Assembly: GCA_032372955.1 (NCBI GenBank)
Contig: GCA_032372955.1_4725.1
Strand: one strand, 5' to 3'
Source: Escherichia coli
GTDB lineage: Bacteria; Pseudomonadota; Gammaproteobacteria; Enterobacterales; Enterobacteriaceae
Length of the DNA stretch: 64,000 nucleotides
This document shows positions 1 through 64,000 of the stretch, piece after piece (position 1 is the stretch's first letter; every line of letters starts with the position of its first letter). The position numbers and the translations under genes were made by a program. The notes under the pieces are model-generated. The model saw only the letters and a list, made by a program, of their open reading frames with translations, had not been told where the DNA came from and ran no database searches.

Positions 1-2
1 AA

Positions 3-206
3 GACGTAGAACAGGAAGCCAAAGCAATCATGGATGCGTATGATCTCCCGATTACAGCACCAATGGTTGATGAGCTTGTTGTTCGTTCAGGTGGTCAACA
101 CGCGCTGGCCATGTTGTCTGGCGACAGTCCGGTTGTCTTCCTGGATCAGTTACGTAACCACCTACGTTGTGACGTCGTTAAAGCGGGCAGCTTTAATCAT
201 TGGTAA
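3..206 (+). CDS. hypothetical protein, 5'-truncated at window edge
   Basis: Open frame from window start to TAA at 204-206 with protein-like composition; the track ORF 34..240 is in a different frame. Confidence 0.4.
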   Translation, partial: DVEQEAKAIMDAYDLPITAPMVDELVVRSGGQHALAMLSGDSPVVFLDQLRNHLRCDVVKAGSFNHW

Positions 207-360
207 AAAAGATGTTACGTTATATTGTGTACGGAAGTAATCGTTACCGTATTTAGGTGGTTTAGCTCAACTTACATCCTTTTTGTTATCTTTGATGCCT
301 GCTACCAGGGCCGTTATGGACACCGCGTCACATAACGTCCTTTCGTCGTGATGGACGAAC

Positions 361-393
361 CTCCTTACCCATGTGGGTAAGGAGGTACTTTTT
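361..393 (+). terminator. stem-loop with T-tract (intrinsic terminator-like)
   Basis: 10-bp perfect stem ctccttaccc/gggtaaggag with 4-nt loop, then T-run. Confidence 0.5.
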
Positions 394-399
394 ATGCCG
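391..399 (+). promoter_or_regulatory. TTTATGCCG element directly after hairpin (late-promoter-like)
   Basis: Exact 9-mer recurring after hairpins upstream of plus-strand genes. Confidence 0.35.
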
Positions 400-489
400 T
401 CATTTTGATGTAAGATCTTACCAGAACTCATTATTCTACGGATACATACGCCGTATATGAACTTTATTGTTAAGTAGGAATTTAAAAAG

Positions 490-1290
490 ATGCAAGAAGA
501 ACGCGATATGCCTAAATCACCAGATGTTATTATGCAAGCCTCTGAGAAAGCCACCAAGCTTGCTGTGAGTGTGTATGGCCCATGCCATCAAGAACTGTCT
601 TATGTCGATCTGCTTCATGCGGCTGAGCGCGCATTAGCGTGGACGTTGTATATTCACAAACACGCTTACCAGGCTTCTTTTAATGCGGTTAAAGAAGCTG
701 TTTCACCAATGCTGATTGACCTTGCAGGACGTAAAGCAATCGGGACAATATCCGCCGAAGAAGAACGTTCGACCCTTCATGAAATCCTGGGGGTGGCTGA
801 CGCATACGGTATTTCACTTGCGGTTATGGAACCGCAGCAGATTACTTTCGATGTATTGAACGATCGTGCATCTATCGTAAGACAACAAATTGGCCGTGCG
901 ATGGAACATCCGTCACTACCTGCTGTTTTGACGTATTTTAACACCGTATATTGGGGTTATACGTTACACCCAGAAATCGCCGCACCAGGTTCTGTTATTC
1001 CGTGCGTCGATCTGCTGATTCGTCTGTTGTGTAATACGACAATGGAGCCGCTGCGTTCATCGCACGTTCTGTTGACGGATGAAGAATTGGATGAGCTTCG
1101 CGCTATCTCTCCGACCGCACGCAGCATGGTGCAGTTATACCGCTACTTACAGAAAGCGGACGAACAAGACTTCATGTGGGAAGATCCGTCTGAAGGTGAC
1201 AGTGATGGGGAAGAAGATATCAAACAGACCCGCAATTACAAGGTGATTCGCTTCGCACGGAACGTTGCGGTATTATTGGAAAAAAGTTGA
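490..1290 (+). CDS. hypothetical protein
   Basis: 266-aa ORF; aggaa RBS-like sequence upstream. Confidence 0.55.
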   Translation: MQEERDMPKSPDVIMQASEKATKLAVSVYGPCHQELSYVDLLHAAERALAWTLYIHKHAYQASFNAVKEAVSPMLIDLAGRKAIGTISAEEERSTLHEILGVADAYGISLAVMEPQQITFDVLNDRASIVRQQIGRAMEHPSLPAVLTYFNTVYWGYTLHPEIAAPGSVIPCVDLLIRLLCNTTMEPLRSSHVLLTDEELDELRAISPTARSMVQLYRYLQKADEQDFMWEDPSEGDSDGEEDIKQTRNYKVIRFARNVAVLLEKS

Positions 1291-1313
1291 GGTCTATATT
1301 ACCTAACTGATAG
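1291..1313 (+). promoter_or_regulatory. TATATTAC element (early-promoter-like)
   Basis: ggtcTATATTACctaactg, about 120 nt upstream of gene 1426; same 8-mer upstream of four other genes. Confidence 0.45.
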
Positions 1314-1425
1314 AACGCAAGGAGTTTAAGAAGTAAACCTTAACCGACTTGTGTTTTCCCTATGAAGAAAGAATCTTCTGATTTTATCCTTTTGATCGAT
1401 CGAAAAAACTAATTGGAGTATTAAC

Positions 1426-1905
1426 ATGTCTGAAGCTGTAGAAACCACCGTAGCGACTGAAACCACTTCTAACGTACGTCCGGAAGTTCAGGCTCTTTCT
1501 GATAAAATCGCCGCTGGTATTAAACTGGACGAATCTGGTAGCCAGAAGCTAGGCAGTGATTTCCTGGGTACTCTGGTAACACCGGAAGAAAAAGAAATCC
1601 TGGAAAAAGCACAGAAACTGACCACGGATATCGGTCTGGCTCACGGTCTGGCGGTTGGCCGCGTTGGCGCGCAGTTCATGGCGGATAACAAACAGGTTGA
1701 CGTTGTTTCTGTAACCCTGCCGCTGGGCAAAGACGTTGTGTCTGCAACGGTTCAACGTAGCGCTGAAGTTGGTTTCGGCTCTAACGAGAAGAAACAGGTT
1801 TACGGACGCCTGACCACCGCGTATAAGAAATCTTTCCCAACAACTCAGGTTAAGCATATTCGCGACAACATCAGTGCGTATGCAGCTGAGCTGCTGAAAG
1901 ACTGA
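1426..1905 (+). CDS. hypothetical protein, strong codon bias suggesting high expression
   Basis: 159-aa ORF with ggag RBS; codon usage dominated by ctg/cgt/ggt/acc. Confidence 0.6.
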   Translation: MSEAVETTVATETTSNVRPEVQALSDKIAAGIKLDESGSQKLGSDFLGTLVTPEEKEILEKAQKLTTDIGLAHGLAVGRVGAQFMADNKQVDVVSVTLPLGKDVVSATVQRSAEVGFGSNEKKQVYGRLTTAYKKSFPTTQVKHIRDNISAYAAELLKD

Positions 1906-1933
1906 TTGTAACCTAACACGTCTCTCTGTATGA

Positions 1934-1990
1934 CCCCACCGTAGCCCTGTATGGGGTTGCGGTGGCGGTTATGTCAAGGTTTTATTTTTA
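1934..1990 (+). terminator. hairpin plus T-rich tract
   Basis: ccaccg...cggtgg stem followed by ttttattttta after the stop of gene 1426. Confidence 0.45.
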
Positions 1991-2008
1991 TCCTTTGGGG
2001 TTAGCGCT

Positions 2009-2422
2009 GTGTTTTTATACACCCTTCAATTAGCCAAACATCGTTGGCTTTCAGACACACGAGCGTTCCTACTGGACACGACGGTGAAAACAGGTAACCC
2101 GCTCTTCGCACCTTCATGGGAACTTGTTACAGGAATCAAATCAAAAACGTTAACCGAGGATGAATATACCGCAGGCTACTACACGCTTATGCGCAAAAGC
2201 TTTGTTGATCATACACCGGAATGGTTGGCTTTATTCTCCCATCCGGTTGTGGTGTTAGGGTGTTATTGTCCTGCAGGAAATTTCTGTCACCGTCATTTGC
2301 TTACCGATATCCTTGAAAAGATCGCCATTCAAGAACGATTTCATTTTGTTAGGGGAGGTGAGATAACCAGTAAGGAACAGCTCGATTCATTAATCGAGTT
2401 TTGGAATAAGGAGTTTGAGTAA
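2009..2422 (+). CDS. hypothetical protein (GTG start in track)
   Basis: 137-aa ORF; start codon uncertain. Confidence 0.4.
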   Translation: MFLYTLQLAKHRWLSDTRAFLLDTTVKTGNPLFAPSWELVTGIKSKTLTEDEYTAGYYTLMRKSFVDHTPEWLALFSHPVVVLGCYCPAGNFCHRHLLTDILEKIAIQERFHFVRGGEITSKEQLDSLIEFWNKEFE

Positions 2423-2961
2423 TGAGTGTTTTTCTTATCGGTGCAGCAAAACCTAACAACAACGAACTATTGGGTATTGCGGAAGAGTTGGATGAACATG
2501 GCATGATCGTTTACTCTATCGACAAAGCGCTCAAAAGACTGGAACGGTGGCGTAATCTCGTTACGGATACACTGGATCGACGTAGCATGGTCTACGGATA
2601 TATGTTAGAACAATACGATGTCGCCGATAGAGCATCCACCACGCGTTCTGGCGCATTGTTTAAGACAACAATAGGAAGTTACCAGTTCGGTGGATTAGAA
2701 TTGCTGGAAGCGTTATATAAGCTCTCAGAGGGCATTCATCACGATGATCTCGATGACCTTCGGGAATATGTGAATGAAAGACTCCCATTCGTGATTCCAG
2801 ACGCGCAACTGATGTTATTAACACAACGTGAGGAGGAACATCTTTACAAACTTGCTTGTACGACAATGCGTCATATTCGTCGTTATCGTAATCCTGAATT
2901 CATTGAATCCCAAGAATATCCTGATGTTATTTTCATTCGTGAAGCTAAGAACACACAGTAA
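2422..2961 (+). CDS. hypothetical protein
   Basis: 179-aa ORF; aaggag RBS; ATGA overlap with upstream stop. Confidence 0.55.
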   Translation: MSVFLIGAAKPNNNELLGIAEELDEHGMIVYSIDKALKRLERWRNLVTDTLDRRSMVYGYMLEQYDVADRASTTRSGALFKTTIGSYQFGGLELLEALYKLSEGIHHDDLDDLREYVNERLPFVIPDAQLMLLTQREEEHLYKLACTTMRHIRRYRNPEFIESQEYPDVIFIREAKNTQ

Positions 2962-2973
2962 ATAAACCATAAA

Positions 2974-3032
2974 CCTTCCTTCCCCGGCCTTGACGGCTAG
3001 GGAAGGAAGGGAGGTTAATATGCTTTTTTTTT
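2974..3032. terminator. bidirectional terminator hairpin between convergent genes
   Basis: ccttccttccc/gggaaggaagg 11-bp stem; T-run on plus side, A-rich tract on the other side. Confidence 0.55.
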
Positions 3033-3035
3033 ACG

Positions 3036-3926
3036 TTACACGCGAGGTGTTACGTTTTGATAAGTATTCGGTACCTCAAAGGTATCGTTGTTATCAAAGT
3101 CGAAGGTATAGCCAACCTTCTGCGCTGCCACAGCAGGATCGATGTCGCTCAGGTAAGCCGGACGGAAATCCGGGTTCACTTTAAGCAGGTTCATCTTATC
3201 CAGCAGACGTTGTGCGAAAGCACGTACGCCGTAGTTGGTCTGTGTTAACGCGGTGAACTGAATGCTCAATTCTACCACGTTTGGCGCATCGTTCTTGTTA
3301 CGACGTGATGTCCAGTCACCGGTACCGTGAGGCATCATGTTCGTGCACAGCCAGGCGTTAACCACTTTCTTGTGTTGACGGTCCGGCTCAACGAACAGCA
3401 TTGTTGCGCTACGATAATCCGCCAGCAGGTCGGTTGGACCACCGGTGGATACGATAGACGACAACATCGGATATTTGGCATCCGGATCCATCAACAGATA
3501 CGTGATCCATTGTTCCAGGAAGTAGCTAACGGAACGACCTTCTTTCTCATAGATCCCGAAAGTCGGGTTAGAGCGAGGACGTTTAACGTCAGAGACTTCT
3601 TCCTGGATTTCACCGGAACCAGAAACCGGGACGCTAACGAATTCAACTTCCAATCCGCGTTGCAGACCGGTAATCGAATGCGCAACCTCTTCTACCAACG
3701 CCTTCAGATAACCAATCTGTACATCCGGGTTAGGTAGATAGTTGAAACCACGTGGTGCCTCCAGCAGGAGACAGAACATTTGGTTCGGAATGTAGTTGGC
3801 GTTAGCAACGTACGTACCGATATTGCTGATGTACCCGTTTTGGGCACCCGCACGAATATCGACCATAGCCGCGTTGCTAAGAGCACCAACACCCTGTTCA
3901 CCGAGTAGGGTATTATCAGGACGCAT
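3036..3926 (-). CDS. putative tail tube protein
   Basis: 296-aa ORF immediately downstream of the 690-aa gene on the same strand; gaggag RBS. Assignment from size and gene order only. Confidence 0.4.
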   Translation of the reverse strand: MRPDNTLLGEQGVGALSNAAMVDIRAGAQNGYISNIGTYVANANYIPNQMFCLLLEAPRGFNYLPNPDVQIGYLKALVEEVAHSITGLQRGLEVEFVSVPVSGSGEIQEEVSDVKRPRSNPTFGIYEKEGRSVSYFLEQWITYLLMDPDAKYPMLSSIVSTGGPTDLLADYRSATMLFVEPDRQHKKVVNAWLCTNMMPHGTGDWTSRRNKNDAPNVVELSIQFTALTQTNYGVRAFAQRLLDKMNLLKVNPDFRPAYLSDIDPAVAAQKVGYTFDFDNNDTFEVPNTYQNVTPRV

Positions 3927-3941
3927 TATGGACTCCTCTCA

Positions 3942-6014
3942 TTACGCCGCTTCTGCTGCTTCGGTGTTACGACGCAGCCCGGTGATGGTAAACGTACCCA
4001 CGGTCATGCCTGGATCGCCGATCAGGCTGATATCGCCGTGATAGCTGAAGCCGTTGTAACCGTCTTCTTTATCCAGGTAGAAACGTCCCTTAACAGTCAC
4101 ATGGTCGTTGTAACGGCCTGTGGTGTATTCCAGGAAGCGTTCGCCCATCAGTTTCAGGAACAGCGTTTCATCCATTCCTGTAGTACCGGTGGTTTCTGCC
4201 CAGAGACGATAGCAGACACGAGTCAGATCGCAACCGATGATCACGTTGATCAACGAACGCCATACCGAACGGTCGTTATTGTAGATCGTGCCCCAAGCCG
4301 GGAAGAAGTTGGAATTACGGTTGTAGGTCTGAACATAGTTCAAGCCGTTTTCCCAATCACGATCACGGACCGTTGCGTTACGATACGTCTTGTTGATTTT
4401 ACGCATCGTTGTGACAACGTTACCAGGGTTGTTATCGATGCGGGTACCGCGGATAACACCATCCGAAGCACCCATGTAAGTTGCCAGTTTATTAGCAACT
4501 TCCAGCGTCAACGGAACTTTACCCAGGCTTGGCGCTTCGATGCTTTCACCGTATTGCATGAATACAGCGGCACGGCAAGCTGGGGTGTTGTAAAGCACGC
4601 TTTCTGGATGCAGACGATAGTAGTTACGCAGCATCGCACCCATGGAGCTTTCTTCATCGACATTCAGTTCCACACCCTTCCAGGTATGGGTTGACGCAAT
4701 GATCATGACATCCGGACGCAGAGACAAGACGTTTGCCATCGCCTTCTTCGTGTCGACTTTGTAACCAATGTCATACACGATGGAGAACGGATAGAAAGCC
4801 ATGTCTTCCAGATCTTCGCCCATTCTGCCGAACGATTCGAACTGCTGTTTCGCTAACGCATCGAAGGTATCCCAGTCGACGTCACCGTCGCTACCATCAA
4901 TTGCGTAGAAGGTGCTGGTACCATCAAAGATGACGCCGCCCTGATCCGCATCGAGAACTTCGATGGTTTGATAAGGGATGCCGTTGTAATCGACACCAGT
5001 GAAGATGTTCATCTGACCTTCGACGAATTCAACGTCGGTTAACAGATCGTTGTTAACTTTGCTTTCAGATTCGTACAGTTTCTTGACGACTTCATCGATG
5101 TTCTTCTGATAAAGATGCATCTGATCCATTGGAGCAAAGATCGGGGTATTACCCGTCTCATTATACTCGTAGGCATCAACGACCACTTTACCGAAGGACA
5201 GATCGGTTTCGTCATCAGGCTGGATAACACCTTCCTGCAACGCGAAGGTTTCTTGTTCCATGCCACTGATCGTACGAATGACCGTCGGCGCAGTACGTGA
5301 AGACTTGCGTTCCACGAACTGAATGCGGTACAGGAAAGCACCGATACGTTCGATGATATCGGTACGGGTAGGGTTGCTGCTCAGCGCGGTCGGTGCTTCC
5401 AGACGTAAGCCGATGTTGTCCCCTTCAGCACCACGCCAGCTCACCATTCCATCCAGAATAGGATAGTAGTTACTCTGGGTACCATCAGCTGCGGTCAGTT
5501 GTCCGATAACCACTTCATCTTTACCGAAAGCATTAGGTGCTACGGCATCTTTGTCGTGGTTAACAATCCAACGCATTTTCACCCCGTCAACGGTTTTATC
5601 GCCGTCAGGGATTTTGTTGCCGTCGGTGTCCTTCATAAAGGACCCGTCAGCGTTACGCTGGTAAACGACCAGTTTATCGGCGACCACTTCAACACCGATA
5701 CGGATGCGCGCTGCCGTTGCATCCGGCGCAACCAAACGTTTTGTGAAGATCGCGCTACCTGTAGAAGCCGCCTGGCGAGCAATCAGTGTTGCCGGAGAAG
5801 CGTACTTACTGCGGTAGTTCAGCATATCTTCACCGTAGACTGTAGACAGGGCGTCCCCCGTTAACAGCAAGGTGTCCTCTTTACCACGACCACCCTGAAT
5901 GAAAACATACGGGAGGTGAATGGGCGTGATCTCTGGGGCTGTAACCGGATCCGTGGTAAGACCCTCTTTAAAGCCCGTAAAAATCGCGCGAGGCGTGCTA
6001 TTCTTAAGCCTCAT
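3942..6014 (-). CDS. putative tail sheath protein
   Basis: 690-aa ORF with aaggag RBS, followed directly by a ~300-aa gene (sheath/tube arrangement typical of myoviruses). Size and context only. Confidence 0.4.
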   Translation of the reverse strand: MRLKNSTPRAIFTGFKEGLTTDPVTAPEITPIHLPYVFIQGGRGKEDTLLLTGDALSTVYGEDMLNYRSKYASPATLIARQAASTGSAIFTKRLVAPDATAARIRIGVEVVADKLVVYQRNADGSFMKDTDGNKIPDGDKTVDGVKMRWIVNHDKDAVAPNAFGKDEVVIGQLTAADGTQSNYYPILDGMVSWRGAEGDNIGLRLEAPTALSSNPTRTDIIERIGAFLYRIQFVERKSSRTAPTVIRTISGMEQETFALQEGVIQPDDETDLSFGKVVVDAYEYNETGNTPIFAPMDQMHLYQKNIDEVVKKLYESESKVNNDLLTDVEFVEGQMNIFTGVDYNGIPYQTIEVLDADQGGVIFDGTSTFYAIDGSDGDVDWDTFDALAKQQFESFGRMGEDLEDMAFYPFSIVYDIGYKVDTKKAMANVLSLRPDVMIIASTHTWKGVELNVDEESSMGAMLRNYYRLHPESVLYNTPACRAAVFMQYGESIEAPSLGKVPLTLEVANKLATYMGASDGVIRGTRIDNNPGNVVTTMRKINKTYRNATVRDRDWENGLNYVQTYNRNSNFFPAWGTIYNNDRSVWRSLINVIIGCDLTRVCYRLWAETTGTTGMDETLFLKLMGERFLEYTTGRYNDHVTVKGRFYLDKEDGYNGFSYHGDISLIGDPGMTVGTFTITGLRRNTEAAEAA

Positions 6015-6041
6015 GGAACTCTCCTTAATTTAAGGAAATTG

Positions 6042-6075
6042 TATGACATAATTGCACACGTGACACAATGTCATA
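6042..6075. promoter_or_regulatory. inverted repeat in divergent intergenic region
   Basis: tatgaca...tgtcata arms in the AT-rich spacer between the sheath gene and gene 6158. Confidence 0.25.
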
Positions 6076-6157
6076 GGCATAACGTAAAATATTACAATTA
6101 TGCGTAAATCTGTGTGCTTAACCCGTTTTCTTATATGCCGTAATAAAGGAATTACAT

Positions 6158-7105
6158 ATGTTCATCTCTCCTTACGACACAACTGTTGGAACAAAACTAA
6201 AAGGCATTGACCGTATCCGAACCGCTATCGAAGTTGCTTACGTCGGCGGATTGTTAAGTGCACCCGGTGAAGAAAGTGGCGTAAACACTCCCGTTCTCGA
6301 AGTCATCGGCAACAAAAATACGTTGGACGATATCCCTTCTTTCGGCCATCCGTTGGTCATTAAAACAGTGATGGACGGACAGCGCGTTGTTATTGACCAA
6401 CGCGCTTACGCACGCACCCCAACAGATACTTCACGCCCAGGATCGCGTACTACCGTTGTTAACGAACGTGAATATAACTTTCTTCAATCACGTGCGTATC
6501 TTCAGGTAGGATGGGAATCCTTGGGCACACGTCCTTTTGAACGTCTTGGCCCTATCCCGATGCGTGTCTTTTGTGATTGGATTAGCGGACAAATCACACA
6601 GCGTTTAGGGTTGGACCTTCAACAACGTCGCGATGTTGCCATCATAACAGCATGGTATTATCTTTGCTTGTTTAAAGATAGCCTTACAAATAATGAAAGA
6701 CTAACTATGGTGCGCACCATCCAGACAACGCTTCGTTACGATTTTGCGAGCATCGGTATCGTAACCGAAAACCTGGGTTATATCCCTAACATGGCAGCTT
6801 TCGTAACAGCATTAAAAGAAAGTAATATTAGTCCCCGTTTGAACACGTTAACCCAGGCGTTGTTGTTTGAAATCACCGCTTACAGCTGGGTTGGGGGTTA
6901 TAGTAAAGAAGTTGCTGGAATTGCTTTAGAGCATCCGCCAACATTTATTCTTTTATGCTCTGCTGCTGACCACGATCGTGGTTACCGTGATACCGTGTTG
7001 GCTCGTCTCATGGCCGATCAGCGTCGTTTGGCGCGCGATGTCAATGATTTCCAAGCCAACATGAAATACCTCCTGGAGGCATGCCGTGGTGTTGAACGCT
7101 TCTAA
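6158..7105 (+). CDS. hypothetical protein
   Basis: 315-aa ORF; aaagga RBS. Confidence 0.55.
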   Translation: MFISPYDTTVGTKLKGIDRIRTAIEVAYVGGLLSAPGEESGVNTPVLEVIGNKNTLDDIPSFGHPLVIKTVMDGQRVVIDQRAYARTPTDTSRPGSRTTVVNEREYNFLQSRAYLQVGWESLGTRPFERLGPIPMRVFCDWISGQITQRLGLDLQQRRDVAIITAWYYLCLFKDSLTNNERLTMVRTIQTTLRYDFASIGIVTENLGYIPNMAAFVTALKESNISPRLNTLTQALLFEITAYSWVGGYSKEVAGIALEHPPTFILLCSAADHDRGYRDTVLARLMADQRRLARDVNDFQANMKYLLEACRGVERF

Positions 7106-9680
7106 TCCTACAGCGCAATACTTGATAAATCATGCTGCGCTGAATGTGAACTGCCGTCCATTAATGGACAACCAGCATCGTATCAAGATGCGTCGTATTA
7201 CCGGAAAGACCGGCGCAGTAAAAAACTTTACGGCTTGGCATCGTACATTCAATCTTCCTGACGATACGAATACGTTCCATGTGTTTGTTATTGGACGACA
7301 TATGGGAGAGGATTTTAATGTTGGGGCTGGGCGGTTATGGTGGCGAGAACTCAGCAAGTTCTGTGAAGTGAAGGGATCGTATTACAATATCTATACCGAG
7401 GACGGTAAAGAATTCCCGTTGACATTAACGTGGACGGGTAATCTGGAAAACGAAACGATGCTGGTCTGTGTGCTAGACCAACCGAATATCGCTGACCTTG
7501 GCGTTGGTGATTATTACTGGCGCACTTATCTCAACGCTGACTTCGCAGAAGGCTATCCGTCATACACGAAACCGGCGGGGCGTGAAGTGCATGTCCTTGG
7601 GGGGATCGTAACCAGCTCGACACAGGTTCTACAGTGGCAGCGTCAGCTATACGCCTGGCGTAAAAAGATCCAGGAAACCGGTATCGGCTGGACGCACTGC
7701 AGTATCAACGGTGAAGCGGTTGAAGACATTCCGCCGACAAGTTTTAAGATCGGTGATAGCATTCAGGTCGTCTATGACGGTACCGTTGTTCATCGGTACA
7801 GCTTCCGTGTAGAAGATCTTAAAACGTACAACAGCGATCTGGACAAAAAAGTCAAGTATCTTATTCATCCACCGAAAGATGAAGTGGATACCAAGATCAG
7901 GTATCGTGATGACATTGATATCTACGTGAAAGGGCCTAACGGAAAAGGGCGTTATTACCATACCAACCAGGAAAATAGTATCCGCATGCTCACGCATCGT
8001 GATTACGGAATTCCTGTTGATTATGTCAGCTACTTCGTTGAACGGGTTGATGGAGCAGAATCGCTTCGTGATTTAACCCTGGAAGTGGTTGTCCGTGATA
8101 GCGGTTTGAAAACGCAGTTAACCTTCGAACATAACCGCATCCACGAATTGTATAAACTTCCAGACGACGTTATCGTCGGTGCGATGTTGGAACAGAACGC
8201 CAATATACCTGAGTTCTTTGCACGTACGCTTGAAGCCAGTGATTATACGCGCATCATGCGTAATAAGGAAAGCAATATCACGATCGACATGGTGACCTCC
8301 GCTTACGGGTATAATGCGATGGCAAAACTGGTTGCAGATAGTCCACAACGCGTTACCGACGATATGGGCACACCTACCGCTGAAGTACCATGGGGTTTGC
8401 GTGCAAATGCGACGTTCTTCGAGTACGACAGTGACGGTCTATTATTGGGTATCACGCAACATCCGGCAGGCCGACATTTTTATCCGCAATATGAAACCAC
8501 GTCCTATGTTGAGGGTCGATCGGGTGTTGGTGGGAGAACGCTTGATTACGTGATGGGTGTTGCCGACGTCCCAATCCGTGAGTGGGCGAGTTACCGCTGT
8601 TATAGCGTAAACCTTCGTAACGGACAACCTGTTGCGAACACATGGAAGGATGTTACCGACGATGCTTCTGTGGTAACGGAAGAGAACGGGGTAATAAAAT
8701 GGTCGTTGGATGGAAGAAAGCAAACCGGTTTAGTATTGTTCGACACCTACTTCTTAGCGTATAAGACCACAATACAACATCGTAACCACACCGTATGGTT
8801 GGATGTTACGACGGGTATTGATGTTGAATATCCGCTGCCTTTCGAACCCGGTCAAATCGAAGTATGGTTAGGTGACGAGCGAGCAACCAAAAGCTACAGC
8901 TTGGTACGCGATATCGATTATATCGTAAAATGGCCAACGATCGTAATCAACGCGAAACGGTATTTCAGTGAAGGGAACACACACACGGTTACCGTGAGAT
9001 GCACCGGTTTTCCGCGTACGGACTTAACCGGTGAAACCGTTTACGATACCGGTTGGACGATGCATAATCAGCTTTCTTACGACGATGTGTTTAATGTTCG
9101 TGACGATCACGTTGTTCGTATTGTGGTTGGTGGACGTATTTACGATCGTAGCGAAGTGGTTACCGCGGAGGACACGCAATACCCTGCCGACATCAAAGTT
9201 AACGATGGGGTACCTTATGCGATTTATCACGTTATTGCCCCTATCCGCGGTCTCGTGAACACAGACACGTATTATCTACGCGACAAAAGTCTTGAAACCG
9301 ATAAACGCGTTGAAGACTATATGTCCTTGTATTTCCCTCGTGTGAAGTATGATACGCCAGTAACGATCGAAAACAAATACCAGCTTATCAGCCCAACGTT
9401 GATGGCGGTAACGTACGATCTTATCAATGGTGTTATCGATCCCGATCCTGACATGCAGGACGTTAAACTGATGGATTTCATGGAGCCGTATAAATGGTTC
9501 TATGACTACGATCCTGCGTTACGTAATTACGATTGGCGGATGGTCTCTATTCATCCACACGACAGTTGGACGCCGCTTGAAGTTACGGTTAAACAACTGC
9601 GGTTCTTAGAACGCGTCAGTCGTGAGTTCTTGAAAGATCGCGTGGACTTCACGAAGTTTTACACAATCAAAGGTGAGTGA
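7086..9680 (+). CDS. hypothetical large protein (possible virion component)
   Basis: 864-aa ORF; GTG start with ggagg RBS 7 nt upstream; overlaps upstream gene. Confidence 0.5.
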   Translation: MVLNASNPTAQYLINHAALNVNCRPLMDNQHRIKMRRITGKTGAVKNFTAWHRTFNLPDDTNTFHVFVIGRHMGEDFNVGAGRLWWRELSKFCEVKGSYYNIYTEDGKEFPLTLTWTGNLENETMLVCVLDQPNIADLGVGDYYWRTYLNADFAEGYPSYTKPAGREVHVLGGIVTSSTQVLQWQRQLYAWRKKIQETGIGWTHCSINGEAVEDIPPTSFKIGDSIQVVYDGTVVHRYSFRVEDLKTYNSDLDKKVKYLIHPPKDEVDTKIRYRDDIDIYVKGPNGKGRYYHTNQENSIRMLTHRDYGIPVDYVSYFVERVDGAESLRDLTLEVVVRDSGLKTQLTFEHNRIHELYKLPDDVIVGAMLEQNANIPEFFARTLEASDYTRIMRNKESNITIDMVTSAYGYNAMAKLVADSPQRVTDDMGTPTAEVPWGLRANATFFEYDSDGLLLGITQHPAGRHFYPQYETTSYVEGRSGVGGRTLDYVMGVADVPIREWASYRCYSVNLRNGQPVANTWKDVTDDASVVTEENGVIKWSLDGRKQTGLVLFDTYFLAYKTTIQHRNHTVWLDVTTGIDVEYPLPFEPGQIEVWLGDERATKSYSLVRDIDYIVKWPTIVINAKRYFSEGNTHTVTVRCTGFPRTDLTGETVYDTGWTMHNQLSYDDVFNVRDDHVVRIVVGGRIYDRSEVVTAEDTQYPADIKVNDGVPYAIYHVIAPIRGLVNTDTYYLRDKSLETDKRVEDYMSLYFPRVKYDTPVTIENKYQLISPTLMAVTYDLINGVIDPDPDMQDVKLMDFMEPYKWFYDYDPALRNYDWRMVSIHPHDSWTPLEVTVKQLRFLERVSREFLKDRVDFTKFYTIKGE

Positions 9681-9682
9681 TA

Positions 9683-11416
9683 ATGGGAAGAGAGATTACC
9701 AATCCGGTGCTTTATGCACAACAGCATCCGGATAAACTCGCTATTCAGGATCTCGACAGACGCTATACCACCTATGCGTATAAAGAGATCTATAATGGCG
9801 TTGAAGAAGACTGGAAACTTTACGTTCCCAACGTGGATGATAAAGTTGAAGACTGGGATACGAATGCGGTGTACCGTGTTATCGCCGTAGACGATCGCAC
9901 AAAACTAAGTACCCTTAAACTTATCGGTCAGCTGTCTGCTCCGTTCGATGGCCAGGGCGACGGGACGACAACCTTTGAAGGTATCGATCCGACGTGGTCG
10001 TACGACACATGGCGTGTATTGATTAATACGAACACGATCCCAGCTACGATGAATATCGATCGTCGTTTCCATCTGCACGGCTCGGATATTCGACGTATCG
10101 CAGTGTTCCGCGGTTCTGATATTAGCGCCAAAGGCGAAATCATCAGTGCGATGTATGATAACAGCGGGAATAAGATCAGTGACTTTATTCCGTGTCAGCT
10201 TATCGCTTACAAAGATGGAACGAATAAAGCCATCTGGGCACCCCGTGAAGGCTACTGCATTAAACCCGTCGAAGATTTTGAGCAGGTGATGGTGGTGGGT
10301 TATGGTGACGGTCCGCAGCCGTTATCCATGAAGCGCATGATCGTTCGTATCACTGACTACGTGCGCACTCCAGACCAGGGTATTAAATATATTCTGGAAG
10401 ACGGGGTACGACTGAAATCAACATGGCTGAGCAGCAGCGATACCAAACTGCTTGAGTTACCGATCAACGTCAACCTGGACTCCGTTGACCTTCAGGCTGA
10501 AGTCACCTACAGTGATGGTTCCATTAAACATTGGCCGGTTACTGGTAACAAGGTTGTGTTGGATGGCCTTAACGTCTTCACGTCCCAGGTTATCAACAGC
10601 AAACACCCGCTGGCGTTACACTACTACCTGGATGACGATGAGGACACGTCCTACGCGTTACCTGGCGCAGTGAAACATATTAGTGTCCCTTATACCGTTG
10701 TTTCTAAAGAAGCGAAAGGGGCATACAGTGTTAAACTGTTCTGCTATCCGCAATGGGTATCTGATGCGGTGGGATACGAGCTGGTATTCTGGTTGTACAA
10801 CGTTGACCGTGAGCGATACTACAACGTAACCGATAAAGTACAATTGGCGCTGAACAGTCCTGAGTTTAATCCGAAGAAATACGGACAACCTCAGGAATTT
10901 GCGTACAACATCTGGTTAGATGAAGTCGATCCTACTGTTTACAAACGCGTACGTCATACGCAGACTATTCGAATGACGTTACTGCAAGCAGGTTCGGCAA
11001 CATCCGGTGATTACTGGACAGTAACGTTCAGTTCGCAAACAACGCCGACGACAACGGACGTGTACGGTCGTAATACGAAAGCGTTGTTTACTTACGATGT
11101 TGCTGGTAACGCGTATGTTGATTTGACGAACAAACACTCAGATCTGGGTGAATGGTTGAAGCAGCTTTACTACCCGATACATCCGCTCTATCTTGAGAAA
11201 ACGGAATCGAAAGCACCAGAACCGACCCACTTTGAAATCATGGTTGGTCCTAACGTGCAGAAACGTTTCGAAATCTCGCAATGGAATAGGAACAATAACG
11301 TCCCAGGTGGTACGGGACAGGATAACGCTAACCTGTATATCCGCTGGATTAAAGTACAGAATGGCGTCGACCTACATCTCGGTATCACAGCAGTCGTTAT
11401 TAGTAAAGTCGCATAA
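9683..11416 (+). CDS. hypothetical protein
   Basis: About 577-aa ORF; first ATG at 9683 (track start 9677 is GTG). Confidence 0.5.
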   Translation: MGREITNPVLYAQQHPDKLAIQDLDRRYTTYAYKEIYNGVEEDWKLYVPNVDDKVEDWDTNAVYRVIAVDDRTKLSTLKLIGQLSAPFDGQGDGTTTFEGIDPTWSYDTWRVLINTNTIPATMNIDRRFHLHGSDIRRIAVFRGSDISAKGEIISAMYDNSGNKISDFIPCQLIAYKDGTNKAIWAPREGYCIKPVEDFEQVMVVGYGDGPQPLSMKRMIVRITDYVRTPDQGIKYILEDGVRLKSTWLSSSDTKLLELPINVNLDSVDLQAEVTYSDGSIKHWPVTGNKVVLDGLNVFTSQVINSKHPLALHYYLDDDEDTSYALPGAVKHISVPYTVVSKEAKGAYSVKLFCYPQWVSDAVGYELVFWLYNVDRERYYNVTDKVQLALNSPEFNPKKYGQPQEFAYNIWLDEVDPTVYKRVRHTQTIRMTLLQAGSATSGDYWTVTFSSQTTPTTTDVYGRNTKALFTYDVAGNAYVDLTNKHSDLGEWLKQLYYPIHPLYLEKTESKAPEPTHFEIMVGPNVQKRFEISQWNRNNNVPGGTGQDNANLYIRWIKVQNGVDLHLGITAVVISKVA

Positions 11417-11430
11417 GGTAATACAACGAT

Positions 11431-11452
11431 GGAGGGTGCCGAGCACCCTCCA
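11431..11452 (+). other. GC-rich hairpin upstream of terminase RBS
   Basis: ggagggtgc/gcaccctcc stem, loop cgag. Confidence 0.4.
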
Positions 11453-11466
11453 TCGGAGGAGTTTAT

Positions 11467-13698
11467 ATGTCGATTGTCGATCCGAAGAAAATCATCCTGT
11501 TTGAGGAAGATTGGGATTATTTTCCTCAGGCTGTCCCACACTGGGAAACAACAAACACAAGTTGGCGTGATTTAGCGATCTTGTATCGCCGTGAATTCGG
11601 TGTCCGAAACTCTGCGTTTTTCATGGCGTTATTAAACCCAAGATTAATCGGTGTTGATCCCCACGCACCGAATTTGACGTCAGAACAGATTCAGATGATC
11701 AGTGCGGAATGCTATCTTAATCCATGGTACTTCTTCCGTGAAGTGATGCGTGTTCCGGCTAAAGCGGGTGATAACAAAATCTCATTCCGTGCTAACCGCG
11801 GTAACATTCCGATGCTCTGGGGGATATTTACCCGAACGAACTGGTATCAGATACAGATACGTCAGACGGGTAAATCCATGACCATGTTAGGGTTGTTCTG
11901 TTATCTAACCTATGTTCGTAGTCGAAACACCGAGGTTATTCAGTTAACAAAAGACGGTGATGCCCGCACGAAAACGGTAGAAGACGTGCGTAGTATACGC
12001 GATCTGCTGCCTGCATATCTCTGGACGCTGGATAGTCGCGATTCATCGAACAAAGAGAACGTGACCTACACGCGTTTCAAGAACAAGCTATCGGTAAAGA
12101 TTCCACGTTCGGATAAGAAACAAGCAACAAACATCGGTCGTGGTCTAACAACCCCGCTATTCCATAGCGACGAAACCGCGTTTACGAAATACATCGAAAT
12201 CATTGTTCCTGCTGGTATCGGTGCGATGGGTGCGGCACGCGATGAAGCATTAAGCAACGGTGACCTGACGAGTATCATCTACACGACAACGGCAGGTGAA
12301 TTGGATAAACGCGAAGGCAAATGGGCTTATGAAGTTTTCATGCGTTCCGCGCCGTTCTCTGAAAGTTTCTTTGACTGCCGTAACGAAAAGCATCTGCACC
12401 AGACGGTATTGAACAACGTACCGTGCGAGCTCAGCAAAGCGACCGTCAGGATCGGGGCACAATGGAACCATGCTCAGCTGGGCTTCAGTGACGAATGGTT
12501 AGCAAAAACCATGAACGAAACGGAAGGTGATAAACTTCAGAAAGACCGCGACTACATGAACATTTGGACCAACGGTTCAGCAGAAAGCCCGTTAACCGCC
12601 GAGATGGTTGAGATGATCATGGCAGGACAACGTGAAATCGACCATATCGAGATCTCACCTGAAGGCTACTGCATTAACTGGTATATACCCCGAGGTAAAA
12701 TCGAGACATACATGCAGAACAACAAGGTGGTTGCTGGTTTAGATACCAGTGACGCGATAGGTCGTGATGCTATCGGTTTGGTGATGGTGGATGTGGAAAC
12801 AGCAGAAGTTGTTGCGACAGGACGTTTTAATAAACTGAGCCTGCTTTCTTTTGCTCGTTGGATGGCCAACTTCATGATGCGTTTTAAGAACGTCACGTTG
12901 ATTCCTGAACGTAAAAGCAGTGCAATCATGCTGTTAGACGCAATTGAAGAGTTCTTGCGGCAAGCAGGCATCGACGTGTTCAAACGTGTATACAACACGA
13001 TTGTGGACAGACATGCTGATAACCCAGCGATGTTCGAAGACCTGAAATTACCATTAAGCATGCGTGATGAAAGTTGGTACGCTCAACGTAAACGGCACTT
13101 GGGTTTCACAACGGATGCACGCAAACGTATGGAGTTGTATTCCGACATCTTGATGGAAGGTATTGTAGAAACCCGCGGGCAGTTACGCGATAAGATGCTG
13201 TGTTCAGAGATTCTTGGGTTGGTTATTAAAGATGGGCGTGTTGACCACCAGGACGGAATGCACGACGACATGACGTTCGCATGGATGTTAGCGATGTGGT
13301 TCATCAAGCGCGCTAAGAAACAGATTCATTACGGTATCGATCCACTTAAAGTCATGAGTCGTTTACCGGCATCTGTGACGGGTGAAATCGATCCGTATGA
13401 AGCTTATCTTAACCAACAGCAAGCGAAGCTACGTCAACGCGTTGCTGAAATCTATGAGTTGCTTAAGACCGAAACCAACGGCCTTATCTTGGATCGATTG
13501 GAGGCAGAGCTTCTTACCTATAAAGGAAAAATACGCGGGGAGGATTCAGCGTCTGTCTCTATCGACGCGATGATTACGAAAGCGAGGGAGGAACGAGCGA
13601 ATACGTATCGTCAAATAAGTCGCTCTTCGAACGAACGGAATATTTCTCGTAATGCGTGGATGACGATGGGTCAATACCGACCAGGGGGTTTTTTCTAA
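11467..13698 (+). CDS. terminase large subunit
   Basis: 743 aa; Walker A-like IRQTGKS (compare T4 gp17 SRQLGKT); C-terminal nuclease-like motif DHQDGMHDDMTFAWMLA; ggagga RBS. Confidence 0.7.
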   Translation: MSIVDPKKIILFEEDWDYFPQAVPHWETTNTSWRDLAILYRREFGVRNSAFFMALLNPRLIGVDPHAPNLTSEQIQMISAECYLNPWYFFREVMRVPAKAGDNKISFRANRGNIPMLWGIFTRTNWYQIQIRQTGKSMTMLGLFCYLTYVRSRNTEVIQLTKDGDARTKTVEDVRSIRDLLPAYLWTLDSRDSSNKENVTYTRFKNKLSVKIPRSDKKQATNIGRGLTTPLFHSDETAFTKYIEIIVPAGIGAMGAARDEALSNGDLTSIIYTTTAGELDKREGKWAYEVFMRSAPFSESFFDCRNEKHLHQTVLNNVPCELSKATVRIGAQWNHAQLGFSDEWLAKTMNETEGDKLQKDRDYMNIWTNGSAESPLTAEMVEMIMAGQREIDHIEISPEGYCINWYIPRGKIETYMQNNKVVAGLDTSDAIGRDAIGLVMVDVETAEVVATGRFNKLSLLSFARWMANFMMRFKNVTLIPERKSSAIMLLDAIEEFLRQAGIDVFKRVYNTIVDRHADNPAMFEDLKLPLSMRDESWYAQRKRHLGFTTDARKRMELYSDILMEGIVETRGQLRDKMLCSEILGLVIKDGRVDHQDGMHDDMTFAWMLAMWFIKRAKKQIHYGIDPLKVMSRLPASVTGEIDPYEAYLNQQQAKLRQRVAEIYELLKTETNGLILDRLEAELLTYKGKIRGEDSASVSIDAMITKAREERANTYRQISRSSNERNISRNAWMTMGQYRPGGFF

Positions 13699-13712
13699 GA
13701 GTAGTCCGCAGA

Positions 13713-13736
13713 CTCCCCGTTAATACCGGCGGGGAG
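13713..13736 (+). terminator. hairpin after terminase gene
   Basis: ctcccc...ggggag stem immediately downstream of the stop. Confidence 0.35.
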
Positions 13737-13771
13737 ACTATAACGTATTATAATACTAACGACGTATAACG

Positions 13772-14092
13772 TTGAGGTACGCCATGGGCGATTCATTTGA
13801 TCATGACACACTTGAGCAATTACGTATTTTAATCAAACTTGTCGGGCAGCTGGAAACCGACGATAACTTAACAGATAACGCGCATTTTATTTTAAGCGAT
13901 AAGAACATCCTTGTCGAACGCATTCAAAATAAATGCCAACGTCTTCTGTTGTATGTAGAAGATCCTGATTGTTTAAGCGCTAGAACAAAACATCTATTCG
14001 ATGCGGGTATTCGTGTTTGCGCTCAATCGGAGGATCTTTTCTGTTGGCAAAGAGGTGTATTGTTTACGGCAAAAGGTCGCATTGAATTTTAA
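13772..14092 (+). CDS. hypothetical protein
   Basis: 106-aa ORF; gaggta RBS. Confidence 0.45.
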   Translation: MRYAMGDSFDHDTLEQLRILIKLVGQLETDDNLTDNAHFILSDKNILVERIQNKCQRLLLYVEDPDCLSARTKHLFDAGIRVCAQSEDLFCWQRGVLFTAKGRIEF

Positions 14093-14104
14093 GGCAAACA
14101 TAGT

Positions 14105-14153
14105 CCTCCTCTGGGTTCCATTCCCAGAGGAGGCTATGAGGCCTGAGCATTTT
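14105..14153 (+). terminator. hairpin plus T-tract
   Basis: 11-bp stem cctcctctggg/cccagaggagg, then atttttgg. Confidence 0.5.
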
Positions 14154-14285
14154 TGGTCTGTCGAGCACTGTGAGAGAACGACAGTTAACCAGGAGAGGAC
14201 AAACGACTTAAAGGGATGGTACTCCTGGGTGAAGCCCTATGCTTCAAATAATAACCAACGTCAGTAAAGTTTTACCGTTACGTTG

Positions 14286-15530
14286 TTAACGCGACATCGC
14301 ACGTCGAACGTAATAGTTACGGCTAAACACACGAAGCAGGATATACAGAAAGACACCAGTGCGTGTCGCTGCAGCCTCAGCGTCGTTTCTCGCGTTGGTT
14401 GCTTTCTTAATGACTTCAGAGCCGAGTTTACGCAGTTCTAACAGTTTCGGGTTGCTGGTGCGGTTAGACGTGTACACGTTACGCATGTAGAATAAGAACG
14501 TAAGATCGCGCATATCGACCTTATTCAAGATGATATACTCGATAGCATGCTCCATTACAAGCCGCAACATCTGAGAGACCTGCTTTCCGTCCTTTGTCGG
14601 CCGTTCTACGTTAGCGCTGATATAGCTTAACGCTCGCTCAAGGGATAAAAGATTGGTAGTATGATGCACGTCGAGTATGACGACCATGAGCTCACGTTTA
14701 ACGAAACTTGTTCGGTCATAAGCGATTTCGAACAGATATTGACGATAAGTGGTTTCGTTGCGTTTAATGTCGCGGACAGCGAGGCCGTCGTCTAATTCTA
14801 CAGTTTGAGAGGACGTGCCTATCTTCTTACCCTCTTCATACATCGCATAGTACGTATCGGTGATACGGTTGATAACCTTACGGATTCCGGTATTCACATC
14901 ACGTACAAAACGTTCGGCGACGCTATCAGGTTCCAGGGTTGACCAACGACTGAAATGTGTGCTATTACGCGCGATGATGGCATTACAGCGTTCGTCGATG
15001 TACTCATTCCAGCTATTCATGCGCTTGATGCCTGATTTGAGTGTTAACTCATCGTACGCCTTAATGGCGATAGCCGGATCAGCGTTATAAGGATAACGTC
15101 GTGCTACCAGACCGCAAATGAATTTATAATGGAGGACTTGCATTGCTGCAAGCATCCCGGCTTCACGAACCTTTTCTTTTTTGATTTGTTTGCTGTGGAA
15201 GATCGCATAAAGCAACCAACAGCAACTTAGGTTAAAGGCGTTTGAGGCAACACGGTTGGTCTGCGTATTGTAAAAGGGCAGTTTACTCAAATCGCGTCGT
15301 AAGCTTTCTTCATCCATCATCAAGACGTCGGAAAACCACATATCGTTATGTCTTGTTGTGAATCGGATTTTCTGTACACCTAACAGAACCCCACCGAAAA
15401 AACGCATATGTTCTTGGTCTTGCGTACGGAAGCGTGTCGCGTAACGGATAACCTGATTAACAAAATACTCGTCGATGTCAATGCCTTCCGCATGCGCATT
15501 AAACACCTGTAAAATAGAAGACATGAGCAT
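14286..15530 (-). CDS. hypothetical protein
   Basis: 414-aa ORF; start may be the second ATG at 15524 (better RBS spacing). Confidence 0.55.
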   Translation of the reverse strand: MLMSSILQVFNAHAEGIDIDEYFVNQVIRYATRFRTQDQEHMRFFGGVLLGVQKIRFTTRHNDMWFSDVLMMDEESLRRDLSKLPFYNTQTNRVASNAFNLSCCWLLYAIFHSKQIKKEKVREAGMLAAMQVLHYKFICGLVARRYPYNADPAIAIKAYDELTLKSGIKRMNSWNEYIDERCNAIIARNSTHFSRWSTLEPDSVAERFVRDVNTGIRKVINRITDTYYAMYEEGKKIGTSSQTVELDDGLAVRDIKRNETTYRQYLFEIAYDRTSFVKRELMVVILDVHHTTNLLSLERALSYISANVERPTKDGKQVSQMLRLVMEHAIEYIILNKVDMRDLTFLFYMRNVYTSNRTSNPKLLELRKLGSEVIKKATNARNDAEAAATRTGVFLYILLRVFSRNYYVRRAMSR

Positions 15531-15635
15531 GCTCCCTCAGATGGTAAACGTAATAAAGACTGTCATATCATCGCGAAATGGAGATTAAAATAAACCTACA
15601 TTACCTTCCTGATTACACTCGCGGAAGGCAATGCA

Positions 15636-16187
15636 ATGCCGTCCATACCACATAGGTCAGACATGAATATAGGATTAGAGTATATCGAATATGCATTAAC
15701 GTTCAACCTTTTCGAATTACATCGGCCCCTTCAATTGGGGTATTTGGTTAACGCCTCGGCAAACGAGGATAACTTCCAACTTCGGTTCACGCCACCGGGA
15801 TTACCCGACACGATCGTTGTCGAGGGTACCCTCGACAAACTTCGCGTTTATCTTCGTGACCCAGATGACCCTCAGCTTTTTTATCCTGGGTTCGCTTATA
15901 TGGTTAAAAACCATGTATTTCTCTTTACGGATACCGACATTGACGAGTGGTTTACTGAACAGTTTGCTGAATTCGGCTGTGTTACGGATTGGCGACACAA
16001 AGGCATGTCGCCATGCTGGATTCCCATTGAACGGTTTTGGGGTCATCAACATCAGCTTGGCTGTTATACGGTTGTTTTGGAAACCGCTGACTTCTTTGGG
16101 CATCGTGTATTACGCAACGCGAAATATGGTCGCGTCGTGGACCCATCAACGATAATTCATTCAGGTAAATTAAGGATTACAAGATGA
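15636..16187 (+). CDS. hypothetical protein
   Basis: 183 aa; ggaagg RBS. Confidence 0.5.
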   Translation: MPSIPHRSDMNIGLEYIEYALTFNLFELHRPLQLGYLVNASANEDNFQLRFTPPGLPDTIVVEGTLDKLRVYLRDPDDPQLFYPGFAYMVKNHVFLFTDTDIDEWFTEQFAEFGCVTDWRHKGMSPCWIPIERFWGHQHQLGCYTVVLETADFFGHRVLRNAKYGRVVDPSTIIHSGKLRITR

Positions 16188-16783
16188 GCTTTGTTCCAAC
16201 CTTTTCTAACGGTGTTGCAAGCGCTACACTTGACGACAACAATGTTACCGTGGAAATCCATCGCGGGTATCTTTCGGTGTATGATAACTCAACGGGATCG
16301 GATGCTTGTATATTCCGTTACCGTCTCGATGAAGATCGTTTCCAGATGGGCGCAATCTTCCAGAAGTTCGGTTTGGATTTCGAGACCCGCGTCGTCAGTG
16401 CGTTACAGCACAACCCGCTATGGATGATGTCAGCTGGCTTTACGCGTTGGCTTCACTACGGTGGCGATCCTCAAGCGGGCGTCATTCACTTCTTTCTGGA
16501 TAACGCCACCTACAACAACTGCATGGTTGTAGGTATTTCAATTAAACCAGAACAGTTACACCGACTGCTTTGTGTTGACGCATACATCGATGAAGACACA
16601 TTGCAAGATGATGCTGATCTCCTGCAGATGCTTATCAACGGAGATCCGTTAGACTTACGTCAACAAGCACCAACCGAACAAGTATGTTACACACCGACCT
16701 TTGCACCCGACCGAGTCCTGCACGGGCTTGGTGCGCTTTATGCGATGTTGATGGAGGTTTATGTCCCGTGCTTCAAAAATTAA
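16184..16783 (+). CDS. hypothetical protein
   Basis: 199 aa; overlaps upstream stop. Confidence 0.5.
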   Translation: MSFVPTFSNGVASATLDDNNVTVEIHRGYLSVYDNSTGSDACIFRYRLDEDRFQMGAIFQKFGLDFETRVVSALQHNPLWMMSAGFTRWLHYGGDPQAGVIHFFLDNATYNNCMVVGISIKPEQLHRLLCVDAYIDEDTLQDDADLLQMLINGDPLDLRQQAPTEQVCYTPTFAPDRVLHGLGALYAMLMEVYVPCFKN

Positions 16784-17121
16784 TGATTCCCAGCGTAAAT
16801 GCGGTCATTGATGATGAAACAAAAACCGTTCATGAAATCGTTGTTTCAGGAAACCATTACTACACCGTAAGCTGGTATCCACCAGATAACCGCATCTTTT
16901 TCAAACCGCATATCGAAATCCGTCGAGGAGATCATGAAGGATTGCTCTTGGGGTATATCCGACTCGACGGAGATAATACCCCACCCTGTTTTGAAAATGT
17001 GAACTTACACGATCCGCAACAATGGATAAAGATCATCGCTCAATCACGTTTATACAAGACGATGATAAAGAAGGAAGATGTATTCGAATCGTTAAAGGTT
17101 CATGCAGAAATAGGCTGTTAA
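16783..17121 (+). CDS. hypothetical protein
   Basis: 112 aa from internal Met MIPSVNAV; TAATG overlap with upstream stop. Confidence 0.4.
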   Translation: MIPSVNAVIDDETKTVHEIVVSGNHYYTVSWYPPDNRIFFKPHIEIRRGDHEGLLLGYIRLDGDNTPPCFENVNLHDPQQWIKIIAQSRLYKTMIKKEDVFESLKVHAEIGC

Positions 17122-17147
17122 CATAAAAGAGATAAACAGATACTACG

Positions 17148-17190
17148 CCGTCTCGAGTTGTCTCGAGACGGTAAGTTTATACTGTTTTGC
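17148..17190 (+). terminator. hairpin terminator
   Basis: 10-bp stem ccgtctcgag/ctcgagacgg then T-rich sequence. Confidence 0.5.
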
Positions 17191-17426
17191 TTATTCATTT
17201 GAGCAATACTGAATGCTTACTCTCTCCCTTAAAAAGGAGAGGGCCGGTAGGCCAGTATTACTTGGGAGAATGGGGAGGCGGGGAGCATTATATCTGTTTA
17301 CTATCTTTAGATAGGACATAGCTTAATAGAGATAAGAACACGTTATTAACAATACGTAAAACATAACCTCTTTTAAACTTAATATGTCAATTAAACAACA
17401 TATCAAACATACTAAGGATTTCTATC

Positions 17427-18464
17427 ATGGATCAATTACCAGGATTAGATAACATCACTTATTCAGCTTCTCTTGTTCTTAATCGTCACGTCATCGCTGT
17501 CACGAGTGGTATAGTACCACGGGAGTTGATAACGCAATCCCCTTGTTCGTTACTATTGCGTGTACAGCATACCAGCGTTCCTGTACACAAGCCCTTTGTT
17601 TACCCAGAGCGTGAAGACAAATGGTTAAAGATGGTGGAGGGCCCACTGCACTGGACAACGCTAGCAGATGAAGAAGGACTAAGTGACCAAGAGAAAGATG
17701 ACGTGTTCCTCAGCGTACGTAATCTGGCTGCTTTCGTCGTCGCTAGTCGTATGGATACCCATGAGGAACGCGTAGCCGAAATCGATAGCAAGTTACGTTA
17801 CCTACTCGCTAATCCGGCTCGTGAGCCATACGCTAAAGAAGAAGTCGACGGTGTTCTGTTTGAATATTACCAATTCGAAGTTAGTAATAATGACTTAGGA
17901 TCGACAATGGTGCCCACGGCACGTTTAGGCCAGGTATCAGATTTAATCCGTAATGATTGGCTTTATCGTACGCATCCTGTTTTCTTTGCGAAAGGCGATC
18001 AGCCGTTAATTACCGCAGCATTCATTGCAGGATACAATAAAGAAACCGATAAAGGTGAGATTTATCTCGCGGTTTATCGCGGCCATATCCCTATCAGTAC
18101 GGGCGGTAAGCTACAATTTTGGGGTATCGATTTCACTATCTTGGATTGCGGGTTACTGCTACGCGACAAACGTGCGTTAACGCTTCTGGATTATAACTTC
18201 CAGGATCTTACCGTAATGGATCTGAAGCAGGCTATTCCTATCATGGAGTATCCTACCAAAACCGGCGTTAAGAATTTCATCGCTGCTGCAGAGGAAAGCC
18301 CGTTAGGGACATGGCATGTTAGCCTGCAATACAACGGGACAGAATGGTATCGTGATAAACATGCTCCGGAAGTTGATCCTGCGTTAAAAGAGCGTTTATT
18401 ACGCGAGCTTGAACGATTCGTTGCAATGGAGAAAATGAACAATGACGTTAACAACGAACAATGA
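17427..18464 (+). CDS. hypothetical protein
   Basis: 345 aa; aagga RBS. Confidence 0.55.
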   Translation: MDQLPGLDNITYSASLVLNRHVIAVTSGIVPRELITQSPCSLLLRVQHTSVPVHKPFVYPEREDKWLKMVEGPLHWTTLADEEGLSDQEKDDVFLSVRNLAAFVVASRMDTHEERVAEIDSKLRYLLANPAREPYAKEEVDGVLFEYYQFEVSNNDLGSTMVPTARLGQVSDLIRNDWLYRTHPVFFAKGDQPLITAAFIAGYNKETDKGEIYLAVYRGHIPISTGGKLQFWGIDFTILDCGLLLRDKRALTLLDYNFQDLTVMDLKQAIPIMEYPTKTGVKNFIAAAEESPLGTWHVSLQYNGTEWYRDKHAPEVDPALKERLLRELERFVAMEKMNNDVNNEQ

Positions 18465-19266
18465 AGACACCAAAGATGCATTCGTGAGCGTTGAACTTGC
18501 GGATGTCTCTCTTATTGTCCGTGGCTATAAACCTGAACCTTATAAACAGGCGGCCGGTTTCAGACTCGCTCGGTCAGCAAGCCATTTAATGCCAGATGAG
18601 ATGGCGCTGATTACTGGTAAGATACGTTTGGTTTTTGAACCGGGTAATGACGGAAGAATACCCATTAGCACAACGTGTGTGGTATTCATTGATGACTATC
18701 CGTTGGTGCCTGTTGAATTGTCTACAGAACATCAATGGACCACCTTACCGATCACCCGTGGTTCATGCCAGAACTTTTCGTGTAAGACACCAATACTCCA
18801 AGAGATCTCTTCGTATAGCGACGGTGAACCGATACACACGTACGCACCGAAGTATTTCGACGACATCATTTTGTTCTTGTTGGATACGGATGATGTTGAG
18901 AAATACCTTCCTGAACGTACGACGTTCGTCAGCCCACGTAAACTGGAGATTGTTCGTGGCCGACCGCTGATGTTGGATCCAACCACCGAACGTCAACTCT
19001 TCACGTTACGTAAAGAAACCGATAACGATGGTCGAGAAGTGTGGGAGTTCCGCACGGATTATCTGTTGTTAAGTTTTATATTCCCGCAGGATCCGCATGA
19101 ACCCATTCAGGTTAAGCCGGGTAAATGGGGAGATGATGCATCGGATGAAGAACGCGTATCGATCGCGATGCAGTTGAAGATGATCATTCTTAGCGCGTTG
19201 CCTCGTTACGAGTGTTTACGGGATCGTATTTTCAACTACGTCGATACATCAGAAAGCGATAGTTAA
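18442..19266 (+). CDS. hypothetical protein
   Basis: 274 aa; ggaga RBS; overlaps upstream gene by 23 nt. Confidence 0.5.
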   Translation: MTLTTNNEDTKDAFVSVELADVSLIVRGYKPEPYKQAAGFRLARSASHLMPDEMALITGKIRLVFEPGNDGRIPISTTCVVFIDDYPLVPVELSTEHQWTTLPITRGSCQNFSCKTPILQEISSYSDGEPIHTYAPKYFDDIILFLLDTDDVEKYLPERTTFVSPRKLEIVRGRPLMLDPTTERQLFTLRKETDNDGREVWEFRTDYLLLSFIFPQDPHEPIQVKPGKWGDDASDEERVSIAMQLKMIILSALPRYECLRDRIFNYVDTSESDS

Positions 19267-19279
19267 TGAATAGGCTACC

Positions 19280-19654
19280 ATGGATAACATCAGCGTTATT
19301 CGTGAGTACCGTGCCGCCATTTATGTCGGCCCAATCGTCGATGTGTTAGACCTCGCTTTACGTTCGCCATTCCCTGACCCCGATGCGCGTCACCTGATGG
19401 TTGAATATGTCATTTTACAGGCCATCTTTGATTGTGGCCTGTTTTATTCTGATCAGTTAGCTTTGGCGTATTACTTCAAGCCGGAGATAACACAACTGTT
19501 GCAGGTGTTGTCGAGGAAGGTGCAGACAGATGTTCGTAAATGTGTTGTAGGTCAATTAGAGCCGAATTTCTGGTATCGATATGAATTCGAATTAGAAAGC
19601 GCTACATTGGAATACAACATGCTCCGGTTGGTGATGATCCGACAAGGAGTTTAA
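19280..19654 (+). CDS. hypothetical protein
   Basis: 124-aa ORF. Confidence 0.45.
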   Translation: MDNISVIREYRAAIYVGPIVDVLDLALRSPFPDPDARHLMVEYVILQAIFDCGLFYSDQLALAYYFKPEITQLLQVLSRKVQTDVRKCVVGQLEPNFWYRYEFELESATLEYNMLRLVMIRQGV

Positions 19655-19665
19655 GGAGGATCTTC

Positions 19666-19965
19666 ATGACGACGAAGAAGAAAGTAATGCCGAAGGCTGC
19701 GCATGGTATCTACGAATTGTGGTTATTGGATAAACACGGCTATAAGGTCTTAACGAAAGAAGAAGGACGTCATGTTAAAGCAGGACTCATGGTACTACAA
19801 GGTGAGTTGTTGCTAGATAATGGCACGTTGTTTCTGAATGGAAGGAAAATTGCTGTAAAACAAGGACGTCGATATGAGATTTGTTATCCGTTGCGTCCAG
19901 GTGCGATGAAGAATGCGCTTTACGCAAGTATGCGTGCTGCGATGAAACGGGAAGGGTTGTTATGA
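19666..19965 (+). CDS. hypothetical protein
   Basis: 99 aa; strong aaggagga RBS. Confidence 0.5.
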   Translation: MTTKKKVMPKAAHGIYELWLLDKHGYKVLTKEEGRHVKAGLMVLQGELLLDNGTLFLNGRKIAVKQGRRYEICYPLRPGAMKNALYASMRAAMKREGLL

Positions 19966-20498
19966 TGAGTGAGAAACCGCAAGTAAAGCTATATAAATCC
20001 GGCTATACGACAATAGAATACATTGAAGGGATTCACAAAAAGAAAGGTGCGGCGTATGTGCTGCATTATTCCAAACATCACGATACGCTATTTGCTTTTA
20101 CCGTAGTAAATATGCGAAATGTGAGTAGTAATGATATCGAACGTTGGTTAAATATCCATCCGACCGATGATCGTGTTCAATTTATCGTTACGCCATGTGT
20201 TGCGTTTTCTGGTAACGCCTATCGTTTTATGGATAGCGAAGACGGCGAATTATTTCTACGTTTGTATATCACCGACATTGCGAAGACAAGATCGACACCA
20301 TCATTGATCGTTGATGAGACAAAGACGCAATACGGTATTCAGTTCGATTGTTTACCGGACGATCTCATTTTCAGTAATAAGCTATCAACCTCGGCCTGTA
20401 TTATTGCTGCTGAATTTGCGAACGTGCTGAAAGTGTTTAAACGGCAAATACCTCCCTCGAAAACACCGAGGGAGGAAGCTGTTGTTAATCAGAAGTAA
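19962..20498 (+). CDS. hypothetical protein
   Basis: Start at internal MMSEKPQ (ATGATGA overlap with upstream stop). Confidence 0.45.
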   Translation: MMSEKPQVKLYKSGYTTIEYIEGIHKKKGAAYVLHYSKHHDTLFAFTVVNMRNVSSNDIERWLNIHPTDDRVQFIVTPCVAFSGNAYRFMDSEDGELFLRLYITDIAKTRSTPSLIVDETKTQYGIQFDCLPDDLIFSNKLSTSACIIAAEFANVLKVFKRQIPPSKTPREEAVVNQK

Positions 20499-21331
20499 CC
20501 GGTTTGTAGTCGAATGGCGCGACGTTTAGTTTGTGGATCGTTCCAGGCAGCAACGCCAGCCCACGTTTCGTTCAGGAATTCCTGATATGTGTTTTCAGCA
20601 TCAGCAAAGCGATCGATGTATTCCTTGAATGCACCGACTTCTTGTCCTTGTGCTGTAACACCTCTGTCAAGACGGATAACGGTTCTGTTGTAGATGTCAC
20701 TTTGCGTGGCGTATAAACAGAGTTTGTAGAAATCGTTCCAAACCTCCATGCTGAGGTTGGTAAGTTCCGGATCGTGGGCAAGGAAACAGCGTAGGCTCAG
20801 GGGAAATTGTACAGGCGTGACGTTGTTCACCATGATGGTGTTAGGCGCGATGATATCAACGTTGGCTGTACTAAGAACGTTCATGGGACCGAACGCGTTC
20901 ATCCCTTGCTGTAACGTGTTGCTTGCGGGGTTCCACCCACAAAGCTGACGTTGAAATTGGGTTTGGTTGAAAGCGCCCCATTGCCCGTTATAGTTTATTC
21001 CGTAGTTGTTCACGCTCCCTGAAATAATGGATAATGCGGACGTGATGTAACGTCCCTGCGTGGCTTCCAACGGAATGTGGAAAACATAACAGTTAATGGT
21101 GACTTCTTCGATAGTGACACCGGCATCATCAAGGGGGATAACGGTTTGTAGTCCCCCGTAGATATCGATGTCGCCGATAACCCGTTTACGGATTACCCAA
21201 TCGGTAATGATGTCTTCTACGGAACGAGGATAGCGATTACGCCAGTCGTAGCGATCGATATAGCAATACTGTAGGATATCTGCCGGTATTGTACGACAGA
21301 TACGATCTACACTGTAGTCAATAGCACCCAT
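20489..21331 (-). CDS. hypothetical protein
   Basis: 280 aa; aggggtga RBS on minus strand. Confidence 0.5.
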   Translation of the reverse strand: MGAIDYSVDRICRTIPADILQYCYIDRYDWRNRYPRSVEDIITDWVIRKRVIGDIDIYGGLQTVIPLDDAGVTIEEVTINCYVFHIPLEATQGRYITSALSIISGSVNNYGINYNGQWGAFNQTQFQRQLCGWNPASNTLQQGMNAFGPMNVLSTANVDIIAPNTIMVNNVTPVQFPLSLRCFLAHDPELTNLSMEVWNDFYKLCLYATQSDIYNRTVIRLDRGVTAQGQEVGAFKEYIDRFADAENTYQEFLNETWAGVAAWNDPQTKRRAIRLQTGYF

Positions 21332-21395
21332 GGGTCACCCCTTTAGCAAAGAAAGATTCATTGTGCGTTAAATACATATTAAGTTAGGAGTTCAC

Positions 21396-22376
21396 ATGCA
21401 AGAGAACCAAGTACATATTTGGGCTGTCGGTGGTTGTGGTGGCGAAATCGGCTCAGCATTTGAAGGCGAAGTCGCGAAAGGATTACACAGCATGACGTAT
21501 GTTGATACCAGCCGCGCTAACCTACGCGATAGCACACTGGGCGACGATCATATTTACATCTTTAAAGATGCAGCCGGTCGTGAGTTAGACGGTTCTGGTA
21601 AGAAGCGTGACGAGAACGCTGAACTGATCTGTTCGCAAATCCCAGGTATTCTCAATAAGCATACACCAGGTAAATTTAATATCGTGGTCTTTAGTTTGAG
21701 CGGTGGTTCAGGTTCTGTTGCCGGTCCTGCGTTGGTTGCTAACCTGCTGGAACGCGGTGAACGTGTGGTGTGTTGCATCGTTGCCTCGTTCGATGATGAG
21801 CGTCAGACGATCAACGCCGATCGCACCTTCAAAGGACTGATGGCGGCTGCAGAAGGGTTGAAGCGTCCAGTGATTGTTAGCTATCACATGAATGGCGAAA
21901 ATGGGAAATCAGAGCAGGATGTCAACCTGGATGTGCAGGTTGTTATCAGCCAGCTTTGCGTTCTGTTTTCTGGCGAGAACCGTCGTCTTGACAGCGCTGA
22001 CCTGGAAAACTTCTTAAACCATCCACGTGTTACCGGTTTGGAACCAACGATCACCGAACTGAATACGTTCATGGGATACGATTGGACGAAAGAGAACGAT
22101 AGCCCGATTGCTTTCTGTACGCTTTATCCGAAAGACGCGACAAAAGTCATGGGCGTTAGCGCTATTTACAGCTGCGATGGTTTTGTGCCTGAAAGCAGCC
22201 CAATTCGTGAAGCGACGTCGTTTGTTTTAAGTACCGATCGTTTAGGGGGTATTATCAAACAGATCGCGGACGAAGCGAAACGTTACATCGAACATCGTAA
22301 CGCGCGTCAACAGGCACCGAAAGTTGGTGACGAAACTGTAGCAGAAGCGAAGAATAGCGGTTTCTTGCTTTTCTAA
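21396..22376 (+). CDS. phuZ: PhuZ-type phage tubulin (tubulin/FtsZ-like GTPase)
   Basis: 326 aa; N-terminal WAVGGCGGEIG glycine loop and tubulin-signature-like FSLSGGSGSVAGP (compare GGGTGSG); aggag RBS. Confidence 0.8.
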   Translation: MQENQVHIWAVGGCGGEIGSAFEGEVAKGLHSMTYVDTSRANLRDSTLGDDHIYIFKDAAGRELDGSGKKRDENAELICSQIPGILNKHTPGKFNIVVFSLSGGSGSVAGPALVANLLERGERVVCCIVASFDDERQTINADRTFKGLMAAAEGLKRPVIVSYHMNGENGKSEQDVNLDVQVVISQLCVLFSGENRRLDSADLENFLNHPRVTGLEPTITELNTFMGYDWTKENDSPIAFCTLYPKDATKVMGVSAIYSCDGFVPESSPIREATSFVLSTDRLGGIIKQIADEAKRYIEHRNARQQAPKVGDETVAEAKNSGFLLF

Positions 22377-22413
22377 CACCGAACCAAAAAGTTCAAGTGA
22401 TTGGAGATGCGCT

Positions 22414-22614
22414 ATGTCGCTGTTTATCTGCGAACGTTGCGGTCATGTTGATAGTACCGAACTCGCTTACGAGAATCGACAAAGTGCTGGTCAGTTCCTG
22501 TGTACGAAATGCCAAGGCCGTCAATGGCATGGCTATTTTCCATATCAGCTGTATGACCCAGCAAAACACGCACATATCGTCAACCATCCTTCATTGAAAT
22601 TGGATGGTTATTAA
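22414..22614 (+). CDS. small zinc-ribbon protein
   Basis: 66 aa with CERCGH...CTKCQG (CxxC...CxxC). Confidence 0.45.
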   Translation: MSLFICERCGHVDSTELAYENRQSAGQFLCTKCQGRQWHGYFPYQLYDPAKHAHIVNHPSLKLDGY

Positions 22615-22623
22615 GTTCTATCG

Positions 22624-22650
22624 AGCCTGTCCTTCGGGGCAGGCTTTTAT
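22624..22650 (+). terminator. hairpin plus T-run
   Basis: gcctgtcc ttcg gggcaggc then ttttat. Confidence 0.5.
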
Positions 22651-22654
22651 GCCG
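22646..22654 (+). promoter_or_regulatory. TTTATGCCG element after hairpin (late-promoter-like)
   Basis: Exact 9-mer 14 nt upstream of the ATG of gene 22668. Confidence 0.4.
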
Positions 22655-22667
22655 CGTAGGAGAAAGC

Positions 22668-22988
22668 ATGGGAAAGTGGTGGGAGAAAATAAGAAAGCGG
22701 TTTAACGATTGGAATCAGGAACGGCAAGATCGTAAGGATATTGAAGTTATGCGTGGTTACCCAGCGTATACCAACACGTACCTTACGCTCTACTACAATC
22801 GCTCAAAGAAAGAATGGACATTTGAATGGGATGATTTGTTCGCTAACCCCAGACCTGCACATTGGCCATTCCACGACTGTGTTATGGTTGTCCCTCCAGA
22901 TACCAGAGCAACGGAGGATGAAATAAAGCGTGCTTGGGACGTCTTAGACGAAAGAGGTATCGGTGGTATTCGAAGAGGGAGAAAATGA
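22668..22988 (+). CDS. hypothetical protein
   Basis: 106 aa; aggaga RBS. Confidence 0.5.
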   Translation: MGKWWEKIRKRFNDWNQERQDRKDIEVMRGYPAYTNTYLTLYYNRSKKEWTFEWDDLFANPRPAHWPFHDCVMVVPPDTRATEDEIKRAWDVLDERGIGGIRRGRK

Positions 22989-23079
22989 CGTCAGAAACTC
23001 TCCTGCTTCGTTTTACGCCGTATATTTTAACTATTCCCAGATATCGTGTGTATAAACAATGGGGACTTAGGAAAAGAGT

Positions 23080-24057
23080 ATGACCAAGAGATTAGCCAGG
23101 ATCGATTTGTACACATTAGCATCGTGGGTTTCATTACCGCTTATCGATTGTCTGAGTTTGCATCATCAACGCCAGCTTTCTCCGAAGGAAAAAATGCAAT
23201 TAACCGAGTTGTTGGTGGATTTCGATCTTAATCAGAGAATGACCTGGACTCGACATGATCCTCGATATCGTCATGAATCGTTCGCAGATATTCTCGGCCC
23301 GATTTGGTACCAACCTGAATTTCGAGAAGACTTCGATGTTGTCCAGGGTATGGTAACCGAATATTTGTCTTATCATCACAATAAGCTGTTTGGTAAGAAC
23401 TGGTCGGATAACCGTATTTACGGAATAGAACGTGTGTGCGATTATGCCTATATTGTTGATCTTGGCCGCGTTCCTAAACGTCAAACAAAACCAACGCCGT
23501 TAAAAGCATTTGAGTTCCAAGAAACAGAGTATTGCGTCGATCGTAAATCAGCAACCGAACACGTTGTCCGCGTACGTAATAGTAATCCTCGAGTGATGGC
23601 GATGCCGTCAATTAACATTACGATCAATATCTGCCCGTCTGGCGCGATTGTTGAACGTCCCCAGGAGCTAACAGATGAACAATTTGAATGGCTTGGGCAA
23701 TTGGAAGAACTTCGATTGGCTCACGCAAAACGAAAAGCGGAACAACTCGCCAATGAACCCGTTTATATTAAACAAGGCCTTGCCCTTAAGGAGCGATTTA
23801 AACAACGCCGCTCCGTCTTCGGTCCGGTGCAACCCGTACTATATGAGTTTGGGGTTCCCGAGTACCGGATGGATGCTGAGTCGGTGGCAACCGCTTTCTT
23901 GGATAACGGTGAAATACATCGACAAGGTGCACGTTCTTCGGGTCCTTTTAGACCGGTTCGAGTCCAGCGTCCACGCAGACATCGGCATACTAAGTCGAGA
24001 ACAGGAAATGATGACGTGTCACGAGACATGGACCGATCTCATTACCGAACTTATTGA
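23080..24057 (+). CDS. hypothetical protein (3' end uncertain)
   Basis: 325-aa ORF; last ~40 residues are Arg-rich and low-complexity while the +1 frame becomes protein-like. Confidence 0.4.
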   Translation: MTKRLARIDLYTLASWVSLPLIDCLSLHHQRQLSPKEKMQLTELLVDFDLNQRMTWTRHDPRYRHESFADILGPIWYQPEFREDFDVVQGMVTEYLSYHHNKLFGKNWSDNRIYGIERVCDYAYIVDLGRVPKRQTKPTPLKAFEFQETEYCVDRKSATEHVVRVRNSNPRVMAMPSINITINICPSGAIVERPQELTDEQFEWLGQLEELRLAHAKRKAEQLANEPVYIKQGLALKERFKQRRSVFGPVQPVLYEFGVPEYRMDAESVATAFLDNGEIHRQGARSSGPFRPVRVQRPRRHRHTKSRTGNDDVSRDMDRSHYRTY

Positions 24058-24304
24058 GCGGGCTGGCGATACAGAACGTATTTTCAATGAAGACGATCCG
24101 TCGATGGAAAGGCATGTTGACGCTTACCATGCGGCCGCGTCAGAACTTACGAATCTCACCATGGCGCTGGAGCCTGTCTTCGGTAGTGAGTTTATTCACG
24201 TATGGGAACACATGTTGGAAGGGCCTTACAATTGGGCGTTGGAGAGTTACAATGCGGCCACCTTTGTTGCGATCTTTAGAGCAATTTCAGAGAGACGATT
24301 CTAA
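24008..24304 (+). CDS. hypothetical protein
   Basis: Protein-like frame from MMTCHETW with aggaa RBS; the track ORF 23675 upstream is less convincing. Confidence 0.4.
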   Translation: MMTCHETWTDLITELIERAGDTERIFNEDDPSMERHVDAYHAAASELTNLTMALEPVFGSEFIHVWEHMLEGPYNWALESYNAATFVAIFRAISERRF

Positions 24305-24413
24305 GCCGTCGGTTATTCCGCGCCCAAGTCAGGTTTCGATACATATTCGCACACCACAGACAGGGCGTCGGTACATCATCCCATTATTAAACTACAGTGA
24401 ATATCTGTTTTCG

Positions 24414-24737
24414 ATGCTCGATGAGCGATTACCTTATTTCTCACCGAACGGAAATTATGATATTCACACGTTGCTTTACGACACGATTGAACTGTATCTG
24501 TACAAACGGAATATCTCTGGCCGTGATGTCGACATGCAACTTGAGTTCGTTCTGGATGAAGTTTTCATGCATGAAGACTACGGCCATGATGAGAAGTTCG
24601 ATTTTCGTTGTCGTTTATCGGTGATGCGAAGCGAAGTTAACCAAATCCTTCGTACGTGGATTCCACGTGTAGAAGATTGGTGGCATTTCAATTTTACGTT
24701 AGATACGAGTATGACGTTATGGTTGGTGGTGGAATAA
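24414..24737 (+). CDS. hypothetical protein
   Basis: Protein-like part of track ORF 24054..24737 starting at MLDERLPYF; start uncertain. Confidence 0.35.
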   Translation: MLDERLPYFSPNGNYDIHTLLYDTIELYLYKRNISGRDVDMQLEFVLDEVFMHEDYGHDEKFDFRCRLSVMRSEVNQILRTWIPRVEDWWHFNFTLDTSMTLWLVVE

Positions 24738-25231
24738 TGCAATCAAAGCCGTCGGCATTTGTGCGTTATCGGCAGAAACCTAATTTTCTTAATGGGAAAG
24801 ATGACGGCGTGCGGATATCGGTGTGCTTGGAAACCGTACTGGCGATGTTGTACCAGCATATGGACAAGTATACTTTCTTCGACCGCATTAACGTATCGGC
24901 TTATGACGTGCTTCAGTATACGACGTATGAGTACTGGTCGTTACGTATGCAGCGACCATTTCAATCGTGGTATCCGCCGGTATATGAAATGATAAGCGAA
25001 GAACTGTGTCAGGAACTGGTTAGCGTAGATCATGACGGTGAGTATTATGAAGCCATTTATAGTTATGTTGACGCGATCCAGGAAACCGTTAATCTGATCT
25101 TCCCGTGCTTTGACTACTCGATGACGCAGATGTTAACGGCCAGTGGGTTATTACCGAAGACCGGCGAGAACAACCTCGAGCTAGAAGGAATTCATGGATA
25201 TGTTGCCTTTTTCAACATTGAATGTGGTTGA
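24737..25231 (+). CDS. hypothetical protein
   Basis: Start at MQSKPSAF; TAATG overlap with upstream stop. Confidence 0.4.
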   Translation: MQSKPSAFVRYRQKPNFLNGKDDGVRISVCLETVLAMLYQHMDKYTFFDRINVSAYDVLQYTTYEYWSLRMQRPFQSWYPPVYEMISEELCQELVSVDHDGEYYEAIYSYVDAIQETVNLIFPCFDYSMTQMLTASGLLPKTGENNLELEGIHGYVAFFNIECG

Positions 25232-25682
25232 TCGTGGAACAGATACCTATCGTCTGACGGTTACTATCCCTGATTGGTTACAAGCAGAGCTGAGCACCAT
25301 GAATGACCCAGAAGATCCGTTGCGCATAACAACGTTGTTGGTACTGGCGTTACGGTATCTTAATCGTCCCGTCTTGTCACGCGAGGCATTCGAGAATGCG
25401 TATATCCTCGGATACGTTAAACGTGAAGACATGGTGTTGTTTACGAAGATGCAGCTCTGTTTCTTAAATCAGCTATGTCTGTTCAATGTCGGACGTACAA
25501 CTAACGCACATCGTTACGGATGGGAGGTTGTACAAATCTATCCTACCGTTATGGTAGTATCTAGTTTTCGTCGTGCGTTGTGGGACGATCCAGAAAAGAC
25601 TGTGGCGTCGTTAATACATACGCCGAACAAGAGAAACACAGGATGGAAAAATACGCCACTGAGCGCCGTCGCCACGTTATAA
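25194..25682 (+). CDS. hypothetical protein
   Basis: 162-aa ORF overlapping neighbours. Confidence 0.4.
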   Translation: MDMLPFSTLNVVDRGTDTYRLTVTIPDWLQAELSTMNDPEDPLRITTLLVLALRYLNRPVLSREAFENAYILGYVKREDMVLFTKMQLCFLNQLCLFNVGRTTNAHRYGWEVVQIYPTVMVVSSFRRALWDDPEKTVASLIHTPNKRNTGWKNTPLSAVATL

Positions 25683-26041
25683 AACGCGATGACTACTATC
25701 TTGAGCAACTGCTCGAACAGGCGGTTAACGACATCTATAGTCAGGCAGAAGACGATTACTGTTTGTCTGGGTGGGGTACCGAAGGAAGGCAGATGCTGAT
25801 GAGGAATCTACTGCAAGAAATTGCGGATGTTGTCTTATCGGATATCGACGATGACTTTATCGATGAATACTGCGAGGAGAGATCGTTATCACGAAACCTT
25901 ATCGTGCGTATTATCGGACGTGTTTATTATCGTGTTGTCCAGGATATGGAATTCACAAAAACGTTTTATCGTGGCGGAACACTATCATCTATCCGGGTCT
26001 GGTCAGCGACGACTTTCGGATACGAATACATTTTTAAATAA
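25643..26041 (+). CDS. hypothetical protein
   Basis: Acidic protein from MEKYATERRR; start uncertain. Confidence 0.4.
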   Translation: MEKYATERRRHVIKRDDYYLEQLLEQAVNDIYSQAEDDYCLSGWGTEGRQMLMRNLLQEIADVVLSDIDDDFIDEYCEERSLSRNLIVRIIGRVYYRVVQDMEFTKTFYRGGTLSSIRVWSATTFGYEYIFK

Positions 26042-26052
26042 AGGATGCTATT

Positions 26053-26466
26053 ATGCCAGCTTCTGATTTAGAAAAGATTGGCTCTGTTGTGAGTTTTGAT
26101 GTGTACGCCCCAGAACTTGGGGTTAACTTCAACGGAGTAGAAATTAGCGCCGTGTACAATTATCGTACGGCTGTGCGCAACGGCCGTGATGTAGACGCCA
26201 TTCACCAACAGATTTATTCCCGGCTCCCGTCTAGTGTACCGAACGATCCGACGAGATACAATTACGTCGAGGTCATTACAGCCGATGGCGAGTATGTGAT
26301 TCTAGGGATTCCTTGGATTAAGGAGAGTACAATCGTTGTTACCAAGACACTGATCTATAAACCCAGCATCGTTATTGAGGATGCGACCGACGTGACGAAA
26401 ATTAATCAGATTCTTAATCAGGCAGGTTACACTAAGATTGTTGCTAACGACTTGATTAATCAGTAA
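26053..26466 (+). CDS. hypothetical protein
   Basis: 137 aa; aagga RBS. Confidence 0.5.
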   Translation: MPASDLEKIGSVVSFDVYAPELGVNFNGVEISAVYNYRTAVRNGRDVDAIHQQIYSRLPSSVPNDPTRYNYVEVITADGEYVILGIPWIKESTIVVTKTLIYKPSIVIEDATDVTKINQILNQAGYTKIVANDLINQ

Positions 26467-26662
26467 ACTTTTACATACAGTACTATATATTTTGAGTGGT
26501 TAGTGCCATCAGTGAAATAAGATAGATTCGTGTTTTTTATTCCTTCTTTGGCGAATCGCCTCTCGTGTTACAACCTCCCTCTGATCTAGCATCATTGTGC
26601 ACGAGAGAAGATCTTGTTTCACGAACATCATCGATATCTTTCTGTCAGTTATTATCCTTTTT

Positions 26663-26698
26663 AACCGATCTGGCTTCGGCTGGATCGGTTCTTTTTTA
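26663..26698 (+). terminator. hairpin plus T-run
   Basis: aaccgatc...gatcggtt stem then cttttttat. Confidence 0.5.
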
Positions 26699-26703
26699 TG
26701 CCG
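26695..26703 (+). promoter_or_regulatory. TTTATGCCG element after hairpin (late-promoter-like)
   Basis: Exact 9-mer about 60 nt upstream of gene 26766. Confidence 0.4.
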
Positions 26704-26765
26704 TCCTTCTTTTTTAACAGATATACGAGATGATGTAGACAGACTAAATAACTTTTGGAGGATTT

Positions 26766-28919
26766 ATGGAAAATCCGTTCTTTTACGATGAAAACGGATA
26801 TGGTCGTACGTTGGATATGACCAAAGAAGCGGTACAGGATTATACCCTGTTCTTAATGCGCACGCGTGGGATATCTCAGCAGGAAGCGTTGCAGTTTGTT
26901 CTTGAAACGGTTCGTCCTGGTGGAAAATACGGGATGGTTGATCCCGACTGCCTGGTATTAACACAGCGTACCGAAGGAAATCGAGAAAAAGAAGTCATCA
27001 AGTTCAGCCAATACTTCAACGATATTAAAGAAAATAATTTAATTATCACGCCGGTATGGGCTAACTGTTATCCGCGTGAAACACGTTCCAGTGTGTTAAG
27101 CGACTTCGCGGTTGAAAACGGTAAGTTGCGTAAGAAACAAAAGAAACAAATGTCGATAGCACAAGCACACGGACGTAAAGACGAAGCGGAGCTACACGAT
27201 AAACGACAAACCAACACCAAGTTAGACAACAACAGTTTGTCAGGAACCCAGGCGTCCAAGTTCAACCCTTTTTATAATCCGATTGCGCATCCAAGTTTAA
27301 CGACAACATGTCGCTGTGCTTCAGGTTCAGCCAATGCGAACAACGAACGCTTCCTTGCGGGCAATTTCCATTATTACGATTGTGATATCGCAATTGAAAA
27401 CATCGTGAGTATTGTCCGTAACAGCGATCGTAAGGCCATTGAGCAGGTAATGGTAAAATACAAACTGCATTACCCTACGCCGGAAGAGGTTTGGGCTAAC
27501 GTATCGAAATGCTTGCATCGATATACTTTCGACCCAGAGAAAGAGCTGACCATCCGGGAGCTAATTACCGGTTTAACGCCATTAGAACGCGCCTGCTACA
27601 TGTACAGCAATAACCTGTACTCGTTACGTGAGCTTAATCCTGAATTCGTTCGAGATTTTCTTGATTCGTTATGTGAGCTGGCATCCGAACCTGTTGAAAC
27701 GATGGAAGAGGCTAAAGCCATTATTGCTTCCATGGATAACAACACGGTCGCTTGGATCACAGCACAATGTACGGAGTTCTTGAATGGGGAGGCGATTTAC
27801 GTAGCGCTAGAAAAAGGAAATGAACTTGGTTATCGTCTTACCGCAGCAACGACAAAATTAATGCTGCAGCGTATCCAAAGCTACGCTGATTTGATTATGG
27901 CGTTCTGGCGTACCGAGAACCAACCGGCTGGAGTTTATGCTTTCCCGTCGGCAATCCGTGAAGTGGGTGTGTTGTCTGATACCGACTCGACGGTGTTTAC
28001 CTGCCAGGAGTGGGTTCAGTGGCGATTTGGAAATATGGAGATCAATCCAATTTCGACGCGCTTAGCAAACACGCTTATCTATCTGGTTACGCAGATTACG
28101 GTTCATCTGATGGCGATGTGTTCTGGTAATATCGGTGTAGCGAAAGAGCATATGTACGTGATGGAAATGAAGAACGAATATATGTTCTTGATTCTGTCGT
28201 TAACCTCGATGGGTAAAAACTATTACGGTTACATGACCATGCGTGAAGGGGTTCCTATCAATCCACCGAAGCTGGAATTGAAAGGTCCGGTTATGCGTGA
28301 TGCGTCAGCACCAAAAATGATCGTCAAACGTGTTGAACGCATGATGTGCGGTATCATGGATAAGCTGTTACGTAATGAGAAGATCAGCATTCGATTGGTT
28401 CTTGACGATATTATCTCGTTAGAAAACGAAATCGTTGAGTCCATGAAACGCGGTGATCCCGATTTCTTAACACGTGTTAAAGTGAAGCCACATGTTGCGG
28501 TAACGAAACAGTCTTACGATATGTGGGAAGAGGTGTTTGCTCAATCGTACGGCCATTGCCAGGAACCACCCTATATTGGGGTTCGTGTGCCGTTGGCGAC
28601 GAAGAACAAAACGCTTCTTAACGATTGGATTGATTCCTGGGAGGATAAAGGGTTACAACAACGTTTCCGTGATTGGATTGTACGTAACGATAAGAAAACG
28701 ATAAGCAACTTAACGATACCATTACCGGTGATCGAAGCCTCCGGGCTTCCCGATATCTTTATTCAAGGGATGGATATTCGTCGATTGATTTCTACGCTCG
28801 TGCGTTCGTATTACGCGTTAATGGAAAGTTACGGTATTTTCATCTCGAATAAAAACAATACATTGTTAGCCCAAGACATTGCAGCAAGTTATTTACCGAA
28901 GCGAGAAACCACAGAGTAA
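26766..28919 (+). CDS. hypothetical large protein
   Basis: 717 aa; ggagga RBS. Confidence 0.6.
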   Translation: MENPFFYDENGYGRTLDMTKEAVQDYTLFLMRTRGISQQEALQFVLETVRPGGKYGMVDPDCLVLTQRTEGNREKEVIKFSQYFNDIKENNLIITPVWANCYPRETRSSVLSDFAVENGKLRKKQKKQMSIAQAHGRKDEAELHDKRQTNTKLDNNSLSGTQASKFNPFYNPIAHPSLTTTCRCASGSANANNERFLAGNFHYYDCDIAIENIVSIVRNSDRKAIEQVMVKYKLHYPTPEEVWANVSKCLHRYTFDPEKELTIRELITGLTPLERACYMYSNNLYSLRELNPEFVRDFLDSLCELASEPVETMEEAKAIIASMDNNTVAWITAQCTEFLNGEAIYVALEKGNELGYRLTAATTKLMLQRIQSYADLIMAFWRTENQPAGVYAFPSAIREVGVLSDTDSTVFTCQEWVQWRFGNMEINPISTRLANTLIYLVTQITVHLMAMCSGNIGVAKEHMYVMEMKNEYMFLILSLTSMGKNYYGYMTMREGVPINPPKLELKGPVMRDASAPKMIVKRVERMMCGIMDKLLRNEKISIRLVLDDIISLENEIVESMKRGDPDFLTRVKVKPHVAVTKQSYDMWEEVFAQSYGHCQEPPYIGVRVPLATKNKTLLNDWIDSWEDKGLQQRFRDWIVRNDKKTISNLTIPLPVIEASGLPDIFIQGMDIRRLISTLVRSYYALMESYGIFISNKNNTLLAQDIAASYLPKRETTE

Positions 28920-28930
28920 CATAATCCACC

Positions 28931-28980
28931 ACCCCATCCTCCCTTCCCTTACGGGTTGGGAGGATGCAAGGGAAGAGGGA
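28931..28980. terminator. GC-rich structured element between convergent genes
   Basis: catcctccc/gggaggatg and cccttccc/gggaag pairings. Confidence 0.45.
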
Positions 28981-28985
28981 GGTGA

Positions 28986-30080
28986 TTATGCACCAGCAGG
29001 AAGAATTTTTAAGAGGTCGGCAACCTGTGCAATAACTTCACGTCTTAAATCGCCAGGTAACGGAGAGGATTCCCAGTTACCTTCTTTTAGACTCCGGTCG
29101 GCAGCACGGTACAGGTCATTATCGATTTGACTGCTGAACCCGACGCTTTCAGATACGTTTTGCAATGTGACGAGTTGTTGCCATAATGACAGACAACCCA
29201 GATCCCTTGCCCATCTCGTTTGTCGAAGATCGACGGTGTAGCCCATTCGGGTTGCTTGGTACTGATCCCCGTATAAACTCGGTATCTGTTTAAGCATGTC
29301 GGTGTAGCTTCGTCTTCTGCGTAATAAATGATGCTGTACAGACAGAACGACTTGACTGAATACGTTATCCAGGTCGTTAACGTAAATTGGTGATTTGAGT
29401 GGATTCTTAGCCGGAGATACCCATAAACAACGATTGCGTATAACAACATCGTTGTGTGAGTATAATGCGTTAACCAACGGAAAACTCGCAAGAAAGCTTG
29501 TAACCGGTTCTTTAACCACCCATTTACCGTCGTCGTTATGACCCATGACCAAAGACCACATTCGATACTGTAGCGCTAATAAAGGTACATCAACCATAAT
29601 GACCGCAAAACCTCGTCCTTCTTCAACCTGCTTTTGGTGAAGAGGAATGTAACGAAGATTTGCGTATGGGTGCGTCACGATTCTAACTGGTGACCAATTA
29701 CGCCAGTTGTCAAGAATGTCACGTGAAATAAGACGACTTTCACCGGTTGCGATAATAGCTTCGTGCAATCCTGGATAGAAAGCACCGTCGAATAACTTAC
29801 CCGCGTATCTTGATGTTGTCAACTTGACACGATTACCCAATTCTGGGGTAAGATCGAGAATCATGTCGTAGTAAGTTTGTACTGAGATGTCGTATCTCAT
29901 AGGGAGCTGTGCAAGCAGCAACGCAAGGATGTGATCGCTCTGAACCGCGAAGGTAAAACCCTGATAGTGGTTCTGGATTGTCTGTAGGTTTCTTTGAACT
30001 TCGCGTATTAGATAGTCTTTCTGAGGGACGGGTTGCACACCCGATGATGTTCGCGGGAGGTTATTTAAAACACGAAACAT
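28986..30080 (-). CDS. hypothetical protein
   Basis: 364 aa; acggag RBS. Confidence 0.55.
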   Translation of the reverse strand: MFRVLNNLPRTSSGVQPVPQKDYLIREVQRNLQTIQNHYQGFTFAVQSDHILALLLAQLPMRYDISVQTYYDMILDLTPELGNRVKLTTSRYAGKLFDGAFYPGLHEAIIATGESRLISRDILDNWRNWSPVRIVTHPYANLRYIPLHQKQVEEGRGFAVIMVDVPLLALQYRMWSLVMGHNDDGKWVVKEPVTSFLASFPLVNALYSHNDVVIRNRCLWVSPAKNPLKSPIYVNDLDNVFSQVVLSVQHHLLRRRRSYTDMLKQIPSLYGDQYQATRMGYTVDLRQTRWARDLGCLSLWQQLVTLQNVSESVGFSSQIDNDLYRAADRSLKEGNWESSPLPGDLRREVIAQVADLLKILPAGA

Positions 30081-30250
30081 ACGAACTCCGTAAGAAGATG
30101 GTAAACGGATATGACATTACTCTCAATAAGAGAAGTAAAAGTTTACAGACATATCCTGATTATATGTAGAAAGAATGTTGCTTCTCGGCAGCGTTCGCCT
30201 AGGGGTTTATATCGTTCAATGTGGTTACACCAATATTGAAAAAAATTTCA

Positions 30251-30270
30251 GGGTTATATTACCTAGGTGA
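30251..30270 (+). promoter_or_regulatory. TATATTAC element (early-promoter-like)
   Basis: gggtTATATTACctaggtg about 75 nt upstream of the chimallin candidate. Confidence 0.45.
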
Positions 30271-30334
30271 ATGAGCGAGTAGAAGCTGATTCAATGACGT
30301 CATTTAATAAAGTTTAAGAAAAGAGGAATCCCAA

Positions 30335-32230
30335 ATGGGCTTAGACGTACGTAATAACGGTAACGATAATGTAGAAATTCGTGCAGCTGAAACCCGCACC
30401 GCACAACGTGCTGATGAGGCGCTGGAAACCGCTGCAGATTTTGCCGACCGTCCTAAAGTAACTCATACGATGCGTACGATCAACCGTACACTGAGCCGTC
30501 GTATCAGCCGTAATACCGGCTCCGAGCAGGTACTGAATCTCCGTCGTCTGATGGAGAAATATCTGGAAGATACCCAGTTCAAAGACGACTTCATCTTTGT
30601 TGCGGTTGACCCGAACCAGTACAGCGTACCGTATCCGACCCTGGTTGTTATGAGCGGTGCAAAAGTTGGTGACCATAACCACTTCTTCGGTTACGTCCTG
30701 CCGCTGGTTGCTGGTTTGGCTCCGCTGCCGCGTCGTGAAGAACAAGGTCCGCATGGTAACATTCTGGTACCGCGTACCTGGGTTGATAACCTGAACGGTA
30801 CGTTCATCAACGAAGTCATGGCGGCAATGTATTCAGCTATTGGCGGTAAGTCTAACGGTACTGTTCGTATCGCTGGTCTGGCTGTGGTGACCAATGAAAT
30901 CACCGCTGAATCTGCGCATCTGGCAACCACCCTGCTGTCTGCTGCAGATAACGCAATCCAAACCGCGATCGAAATCCGTCTCGGTGATAAACTGGGTCTG
31001 CCGCAGTTCAACCTGGGCATGATGGCAAGCGATCAGCCAATCAGCAGCGTTCAGTACAACACCAGCGGTATGCAGGACAGCGATATTGTTGGTAACCCTG
31101 TGCGTTCTGACATCACTGTAACTATCTCTAACCGCATCCGTCAAGCGATGAGCGATTACGATAGTCAACAGCGTCTGGTCGCCACCACCGGTTACATTGA
31201 CCTGACCTACAGCCCGCAGAACCCGACCTTCAACCAAGGCCCTGTTCTGGTTAACGGTTATCCGGTACCGCCGACTGTACAATACCAGCCGCGTTACGTG
31301 ATGACCAGCGCTTACCCGCTGGAGCTGGATGCGTTCACACCGAACAGCTTCGTGCTGGGTCTGATTGGTACCATCGCTACGCTGAACAGCGGCATGGCAT
31401 GGGCACAGTCTTTAATCAGCAACGCGGCTCGTGGTATTGGTCCGCATAACCCAGGTGCTCTGGCGATGGTACTGGATCCGGAAGTTACCGCACCGCTGGA
31501 TCTGTCTACTCAAACCAACGAGCAGATTTACAAGTTCCTGCAACAGGTACTGTATCCGTCTCTGCTGATTTCTATCGACGTACCGGAAGAAGGCGAATAC
31601 AGCTGGCTGCTGCGTATGATCCCGGCGGCTGAGAAGATCTATACGGGTAATGTTGAAGGTAAAGTTCAGGAAGTCTCTGAAGGCTACAAAGCACTTTACC
31701 GTGCCTTCGATGATACTACCCTGGGTTGCTTCAGCAAGAAATATCAATACGGTCAACCGCTGGTCTACGCTACCGGTAACCGTATCCCGCTGGGTTACTA
31801 CAACCACCAGGATGGTCACCGTCACGATATTCGTGATATGGACGATCTGTACATGATGAACATCACTAACCCTGATACCGTAGAAGCTTGGGAAGACAGC
31901 TTCGACCGTACCGATATGACGATGTCTCAGCGTGTTGTCGCTCGTCACGAAATCATCGATCGTGTTCTGTCTGGTAGCTGGGAACAAACCGGCTGGGCAA
32001 TGCGTTACGACTTCGATCCGTTAGCACTGCAGGCGCTGATCGAAGCTGCGGCTGATGCTGGCTTCACCATCCGTCCTGAGAACATCCAGCATCTGGCAGG
32101 TACCGCTGTTCGTGGTAACATGGCAGCACGTGCTCGTGGTCTGGGTAACATCTCCGGTAACATCTACGCACGTAGCGATCGCCCGAATGTTGGCGGTAAC
32201 AACATGGGTGGGGCATTCAACCTGTTCTAA
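30335..32230 (+). CDS. chmA: putative chimallin (phage nucleus shell protein, ChmA-like)
   Basis: 631 aa (about 70 kDa); very strong codon bias; TATATTAC element upstream; sits immediately upstream of the RNAP beta-prime N-terminal gene and about 9 kb from phuZ, matching the recalled phiKZ gp54-gp55 order. No sequence comparison was possible. Confidence 0.55.
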   Translation: MGLDVRNNGNDNVEIRAAETRTAQRADEALETAADFADRPKVTHTMRTINRTLSRRISRNTGSEQVLNLRRLMEKYLEDTQFKDDFIFVAVDPNQYSVPYPTLVVMSGAKVGDHNHFFGYVLPLVAGLAPLPRREEQGPHGNILVPRTWVDNLNGTFINEVMAAMYSAIGGKSNGTVRIAGLAVVTNEITAESAHLATTLLSAADNAIQTAIEIRLGDKLGLPQFNLGMMASDQPISSVQYNTSGMQDSDIVGNPVRSDITVTISNRIRQAMSDYDSQQRLVATTGYIDLTYSPQNPTFNQGPVLVNGYPVPPTVQYQPRYVMTSAYPLELDAFTPNSFVLGLIGTIATLNSGMAWAQSLISNAARGIGPHNPGALAMVLDPEVTAPLDLSTQTNEQIYKFLQQVLYPSLLISIDVPEEGEYSWLLRMIPAAEKIYTGNVEGKVQEVSEGYKALYRAFDDTTLGCFSKKYQYGQPLVYATGNRIPLGYYNHQDGHRHDIRDMDDLYMMNITNPDTVEAWEDSFDRTDMTMSQRVVARHEIIDRVLSGSWEQTGWAMRYDFDPLALQALIEAAADAGFTIRPENIQHLAGTAVRGNMAARARGLGNISGNIYARSDRPNVGGNNMGGAFNLF

Positions 32231-32256
32231 TGGAAGAACGTTCGATGTAATCTGAC

Positions 32257-32305
32257 GGGAGGGAGGGCAACCTCCCTCCCTTATACGTCCTAACGTTCTT
32301 TTTCA
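32257..32305 (+). terminator. hairpin plus T-run
   Basis: gggagggagg gcaa cctccctccc 10-bp stem then ttcttttt. Confidence 0.55.
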
Positions 32306-32322
32306 TTTGTAGGAGATACCCC

Positions 32323-33672
32323 ATGGCCATCATGCTCGATATCGTGAGTTTCGATAGACAGCTCGCAGAACTTCCTTTTACGCCGATTTTGTTGAATGAT
32401 TACGATACAAAAGTCGTCGAAGAGAAGAAGAAATTAAACAGTTTTATTACCCGTGTTTACTCCAGCGATACGTTGGATATCACGCCACAATGTGGTTGTG
32501 GTTTCTACAATCGTGGTGAGCTACTCGGCACGGTGTGTCCAAACTGTAAAACGGTTGTAACCTACCCAGCAGAACAAGAGATTCGTTCGACGGTTTGGGC
32601 GCGTGTTCCTGAAGGAATCGATGCGTTCATTAACCCGTTGGTCCATCTCGTGCTGGCAAGCGAGTTGAATATCAAAAGCTTTGAAACGATGACGTGGCTA
32701 ATTGATGCCAGTTACCGTCCAAATGTAAAACGACCCATCGAACTCAAGAACTATCTGGAGCAGCAATTCGATGTATTCGGGATACGGCGCGGTGTAAATA
32801 GCTTTATACAGAACTTCGATCGCATCATGGAGATCTTGTATAAAGGACCTACGTTACGTGGACCGAAGAACACGGAGAAAGTTGACACACTACGAGAATT
32901 CATCCGTATCCATCGTGATAAGTTCTTCAGTCAGTATATCAGCTTTCCTGCGGCCATGATGTTCGTTATCGAGAATACGCCAACCGGTCGTTATGCGGAT
33001 AGCAAAATGGAAGGTGCGATCGATGCTATCGGTACGTTGAACAGTATCTATCATCCAACAACACCTTTGAGCGCCAGAAAGAAAGAAAACTGGATGGCGA
33101 AAGTGCAATTGAAGCTGCTGCAATACCATGCGGCGATTTTCGATGAGTTCATCGGTAAGAAGAAAGGTATTACACGTAAAAACATATTAGGTACATTACA
33201 TCCATTCACCACGCGTACCGTAATCAGTTCGATAACAGCGAACCATCGTTATTATCATCTGCATTTCCCATACGCGCCATTTACTTTAACCAATAAAGAA
33301 CATATCCAATCCAAGTTATTCCATCGTGGTTATTCGCCAAGAGCAGCACGTGCGTTCGTTGCGGAACATGTTCGCAATTATCATCCGATGATGAGCGAGC
33401 TGCATGATGAGCTTATTGCTGATACACCGTTCGATGGGATTGTGTGTGGTTTTGTTCGAAACCCATCACTTGACCGAAGCAGTAACCAATGTCTTGAAAT
33501 CACCAAGGTTAAACGCGATCCGCAGGATAACACCATCGGGTTAAGCGTGATGATCTTGAAAGGGTCGTTAGGCCCAGTAACGCAGAAATGTTGTTACGAG
33601 GAACTCCCTAATGCGGGAACCTACTTAGAGCCTTGTCCACCAACCACGTCTGGGAACAGAGTGTGGGGCTGA
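32323..33672 (+). CDS. multisubunit RNA polymerase beta-prime-like subunit, N-terminal fragment (exon 1; ORF as drawn reads into an intron)
   Basis: Zn-finger CGCGFYNRGELLGTVCPNCK aligns to E. coli beta-prime C70-C88; RTVISS (cf RSVITV) and RNPSLDR (cf RAPTLHR) follow; the ORF stops before any NADFDGD and group I intron cores start at about 33685. True exon 1 end is probably near 33565. Confidence 0.7.
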   Translation: MAIMLDIVSFDRQLAELPFTPILLNDYDTKVVEEKKKLNSFITRVYSSDTLDITPQCGCGFYNRGELLGTVCPNCKTVVTYPAEQEIRSTVWARVPEGIDAFINPLVHLVLASELNIKSFETMTWLIDASYRPNVKRPIELKNYLEQQFDVFGIRRGVNSFIQNFDRIMEILYKGPTLRGPKNTEKVDTLREFIRIHRDKFFSQYISFPAAMMFVIENTPTGRYADSKMEGAIDAIGTLNSIYHPTTPLSARKKENWMAKVQLKLLQYHAAIFDEFIGKKKGITRKNILGTLHPFTTRTVISSITANHRYYHLHFPYAPFTLTNKEHIQSKLFHRGYSPRAARAFVAEHVRNYHPMMSELHDELIADTPFDGIVCGFVRNPSLDRSSNQCLEITKVKRDPQDNTIGLSVMILKGSLGPVTQKCCYEELPNAGTYLEPCPPTTSGNRVWG

Positions 33673-34856
33673 ACTAATCATTCAGGTACGGTAAAAGCGG
33701 CAAGGATTGGGGAATCCGCAGCGAAGTCTCCAGAACGGAGATGTGCTCAACGACTATCGCTTACGGGCGTTAGGGCCAAGCGGTGTGGGAAACCACCGGT
33801 CATTTGACCGCCGAAATGGGAGCCCCGACCAGATAATGCTGAGGGTGAAAGATATAGTCTCTTCTTACGTGAAAGACGTAAGCAGTACCTTAGGTACGGG
33901 TATGGAGTAGCGAACCATACTGAAGATTTAGATAATGCAGATTTCAGTTTTTTCAATTAAATCAATAACTTACGATGATTTATTGATACCGTCGGGATCT
34001 GGTTTCTGGTAACAGGAACATAGTTAAAACTCTCTAATTGACGGGAAGTTTCTGTAATCGGACTACACACCAACTCATCGTGGTGACACAGATGAGGGCC
34101 AGCGTAATGAACTGGGTACGGTAAAAGAGGTAGGACGGGAATAATCCGCAGCGAAGCATCTCAACAAGAACGTTCACCTGATTATAGGAATCCACGAATG
34201 TTCGTTAAGATGTGTGCTCACAGACTATCGAAAGACGCGATGTCGAGTAGAGTAGGCTCTGTTAAACACAGACCCAAACGGGAGACTCCTCGCAACGAGG
34301 ATGAAGATATAGTCGATAAACAGCGACGGGGATGCTTAATCATAGGCCCTGCCTTCCGAAAGGAAGAGCTTGGATTCCGTGAATTGCTGGGAAGGGCTAA
34401 GGCCGCTACGCCTCGTAAGAGGAACCGATAAGGTAGAAACAAGGTAGCGGATGTACGCGGCTTCAATGACAATCCCTTCGGGGATGCCTACCGTACATGA
34501 CAATGTTCGATCAGCAGCGAAGCTCCGTTTAGGAGAACGTTCAACGAATACGTGGTCTCAAGCGAGATCCAGCGCGGAAGTCCTACGTTCCATTTGGAAT
34601 ATGGATAAGATGTATTCTGGACATTCCGGTAACACCGGAAGCTGCAGGTAAAGCTGCGGGTATGAGGTAGCGACTCATGCTGAACACTACGATGAACAAC
34701 CATATCGTCCCAGACATTTGGACTGCGAAACATTTCGGGCGTTTTCGACCCGAACTCGGTATGATGGATAATAACGTACCTTTTAAGGTATCTAAGAAAT
34801 GTGAACATCAGTCACCGGTTATTTCTACCATTGACTGTTGGTTCAACGAATTCGTG
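33566..34856 (+). other. non-coding region with two or more tandem ORF-less group I intron cores
   Basis: Core 1: P-like 33685-33705, Q-like aatccgcagcgaag 33713-33726, R-like gctcaacgactatcg 33745-33759, S-like aagatatagtc 33849-33859. Core 2: P-like 34115-34134, Q-like 34144-34157, R-like gctcacagactatcg 34216-34230, S-like aagatatagtc 34304-34314. R/S closely match Tetrahymena GUUCACAGACUA / AAGAUAUAGUC and pair GACTA with TAGTC. Third partial Q-like copy at 34510-34522. Boundaries approximate. Confidence 0.7.
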
Positions 34857-34931
34857 GAGGGCGATGACGTAGAACCTTATCTTGACGAAATAGAAGCAAC
34901 TAACAACCATTGCTAAAGGAGGACGCCTGTA

Positions 34932-35570
34932 ATGGCGCAAATATTTACAGGTGGACGAGACAGTTATCGTGCACTGAGGTTCGGAGAAATGTCCTCCGGT
35001 CTCGATAAAAGCTTTATGGAGTACGGCCACAAGCTGATGAATAGCCTCGGCGGCGCAAGCGAACACGTAAAGCATTTTTACGCTGAATCGTTAGCAACGT
35101 TCGACGCATTCAATCAGATAAACTATGCTGAACTCCGTAAGACGCTGTTGAGACAATCGGAGAACATCTTCCATGACGATGTGGTTATGCCATGTATCAC
35201 CGTGGAAGACTTCCGTGCCGCAAACGGCATATCTCGACAACTGATCATGGCGTGCCCTGAATTACGTACGAAGGCACAGCGTCAGCAGATCGAGGGGTAT
35301 GCTGAATGTTACACCGATCCGTTCAGTACGTTCAGTAATGAACTGCATCCGGACTACATGCGTGTAACAGACGGTGTGTTGATAACCGATCCTAAAACAG
35401 ATGAAACGTGGAGTATTTCCTACGAGTTTGATGATCATGAACTCGACCTACCAGAACTGAGTATCGATGATAAAGCAATTACATTAACCAACTGGGACAT
35501 GGCACGTATCCTACTGCAAGTTCCTGATGGCGAAGATTTCACCAATATCGCCGGTGGTAAATTAGGTTAA
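34932..35570 (+). CDS. hypothetical protein
   Basis: 212 aa; aaggagga RBS. Confidence 0.55.
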   Translation: MAQIFTGGRDSYRALRFGEMSSGLDKSFMEYGHKLMNSLGGASEHVKHFYAESLATFDAFNQINYAELRKTLLRQSENIFHDDVVMPCITVEDFRAANGISRQLIMACPELRTKAQRQQIEGYAECYTDPFSTFSNELHPDYMRVTDGVLITDPKTDETWSISYEFDDHELDLPELSIDDKAITLTNWDMARILLQVPDGEDFTNIAGGKLG

Positions 35571-35585
35571 TCCATTTAATGGCTG

Positions 35586-35610
35586 CCCTCCCTGCCTTAT
35601 GCAGGGAGGG
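35586..35610 (+). terminator. hairpin
   Basis: ccctccctgc cttat gcagggaggg 10-bp stem. Confidence 0.5.
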
Positions 35611-35619
35611 TTTATGCCG
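35611..35619 (+). promoter_or_regulatory. TTTATGCCG element after hairpin (late-promoter-like)
   Basis: Exact 9-mer about 35 nt upstream of the probable start at 35653. Confidence 0.4.
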
Positions 35620-35652
35620 CATGCAATCTTAAAATTGAAAACGAGGACAATC

Positions 35653-36450
35653 ATGAGTGTAAAACGTACTTCTCTGGGCTATCGTCGCATTGCGAGCCTG
35701 GCAACCCAAGAGGATATTATCTATCGTATCGAACACGATAAATTAGAATTTACCATGAACGACGCAGCCAATATCTGCGGTCGTTTAAACATTGAACGCG
35801 ATAGCAATAATGCGATGTATGTTGCCGCATTGTATTTTAATGGACGGTTGATTGAAACGAGTTTCAGCGTTGATCGCTTTGAGGATACCAGTAGCAGAGT
35901 GAAAACATTGATGGCGAACATGTTCGTCCGTACGTATTTACGTACACGTATTTCACGTTACGTTGGAAACGGTTTATCGGAAACAGAAGAGCATGGCTTA
36001 CGTCGCGGACTTTATAAATTGCTTTTAGAATTGCTGCCTACGCGGTACGGTATTACGGTTCCTGATGTGGATGATGTGTACTGGCGAGATACGTTGGACT
36101 GGATGCTGTATCAGATTTCCGAGACGACCTCCGACCTTCGTTATACCCGAAGCTTAAAAGGAGGAAGCTATGCCGTATACCGCAGCCTTCGTTATAATGA
36201 ACAGCAACATAAGGCGATGATAGTCACACGTCTTGTCTTCACGGTGAAAAGCGGATTAGGAGATACAGCTAACATTGAACCTTTCTCTGAGAAAAGCCAG
36301 TATACGACACATCTCATCGAACCCGTCGATTGTGTTACTGACGATCATACGCTCGATCGTTACGCACGACAGATCTGGCAGACGCTGACGTTACCGCATA
36401 TGGACATCGGTCTTCAGTCGTATACGCATCGTGATAGGAGAACACGTTAA
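35653..36450 (+). CDS. hypothetical protein
   Basis: Start at MSVKRT with gagga RBS; the track's N-terminal extension from 35599 overlaps the hairpin. Confidence 0.5.
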   Translation: MSVKRTSLGYRRIASLATQEDIIYRIEHDKLEFTMNDAANICGRLNIERDSNNAMYVAALYFNGRLIETSFSVDRFEDTSSRVKTLMANMFVRTYLRTRISRYVGNGLSETEEHGLRRGLYKLLLELLPTRYGITVPDVDDVYWRDTLDWMLYQISETTSDLRYTRSLKGGSYAVYRSLRYNEQQHKAMIVTRLVFTVKSGLGDTANIEPFSEKSQYTTHLIEPVDCVTDDHTLDRYARQIWQTLTLPHMDIGLQSYTHRDRRTR

Positions 36451-36459
36451 TCCAACATT

Positions 36460-36479
36460 TTTCACGGCTATATTACTTA
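36460..36479 (+). promoter_or_regulatory. TATATTAC element (early-promoter-like)
   Basis: tttcacggcTATATTACtta, a 20-mer identical to 59740-59759. Confidence 0.5.
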
Positions 36480-36569
36480 AGTGATGTACAACATCAATCG
36501 ACTGTATAAGGCATATCACATTGTCCTTATATTGGAAATTAAATCCTAACGAAATCCGAGGATAGTAAA

Positions 36570-37034
36570 ATGACTTTAGCACAAGAAACCCAAATTCTGT
36601 TTATCCTGTCTCTCATCCTGGGCGCAGGTCTTATAATTTATTTAGCAGTAGCAGGTATGCGGTTACGTGAAGATGATAAACTTTATCAGATGACCGCCAA
36701 CTGGTTATTACGTCGTATCAACAAAGACTACGACAGCAGCTACTGTGAATTACTCGACAATCTGTCCAAAGACTGGATTCGTGCTTACGCTTACCCTGTT
36801 CGCCGTATGGCACAGCTGAGCAAGAAGTGGTTCAAAGCCAATCCGCGCACGACAATCAAACTCAACGGTATGGAACAAGCAAAGGTAATGACTTGGTTAC
36901 TTAACTTCGAACAGTATCCTGAAAATTGGAAAGTGGCCAAGATTCGTACAAACCGTTCCCTGGATGAAGTTATTCGTTTAGCGGCAGAGTTGCGCGGTCG
37001 TAATGTTAACGACGTTATCGCAGCTTTGGTTTAA
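36570..37034 (+). CDS. hypothetical membrane protein
   Basis: 154 aa; N-terminal hydrophobic helix LFILSLILGAGLIIYLAVAG. Confidence 0.5.
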   Translation: MTLAQETQILFILSLILGAGLIIYLAVAGMRLREDDKLYQMTANWLLRRINKDYDSSYCELLDNLSKDWIRAYAYPVRRMAQLSKKWFKANPRTTIKLNGMEQAKVMTWLLNFEQYPENWKVAKIRTNRSLDEVIRLAAELRGRNVNDVIAALV

Positions 37035-37048
37035 GTATTTTTGCGGTC

Positions 37049-37096
37049 TCTCCCTACCTTCGGGTGGGGAGGGGCTGCCCATTCTTTTTTATTTTT
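37049..37096 (+). terminator. hairpin plus T-run
   Basis: tctccctacc ttcg ggtggggag then cttttttatttttg. Confidence 0.55.
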
Positions 37097-37152
37097 GTAA
37101 CTTTCTACGAATTTCCACCACCCTATGAAATGAAAAGCTTGAGGAGAACGGA

Positions 37153-37602
37153 ATGATCCATTTTGATGGTAATAGCAGCCAGCATTTTTCCTTTGAGGTC
37201 GAACAAACAAACAGTACCTTGGTCGGACGTTTCGGTGATGGTAACACACCGTTGTTTACCTACACGTACATGCTCAATAATGAACAACCGATGCGAATTA
37301 ACGCGACCAACTTCATGGCGGCGTTATGGGTGATCTACGGACTTAAAGTCGCCAACAGTAAATCGTACGCCTACAATAACTTTTTTCATGCTTGGTGGCA
37401 GCTTGAGTGTTATAATCGATTAAAGATTCCCGTACCTAAACATCCAGCAGAGTTGTCCGATATTGTTTATTTGGACTGTGGGTATATCGATATGCATACG
37501 CGAACATTTTACGCACCACGCACCAATGTATCCATGCCCGTCGAACTGGAGTTAGGGCATATGCCTAACTACGATAGATTGGTTGGAATGAATTACGCTT
37601 AA
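37153..37602 (+). CDS. hypothetical protein
   Basis: 149 aa; gaggag RBS. Confidence 0.5.
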   Translation: MIHFDGNSSQHFSFEVEQTNSTLVGRFGDGNTPLFTYTYMLNNEQPMRINATNFMAALWVIYGLKVANSKSYAYNNFFHAWWQLECYNRLKIPVPKHPAELSDIVYLDCGYIDMHTRTFYAPRTNVSMPVELELGHMPNYDRLVGMNYA

Positions 37603-37615
37603 AGAGGAGTTCCTC

Positions 37616-38023
37616 ATGGCATCGAATCCGTTACCTGGGCTGTCGAGCTTTTTAACCGCGTCGGGAAAAAAGCTGGATGGGTTAATGACCAATTTCGCAA
37701 TATCGAATTATTCCCAGTCGTATTGCTACCAAGGCTCTATCGTTTCACTACCGTACCTCATTGCAACGTCGCAGTATAGCGCACCCAAATTGGAAGATGC
37801 GACATACCGGATGTTGTATGATTATTTAATGCGTTATTACGATCGCGTGGAATTGAAAGTCCGTGTCAAGTATATCGATCCGACGACGGAACGTGTCGAT
37901 CTCCAGATTGGTGGGATTGTCACAGAGAAAGGTATATCGTACGATTTGGGCGGTGTTCTGCGATCCGAGCGTGGTAATTTTATCAAGTGGCAGGAGGAAG
38001 TAAATGAAGGCGCGCCAAACTAA
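37616..38023 (+). CDS. hypothetical protein
   Basis: 135 aa; agagga RBS. Confidence 0.5.
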   Translation: MASNPLPGLSSFLTASGKKLDGLMTNFAISNYSQSYCYQGSIVSLPYLIATSQYSAPKLEDATYRMLYDYLMRYYDRVELKVRVKYIDPTTERVDLQIGGIVTEKGISYDLGGVLRSERGNFIKWQEEVNEGAPN

Positions 38024-38786
38024 CAGCAACGTTAGCGAAGGAACGGATTTATTGGGGTATCCGGCTGGGGTGGTGGTTGTAAATGAAGAAGAGCGCATCC
38101 GTCGCGCTCAGGATCCGTCCATCCCGAAAACAAGACCGGACATGTGGCAGGAGCTGGTAGACAACAGCGAGCTTCTACGAAAAGGTTTACAGGAGATGAC
38201 GCGTCCCAACATCCTGCCTGAATCGCTGTTTGTTAAACATTTCTTGTATCCGTTCGCAGGAATGTTTTCGCAGGATCCTGAATACGCGGAGATGCTGAGT
38301 AATAGCACCATTGTTCACGATTGGTGCAAGATAGCAGGCCAACCGCATCGTGCTGTTAATATTGTTGCTGATGGGAATAACAACAAGGTTCTGTTTACGG
38401 TACCAGCTATCTTTATCCGGACACGTTCATACATCAATCGTGACCCCAATACGTGTTTCCTCGCGATGGTGGACAAAGCACGCCGACAGTATAACTTCAA
38501 TCCTGAAAGCGCTAAAGCTTACGTCGACCATCAGCTTGATCGCTTTGCCCCAAATGAAAGCAAAGACCATGTTGTTGCTGATTACGTGCAATGGCTTCGG
38601 ATTTTTGACCATTATAACGTACCCCTTTACGACGTTCGTGATGGTTCACGTCGTACGGTAAAAGAGCGTGGGTTATTAAATGGATTGAATCTGGCCAGAA
38701 CTTCTTCAACAACTGCGTCGGTGGGTAGTAGAAACATGCCGTCTACGACGGGGACTATTAGCAGCAGCAACTTAGAGGAATTCTGA
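38004..38786 (+). CDS. hypothetical protein
   Basis: 260 aa; ggaggaag RBS. Confidence 0.5.
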   Translation: MKARQTNSNVSEGTDLLGYPAGVVVVNEEERIRRAQDPSIPKTRPDMWQELVDNSELLRKGLQEMTRPNILPESLFVKHFLYPFAGMFSQDPEYAEMLSNSTIVHDWCKIAGQPHRAVNIVADGNNNKVLFTVPAIFIRTRSYINRDPNTCFLAMVDKARRQYNFNPESAKAYVDHQLDRFAPNESKDHVVADYVQWLRIFDHYNVPLYDVRDGSRRTVKERGLLNGLNLARTSSTTASVGSRNMPSTTGTISSSNLEEF

Positions 38787-39928
38787 TGCGGGACTTCAGT
38801 CGAAATAAAACGCCTGGGGTATTACGTGGAATCAACTTGTCGGATATTCACTTTATCCATCGTCAAACACCGACAGTAAACCTGATTAGCCAACTACGTT
38901 ACTACATCACAAAAGAAGATCCTGCGCTGCTTGATGTGATTACGTTCAGTGGCGATGTCTTCGATCGTATTACGACATTTGTGACGAGTGATGTGGTTGC
39001 TGTTCGTGCCTGGGGTACCTGGTTGTTACGGTATGCGAGAAAACACGATATTACGTTGATCTTTCTTGAGGGTACCAATTTACACGACCAGAAGCAAAGC
39101 CAGTGGTTCGTTGAACAGAACGAGGTCATGGAGATAGGAGCGAAAGTTCGTTATTACGATGATCTCTGCATGGTTGATGAAGACTTCGGTTTAAAAGTGC
39201 TTTATCTTCCAGATAACTACAGCCACGATCCGGATGTGACGTTGTCGGCTGTGAACCGACTTATTGATGAGAAGGGATCGCCGGACTTCATTCTGATGCA
39301 CGGCGCGTTCGAATATCAGCTTCCACCAGAAGCGTTAAAAGCGACATGTGTTCATAGCAGCGATGCATATAACGCAATGGTAGAGAAGACCCAAGGGTGG
39401 GTCGTGAGCGGGCATATCCACTTACAATCCCAGAAAGGACGTATCATGGTTGGTGGTTCGTTCGGCCGCTTGTCGCATGGCGAAGAAGGTCCAAAGGGGT
39501 ACCTCCGTTATACGTTAACAGAATCGTTTAACGACCAGTGGGAATTTGTTGAGAACAAGAAAGCAGATGTCTACAAGACGATAAAACTGCACGGTCTTGT
39601 TGGAGATGAAATCATTCGTGTGTTGGAACGGGAACTGGCTCCATTGAAGAAGGGCGATCATATTCGAATACGCTGCGATAAGGAAGACGATGCGGCGAAA
39701 ACGTTTCGTTCCATTCCTTCTTTGTATCCAGGCTTTGTCTGGTCAATTAAAACGGACGCCAAGAACAACCAGTCGCTATTAAAGAACAGTTTTGTCAATA
39801 ACGTTATCGAGAAAGGCGGAGACTTGACAAAGGACAACGTTAAGCGTTTGTTGGTCGAACGCATTCGTAATAAATACCCGAACGTTGATGCCTTAAAGGT
39901 TTCTGCTTGGCTTGATACGTTGCCATGA
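38786..39928 (+). CDS. Mre11/SbcD-like metallophosphoesterase nuclease
   Basis: 380 aa with ordered calcineurin-like motifs: LSDIHF (DxH), SGDVFDR (GDxxD), EGTNLHD (GNH[DE]-like), LMHG, SGHIH (GHxH). Confidence 0.55.
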   Translation: MRDFSRNKTPGVLRGINLSDIHFIHRQTPTVNLISQLRYYITKEDPALLDVITFSGDVFDRITTFVTSDVVAVRAWGTWLLRYARKHDITLIFLEGTNLHDQKQSQWFVEQNEVMEIGAKVRYYDDLCMVDEDFGLKVLYLPDNYSHDPDVTLSAVNRLIDEKGSPDFILMHGAFEYQLPPEALKATCVHSSDAYNAMVEKTQGWVVSGHIHLQSQKGRIMVGGSFGRLSHGEEGPKGYLRYTLTESFNDQWEFVENKKADVYKTIKLHGLVGDEIIRVLERELAPLKKGDHIRIRCDKEDDAAKTFRSIPSLYPGFVWSIKTDAKNNQSLLKNSFVNNVIEKGGDLTKDNVKRLLVERIRNKYPNVDALKVSAWLDTLP

Positions 39929-39947
39929 TAAGAAGGAGTTGTGGGGT

Positions 39948-40745
39948 ATGAGCGATATGTACGCCCGCACGTTAGGTGATTATCCTTTATCGGTGGGGAC
40001 GTCAGCAACATTATCAGCCGTGCAGCAACAGCCAGAAACACAGATGGATTGGTTGTTCAACCTTCGTACTTTAGCACGCAATTTCGTTGAAAGCTTTGAA
40101 GACGTTGAACAACATAAATTACCGTTATCGATGATAACGGGGGATTTTCAAAACGAGTTACTGCAGCTAAGGCAGTTGGTGAATGAACTCGTTCCCCATA
40201 TTCGCTTGCGGATATATGCGCCAACCTATGCGTCAATAAAGCGTGTTTATCCGCACGCGATACATAAGGAGCCACACACCGAAAAACAAAAAGGACTCGC
40301 TACACTTTATCGTGGGTTGATGGCGTCTGTAGATCGACTCCCTAATATCGAATCGATGGATTGTAAATTACCCACGATAACCAAGACATCGTATATCACC
40401 ACGCACTATGTTTCTGACTTGTTGGCAAGAACCGGTTTTGGTGAACTTATTTTGGTAGAAAGCCATACCGGAACTTTGAAACGAAAACATCAGTGGTCAA
40501 CCAAACTTACTGGTGGGGATCGTCCAGAGGTTGCGAACCTTCCATTTACAAAGATGACCTTGGGGACGTTCGGTGACCAAGCCGTACAGTTCAACAGCGG
40601 GCCGGTGAAAATAAAAAGGATGTTGTTAGATCTTGCGAAACAGAGTCAGTGGAATCCATTAACAACGGAAGACCGTACACGCTTTGGCGTCAACCAGTTA
40701 CGTGACCCCTTTGCAAAACGTTTTCTGTTGGACATGTTCCGCTGA
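39948..40745 (+). CDS. hypothetical protein
   Basis: Start at MSDMYART with aaggag RBS 9 nt upstream. Confidence 0.5.
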   Translation: MSDMYARTLGDYPLSVGTSATLSAVQQQPETQMDWLFNLRTLARNFVESFEDVEQHKLPLSMITGDFQNELLQLRQLVNELVPHIRLRIYAPTYASIKRVYPHAIHKEPHTEKQKGLATLYRGLMASVDRLPNIESMDCKLPTITKTSYITTHYVSDLLARTGFGELILVESHTGTLKRKHQWSTKLTGGDRPEVANLPFTKMTLGTFGDQAVQFNSGPVKIKRMLLDLAKQSQWNPLTTEDRTRFGVNQLRDPFAKRFLLDMFR

Positions 40746-40818
40746 GGCTGTAATTTTTAACTAATATTGACTATCATCTGAACCAGAAATTGATTCACAC
40801 TACGTAACGAGGCTGAAA

Positions 40819-41610
40819 ATGAGCAATTGGAATTCGGGCAGTAAACCACAAGGAAACATTATTCCTACAGCGTATGACGACAACAACTGGAAACTGTGGG
40901 CGGACGAAAAGGTTGAGGGCGGTAATTCAGTCCCCTCATTGAAAATTAGCGTTGCTAAGAATCAACCGCGTATCACGGTTTACACTGGTCGTAAAGACCA
41001 GCAGGGTCGCGCTGAAAGCATTTGGGCACGCATGAGCTCATACGCGTTCTATAACCTGCTTGCGATCCTCGAGCAGGTTGCTAAGGGTAAGCCAGGCCAA
41101 CGCTTTGCGATGAAGAACGAAAAGGTTATCGACGATCGCAATAACCCAGGTAAGAAGAAACAGATTACCGAAAGTACAACGTGGGTTGGTAAGAACGATG
41201 ATGGTTCGGTATATATCGCTGTAACAGCATACCAAAAACCAAACATCCAATTCGTATTCAAGCCACCGCGTTTCCACGCTCTGGTTGATGAGTCTGGACA
41301 ACCTTTACAGATCGGGGTTGTTTCTCCGCTTTGTGCGTTGGAATTTGTACGTATTCATCGCGCGGTGTTGCCGAGCATCCTCGCAACCAATTTCGACGGT
41401 GAAAGCCGTAGCGTAAGTAATGGTGGCAACAATAACTATAACCGTAACAATAACAACGGCGGCGGTAACCGTAATGCTGGTAACGGCCAGTACAACGGTA
41501 ACTCTAACGCATCAAGTTCGGCTTCAGTGGCCCCTGATACCCGTTGGGATGCGCCAAGCGCAAATGACGACGATGATCCGTCCGTAGCCTTTGATGGCTT
41601 AGCGTTCTAA
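40819..41610 (+). CDS. hypothetical protein with Asn/Gly-rich linker and acidic C-terminal tail (SSB-like architecture)
   Basis: 263 aa; C-terminus NGGNNNYNRNNNNGGGNRNAGNGQYNGNSN...SANDDDDPSVAFDGLAF. Confidence 0.45.
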   Translation: MSNWNSGSKPQGNIIPTAYDDNNWKLWADEKVEGGNSVPSLKISVAKNQPRITVYTGRKDQQGRAESIWARMSSYAFYNLLAILEQVAKGKPGQRFAMKNEKVIDDRNNPGKKKQITESTTWVGKNDDGSVYIAVTAYQKPNIQFVFKPPRFHALVDESGQPLQIGVVSPLCALEFVRIHRAVLPSILATNFDGESRSVSNGGNNNYNRNNNNGGGNRNAGNGQYNGNSNASSSASVAPDTRWDAPSANDDDDPSVAFDGLAF

Positions 41611-41745
41611 CAATGCTTTAGCATCGCATTCTGAGTCTTCGATTCAGAAGGTAACGCGAATATTTTCCGTTAGTGCAAGGTGTCTCGCTTCGGCGGGATG
41701 CCTTGCATGCTGAGCGATAACTCAGCCGGAATCCAAAATTATTCA

Positions 41746-41765
41746 CGCTTATATTACCTTTGTGG
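41746..41765 (+). promoter_or_regulatory. TATATTAC element (early-promoter-like)
   Basis: cgctTATATTACctttgtgg about 60 nt upstream of the start at 41815. Confidence 0.45.
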
Positions 41766-41814
41766 TAGACGTCATAGAATACGTTTTAACAGGGAACCGC
41801 GAAAAGAGGTTGTT

Positions 41815-43401
41815 ATGCACATAGTGCCCGTCATTACGACGCAAGGAAAAGAAAAGCTGGATCACTATCTCATCAAACACCGTGATGGACGTACTGTGGA
41901 ATTTTCAGGTCAGGGTTACATCAAGATTGATGGGGATATGGCTAGCAATCAGATGCGGGAGATTAACAAGTATCTCGCCTGGATAGAACAAAAGAACCCA
42001 CGTCGAATTGACGACATCTTTGAAGGGTTCGTTAAAGCACGTGAAGCGATGGATAACTACATTGCTCCACAACAACAAATGGAGGAGTTGAGCCGCGCTG
42101 TTGGTGAAATTTACAAACCGGTTGTGTATGAAGAGATTCTGGCATTGTGTAATACCCCAGGTTGGGTAAAATTACCGCCGGACATGAAAACAACATTAGG
42201 TGAGGATGATATACCCGAGAAAACCTATTTACGAAATGATTACGTTGAGTTAACGGCGTTAGCGATCTACGTCCGTCTGATGGTGCCGATTTGGGCAGAG
42301 TTTCTGATTGACGCAGGGAAAACGTACGGGACGGTCCGTAAAGAAGAAGTGGCTATGTCGCTGATGTATAAAACACGCATTCATGATATCGCCGCTTACG
42401 ACCGACTGGAAGACTATATCCGCGCACAAACGGGTGATAAAAAGATCACGCTGTCGATGACCGTGGATTACATGTCGACGGAGAAAGTACCCGGTTGGTT
42501 GCGTTCACAAGCCATCGTTCGTCGTCTCGCTGTACGCGATTTGGACCAAGCTGTACAGCCTGTCGTTAAAGATGGGGTGTTGGTGAGTTGTACGCATCTG
42601 GTAACGTTAATCTTTAGCTATGTGAATAACCTTTGTACGGAACGACGTTTCAGTGGACCGATTCGTGAGAAAACCCCACGAGGAAACGCGCAAGATGAAG
42701 ACAGTCAAGGCGTGATCGATGCGTTGATGGTGAAAGATAAACGTTCACCGCGTGTACTCATTCTTGACATCGCCTATCTTACCCAGATGGAACGTGTGTT
42801 GCACGACGTCGACGAAACGGCACCTTACGGTAAAGTTGAAGACATGTATGCGCGTATCGCAAAACGTTACGATGGATACACGTACGCTAAACACGATGAC
42901 ACCGTTGAGTTAAAACCAATCAACCGCGGATGCCGAGCACTGGCACAATGGTTGCTTGATAGCCATCTTCCGGCGAGAAGTCTGGCACCGATTGAAGCCG
43001 TGCATCAGGCAAAAGCGTTAGCCATCGCAGCGTGCTTGTTAGACCATTGGGGTTTTCCTCAACTGGCCGCGCTGACCGTAGGTATCCAGGTTAAACGCGA
43101 CGATGTTTATCAGATTATCCACCAATTAAAACCACAGGAGATCATTACTGTCAATAAATTGTATCCACACGCCATGTATGAAGATGAACGTACAACTTTA
43201 CCGGTTGTCGGTATTAACATGGTGGCCGATGCGTTTTGTGAATGGGACTGGGATGTTTCAGCAGCAGGCCCGGAAATCCTTGAGAAAGTCCCAGCTGACC
43301 GTAAAGGATTGATGCTTTGTCCAGCAGATATCCGTCAGCAGCTTGTGCAATTAGTTGTTCGATTAAATGAACACGTAGTAAATTTAAGAGGAAAAAAATA
43401 A
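41815..43401 (+). CDS. hypothetical protein
   Basis: 528 aa from MHIVPVITTQ with agagg RBS; the track's N-terminal extension from 41680 overlaps the promoter-like element. Confidence 0.55.
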   Translation: MHIVPVITTQGKEKLDHYLIKHRDGRTVEFSGQGYIKIDGDMASNQMREINKYLAWIEQKNPRRIDDIFEGFVKAREAMDNYIAPQQQMEELSRAVGEIYKPVVYEEILALCNTPGWVKLPPDMKTTLGEDDIPEKTYLRNDYVELTALAIYVRLMVPIWAEFLIDAGKTYGTVRKEEVAMSLMYKTRIHDIAAYDRLEDYIRAQTGDKKITLSMTVDYMSTEKVPGWLRSQAIVRRLAVRDLDQAVQPVVKDGVLVSCTHLVTLIFSYVNNLCTERRFSGPIREKTPRGNAQDEDSQGVIDALMVKDKRSPRVLILDIAYLTQMERVLHDVDETAPYGKVEDMYARIAKRYDGYTYAKHDDTVELKPINRGCRALAQWLLDSHLPARSLAPIEAVHQAKALAIAACLLDHWGFPQLAALTVGIQVKRDDVYQIIHQLKPQEIITVNKLYPHAMYEDERTTLPVVGINMVADAFCEWDWDVSAAGPEILEKVPADRKGLMLCPADIRQQLVQLVVRLNEHVVNLRGKK

Positions 43402-43402
43402 A

Positions 43403-44989
43403 ATGATCCCGATGAATGTTCGTGAAATCCTGATGGTTGAAACCGCACCGTACAACAACGTACAACGTCGTCCACTACGATTCCACGCAGATAGCATGCG
43501 TAGCATCGAAGACTTTATTAACACGACGCGGTTCGGTACGGCAACAACACCATCAGCAATCAATAAGCTTGCAACCGGGTTGTTGCAGCAGTCTGCAGAA
43601 CCTGAGGGGGTTTCGGAGATTGCGAATGGTTGGGGCACACGCCGTTTCCATTTCATGATGGCTGTAGAAGAATCCTTGGCTCTCGCACCAGGAACCAAGC
43701 GTGTCCATTACATTTCTGGATACACCGACCATTCTGTAAGCCTTGATGCGTTTACAACGCGTGCTATCGATCTGCCGAATGAACTGGTGTTCTTCTTCAC
43801 GAATGTAATCCAGGTAACCGAAACAACCACAACGGATATGTTCGGTAAGCAAATCGTTCGTGCAACCCCGATGGATGCAACGAACCTGTTGACTGGTGCA
43901 TACGACCCCGTTAATCGCGATGTTCAGTTCAGTACTCGTGTTCAGGATACGCTGACTTATGCATCGACCGCACGTTGGGTAGGCAATGGTGGTTTTGATA
44001 ACCAGTTCATGGACCCAGCGATGCAGAACGTGATGCAGCAGTTCGATCCCGCCTACGCTGACGTGGTTCATCGTACATCCTACCCACCGCAGCCGGAACC
44101 GGTTTTCCGTGGTGTGGAGGCAGCAATGTGTTTCGCAACGGAGAAAATCAAACCAGCTAGTGCCGATACGAACATCCCAACCATCTATCTAAGAAAAGCC
44201 TTCGATAATGTTGGGGCTATTCGTCAAACGTACGAAAGCGGGTCTCATCCAGGTAGCGCAGAGAACGAGGATATTTACGTAGAAGCCGCTCAAGCTGTTC
44301 GTGAAGAACCGTTGGTTGCGCATCCAGTATTCGGTGCGATTATGCGTGATGAAGGATTCGCTTTCAGCGGTAGCCTGAGTTGGGCTGACATGAAACGGAT
44401 GTTCGGTGAACATATCCGTGACGTCTTAACGTTATTCCCGTATGTGGAAGCCCGTCGCGGTACATCAGCAACCACCGAGTTTGGTTGGATGCCGACCGAC
44501 AGCCAGAGCTGGGATGTGATCGATTATCCAACGCTGTATTGTTCATCGCTTGCTGCAATGATGCCTGCTGCCATGACGTATCGCATGTTGGAATCGTTCC
44601 GTTTCATTGCTGACAACCACGGTCACCCAGAACTCGGTATCATGCCAGGTCAATGGGCGGTTGCGGTTACCGACGCCGTACCGTTCATTAAAGGATACGA
44701 TTGTAACCGTGCTGCTGAACAAATGCGTTCTGACATGATTACCAATATCCTACCCTCCATGTTGGGCAACAACCCGAATGCGGTTATGGTGAGCGGCGCG
44801 ATTAACCTGTTCCTGGACAGCCAGTTCAAGATCAGCGTTGACGGTTCTGCACCGATTCCGTACACCATGCCGAACATCAACCCATCCGCATACAGCCCGC
44901 TGCTCAACCGTAGCCAGCAGGAGGTGTATAAGCTGAGCGTTGATTTGTTTAACCTGGTGGATGCGGTAACTACCAAAGGCAACTTCTAA
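43403..44989 (+). CDS. hypothetical protein
   Basis: 528 aa; agagga RBS. Confidence 0.55.
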   Translation: MIPMNVREILMVETAPYNNVQRRPLRFHADSMRSIEDFINTTRFGTATTPSAINKLATGLLQQSAEPEGVSEIANGWGTRRFHFMMAVEESLALAPGTKRVHYISGYTDHSVSLDAFTTRAIDLPNELVFFFTNVIQVTETTTTDMFGKQIVRATPMDATNLLTGAYDPVNRDVQFSTRVQDTLTYASTARWVGNGGFDNQFMDPAMQNVMQQFDPAYADVVHRTSYPPQPEPVFRGVEAAMCFATEKIKPASADTNIPTIYLRKAFDNVGAIRQTYESGSHPGSAENEDIYVEAAQAVREEPLVAHPVFGAIMRDEGFAFSGSLSWADMKRMFGEHIRDVLTLFPYVEARRGTSATTEFGWMPTDSQSWDVIDYPTLYCSSLAAMMPAAMTYRMLESFRFIADNHGHPELGIMPGQWAVAVTDAVPFIKGYDCNRAAEQMRSDMITNILPSMLGNNPNAVMVSGAINLFLDSQFKISVDGSAPIPYTMPNINPSAYSPLLNRSQQEVYKLSVDLFNLVDAVTTKGNF

Positions 44990-45005
44990 TCCATAGGTCC
45001 CCTGT

Positions 45006-45028
45006 TGTAGGGGGGACCGTTGACGTAA
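45006..45028 (+). other. GC hairpin downstream of gene 43403
   Basis: ggtcccc tgttgta ggggacc; no T-run. Confidence 0.35.
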
Positions 45029-45045
45029 AGAAAAGGAAATACAAT

Positions 45046-46326
45046 ATGTCGAAGCTTATCGAAGCTTATCGCAAAGCACTACAGAGCGTTAACTATTTTG
45101 AGAATGACGCCCACGAATTAGAATATCGTTTTACGGATGGGGATGGTAAAGTTGTTGCGGTTGCCGCTACCGTGGAAAGCATGCCGCTGCTGATGCCGGT
45201 TTCCGAAGTTCGTACCGGAAATCAGCTGGCTGAACGTGTGCTGTTCCATCCGCTAAGTGAAGACGTGATGAACGGCGAATCGGAAGTACTTCAGTTCCTG
45301 CGTCGTGCGATGGTTGTTCGTTTTAATGCCACGCTATGCTCCATGCTGATTTGGATGGTTGAAACCGCAATCAATCCTAAAGAAGCAAAACGTTTCGGAC
45401 CGAAGCAAAAAGAGTTCTTCAACATCCTTGCGGACGCCAGCGATAAAACATTAACGACCCTGGGCAAACTGGTCACCGTTTGGCTGAAACGTGACACACC
45501 GTATACGCTGTCCAAAATTTATCTTCGTCGTACTGGTGCAACCTACATGGGTAAGAAGATGACCCGTGTTGCGGTCGTTACTTTCCCGTTCATGGAAGAA
45601 GAACACATCAGCACGAAAGATAAGAAAACGTACTGGTGTGGTGTTGAGATTTCCAAGAAAGATCTTAACATGCTGAGAAACCTGGTTGAGTACGTTATCC
45701 CGCACGCGGGCGAAGTAAGTGAAACGTACAATGCTGGGTCAAGCGATCCTCATGCTCCGTATTTCGATTGTCTTATCCACAGCTTCGCTAAGCTGATGGA
45801 ACCGCTGAACCATCTCATCAAACTGTTTGGTGATAAGTACGACGGTAAAGAGAACGGTTATTGTGATGTTACCTGGGTCGAGGATTTTGAACCGATCAAT
45901 CAACATCGTGGTCAGATTCCGCCAGCGAAATACAACATGGGTGTAACGCTGAACAGTCGTCCACAGCCGACGGTTAAGCCAAACCCATCAGCAGCTGCAC
46001 ATGAAGGTATGCAACCGCGTCCTGCTTCAACAGGCAGTGTGATCGATAACCTGTTGGGTAAAACCGCACCTGTCCAACCTAATCAGTGGGAAAGTGGTGG
46101 TAACCAACCGGCAGGTAATAGTACGTTTGATGCGTTGATGAACCGTGTTGCGGAACGTAACGGTACGATGTTCAATAATGCTGCTTGGCCAGGCATGGGC
46201 ATGCAACCTGCTGGGTGGGGGATGCCGCCAGCACCGCAGTCGCCAAACGGTTTACGTCGTCGTGCTGAGATGGAACGTAACAACATCCTGAGCGCGTGGA
46301 CAGGACATACTGTAAATCGTTTCTGA
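45046..46326 (+). CDS. hypothetical protein with Pro/Gln/Gly-rich C-terminus
   Basis: 426 aa; aagga RBS; 10-nt tandem duplication gaagcttatc x2 at the start. Confidence 0.55.
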   Translation: MSKLIEAYRKALQSVNYFENDAHELEYRFTDGDGKVVAVAATVESMPLLMPVSEVRTGNQLAERVLFHPLSEDVMNGESEVLQFLRRAMVVRFNATLCSMLIWMVETAINPKEAKRFGPKQKEFFNILADASDKTLTTLGKLVTVWLKRDTPYTLSKIYLRRTGATYMGKKMTRVAVVTFPFMEEEHISTKDKKTYWCGVEISKKDLNMLRNLVEYVIPHAGEVSETYNAGSSDPHAPYFDCLIHSFAKLMEPLNHLIKLFGDKYDGKENGYCDVTWVEDFEPINQHRGQIPPAKYNMGVTLNSRPQPTVKPNPSAAAHEGMQPRPASTGSVIDNLLGKTAPVQPNQWESGGNQPAGNSTFDALMNRVAERNGTMFNNAAWPGMGMQPAGWGMPPAPQSPNGLRRRAEMERNNILSAWTGHTVNRF

Positions 46327-46357
46327 TGTATTAAGTCATCGAACGACGGCATAAATG

Positions 46358-46386
46358 CCCTCCCTACGCTTTACGCTGTGGGAGGG
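46358..46386. terminator. bidirectional hairpin between convergent genes
   Basis: ccctccc ... gggaggg. Confidence 0.5.
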
Positions 46387-46391
46387 TTATC

Positions 46392-46757
46392 TTAAGCGCT
46401 GTAGTGGATTGTGCGGTACTGTTGTTTTAATGTGTTGATTGCGCTTGTATCGACAATCTTCATGGTTAGAACATCGGCGGTGTATTCCGTAGGGTCGCGA
46501 TAACCATTGAGTCTCATGGTTATCCAGTGCATTGGTTCACTGCCCTCACCGAGCAGAACACGGCACAATCCATAAAAGTTACCATCGAATTCGTAGGCGC
46601 GTTCGGGTGGTATGTCTATCGTAGAGACCAGTCCGGCATTTTTGAAATATTCCAGATGCATCTCAACAACGTTCCTGAAATCAAGATCGTGGATGAGGTC
46701 ATCGGGGTTTGTCTTAAGAAAGTCGTTCAGGGGCGTGTTAGACATGACGTACCTCAA
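46392..46757 (-). CDS. hypothetical protein
   Basis: 121 aa; gaggta RBS on minus strand. Confidence 0.5.
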   Translation of the reverse strand: MRYVMSNTPLNDFLKTNPDDLIHDLDFRNVVEMHLEYFKNAGLVSTIDIPPERAYEFDGNFYGLCRVLLGEGSEPMHWITMRLNGYRDPTEYTADVLTMKIVDTSAINTLKQQYRTIHYSA

Positions 46758-46776
46758 TTCGATAATAGGAAGTCCT

Positions 46777-48945
46777 ATGCATTATAAAGAAAAACCTCTT
46801 TATGAATCTGTGAAGCAGGCAATCGCTGAAGGTAAAATCATTCCCATTAAACAGGAGTATACTGGCGTAGGGACTGGACTTAACGGGCTACTGCATTATA
46901 ACTCAGCACAGCGCGCTGCGATGTTTGGTGGACATCTTAGCCAAGCGTTGGTTATCAAAGATGCGAAACCGTCCCGACTGACGACGGGGATCGAATACCA
47001 GTACGGACAGAACACGTGGTCAGTAGAGTTTCCAGTCGAATCTCGCATCATAGATATCATCCCACGTTTCCAACCGGGGCATACAGCAAACAGCATCAAA
47101 ACAAACACGATGCATTACGTGCTGTATGAAAACCAAGAGGATGGTAACCGTCACGAGCTACGCTTGCTTGAAGTGCCTGAGCATCACATCATGCATCAGC
47201 AGTACGGTTTCCGTTTTCGACCAACCAACTTGTTCCATTCCCTTCGTCGAGGCCAGATCGTACCGCGATATTCTCGTTTGATGGAAAGCCCAGCGATCAA
47301 TCAAGAAACGCGCGAGTGGGGTTACGGTCGCGATTGCAAAGTGTGTTTCGGTAGCTTCTATCAATGTATCGAGGATGGTGGTGTTGCCCGTCGTGGTGTA
47401 TTGAAGCATTTCACCAGTACCGGCATTGAGAAGCGAACGATCACATCAGGTAAATCACGATACCCAATCAATCTCTACGGTGATGATGAGGTATATCAAG
47501 CAATACCCGAGAACGGTGAGCGTATTCGTAAGGATGGGTTGCTTGCCGCAACACGCGAAATCGATCCTATCCTTAGCGTTGTTGACATGATGACGTGTAA
47601 CCTTCAGCGTGTGGATTATGTTTACGACGATCTCACTTACGCTGAACCGAATGCGCGTGTAACGGATATCGATGTTGTCAGTGATCGACATCGTCGTTCT
47701 GGACGTCAAGCCCGCGAGCGTGCGATTATGATGGAAGAGAAGATGCGTCCTCCGTATCGTCAATTCCTGAAATACGAGAACGCAATCGGTTTGCTTTACA
47801 CCCGAATTCAGGATGCTGTTCGTAAGTACGAACGTGAACGCGTTGGTACGTCGATACGTCATCATCAAACGGTGATGTGGTGGTTGAACCTGGCTGATGC
47901 TGAACACGGTATTGATATCCGCAATCCTAACGGACAGCTACGTCATGTGTTACCAACCCGCGATTACCGTAAAGAGAATCTCGATGATTGGCGTGTGACC
48001 ATCACGTACACGTATGACGTTGTTCCAGGTATCGGGTTTAAATTCACCGGTATGGCGGGTGATAAATTCGTTGTAACCGACATCATGGAAGACGATGAAA
48101 TGCCGGTTGACCAATGGGGTAACGTTGCGGACTTCATGTTCGACGATAGTACGGTAATCAAAAGGATGAGTTTAAGTCGTGTTAACGCACCGTACATCAA
48201 CGGCGTTGGCGATCAGATCATGCGTGAACTGAAACCGGTGATGGATGCAGGCGATCTGGAGACCGCTTGGAACACACTGATGCGCTACTACTATATCGTC
48301 AGTCCTGAATTCGTGGAACAGGTTGTTGAAAAATACTGTATCACGGATGAGGATAAATGGGATCATTTACGGTACGTACAACGCCACGGTACGGAAGTTT
48401 ATATCCCGACGGACAGTATCGCAGCCGGTTCAGAACGTATGGAGAATCTGATTCGTGAGTTCCCGTTGAAGAAAGGTCCTGTACGGTATCGTGGACGTTC
48501 TGGGCAATGGCGGACAACCAAGAACGATATTGCGATCGGCGACACGTACATCATGATGTTGGAGAAGACGGCGAACGACTGGTCAGCTGTGGGTATTCCT
48601 AAACTGCAAGCGCACGGATTACCGTCGAAACTCAGTAATAGCGATAAATACAGTTCTCCGGGTAAAGAGCAACCGACTCGTTACTGTGGTGAATCTGAAC
48701 ATCGTGAAGTTACCGCCTTTGCTGGCGGATGGTTCGCAAGCGTCTTTATGGATTATGCGAACAATCCAAAACAGGTGGATAGCATCACTGAAAGCATCTA
48801 CGCGACCGATAAGCCGTCAGCGATTCCTATTGCGACCAACTTCGAGAAGTATCCCATTGGCGGTAACCGTGCGTTGAGGATTCTGTATCATCAGCTGAAC
48901 GTTGCTGGCGGACAAATCATCGACGCAGATGACTGCGAAAGCTAA
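46777..48945 (+). CDS. multisubunit RNA polymerase beta-like subunit, C-terminal fragment
   Basis: [33 protein letters not shown]...RMSLSRV aligns to E. coli RpoB [61 protein letters not shown] aligns to GGQRFGEMEVWALEAYGAA. Start moved to ATG 46777 (aggaag RBS) because the track start 46612 overlaps the divergent gene. Confidence 0.8.
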   Translation: [722 protein letters not shown]

Positions 48946-48956
48946 CGAGGTATACG

Positions 48957-49367
48957 ATGGATCATTCGGATAGCGTGATAGCAATGATTACGCCACATCT
49001 GTTGCGCAACCTTCCAGCACCGAACGTCAAAACGAAGAATCATAATCGTCTTCTTGGATTATATCGAGACTGGCGGGATTCTGAAGGATTGACACGGATC
49101 GCGAACATCGATGCGGCTTATGATGCATTTCGTGACGAACACGATGAAAACGGCAATCTTAAGCCCATTGCAGCGCAGTTACGTAAAGATGTCGGTGATG
49201 ATGAAGTTCGCGATCTCCGCATCTGCGAAGAGGTTGCTACGAAGACCGCTCGGGGGTTAATGTTGCTGGAACTCTTCGGTGAACAAGGCCGTACCGAATT
49301 GCAGTCTGAACTTATCGCTTGCTTCGAAGACACGTTGTTAGAATTTAAAGATCGTCCTCCTTTCTGA
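48957..49367 (+). CDS. hypothetical protein
   Basis: 136 aa; gagg RBS. Confidence 0.5.
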   Translation: MDHSDSVIAMITPHLLRNLPAPNVKTKNHNRLLGLYRDWRDSEGLTRIANIDAAYDAFRDEHDENGNLKPIAAQLRKDVGDDEVRDLRICEEVATKTARGLMLLELFGEQGRTELQSELIACFEDTLLEFKDRPPF

Positions 49368-49387
49368 TGCATATTACGCCTCCTCCT

Positions 49388-49417
49388 GCCCATGTGGTGG
49401 GAGGAGGATGTTTATGC
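49388..49417 (+). terminator. GC-rich hairpin
   Basis: cctcctcc ... ggaggagg. Confidence 0.45.
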
Positions 49418-49420
49418 TGA

Positions 49421-49429
49421 TTAAAGGGA
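49421..49429 (+). promoter_or_regulatory. TTTATGCTG element after hairpin (late-promoter-like)
   Basis: One-mismatch variant of TTTATGCCG, about 50 nt upstream of the start at 49477. Confidence 0.35.
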
Positions 49430-49476
49430 CGGTTTATTTTAACTGCTTAACACTAGAATGTGAAGACTTAAAGAGG

Positions 49477-49833
49477 ATCCCTGGTATGAGTGATAACGAA
49501 AATCGTTCCGTAGCAGTGAACTACGTCAACAATTTAATCTTGCAAGAACTTACTCGTGATGCAGTAAGGGCATCAAATAAGCTAGGTTTTATCAACCACC
49601 ACGGACACATCATCGACATTAACAATCCTGACTGCCAGATCGTCGACATACGCAGCCAGGTCGAACACGTCGCTAACGTCATGGTTAAAGCTGAATACTG
49701 GCTGGAAACCATGAAAGAGCATGTTATCCAACCCCAACAATTAGATATCGACGTTGATGAAATTATTGAACAAGTTGAAGAGTCGTTCAATGAACTTGTC
49801 AACCACCGTATCGAAAAAGTTTTAAAGTTTTAA
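49477..49833 (+). CDS. hypothetical acidic protein (paralog of 49867)
   Basis: Start at MSDNENRS with aagagga RBS; shares NNLILQELTRDAV with RKLTLQELARPIG in the next gene. Confidence 0.45.
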   Translation: MPGMSDNENRSVAVNYVNNLILQELTRDAVRASNKLGFINHHGHIIDINNPDCQIVDIRSQVEHVANVMVKAEYWLETMKEHVIQPQQLDIDVDEIIEQVEESFNELVNHRIEKVLKF

Positions 49834-49866
49834 ACGATTGCTAACATTCACCTGAGGAAAAACATA

Positions 49867-50229
49867 ATGAACTTAATTCGCAAATTAACACTGCAAGAAC
49901 TGGCCCGTCCAATCGGTATTGAGGCAGCACTGCATGATGAAGATAGCAATGCGCTACAAGTCGCCGTGTTTACAGCAACCACGAACTACGCTGTTGATGT
50001 AGGTACCATTGAACCCGTACGTAGTTTTGAAGAAGATGCAACCGTTATTGATACCGTTGCTCAAAACGTCGCACAGGGTTTGGTTGTACTTGACCTGGCT
50101 GGTGATGCTGGTGAAGAAGCACTGCGCGAAGCGATGGCTGATTACGCAGCTAACTGGGATACCACCGTCACAATGAAAACATTCGATGGTTCTGAAGAGG
50201 AAGATACGGAAGAAGACAGCGTAGAATAA
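49867..50229 (+). CDS. hypothetical acidic protein (paralog of 49477)
   Basis: 120 aa, strongly acidic C-terminus GSEEEDTEEDSVE; gagga RBS. Confidence 0.5.
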   Translation: MNLIRKLTLQELARPIGIEAALHDEDSNALQVAVFTATTNYAVDVGTIEPVRSFEEDATVIDTVAQNVAQGLVVLDLAGDAGEEALREAMADYAANWDTTVTMKTFDGSEEEDTEEDSVE

Positions 50230-50243
50230 TAAACACGAATAAC

Positions 50244-50295
50244 CCTCCCTCTCCCATGCGGAGGTGGGAGGGAATTATGTCGTTGTTTTTATTTT
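50244..50295 (+). terminator. hairpin plus T-run
   Basis: ccctccctctcc catgc ggaggtgggaggg then ttgtttttatttt. Confidence 0.55.
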
Positions 50296-50386
50296 CCGTT
50301 ATTTCTGACGGAAATAAAGCAATATATGCAAAGGCAACGTATATCCAACATGTCATCTATTTCTACGTAGAAGAGGAAATGAGATT

Positions 50387-50872
50387 ATGGAGATAGCACA
50401 CGCCAACATATACGGCGATGGGTTAACGGTATATGAAGAAACATGGGCGAATGAACGAATTGTTTGGCTTAACGGATTCAATGTCAAAACGATCGAGGAT
50501 CCTTCGTTAGGCGTCGCATATACGTATCCTGTCGATACCTTAGAACAGCTATTTCAGGATATTCGTAACGACCTCATTGAAGTGGAGGGTGTGGATGGAA
50601 CGGTTTATGGCCGAGTCGATAAGTTCGGACGTGACCTTCGAGGCGATCATCCAAACATCATTTCTATTGGTGTTTATCCGTATTCGACATTCCCGTTTGT
50701 TGATGGCGTTTATGTTATCCGACCAAAGTTGGTTGGTGAAGAAAACGTATACCGTAACGATAAAGGATTGCGTGTGACCGAAGTGAGACAGATAAAGGGC
50801 TTCATTCTCACGGTTGTTTCGGATATATCAGACGCTATGGATCCGTACGCTCTACGACAGAAAGCCGGGTAA
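50387..50872 (+). CDS. hypothetical protein
   Basis: 161 aa; gagga RBS. Confidence 0.5.
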   Translation: MEIAHANIYGDGLTVYEETWANERIVWLNGFNVKTIEDPSLGVAYTYPVDTLEQLFQDIRNDLIEVEGVDGTVYGRVDKFGRDLRGDHPNIISIGVYPYSTFPFVDGVYVIRPKLVGEENVYRNDKGLRVTEVRQIKGFILTVVSDISDAMDPYALRQKAG

Positions 50873-51017
50873 TGTCGCCGACTTTTACTCCGGCAGTGGA
50901 GATATATTAACACCTACATAACCTAAGAGAAGGGATTCCCGATGCTATCATGGCGATAGTAAATTCCAACGGAATTGGTAAACCGTATGATAAAACCATT
51001 TAAATCGGAAAGTAATA

Positions 51018-53024
51018 ATGATTACAACACAGACAACCACCACGAAACGTCGTGTGAGGGCACGCGAGCTTATGCATTGGCCGGTTGATGAGGTGTTCGA
51101 ATGGGCACAGCCTAATGACCGTGTGTATATCGAGATGGACGATGGCGTTCATGAATTGCGTGCACGACGCATTTTCTTTAGTTACATGCACTGGTCTGTG
51201 CATCGCATGTATCCTGAGACCCCACTAACAAAAGAGAACCTGGTTGATAAACGCAAGTTCACAGCGGGTTCATCGGTTGCGTTGCAAAGCGCAGCGTATC
51301 GTCAATGCATGTATGCTTATCCACAAGAGAATCGTGAGGTTCTCTGGAAAGCATTGTTCGATATGTTTAACAATGTGTATAACTTCTTTACGTATGCGTT
51401 GGAGGAATACGTAACAACGATTTGCGCGGACGATTTTTATCAGATTACCGTACACCCCGAAGTTAAGAAAATCATCGCCGAAGCGGAACCCACCCGCGAA
51501 GGTATCGAAAGCGCATACAAGAAACTGACAAAGGTACTGAGCACCGATAAAACGTTACACGCAAACCCTATTGCACGTGCGGTAAGAACCGAACACGTTT
51601 CGATCGGACAGGTGCTGCAGTGTATTGGGATGCGTGGATTCTTGACTGATATTAACTCCGAGATATTCCGTGACCCAGTGATGCGGTCATACGCAGCTGG
51701 TTTGATCTCTCTTCCAGACAGCTTGAAAGAAAGTCGTTCTGCGGCAAAATCGTTGCTGTTCAACAAAGAGCAGATTAAAAAGTCTGAATATTTCGGTCGT
51801 GAACTTCAGATAGCGACAGCGGTTGTACAACGACTCCATCCTGGTGATTGTGGTAGTAAAGAGACCATCCCGATGCCAATCCGTGATGAGACCGACCTGC
51901 GTGGCTTCCACGGTCGATTCATTATTCGTGACGACGGTTCGTTGGTAGCGATACAACCACACATGAAAGAATTGATCGGCACCACAGTGCGCATGCGCTC
52001 TGTTAACTATTGTCATCATCCCGATCCTGCTGGGGTATGTACGACGTGTTACGGTGAATTAAGTCATAACTTCGCATTGACTGATAATGTCGGCGACGGT
52101 GCAGCGCGTACCTGTTCGCAACAGGTAACGCAGAACATTCTTTCTACCAAACACCACGATGGTTCGTCAACGGTATCCACAGCACCAATCCCACCGGAAT
52201 ATCAACATATCCTTCGCTACAGCCAGAACATGAACGACATCAAACTCGCACGTGAGCTGAAAGGTAAACACGTGTTGATTAAGATGAAGTTAGGTCTTGC
52301 GAACATGTTGTACGACGTAGCGGAAGCGGAAGAAATCAGTTCGCTGATACCGCAACGTCTGTTTAACATGACGCTTTGCGATATGGAGATTTACGACAGG
52401 AAAGATGAAAGCTATCGTAAGCTCAAAGTCAATTTCGATTTCTGTGGTCGTCCTGTTGTACCGAGTAAAGCGTTTATCCGGTATCTCAAACGCCATAGCT
52501 GGGAAGTGACGTCTGACGGGATTGTGATTTTCGACTTGAAACATTGGGACAATTCACGTACGTTATTCCAGATGCCGTTAATCCACAAAAACATGATGGA
52601 ATACGCAAAAGAAATCGAACGTGAATTCAAATTCGGGAAAGGTTCTTTCAGTGCCGGATTCCTCTCGGAAGACGAAGCAACACCGGAAGAAGTTGCAAAC
52701 GTGCTGTACTATTGGCATCGCCTGTGTGCTCAGCGTCTGCGAATGAACCTTTCGCATCTCGACGTTATTCTCTACGCCAGCATGATTCGTTCACCGCACA
52801 CGAAAGATTATCGCATGCCGAAACAGGGAACAACACGATACTTCAGTACCTTCAAGAAGAACATGAACATGCGCTCCTTGAGTATGAAGTTCGCTCACCA
52901 AGAGCAGCTGGATGCGTTCCAAAACCCGAACAGTTATATCCCAACCATGAAGCCGGATCATCCGATCGACTACATGCTGTTACCGCGTAAAGAACCTAAA
53001 CCGGAGGATGTAATCACGTTATGA
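51018..53024 (+). CDS. multisubunit RNA polymerase beta-prime-like subunit, C-terminal fragment
   Basis: VRMRSVNYCHHPDPAGVCTTCYGELS aligns to E. coli RpoC [22 protein letters not shown] (Zn-binding region); GDGAARTCSQQVTQNILSTKHHDG aligns to [28 protein letters not shown]. Confidence 0.75.
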   Translation: MITTQTTTTKRRVRARELMHWPVDEVFEWAQPNDRVYIEMDDGVHELRARRIFFSYMHWSVHRMYPETPLTKENLVDKRKFTAGSSVALQSAAYRQCMYAYPQENREVLWKALFDMFNNVYNFFTYALEEYVTTICADDFYQITVHPEVKKIIAEAEPTREGIESAYKKLTKVLSTDKTLHANPIARAVRTEHVSIGQVLQCIGMRGFLTDINSEIFRDPVMRSYAAGLISLPDSLKESRSAAKSLLFNKEQIKKSEYFGRELQIATAVVQRLHPGDCGSKETIPMPIRDETDLRGFHGRFIIRDDGSLVAIQPHMKELIGTTVRMRSVNYCHHPDPAGVCTTCYGELSHNFALTDNVGDGAARTCSQQVTQNILSTKHHDGSSTVSTAPIPPEYQHILRYSQNMNDIKLARELKGKHVLIKMKLGLANMLYDVAEAEEISSLIPQRLFNMTLCDMEIYDRKDESYRKLKVNFDFCGRPVVPSKAFIRYLKRHSWEVTSDGIVIFDLKHWDNSRTLFQMPLIHKNMMEYAKEIEREFKFGKGSFSAGFLSEDEATPEEVANVLYYWHRLCAQRLRMNLSHLDVILYASMIRSPHTKDYRMPKQGTTRYFSTFKKNMNMRSLSMKFAHQEQLDAFQNPNSYIPTMKPDHPIDYMLLPRKEPKPEDVITL

Positions 53025-54595
53025 AGTTAGCTCGTATCGACGTCTTCTCGCATGGCATGAGGCTGAGCGGATACGGACTTCGATTTGCCCATCTTATCGG
53101 CCATTACCTTCGAGACCGTTGTTTGCATCTGAGGAAACGGCGTGACCCTCGTACACGGAGAATGGTTACCGATACCATAAACACGTATGCCGCGGCAAGA
53201 AGCGATTATAGCGAGGTATACTTACTCCGCGAACAGTTGAAATCGTTTTTGGATTTTATCTTTTCCCGAGGGATACGAAAAGAGTGGTTGGAAATCGTCT
53301 ATCACGATCCGGTACCAGGTAAGGAAGTGGAGTTCGTAAAGAAATGGAAGTTTCCATGGCGTGAAGATCAGCAAGAATGGTTGGAGTACATGGACGGGGG
53401 TAAGGATACCCCCTTCAGAATGAGCCTAAACACCGCTCAAACGGGGTCGGGTAAAACAGCCATGTCTCAGGAGATTACCTTCCGACGCGGTGTACGGACG
53501 GGCATCATTCTGTCGCCGAGATACATGCCAGGCTGGCGAAGCTCACTACTGAACTTCTTCGGAATGGAACCAGGGGACGTTATCGAGATACGCGGGAACG
53601 CTAAGGAGGATCCACCGCATCCCGACATTCCTCGTTACAGTATGTTGGAGTTTCAAACCTTGGTTGAACAAGGTGAACTCGACTTCAAAATCGCATTGTT
53701 CTCCTTGAACATGTTCCAACGTTATATTGCGGACTACGAGAAGAATAACTGCGTTGCGCCATATGCCTTTCATCCCGCTGAGTTTTGGGAAAAGACCGGC
53801 ATAGGTTTGCTGATTCATGACGAGTGTCACGAAGCATTGCATTTCTTGTTTAAGGTCAAGTGTTACGCCAATATTCCGGAAATCATTTATCTGTCGGCAA
53901 CAGCGGTATCCGATGATCCGTTTATCGAACAGATGCTGTATTTGATGTATCCGAAAGAAGCCCGTTATGCGAAAGGCGAATACAAGAAATACATTGCGGT
54001 AAATGCGGTAACGTACCGACTACGCAGTACAGATAAAGTCAGATACAAAGGGTTTGGTGGAGCTTATTCGCACACGATATTCGAACAGTCTATCATGAAG
54101 AACAAGCAACTCAAACTCGCGTATTTTAACTTCATCTATACCGTTATTATCAAGGGTTTCATGAACCAGTATCAGGAAGGTATGAAGATGCTGGTGTATT
54201 GTGCGACCGTTGATATGTGTAAGTCGTTGTCGCATTATCTCAGTGAACGTATTCCTGAGCTAGAGATCGGTCCTTATACTGCTGAAGAAGATTTCATGGT
54301 CTTGCTGGATAACGATATTAGCGTTACGACAGTGAAATCGGCAGGTACCGGTATCGACCTTCCTGACTTGGTGATGACGTTCATGACGTTAGCGATGGGG
54401 TCACGAACCGGCAACATTCAGGTGTTGGGACGACTGCGTCAGCTGAAAGGGAAGTTTGAAGGAATGACGCCAACGTTCTGGTATCTGGTATGTACTTCTA
54501 TCGAAGCGCACCGTAAATACCATCAGCGCAAGGTGGAGTTCTTCAGCGACAAAGTGCTTACCCAGCGTGTTATCGATGAAGATTTTGAATTGTAA
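53021..54595 (+). CDS. SF2 DEAD/DEAH-box family helicase
   Basis: Walker A AQTGSGKT; motif II LLIHDECHEA; motif III YLSATAV; motif V/VI KSAGTGIDLPD and QVLGRLRQ. Confidence 0.75.
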   Translation: MKLARIDVFSHGMRLSGYGLRFAHLIGHYLRDRCLHLRKRRDPRTRRMVTDTINTYAAARSDYSEVYLLREQLKSFLDFIFSRGIRKEWLEIVYHDPVPGKEVEFVKKWKFPWREDQQEWLEYMDGGKDTPFRMSLNTAQTGSGKTAMSQEITFRRGVRTGIILSPRYMPGWRSSLLNFFGMEPGDVIEIRGNAKEDPPHPDIPRYSMLEFQTLVEQGELDFKIALFSLNMFQRYIADYEKNNCVAPYAFHPAEFWEKTGIGLLIHDECHEALHFLFKVKCYANIPEIIYLSATAVSDDPFIEQMLYLMYPKEARYAKGEYKKYIAVNAVTYRLRSTDKVRYKGFGGAYSHTIFEQSIMKNKQLKLAYFNFIYTVIIKGFMNQYQEGMKMLVYCATVDMCKSLSHYLSERIPELEIGPYTAEEDFMVLLDNDISVTTVKSAGTGIDLPDLVMTFMTLAMGSRTGNIQVLGRLRQLKGKFEGMTPTFWYLVCTSIEAHRKYHQRKVEFFSDKVLTQRVIDEDFEL

Positions 54596-54663
54596 CGATA
54601 GCGTTTGGTGGAATCAAAAATCAATGAGGGGCCTCGAAGCAGGCCCTTATAACCGGAGCATGT

Positions 54664-55557
54664 ATGTCACAAGTAAGAGGCGTGAAACAAATCGCCAATT
54701 TAATGATGTTAAGTGGTGAGACACAGCAGGAACGTGAGCTGGTCTTCTTTGGTAAACTGGCTGAAGACGGTGTTGAACGTCTTCGTCAAGTCGCATCAAA
54801 AATCGAACATATGGTGCAACATCAATGGTTGTTTGATAACACAGCCGTTGGTGGTGTGAAAGGTCAGGTGCGCGCACGTGCGATACAGATCGATAACGAA
54901 GAACCGAAATACATCATGACTACGAAGGTGTATCGCGGTCCAGGTGATGCAACGGAAAGCGAAGTCGAAATTCCGGTCGAGATGTTTGACGCGATCGAAC
55001 GTATGGCTCCTGAAGGCCAAGCGAAAACACGTTACACCGTAGAAAGCGCTGATGGTCTGGCATGGGAAGTTGACGTCATCTATACACGAGACCACCAGGT
55101 TGTTGAGTGGACGAAGATCGATATTGAAATTCCGGCTGGAACTTATCTTCGTGAAAATCCGACGTTGCCTGAAGCGTTGAGTGATGTGTTTGTGCAGATG
55201 ATCGATCGTCCTCACGCAAAACGTACGGATGAAGAGAACGCTATTCTTGACGATCTGTTCAAGAACAAATTCTACATCAAGAACGATAAGGTTGTGGTGA
55301 GCAAACTTCCTGAAGGGTTTGAACGCTTTGTTGATCCTAAGGTCGTCATTGAAATGCTGATGCCTGCCATCGAACCTCTCGTAAATATGATTCCAGCGTT
55401 AAGCTACAACGAGAAGTATTTTGATTTCGATGAAGAAGGTCAGCTGAAAAGCGCTTTACAAGAACTCAAGCATGCCGCACTCAGTGTCTTACGTTTAAGT
55501 AAGAAGAACAACGAAGAGTGTGATTGCGACCAAGATAAGAATGGAGAAAATGAATGA
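54664..55557 (+). CDS. hypothetical protein
   Basis: 297 aa; ggag RBS. Confidence 0.5.
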   Translation: MSQVRGVKQIANLMMLSGETQQERELVFFGKLAEDGVERLRQVASKIEHMVQHQWLFDNTAVGGVKGQVRARAIQIDNEEPKYIMTTKVYRGPGDATESEVEIPVEMFDAIERMAPEGQAKTRYTVESADGLAWEVDVIYTRDHQVVEWTKIDIEIPAGTYLRENPTLPEALSDVFVQMIDRPHAKRTDEENAILDDLFKNKFYIKNDKVVVSKLPEGFERFVDPKVVIEMLMPAIEPLVNMIPALSYNEKYFDFDEEGQLKSALQELKHAALSVLRLSKKNNEECDCDQDKNGENE

Positions 55558-55892
55558 ACGTACAACAAATCTGTTTAATCGATGATCAGTTCAGTGAAAT
55601 TAACGGTGAGCGTTACAATGTTGTAAGCTGGACGCTTTCGATGGTCCAGGCTGCTGAACAATTCCCGATGGACAAACACAGCCCTGAAGCGTTCCGCGAT
55701 GTCTATAAACAAACCCAGCTGGTTGACCGTAAACTACCCGAAGGTTACGACGACGAGAAACTACTGAACGATATTAAGCGTGCGTTCGCCTTACACATGC
55801 TAACCTTAACCGAAGACGATCCTTTAGAAATCCCTGACGAGTGGCTTATCTACGATATGGAAGCCTACTTCATGAAAGAACTCTGGTTCTAA
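55554..55892 (+). CDS. hypothetical protein
   Basis: 112 aa; ggaga RBS; ATGA overlap with upstream stop. Confidence 0.5.
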   Translation: MNVQQICLIDDQFSEINGERYNVVSWTLSMVQAAEQFPMDKHSPEAFRDVYKQTQLVDRKLPEGYDDEKLLNDIKRAFALHMLTLTEDDPLEIPDEWLIYDMEAYFMKELWF

Positions 55893-55910
55893 ATTAAATT
55901 GACATAAACC

Positions 55911-55967
55911 TTCCTCCCCGCCCGTTATGGGTAGGGAGGAAGATATGCTAACTATTTTTTTTTTTAC
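55911..55967. terminator. bidirectional hairpin with long T-run
   Basis: cttcctccc ... gggaggaag then a T11 run, between convergent genes. Confidence 0.55.
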
Positions 55968-57415
55968 TCGGTGAAGTGTGGTTTATAACCAGCCTGCCAT
56001 GCGGCGGTCATGGCGTCGTAGTTGATGTGTGAAGTGCCTGCCGGGAATGTCCAACCACTCAGATCCTGATTGAACGCGAAGCACCCAGACAACATATTGT
56101 TTGCATTCTTAACAGACGAAACATCCCACGAACCGATCGGTTGGTTGAATGTAGCGCAACCGTAGAAGAGGTCCTTCATTGAAGTAATGTTGCGGGTGTT
56201 CCATTTGGTGATGTTCACGTCGTTAATAACGCTGCATCGCGTAAACATACCTTCTAACGATGTCCAGTATGCCGGGATATAATCGGGAACCTTAGTTAAA
56301 CTGTTCGCCGCAAGGAATGATGGGGCCTTAGGTAATCCGTTGTTCCAGTCAACGATTTCAGTGATGTTACCACCGGTGAAGCTTTGCTGTACCTCTGTAT
56401 CTTCAACATTGGTAGGGGTACCCGTAGCGACGATCGTACGTTCCGTAGTGTCCGCATAAGTGTGCCGATATTCATTATCGCCTGAGTCCTGCGTCGTCTT
56501 ATTCCCATCACCCCAATCGATATTGACATTTGTCCAACCATCTAATGACAATATAATGCTGCCGCCTTTTGTTTTAAGAACGTATTGGATTGGTTTAGGT
56601 GAAGCGTGACCAACAACCATAGCACCCTTAAGGCTACCGATAACCCAATCTTTCTTGGTGGTTACCAGTAACTCGGCGTCACCGTATGACCGCACCTCTA
56701 CTCTACGAGCGTCTTCGCTTCCGTTAATTGTCTGCATTGCTTGTTGCATTTGTTCGCTGGTAATATCACCATAACGAACCATGACGTTCAGGATATTCTG
56801 GAAGTACGCAGCGTCAAGGACACCTTCAGTTGTTTCGGCATTTCCGTTTTCGCCGATAACCGAGGTTGTTGCTAACAGTAACGAACCAGATGTGTCAGCT
56901 TCAACGCCATCCAGATAAACCAGATTCGTAAGATTGGTTTGCTTGATGATCGTAATCAAGCTCAACGTATCGTTAGCGATATTGAACTGAAGATTACCAG
57001 CCCAAACATAAGACGTGTTTGCAACCGGAACCGTAATGTCTTTAATACCGGTGTCTTCGAACGTAATCTGCTTATTCAGCTCGGATTCGAGGAAGTCGAC
57101 GGTTGTGTCGAATACCAATCCGTAACGTTCAGCGATCGTGTTGATGATATCCCTTACGGCGGTATCATTTTTAACGATAACCCGTAACGGGATCCCAGTG
57201 AAGTTTTTAGCGATGTCTCGACGGATATAGGTCAGGGACTGCTCGTTAAAGTAACGGCTAGCATCGTTCGGTTTGATCGTAACAACAACCGTTCCGGGCA
57301 CTTCGCTTACCGGTTCAGTTAGTTCAAATTTTACGTCGTCTAATGTCAGCTGTAAGCTGTTTTTGCTATTTACTAACGCGAGAAGTTCGTCTTTCCAGCT
57401 TTGTTTGAGTTTCAT
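55964..57415 (-). CDS. BspA-like/DUF285-type repeat protein (candidate fibre or adhesin)
   Basis: 483 aa; C-terminal repeats GMFTRCSVINDVNITKWNTRNITSMKDLFYGCATFNQPIGSWDVSSVKNANNMLSGCFAFNQDLSGWTF match the F..C..FNQ.I..WDVS.V..M pattern. Confidence 0.45.
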   Translation of the reverse strand: MKLKQSWKDELLALVNSKNSLQLTLDDVKFELTEPVSEVPGTVVVTIKPNDASRYFNEQSLTYIRRDIAKNFTGIPLRVIVKNDTAVRDIINTIAERYGLVFDTTVDFLESELNKQITFEDTGIKDITVPVANTSYVWAGNLQFNIANDTLSLITIIKQTNLTNLVYLDGVEADTSGSLLLATTSVIGENGNAETTEGVLDAAYFQNILNVMVRYGDITSEQMQQAMQTINGSEDARRVEVRSYGDAELLVTTKKDWVIGSLKGAMVVGHASPKPIQYVLKTKGGSIILSLDGWTNVNIDWGDGNKTTQDSGDNEYRHTYADTTERTIVATGTPTNVEDTEVQQSFTGGNITEIVDWNNGLPKAPSFLAANSLTKVPDYIPAYWTSLEGMFTRCSVINDVNITKWNTRNITSMKDLFYGCATFNQPIGSWDVSSVKNANNMLSGCFAFNQDLSGWTFPAGTSHINYDAMTAAWQAGYKPHFTE

Positions 57416-57481
57416 TTATTCTGCCTTATTAAATAAGTACAACGCATATACGTCATACGATCTTGCAACAAATACAGCATA

Positions 57482-57509
57482 AAGCTCTGCATGATGTCAG
57501 GTAGAGCTT
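57482..57509 (-). terminator. hairpin downstream of minus-strand helicase gene
   Basis: aagctct ... agagctt arms. Confidence 0.35.
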
Positions 57510-57514
57510 CTTAA

Positions 57515-59596
57515 TCACCATTCCAAGAACGCAGGTCGTGGTTTAATATCGTATTCCGTGGTGTTTACGGTAACGTATTGATCGTATCCTTCCATCGCCA
57601 ACGTTTCTTGCAAGTTAACATCATCTTGCTTGTTCACAACATATTTGACACCCGTGATTTCTTCAACAAGCTGTCGACTTAACTCCATGATTTCGTGGCT
57701 ACGTGTAGAAACGTTACCCTCGCTTCCCGTATCTAACATGAAACGATAAATCCGAACAGGTTGCGTTTGCCCTACACGGTCAAGACGGCTGATGGCTTGG
57801 ATTTCATCGGATGAACGCCATGGGTTGTTCAGGAAAAGACCGACATTACACATCAGCATCGGAACCCCTTCAGCTAAGCTATCAAATGTTGCGATAGCGG
57901 GACCGCTGTCAGGATCATCGCGTAAGCGAGCAAGTATCTGGTTGATGTTCTTGTTGGTCTTCCCGTAAATGGGTTCAGGTAAGAAACCCGCATCACGAAG
58001 CATGTTGTCGACGCGCTCAACCACCTGAACGTACGACGTGAAGATCAACACTTTGGCTTCAGCGTTGTTGATGTACCCTTCGAAGTCGATGTACTCCACC
58101 ATGTCGACATGACACCGAATGCGGGCTGCACCTAGAACACGGGCCAACGCTTCACCCTGAATTTTCAACCCAACGTACTTGATGACACTCTTGGCGTCTT
58201 TGAAAGCAATCCTTAAATCGGAAGGAAGAACCGGCATGATAGAACGTTTTTCAAACGCATTGCAGAACATCGCATCTTCTTTGTCTCTGACGGGATCGTA
58301 ACCTTTCTGGAAACGAGCGACGATCGATTCGTATCGAGATAGCTCTTTACGTTCTCCGTCGGTACGAATAGTCTTACGATAGTAGTCCAAGGCGTCATCA
58401 AAAATCTTTCTGTAGTGTCCCCAGTTATCCTTGTAATACTTCGCCCGATCGCGTACAAATATCGCCATGTCGTCGCGGATACTCGAGATGGTATAATCGC
58501 TGCCGTTAGGGAGCTTCACGTAAACATCCTGAACTTCCGGTCGGGTTTTACGATAAGCTTCTTTAGGTACAACATGCATCATGAACCCAAGACGATGTCT
58601 GAGGATATCGTTAGCGCGACTGCTGGTTAAACCGTAAATCGCTTTGAAGCTATCGACCACCTGTCCTTGGAACATCGGGTCGATACAACCTAAACATGGG
58701 ATCATCTCAGAACCCATCTGTTTAACGGGCGTACCCGACATAAACAAGACATGCACATCCGCATTCATGGTCTGACGCATCGTCTGTACGAGATCAACCA
58801 ATCGTTGGGAACGTTGGCTGTTCTTGTCGTTGAAGTTATGGCTTTCGTCAACCACGATCAACACGCGCTTCGCTGTGCGTTTATGCTTGATCATTACATC
58901 GTTTAATAAACCCATCGACTCGTAATGCAGAAAATAATACTTATCGCTTTTCTGCAACTGTGATGGTGGCATTGTATCTGACCAGAACGCGGTTTCTGTT
59001 GCGGGGTCAACGATGGCTTTGTTTACATCGGATTGCCATGCTGAACGCATGGTGTTCTTAGGACAGCAGACCACAAATACATCGACGTTCATTGCGGCGC
59101 TTAAAGCCAATGCGGTGATTGTTTTACCGGCACCAGCACCCATCGCACACACGTATCCTTTCAGTCGGTATTTAGGTACGTTACGGTTATAGATGTCGAT
59201 AAACTCATCTTGATAATCGAACAGGGAGAGCGTTAGCATTTTGTTCATGCGTGCTTTATCGAGGATTGCAGGTTGTTCGATTGTGGTATTTTGCAGCCAC
59301 GTTTCCTGCAGCAGTACCTCAATAAGGTGTTTCAGCATGCGTTTGTTACTGCGGGTATTCTTTGCTTCGATGATCGTTTCGAGAATATAAACGAAATCGG
59401 GAAGGTAAAAGTTGTGGAGACTGAGTCCACTAGAAGAGAAATTACGAAACATATGTTTCATAAATCGGGAGGTACCCCATATTCGCTGAATGTCATCTGA
59501 AAGACGCCAGGCATCGATACCCCCGATATGCACGGTGTTGTTACTCTGATTTTTAACCGCTATTCGGTTCATTAAACGATTGATTCTATCCAACAT
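57515..59596 (-). CDS. SNF2-family helicase/ATPase
   Basis: Walker A GAGAGKT; DExH VVDESHNF; motif III MSGTPVKQ; motif VI QAISRLDRVGQTQPVRIYR. Start set at ATG for MLDRINRL; the track extends to 59644. Confidence 0.8.
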   Translation of the reverse strand: MLDRINRLMNRIAVKNQSNNTVHIGGIDAWRLSDDIQRIWGTSRFMKHMFRNFSSSGLSLHNFYLPDFVYILETIIEAKNTRSNKRMLKHLIEVLLQETWLQNTTIEQPAILDKARMNKMLTLSLFDYQDEFIDIYNRNVPKYRLKGYVCAMGAGAGKTITALALSAAMNVDVFVVCCPKNTMRSAWQSDVNKAIVDPATETAFWSDTMPPSQLQKSDKYYFLHYESMGLLNDVMIKHKRTAKRVLIVVDESHNFNDKNSQRSQRLVDLVQTMRQTMNADVHVLFMSGTPVKQMGSEMIPCLGCIDPMFQGQVVDSFKAIYGLTSSRANDILRHRLGFMMHVVPKEAYRKTRPEVQDVYVKLPNGSDYTISSIRDDMAIFVRDRAKYYKDNWGHYRKIFDDALDYYRKTIRTDGERKELSRYESIVARFQKGYDPVRDKEDAMFCNAFEKRSIMPVLPSDLRIAFKDAKSVIKYVGLKIQGEALARVLGAARIRCHVDMVEYIDFEGYINNAEAKVLIFTSYVQVVERVDNMLRDAGFLPEPIYGKTNKNINQILARLRDDPDSGPAIATFDSLAEGVPMLMCNVGLFLNNPWRSSDEIQAISRLDRVGQTQPVRIYRFMLDTGSEGNVSTRSHEIMELSRQLVEEITGVKYVVNKQDDVNLQETLAMEGYDQYVTVNTTEYDIKPRPAFLEW

Positions 59597-59636
59597 AATC
59601 GCGCTCGATTTAATAGAATGTATGATAAAAACTCCT

Positions 59637-59664
59637 CCCCACACCTTTCCTGGGGAGGAGGCCG
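59637..59664. other. GC-rich hairpin in divergent intergenic region
   Basis: 9-bp stem ctcctcccc/ggggaggag. Confidence 0.35.
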
Positions 59665-59739
59665 GGGATGTCCCTTAAAATGACGTCATTCGACAATCCA
59701 TAAAATACGATGGGCATCGAAACGGACCAACACAAATCC

Positions 59740-59759
59740 TTTCACGGCTATATTACTTA
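59740..59759 (+). promoter_or_regulatory. TATATTAC element (early-promoter-like)
   Basis: tttcacggcTATATTACtta, identical 20-mer to 36460-36479; about 50 nt upstream of gene 59805. Confidence 0.5.
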
Positions 59760-59804
59760 CGTGGGTAAAGAAAATTTATTAATAGATTCAAAGAGGTACG
59801 TGCG

Positions 59805-60491
59805 ATGAAATCTTTATATTCGTTGGATTGTTTAAATTTCTTATCTCAGGAAACACGCGCTGAAGTAATTGAAAATATTCGGAAGAACGATCTTGCCCAT
59901 CAAGAAGAACATGTGCTTGCTGTTGTTGAACTGGCAAATGAACTTGCTGATGTGGTTGGTATCATCAAGCCCACGGAACGTCGTCGTCTATTAACGGCTG
60001 CTTTTATGCATGATATCGCTTGCCACGAAAACAGAACATACCACCACCTTATCGGGGGTATTCGTGCGTCGGTTATACTGCTTCGTAACGAGCAGCATAT
60101 TTTCACACCGGAAGACATCGAGGAGATACGCGTACTTATTGCTGAGCATCGTGCGTCGTATTCTGGTCCACGTAGCTCGGTTGCTTCTCAGGTGCTTCGT
60201 CTGGCGGATATGGGTCGTCTCGATAGCGAACGTTTTGGTATCCGTGCAATCGAACATCGTTACGGTCAGATGAGCAAAGAGTTCGCATTACAGGAAACCG
60301 CCGACTATCTTATTTCTAAATTTGCGCCTGATGGCTACGCTTGGATTACGTATCCGGCGTTAGGTCAGCAACTTTATATGAAAGAGATTGCGGTGATTAA
60401 ATCGCTCTGTGCGGATCGTGATAAACTCATTGCTTATTTGGATGATGTTTATACGTATGTTGAAAAGAAACATGGTGAAATCATGTGTTAA
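59805..60491 (+). CDS. HD-domain phosphohydrolase-like protein
   Basis: 228 aa with H...HD...D pattern (EEHVLAV, FMHDIACH, LIAEHRASY, LRLADMGRLD). Confidence 0.45.
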   Translation: MKSLYSLDCLNFLSQETRAEVIENIRKNDLAHQEEHVLAVVELANELADVVGIIKPTERRRLLTAAFMHDIACHENRTYHHLIGGIRASVILLRNEQHIFTPEDIEEIRVLIAEHRASYSGPRSSVASQVLRLADMGRLDSERFGIRAIEHRYGQMSKEFALQETADYLISKFAPDGYAWITYPALGQQLYMKEIAVIKSLCADRDKLIAYLDDVYTYVEKKHGEIMC

Positions 60492-60513
60492 ACATGAAAG
60501 CGGAGAATAATGA

Positions 60514-60996
60514 ATGAGTATCGTTGATTTAACATTAACAGAAGTTGGTGATGGTATTGAGGTTTCGATGAAAACCTCCGACGATCGCACCGTTGTTGCT
60601 AAACTGGAAGAAACCCTGTACGGCAATTACGTGGTGGGCGTTTCAGGGAAGGTGAGTATGTATCGCCTGGCTGGTATTTTAAGCGTCTTTGATGGGGGAT
60701 TGCTGCCGTCCGACCAACTCGAGCTCCAGAACAAATTGATCGACAATGACTTCTACACGGAAAATGTGAAAGTCTTTGGTTACAGCATGATGGGTGGTGT
60801 ATTTAGCGCCGCGACGAACACGCTTAACTTCGGTACCCAACAACTGATTCAGTTCAGTATCGAAAAGGGTAAACTGAAAACGGCGTGGAAAGGCAGCGCT
60901 GCATTCACACCAACCGATCTTCTGCTTACTTCCGCAGAACAGCATTTAAAAGCAAGTAAATCGGGTCGTGCGTTTCTGGAGCAATTAAATCAATGA
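60514..60996 (+). CDS. hypothetical protein
   Basis: 160 aa; ggaga RBS. Confidence 0.5.
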   Translation: MSIVDLTLTEVGDGIEVSMKTSDDRTVVAKLEETLYGNYVVGVSGKVSMYRLAGILSVFDGGLLPSDQLELQNKLIDNDFYTENVKVFGYSMMGGVFSAATNTLNFGTQQLIQFSIEKGKLKTAWKGSAAFTPTDLLLTSAEQHLKASKSGRAFLEQLNQ

Positions 60997-61550
60997 CCCC
61001 GGCCATCTTCTTTATGTCGGATACCCATTTTGATAGCGAGCGTACCTGGACGTATTCACGCCGTCCGTTCGCAAGCGTCGCTGATATGAACCAGCACATG
61101 CTGAAAGCCATCAACAAGCTTCCAAAGAACAGTGTGTTGTGGCATTTAGGTGATTGGGGTAAGTTCGAGTTCGTGGAAGCCATTCGTTCTGATATCCAGG
61201 TTCAATTGGTATTGGGGAATTGGGACGAAGACGCATACAAAGCAACAGGATTAAGCTTTGAAGCGTGGCGTGATAAATTGCTCGGTATGGGGTTTGCTGC
61301 GGTTTATGAACATCCGTTGGTATTGCCGATTAGCAATGACGAATCCTACTGGCTATGCCATAAGCCCAGCGAAAGAAACCCAGGCTACTTTAATTTATTC
61401 GGTCATATTCATCGCTGTATGTTAGCGAAGGCTAACGGACTTAATGTCGGCGTTGATCAGCATTTCTATGCGCCGATTAGTTTGGACACCGTGCGTTTTT
61501 GGCGTAATGCGATAGAAAATCATTACGACGAAGAAGTATGGATGGAGTGA
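60993..61550 (+). CDS. calcineurin-like metallophosphoesterase
   Basis: 185 aa with MSDTHF (DxH), HLGDWG (GD), LGNWDED (GNH[DE]-like), GHIHRC (GHxH). Confidence 0.7.
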   Translation: MTPAIFFMSDTHFDSERTWTYSRRPFASVADMNQHMLKAINKLPKNSVLWHLGDWGKFEFVEAIRSDIQVQLVLGNWDEDAYKATGLSFEAWRDKLLGMGFAAVYEHPLVLPISNDESYWLCHKPSERNPGYFNLFGHIHRCMLAKANGLNVGVDQHFYAPISLDTVRFWRNAIENHYDEEVWME

Positions 61551-61560
61551 TCATTAACCA

Positions 61561-61578
61561 CCCTCCCTTCGGGGAGGG
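61561..61578 (+). terminator. hairpin
   Basis: ccctccc ttcg gggaggg. Confidence 0.5.
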
Positions 61579-61587
61579 TTTATGCTG
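61579..61587 (+). promoter_or_regulatory. TTTATGCTG element after hairpin (late-promoter-like)
   Basis: 30 nt upstream of gene 61617. Confidence 0.35.
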
Positions 61588-61616
61588 CGTTACCAGCACC
61601 TGTTAAGGAGATAAAG

Positions 61617-61892
61617 ATGTCTCGATCATCGACACACCCTGATCCCTGGAAACGATTTCTTAAGGAGCTTCATTATCATGTCGCAGCTCGACCCGGTTTG
61701 AGCGCACACCAAATGGAAATCGTTCTACAGGCGTTACTCATACGACACCCTCAAGTTACACGTATTAAATCATTCATTGGATCTGGAGAGTTCTATGCTT
61801 GCAAAAACTGTTTTAGCCGTCGTGACCATTACATCTACTTCTATTATCGCGCGGTTCCTTCGTCAATGACGGGTCGCGGTGTGGATTTTTAA
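61617..61892 (+). CDS. hypothetical protein
   Basis: 91 aa; aaggag RBS. Confidence 0.5.
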   Translation: MSRSSTHPDPWKRFLKELHYHVAARPGLSAHQMEIVLQALLIRHPQVTRIKSFIGSGEFYACKNCFSRRDHYIYFYYRAVPSSMTGRGVDF

Positions 61893-61966
61893 CACATGAC
61901 TACGGTAAAAATTAACGGTTTTTCATGTTCGTATAGGACATGAAAACAAACAATAAAGGCGTTAGA

Positions 61967-62401
61967 ATGAAGAATTCCATTGTTCGTCACGATTCGGATC
62001 GCGGGTTTTTTATCGATACGGATATCCTTCACGATATTTATTTCAATGACGATCGTGAATTAGCTGAGCTTGTAGACCAACGCTCGGAGACAATCGTCGC
62101 TGCTGGAGGAATATTTAAACCTCAACGATGGGAGGGACTTGATGTTAGTATCCGTCCCATCATCAGCCGAGAAACGCCTTTTGAATTACTCTTTATTTTC
62201 TCACCCCGATCGTTACCTGATGAACAACCGACAACGTTATCCTTAACGGCTGAAGTTGGTTATTGGTCGTACCATATCGAACAAAACGGCGTGGTACGTG
62301 AGGGTACGCTCGAACCTTTGGAATTAAAGAAGTTTCTTGGTACCATCAAAGACCAAGAACGTAAACGTAACCGTGCAATACGGAAACAAAACCGGAATTA
62401 A
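61967..62401 (+). CDS. hypothetical protein
   Basis: Start at MKNSIVRH (aaagg RBS) rather than the track start 61940. Confidence 0.45.
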   Translation: MKNSIVRHDSDRGFFIDTDILHDIYFNDDRELAELVDQRSETIVAAGGIFKPQRWEGLDVSIRPIISRETPFELLFIFSPRSLPDEQPTTLSLTAEVGYWSYHIEQNGVVREGTLEPLELKKFLGTIKDQERKRNRAIRKQNRN

Positions 62402-62456
62402 TTTATTAGCAATCTCGACCACAGAAATCGGTCACTTTTAATAGGAATTGAAAAGA

Positions 62457-62978
62457 ATGAAAAAGTTGTTTCTTGCGGCTTTATTTATTACGGCTTCAGC
62501 ACATGCTTGGGATTATAGCGAACTGGAAACCGGACACGCCAAACTAGGCACGATGTATACCTGGTCATCAGCAGAAGTCAGTGCACCAACCGCCCTGGAA
62601 GTTAACTGCTTGTCTACGGGAGGCGCGTGGGTAAAACTGGATACGGAAGATGAAGGTTATCAGGCACCTCTTCTTCGTGACTATCCGGGTATCGTTAAAA
62701 TCACGATTGGAACCGTTGATGGAATCAGTTATTTCAATGGAGAAACCGATCTTAACTTCTGGTCGAAGGGTGGACAACAGCGTTTGGTGAACTTCGTTAG
62801 TGAATTGAATCAAGCGTTGACCATTTCGGTGTTAACCGATGATGGTAAAACGTACCGCGTTCGTCCGATCGAACCGGAGATGCGAATCGATGTCCGTAAA
62901 TGTCCAGCGGGTGTGCCAGCAATGGTTGACCCCAACACGCGTACCGTACGCACACCTGAAGAAATGAACGCACTTTAA
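62457..62978 (+). CDS. predicted secreted protein with N-terminal signal peptide
   Basis: MKKLFLAALFITASAHA then W: basic N-region, hydrophobic core, AxA-type site; the track start at 62448 is TTG. Confidence 0.5.
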   Translation: MKKLFLAALFITASAHAWDYSELETGHAKLGTMYTWSSAEVSAPTALEVNCLSTGGAWVKLDTEDEGYQAPLLRDYPGIVKITIGTVDGISYFNGETDLNFWSKGGQQRLVNFVSELNQALTISVLTDDGKTYRVRPIEPEMRIDVRKCPAGVPAMVDPNTRTVRTPEEMNAL

Positions 62979-62993
62979 CATGGAGGAAGGTGG

Positions 62994-63257
62994 ATGGGCG
63001 TACCCATCCACCTTCACGAGGCTATTATGGCGAAGAAACCAAAGAAACGTAATAAGAGATACAATCCGAATAAACGTTCGAAGTTTACGCTGGTTTACAT
63101 GACGGACACTGAGTTCCAGGAAGCCAATCGACGTCATCGTTGTCTACGGGAAGCTTACCTCAATGAACATGGCTCTAAGGTTCTAACGGCTGCTGACGAT
63201 GTTCCTGAAGAACAGTTTACCGATATTCAGTTATTCTTATCAAAAGGAATTCAATAA
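62994..63257 (+). CDS. hypothetical basic protein
   Basis: 87 aa; ggaggaagg RBS; Lys/Arg-rich N-terminus. Confidence 0.5.
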   Translation: MGVPIHLHEAIMAKKPKKRNKRYNPNKRSKFTLVYMTDTEFQEANRRHRCLREAYLNEHGSKVLTAADDVPEEQFTDIQLFLSKGIQ

Positions 63258-64000
63258 TGAAAACGCTTATTGATACGACATGCCCTCATTGCGGACACGA
63301 CATTTCGCTGGCATCGATTCGTTACGATATGTTTTCGGATATGCCGTTGCCGAACACGTGCTATGTTTGTACTAGCTGTTTGAAAACCGTTAAGGTATTT
63401 GTTGTCGATAACAGCGCAGAACGCCATATTTCGTTTTTACCATCGGATGAAAAACACGAAGCGATTTGGTCGATTATTTTCTCTAATACAACTCGCCCAG
63501 CCAATCCGTTTGTTTCCAGTACATCGATGGCTGTTGATGTCGATTGTTTTATGTCTGAGTTAACCTTGGGTACCGTCGAACATATTAATGCGATCGCCGA
63601 TCTTTATATTGGTCAGTCGTTGAATCAAGGGCATCTGTCACCAAACGGGACTCTCTGTATCGAAGGAGACAACTACGAAGAGGCGATGTCGCATTACCGC
63701 ACGCATCTGACGATACCCATGCGCTACATCAGCGATATTCAAGAAGCCGCACTTTTCGCAACCGATCTTGCGTGGTTATTTAATGCGGTTATCCATCAAG
63801 CAAATGAGGGTACGTTGTTGCAGAAAGTTGATGGTAAGATCGGCTGGTGCCACAGCGTGCGTAGTGCGGTTGTGATCGATTACTTATTGCGTAATCGGTG
63901 GATTGCCCAACTGTTTAATTATTGGTATCAATACGTCTTGGATTACGACGTTGAGCCGGTTCTTTACAGTGCTGATGGTAGCGTCTGGTTGTCGCATGGG
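63257..64000 (+). CDS. hypothetical protein, 3'-truncated at window edge; N-terminal Cys cluster
   Basis: Frame open from ATG 63257 (TAATG overlap) to the end of the window; CPHCGH...CYVCTSC. Confidence 0.45.
   Translation, partial: MKTLIDTTCPHCGHDISLASIRYDMFSDMPLPNTCYVCTSCLKTVKVFVVDNSAERHISFLPSDEKHEAIWSIIFSNTTRPANPFVSSTSMAVDVDCFMSELTLGTVEHINAIADLYIGQSLNQGHLSPNGTLCIEGDNYEEAMSHYRTHLTIPMRYISDIQEAALFATDLAWLFNAVIHQANEGTLLQKVDGKIGWCHSVRSAVVIDYLLRNRWIAQLFNYWYQYVLDYDVEPVLYSADGSVWLSHG

Follow-up and report, generated by a model that had tools for sequence, protein, structure and literature searches.

The 483-aa protein analysed here is probably a modular, accessory adhesin carried on the virion of a Goslar-like nucleus-forming jumbo phage, in which a conserved N-terminal DUF7941 anchor is combined with a hypervariable C-terminal cassette that ends in an LRR solenoid of the TpLRR/BspA type. 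The gene is not new, being the ortholog of a described protein, Goslar gp161, for which the domain composition, virion association and a host-recognition hypothesis were already published in an April 2026 preprint (10.64898/2026.04.21.720040). RefSeq likewise carries a BspA/DUF285 annotation, and the BspA name derives from the DUF285 relationship. The additions made here are modest and concern the boundary of the cassette, a paralogy involving repeat number, and naturally disrupted alleles.

Genomic location and flanking hairpins

The ORF list of the 64-kb window (i.e. the whole stretch of DNA that was analysed) contained a 483-aa ORF running from ATG to TAA at 55964..57415 on the minus strand, exactly where the original prediction had placed the gene (Table 1). 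The window was shown to exhibit 96.2% DNA identity to a nucleus-forming jumbo phage of the chimallivirus group, Escherichia phage vB_EcoM_Goslar, and the 483-aa protein displayed 95.4% amino acid identity to Goslar gp161, which is of equal length. The two proteins differ by 22 substitutions, 11 of which fall within the last 138 residues, and the C-terminal tip reads AGYKPH in the window protein as compared with PDHKPR in gp161. Furthermore, dozens of orthologs (60-97% identity) were identified in a large protein collection, derived from Goslar-like phage genomes (contigs of ~235-247 kb) in Enterobacteriaceae sequencing runs, and no ortholog in that collection was identical to the window allele.

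Table 1. Location of the gene, its encoded domains and the adjacent hairpins, in window coordinates
Feature	Position	Strand	Basis
CDS, ortholog of Goslar gp161 (YP_009820846)	55964..57415	-	ORF, 95.4% aa identity, synteny
DUF7941 N-terminal globular domain and linker, proposed anchor/polymerisation module	56861..57415 (aa 1-185)	-	PF25613, PHROG 1037
Helical connector, start of hypervariable part	56705..56860 (aa 186-237)	-	AF2 helices, conservation drop
Beta-sandwich with conserved DWGDG...H.Y motif	56381..56704 (aa 238-345)	-	
LRR solenoid, TpLRR/BspA type, with C-terminal cap	55967..56380 (aa 346-483)	-	
Three canonical 26-residue DUF285/PARCEL repeats	56030..56263 (aa 385-462)	-	Pfam, NCBIfam, repeat register
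GC-rich hairpin, candidate bidirectional terminator	55910..55942	.	Fold vs shuffles, conservation
Hairpin directly after helicase stop	57481..57510	-	Fold; corresponds to annotated Goslar terminator
Weak AT-rich hairpin, 20 nt 5' of ATG	57437..57458	-	9 pairs, 3 of them G-C; terminator-like scan and fold

The gene had been described as convergent with the surrounding plus-strand genes. This was observed for the plus-strand gene at its 3' end (55554..55892) only, whereas its upstream neighbour, encoding an SNF2-type helicase (57515..59596), is located on the same strand; the two genes represent a minus-strand island with plus-strand genes on either side. In Goslar, gp161 is likewise preceded by the SNF2 helicase gene, followed by the convergent gp162 and accompanied by corresponding hairpins, and the locus is syntenic in relatives. 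The gene for gp161 is surrounded by helicase and RNA-polymerase genes and is not part of a structural module. A tblastn search of the window with the 483-aa protein returned just its own gene, its DUF7941 paralogs being encoded elsewhere in the genome, outside the window, and the window was found to contain no tRNAs. A relationship with defence systems was considered and dropped, as PADLOC returned no match for the protein and the paper on the Avs5 trigger concerns a different protein.

Terminator-like hairpins had also been predicted to frame the gene, and such structures were present on both sides (Table 1). The hairpin at 55910-55942, located between the two convergent genes, exhibited a dG of -28.9 kcal/mol on the minus strand (z -5.9; 0 of 200 shuffles as stable) and of -26.1 on the plus strand (z -4.5), with a U11 tract 12 nt further on, and its sequence was identical in Goslar and in GCA_961210045. 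The upstream hairpin is weaker in the window than in Goslar, where the stem corresponding to 57481-57510 forms a perfect 12 bp, reduced in the window to ~8 bp by two non-compensating substitutions. When the region was scanned generically for promoters and terminators, no enrichment was revealed (five terminators vs 4.4 in shuffles), so the proposal that the gene is a separately regulated module draws on the individual hairpins alone. A search across the window for a family of CCTCCCC...GGGGAGG hairpins did not find one, returning a single exact match.

The N-terminal region belongs to the DUF7941 family

The Pfam family DUF7941 (PF25613) was shown to match aa 4-185 (E 1e-24; 88 bits vs a cutoff of 27) over profile positions 5-191 of 276, and the segment corresponding to aa 1-185 was also matched by PHROG 1037, annotated as 'virion structural protein'. 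The C-terminal globular part of DUF7941 is missing from the 483-aa protein, as it is from gp23. The original prediction did not include this N-terminal module, which is probably key to the protein's joining the virion. Membership of the family was confirmed by strong matches for Goslar gp22, gp23, gp31, gp33 and gp34, and gp22 was the closest of these to aa 1-185 (34% identity).

A sequence search of the PDB with the single protein returned nothing meaningful, while a DUF7941 profile of these sequences reached one PDB chain, 9xqd_0, i.e. PHIKZ127 (phiKZ gp127, PDB 9XQD; E 2.9e-17). The structural atlas of phiKZ assigns gp127 to the star-lobe complex in the outer peripheral part of the baseplate, where the gp139 band ends (PMC13250141). 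An N-terminal DUF7941 domain with its linker is common to phiKZ gp127, Goslar gp22/gp23 and the protein analysed here. However, the phiKZ and Goslar proteins consist of DUF7941 only, whereas the 483-aa protein carries a 300-residue cassette, composed of a beta-sandwich and an LRR, in place of the DUF7941 C-terminal globular domain.

Within the N-terminal half, columns that are invariant across both the gp161 and the gp92 groups were observed only in the linker (aa 155-179), which is predicted to be disordered in the monomer model. These columns would fit a conserved docking peptide. For the Goslar proteins, AlphaFold predicted that the linker of one protomer docks head-to-tail on the N-terminal domain of the next (10.64898/2026.04.21.720040).

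A beta-sandwich and an LRR solenoid with DUF285/PARCEL repeats

An AlphaFold2 model, built with a 49-sequence alignment, exhibited pLDDT values of 80-97 over aa 180-483 and of <50 over aa 63-176; the model of the DUF7941 part was set aside because of this low confidence. The connector was shown to consist of two helices (202-214 and 220-237; pLDDT 80-94), and the beta-sandwich that follows it could not be assigned to a family and returned no specific carbohydrate-binding match. The C-terminal solenoid is predicted to comprise approximately six turns, the last three of which are the DUF285/PARCEL repeats. The fold class of aa 346-483 is that of an LRR solenoid nearest to the TpLRR/BspA subfamily, and its best structural matches are of the surface-protein type; neither LRR_5 nor any other Pfam LRR family matched with the E limit set at 0.1 or at 10. 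Searches of Pfam and PHROG for tail-fibre, tailspike and chaperone families gave no match, Foldseek against the PDB returned no hit with E <=0.001, and no trimeric fibre signature was observed.

The Pfam scan suggested along with the prediction of a DUF285/BspA-like repeat protein was performed and supported this assignment strongly, as DUF285 (PF03382) matched aa 385-456 (E 1.2e-21; 77.1 bits vs a cutoff of 25) and, when the isolated C-terminus was used, reached E 1.5e-22 (80 bits). NCBIfam assigned the same C-terminal stretch to the Mbov_0838 PARCEL lipoprotein family (E 3.3e-14), while TIGR02167 remained below its curated cutoff (26.4 bits vs 30, in two stretches). Three contiguous 26-residue units were delineated (aa 385-410, 411-436 and 437-462), with the cores FTRCSVIND, FYGCATFNQ and LSGCFAFNQ, respectively. 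The pattern originally quoted, F..C..FNQ.I..WDVS.V..M, was recovered nearly whole (up to V) in the middle unit, but not in the other two. A tandem array of ~25-residue canonical units is the hallmark of PARCEL proteins (PMC2996958), and the present array is short compared with the seven units of the gp92-like paralog.

Across the orthologs, the framework residues of the repeats (L/F, C, FNQ, W and V) are fixed and the intervening positions are variable. No tandem or direct repeats were detected in the repeat-coding DNA, and a single imperfect 17-nt palindrome (56121-56152) was the only hint of dyad symmetry, a property that the original PARCEL paper assessed by a statistical motif method. Neither a signal peptide nor a lipobox or membrane anchor was identified in the protein, whose maximum 19-residue Kyte-Doolittle mean is 0.92 and whose N-terminus is hydrophilic.

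A conserved putative anchor is joined to a hypervariable cassette

Conservation was assessed on 54 full-length orthologs. Relative to the query, aa 1-180 were 95-99% identical, whereas each 20-residue block of aa 181-483 exhibited 69-89% identity; in all pairwise comparisons, the N-terminus averaged 95.8% identity and the remainder 71.8% (minimum 35.8%). As judged from these alignments, aa 181-483 form a mosaic or hypervariable cassette of local extent that is sharply delimited at approximately aa 180. In the comparison with GCA_961210045, the flanking genes (97-99.7%) and the gp161 N-terminus (98%) were highly similar, and the beta-sandwich and LRR parts were 78 and 74% identical, respectively. 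More divergent cassettes were also observed, with the P0056 allele exhibiting 94% identity in the anchor and 39% in the cassette, while P0017 and P0056 are 99% identical to each other in the anchor and 39% identical in the cassette. A conserved N-terminus followed by a hypervariable C-terminus is the pattern that would be expected of a host-interaction module.

Compared with Goslar, the anchor exhibited a dN/dS of 0.04 at a dS of 0.23, and the LRR a dN/dS of 0.73 at a dS of 0.05, values that derive from small counts. The unequal dS of the anchor and LRR, subject to the same small counts, hints at recombination.

Naturally disrupted forms of the gene were found in relatives. One lineage harbours a nonsense codon at position 277, while another carries a 2-nt insertion at nt 452 together with a 180-nt deletion, and each of these broken forms was present on several contigs. 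Owing to the existence of such nonsense and frameshift alleles, the gene looks dispensable, and the disrupted alleles argue for an accessory adhesin rather than an essential receptor-binding protein. Alleles did not track with the host-genus labels of the assemblies, which represent weak evidence; one allele with a Salmonella label and one with a Shigella label, for example, were found to be 99-100% identical.

Comparison with paralogs and known systems

The gp92-like paralog (584 aa; P0059-P0110 group), which is 44-48% identical to the 483-aa protein over 92% of the query, is encoded at a separate locus on the same genomes and is not an ortholog. It shares the complete arrangement of DUF7941, connector, beta-sandwich with the DWGDG...H.Y motif and DUF285 LRR, and differs by four extra PARCEL repeats, giving seven units; a 775-aa variant of this group possesses a second repeat block. 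Furthermore, in contrast to the gene analysed here, the gp92-like gene is located in a structural neighbourhood, where it adjoins a tail-fibre gene of the Peptidase_S74 type and a gene for a 175-aa DUF7941 protein.

The LRR solenoid is shared with bacterial DUF285/PARCEL/BspA-TpLRR proteins, such as Mycoplasma lipoproteins, T. pallidum TpLRR and Bacteroides BACOVA_04585. Likeness to the bacterial PARCEL proteins extends to the 25-26-residue repeat, with its framework of hydrophobic, Cys and FNQ positions and variable residues in between (PMC2996958), and in both the bacterial proteins and the phage protein the repeat number varies between paralogs. Conversely, the 483-aa protein encompasses just three canonical repeats and lacks a secretion or lipid anchor, a membrane-targeting signal being found in many, though not all, PARCEL members. 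It carries instead a phage-specific anchor domain, through which display would proceed.

In classical modular receptor-binding proteins of phages, attachment is mediated by a conserved N-terminal domain and binding by a C-terminal domain that can be exchanged. The protein analysed here is not homologous to these, but resembles them in its invariant anchor, sharp boundary and mosaic or hypervariable distal part. It differs in its apparent dispensability and in the use of an LRR as the presumed binding module, an unusual choice among characterised receptor-binding proteins. DUF285 proteins are annotated in other jumbo phages, where they are uncharacterised, and particles of AaV, a giant virus, also contain such proteins (PMC7507832).

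Virion association and proposed mode of action

Virion mass spectrometry had been suggested as a check of the original prediction, and published data provide it for the 95% identical Goslar ortholog. In CsCl-purified Goslar virions, gp161 was represented by 27 peptides (53.8% coverage), with an estimated 74-174 (about 110) copies per virion, compared with ~580 for gp22 and ~2140 for gp23 (10.64898/2026.04.21.720040). The same study lists gp161 among ten DUF7941 proteins, describes it as a DUF7941 and LRR protein with a proposed role in host recognition, reports that purified gp22 forms filaments, and suggests that hosts are recognised through a baseplate-anchored 'DUF7941 fibre cloud', i.e. 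filaments bearing host-recognition domains (10.64898/2026.04.21.720040). Chimallin and PhuZ assemblies were also found in the virion preparation (10.64898/2026.04.21.720040), and for that reason detection of gp161 by mass spectrometry does not equate to proof of its incorporation. In the cryo-EM maps of the Goslar baseplate, no DUF7941 density was seen (10.64898/2026.04.21.720040). This result weighs against an adhesin, as do the location of the gene among helicase and RNA-polymerase genes and the lack of agreement between alleles and host-genus labels.

The data show the conservation pattern, the domains, the class of fold and the detection of the ortholog in purified virions, whereas incorporation of the 483-aa protein into filaments, its binding of a ligand and any influence on host range are inferred. 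Based on its homologs, the DUF7941 domain with its linker (aa 1-185) would attach to, or co-polymerise head-to-tail with, the abundant gp22/gp23-type proteins, which are thought to make flexible filaments with their anchor point on the outer baseplate. The C-terminal 300 residues, comprising the connector, beta-sandwich and LRR, would then face away from the virion and contact some component of the bacterial surface by binding, as suggested by the fold class, the virion association and the evolutionary pattern. Such binding would raise or tune adsorption, and the cassette would diversify and be swapped among related phages without change to the anchor.

The same observations bear on other roles for the protein. 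It could be a structural or regulatory subunit of DUF7941 filaments, e.g. a cap, brancher or cross-linker, with the LRR binding another protein of the phage; this appears unlikely, as a phage-encoded partner would be expected to constrain the surface of the cassette, yet cassette identity falls to 39% against 94-99% for the anchor and neighbouring genes. A hypervariable C-terminus beside conserved genes is difficult to reconcile with a partner from the phage itself, and the persistence of disrupted alleles also speaks against a role of this kind. We regard it as highly improbable that the protein is particle-borne and injected, or cytoplasmic, with the LRR gripping a host protein in the manner of bacterial pathogen LRR effectors, as the N-terminal family is located on the phiKZ outer baseplate and forms extracellular filaments in vitro, the N-terminal module is not part of the PF12699 family of inner-body or injected proteins, and the best structural matches of the LRR are surface proteins of the BspA/TpLRR type.

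The association with virions might, moreover, reflect co-purification in DUF7941 aggregates of a protein that works in the infected cell (e.g. in late organisation of tails or particles), or the gene may be a decaying accessory gene of little function. The chimallin and PhuZ assemblies in the same preparation, the self-polymerisation of gp22, the Goslar maps devoid of DUF7941 density and the pseudogenised alleles in at least two lineages are all consistent with this explanation. It is, however, considered distinctly unlikely, since most of the 54 full-length orthologs possess an intact frame with conserved framework residues, the N-terminus is under strong purifying selection (dN/dS 0.04) and the homolog of phiKZ has been resolved as part of the baseplate.

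Implications for host recognition by chimalliviruses

Chimalliviruses are attractive therapy candidates, their nucleus-like compartment shielding them from most DNA-targeting defences, and to our knowledge their recognition of host cells is poorly understood. There is a slim chance that the LRR cassette does not bind a receptor but has an intracellular role, whether as an injected effector that grips a host protein or in organising nascent particles tail-to-tail. Were this the case, DUF7941 would serve generally to load the virion with exchangeable cargo domains, and the hypervariability would be indicative of an intracellular arms race, not of receptor switching. If, on the other hand, the protein is the virion-borne adhesin that we favour and DUF7941-anchored cassettes mediate adsorption, the boundary at approximately aa 180 would constitute a natural splice point for host-range engineering, and an LRR adhesin would add a fold class to the known receptor-binding repertoire of phages.

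Genomic context of the gp161 orthologue and its paralogue

The gp161 orthologue of the window is surrounded by two helicase genes (the SF2 helicase gene downstream and the SNF2-type helicase gene at 57515-59596) and by split RNA-polymerase beta-subunit genes rather than by structural genes, and its neighbourhood includes orthologues of Goslar gp165 and gp171. In this respect it differs from the other nine DUF7941 genes of Goslar (gp22-34 and gp86-93), which lie among structural genes. The second DUF7941-DUF285 gene of GCA_961210045.1, which specifies a protein of 584 aa with four additional repeats, is followed directly on its downstream side by two genes, one for a DUF7941 protein of 175 aa and one for a tail fibre of 967 aa whose chaperone domain is of the Peptidase_S74 type. 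This paralogue also occurs as a variant of 775 aa (P0087), which carries a second beta-domain and repeat block.

Features of the gp161 locus and related loci
Feature	Position	Remarks
SF2 helicase, downstream of gp161 orthologue	window 53021..54595	orthologues at L006 5322-5831 and L007 4684-5816
Hairpin between SNF2-type helicase and gp161 orthologue	window 57481-57510	compared with L001 (Goslar) 7902-7935 and L004
Strong CCTCCCC...GGGGAGG hairpin, followed by T-run	window 59634-59658	within region 59596-59660
gp161 orthologue, disrupted	L006 2501-3952	Logan assembly SRR6504847
gp161 orthologue, disrupted	L007 2043-3316	Logan assembly SRR23754925
Second DUF7941-DUF285 gene and neighbours	L003 6001-11348	GCA_961210045.1 contig CAUIQD010000007.1

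Variation among gp161 orthologues

Among the two further relatives, the orthologue in L006 carries a nonsense codon at position 277; in the L007 orthologue, 2 nt are inserted at nt 452, and a 180-nt deletion eliminates most of the beta-sandwich. Between the window gene (55964-57415) and Goslar (L001 8001-9452), dS was 0.23 for codons 1-180 and 0.03-0.11 beyond, each based on small counts, and this uneven divergence suggests a recombination breakpoint close to the domain boundary. Within the coding sequence of the middle PARCEL repeat (FNQPIGSWDV) there is an imperfect, overlapping palindrome of 17 nt (56121-56152), which is reminiscent of the dyad symmetry that has been reported in PARCEL-encoding DNA, although it is too weak to score.

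Flanking helicases and intergenic hairpins

The SF2 helicase comprises 524 aa in both the window and Goslar (gp164), and 876 and 753 aa as called in L006 and L007, respectively. These longer calls, together with a weak LAGLIDADG_3 match in the 876-aa protein, suggest an intein or homing-endonuclease insertion that is absent from the window.

For the SNF2-type helicase, a mechanical ORF list places the start at a GTG (59644) inside the CCTCCCC...GGGGAGG hairpin; the Goslar annotation assigns an ATG at the equivalent of 59596 (product of 693 aa) and designates the hairpin a terminator. Taken together, these Goslar assignments position a terminator-like hairpin, within the divergent intergenic region, directly 5' of a helicase gene on the same strand.

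Sequence comparison of the hairpin between this helicase gene and the gp161 orthologue revealed a perfect 12 bp stem in Goslar and GCA_961210045, whereas two non-compensating substitutions leave ~8 bp in the window. Because of this shortened stem, read-through from the helicase gene may be raised in the window phage.
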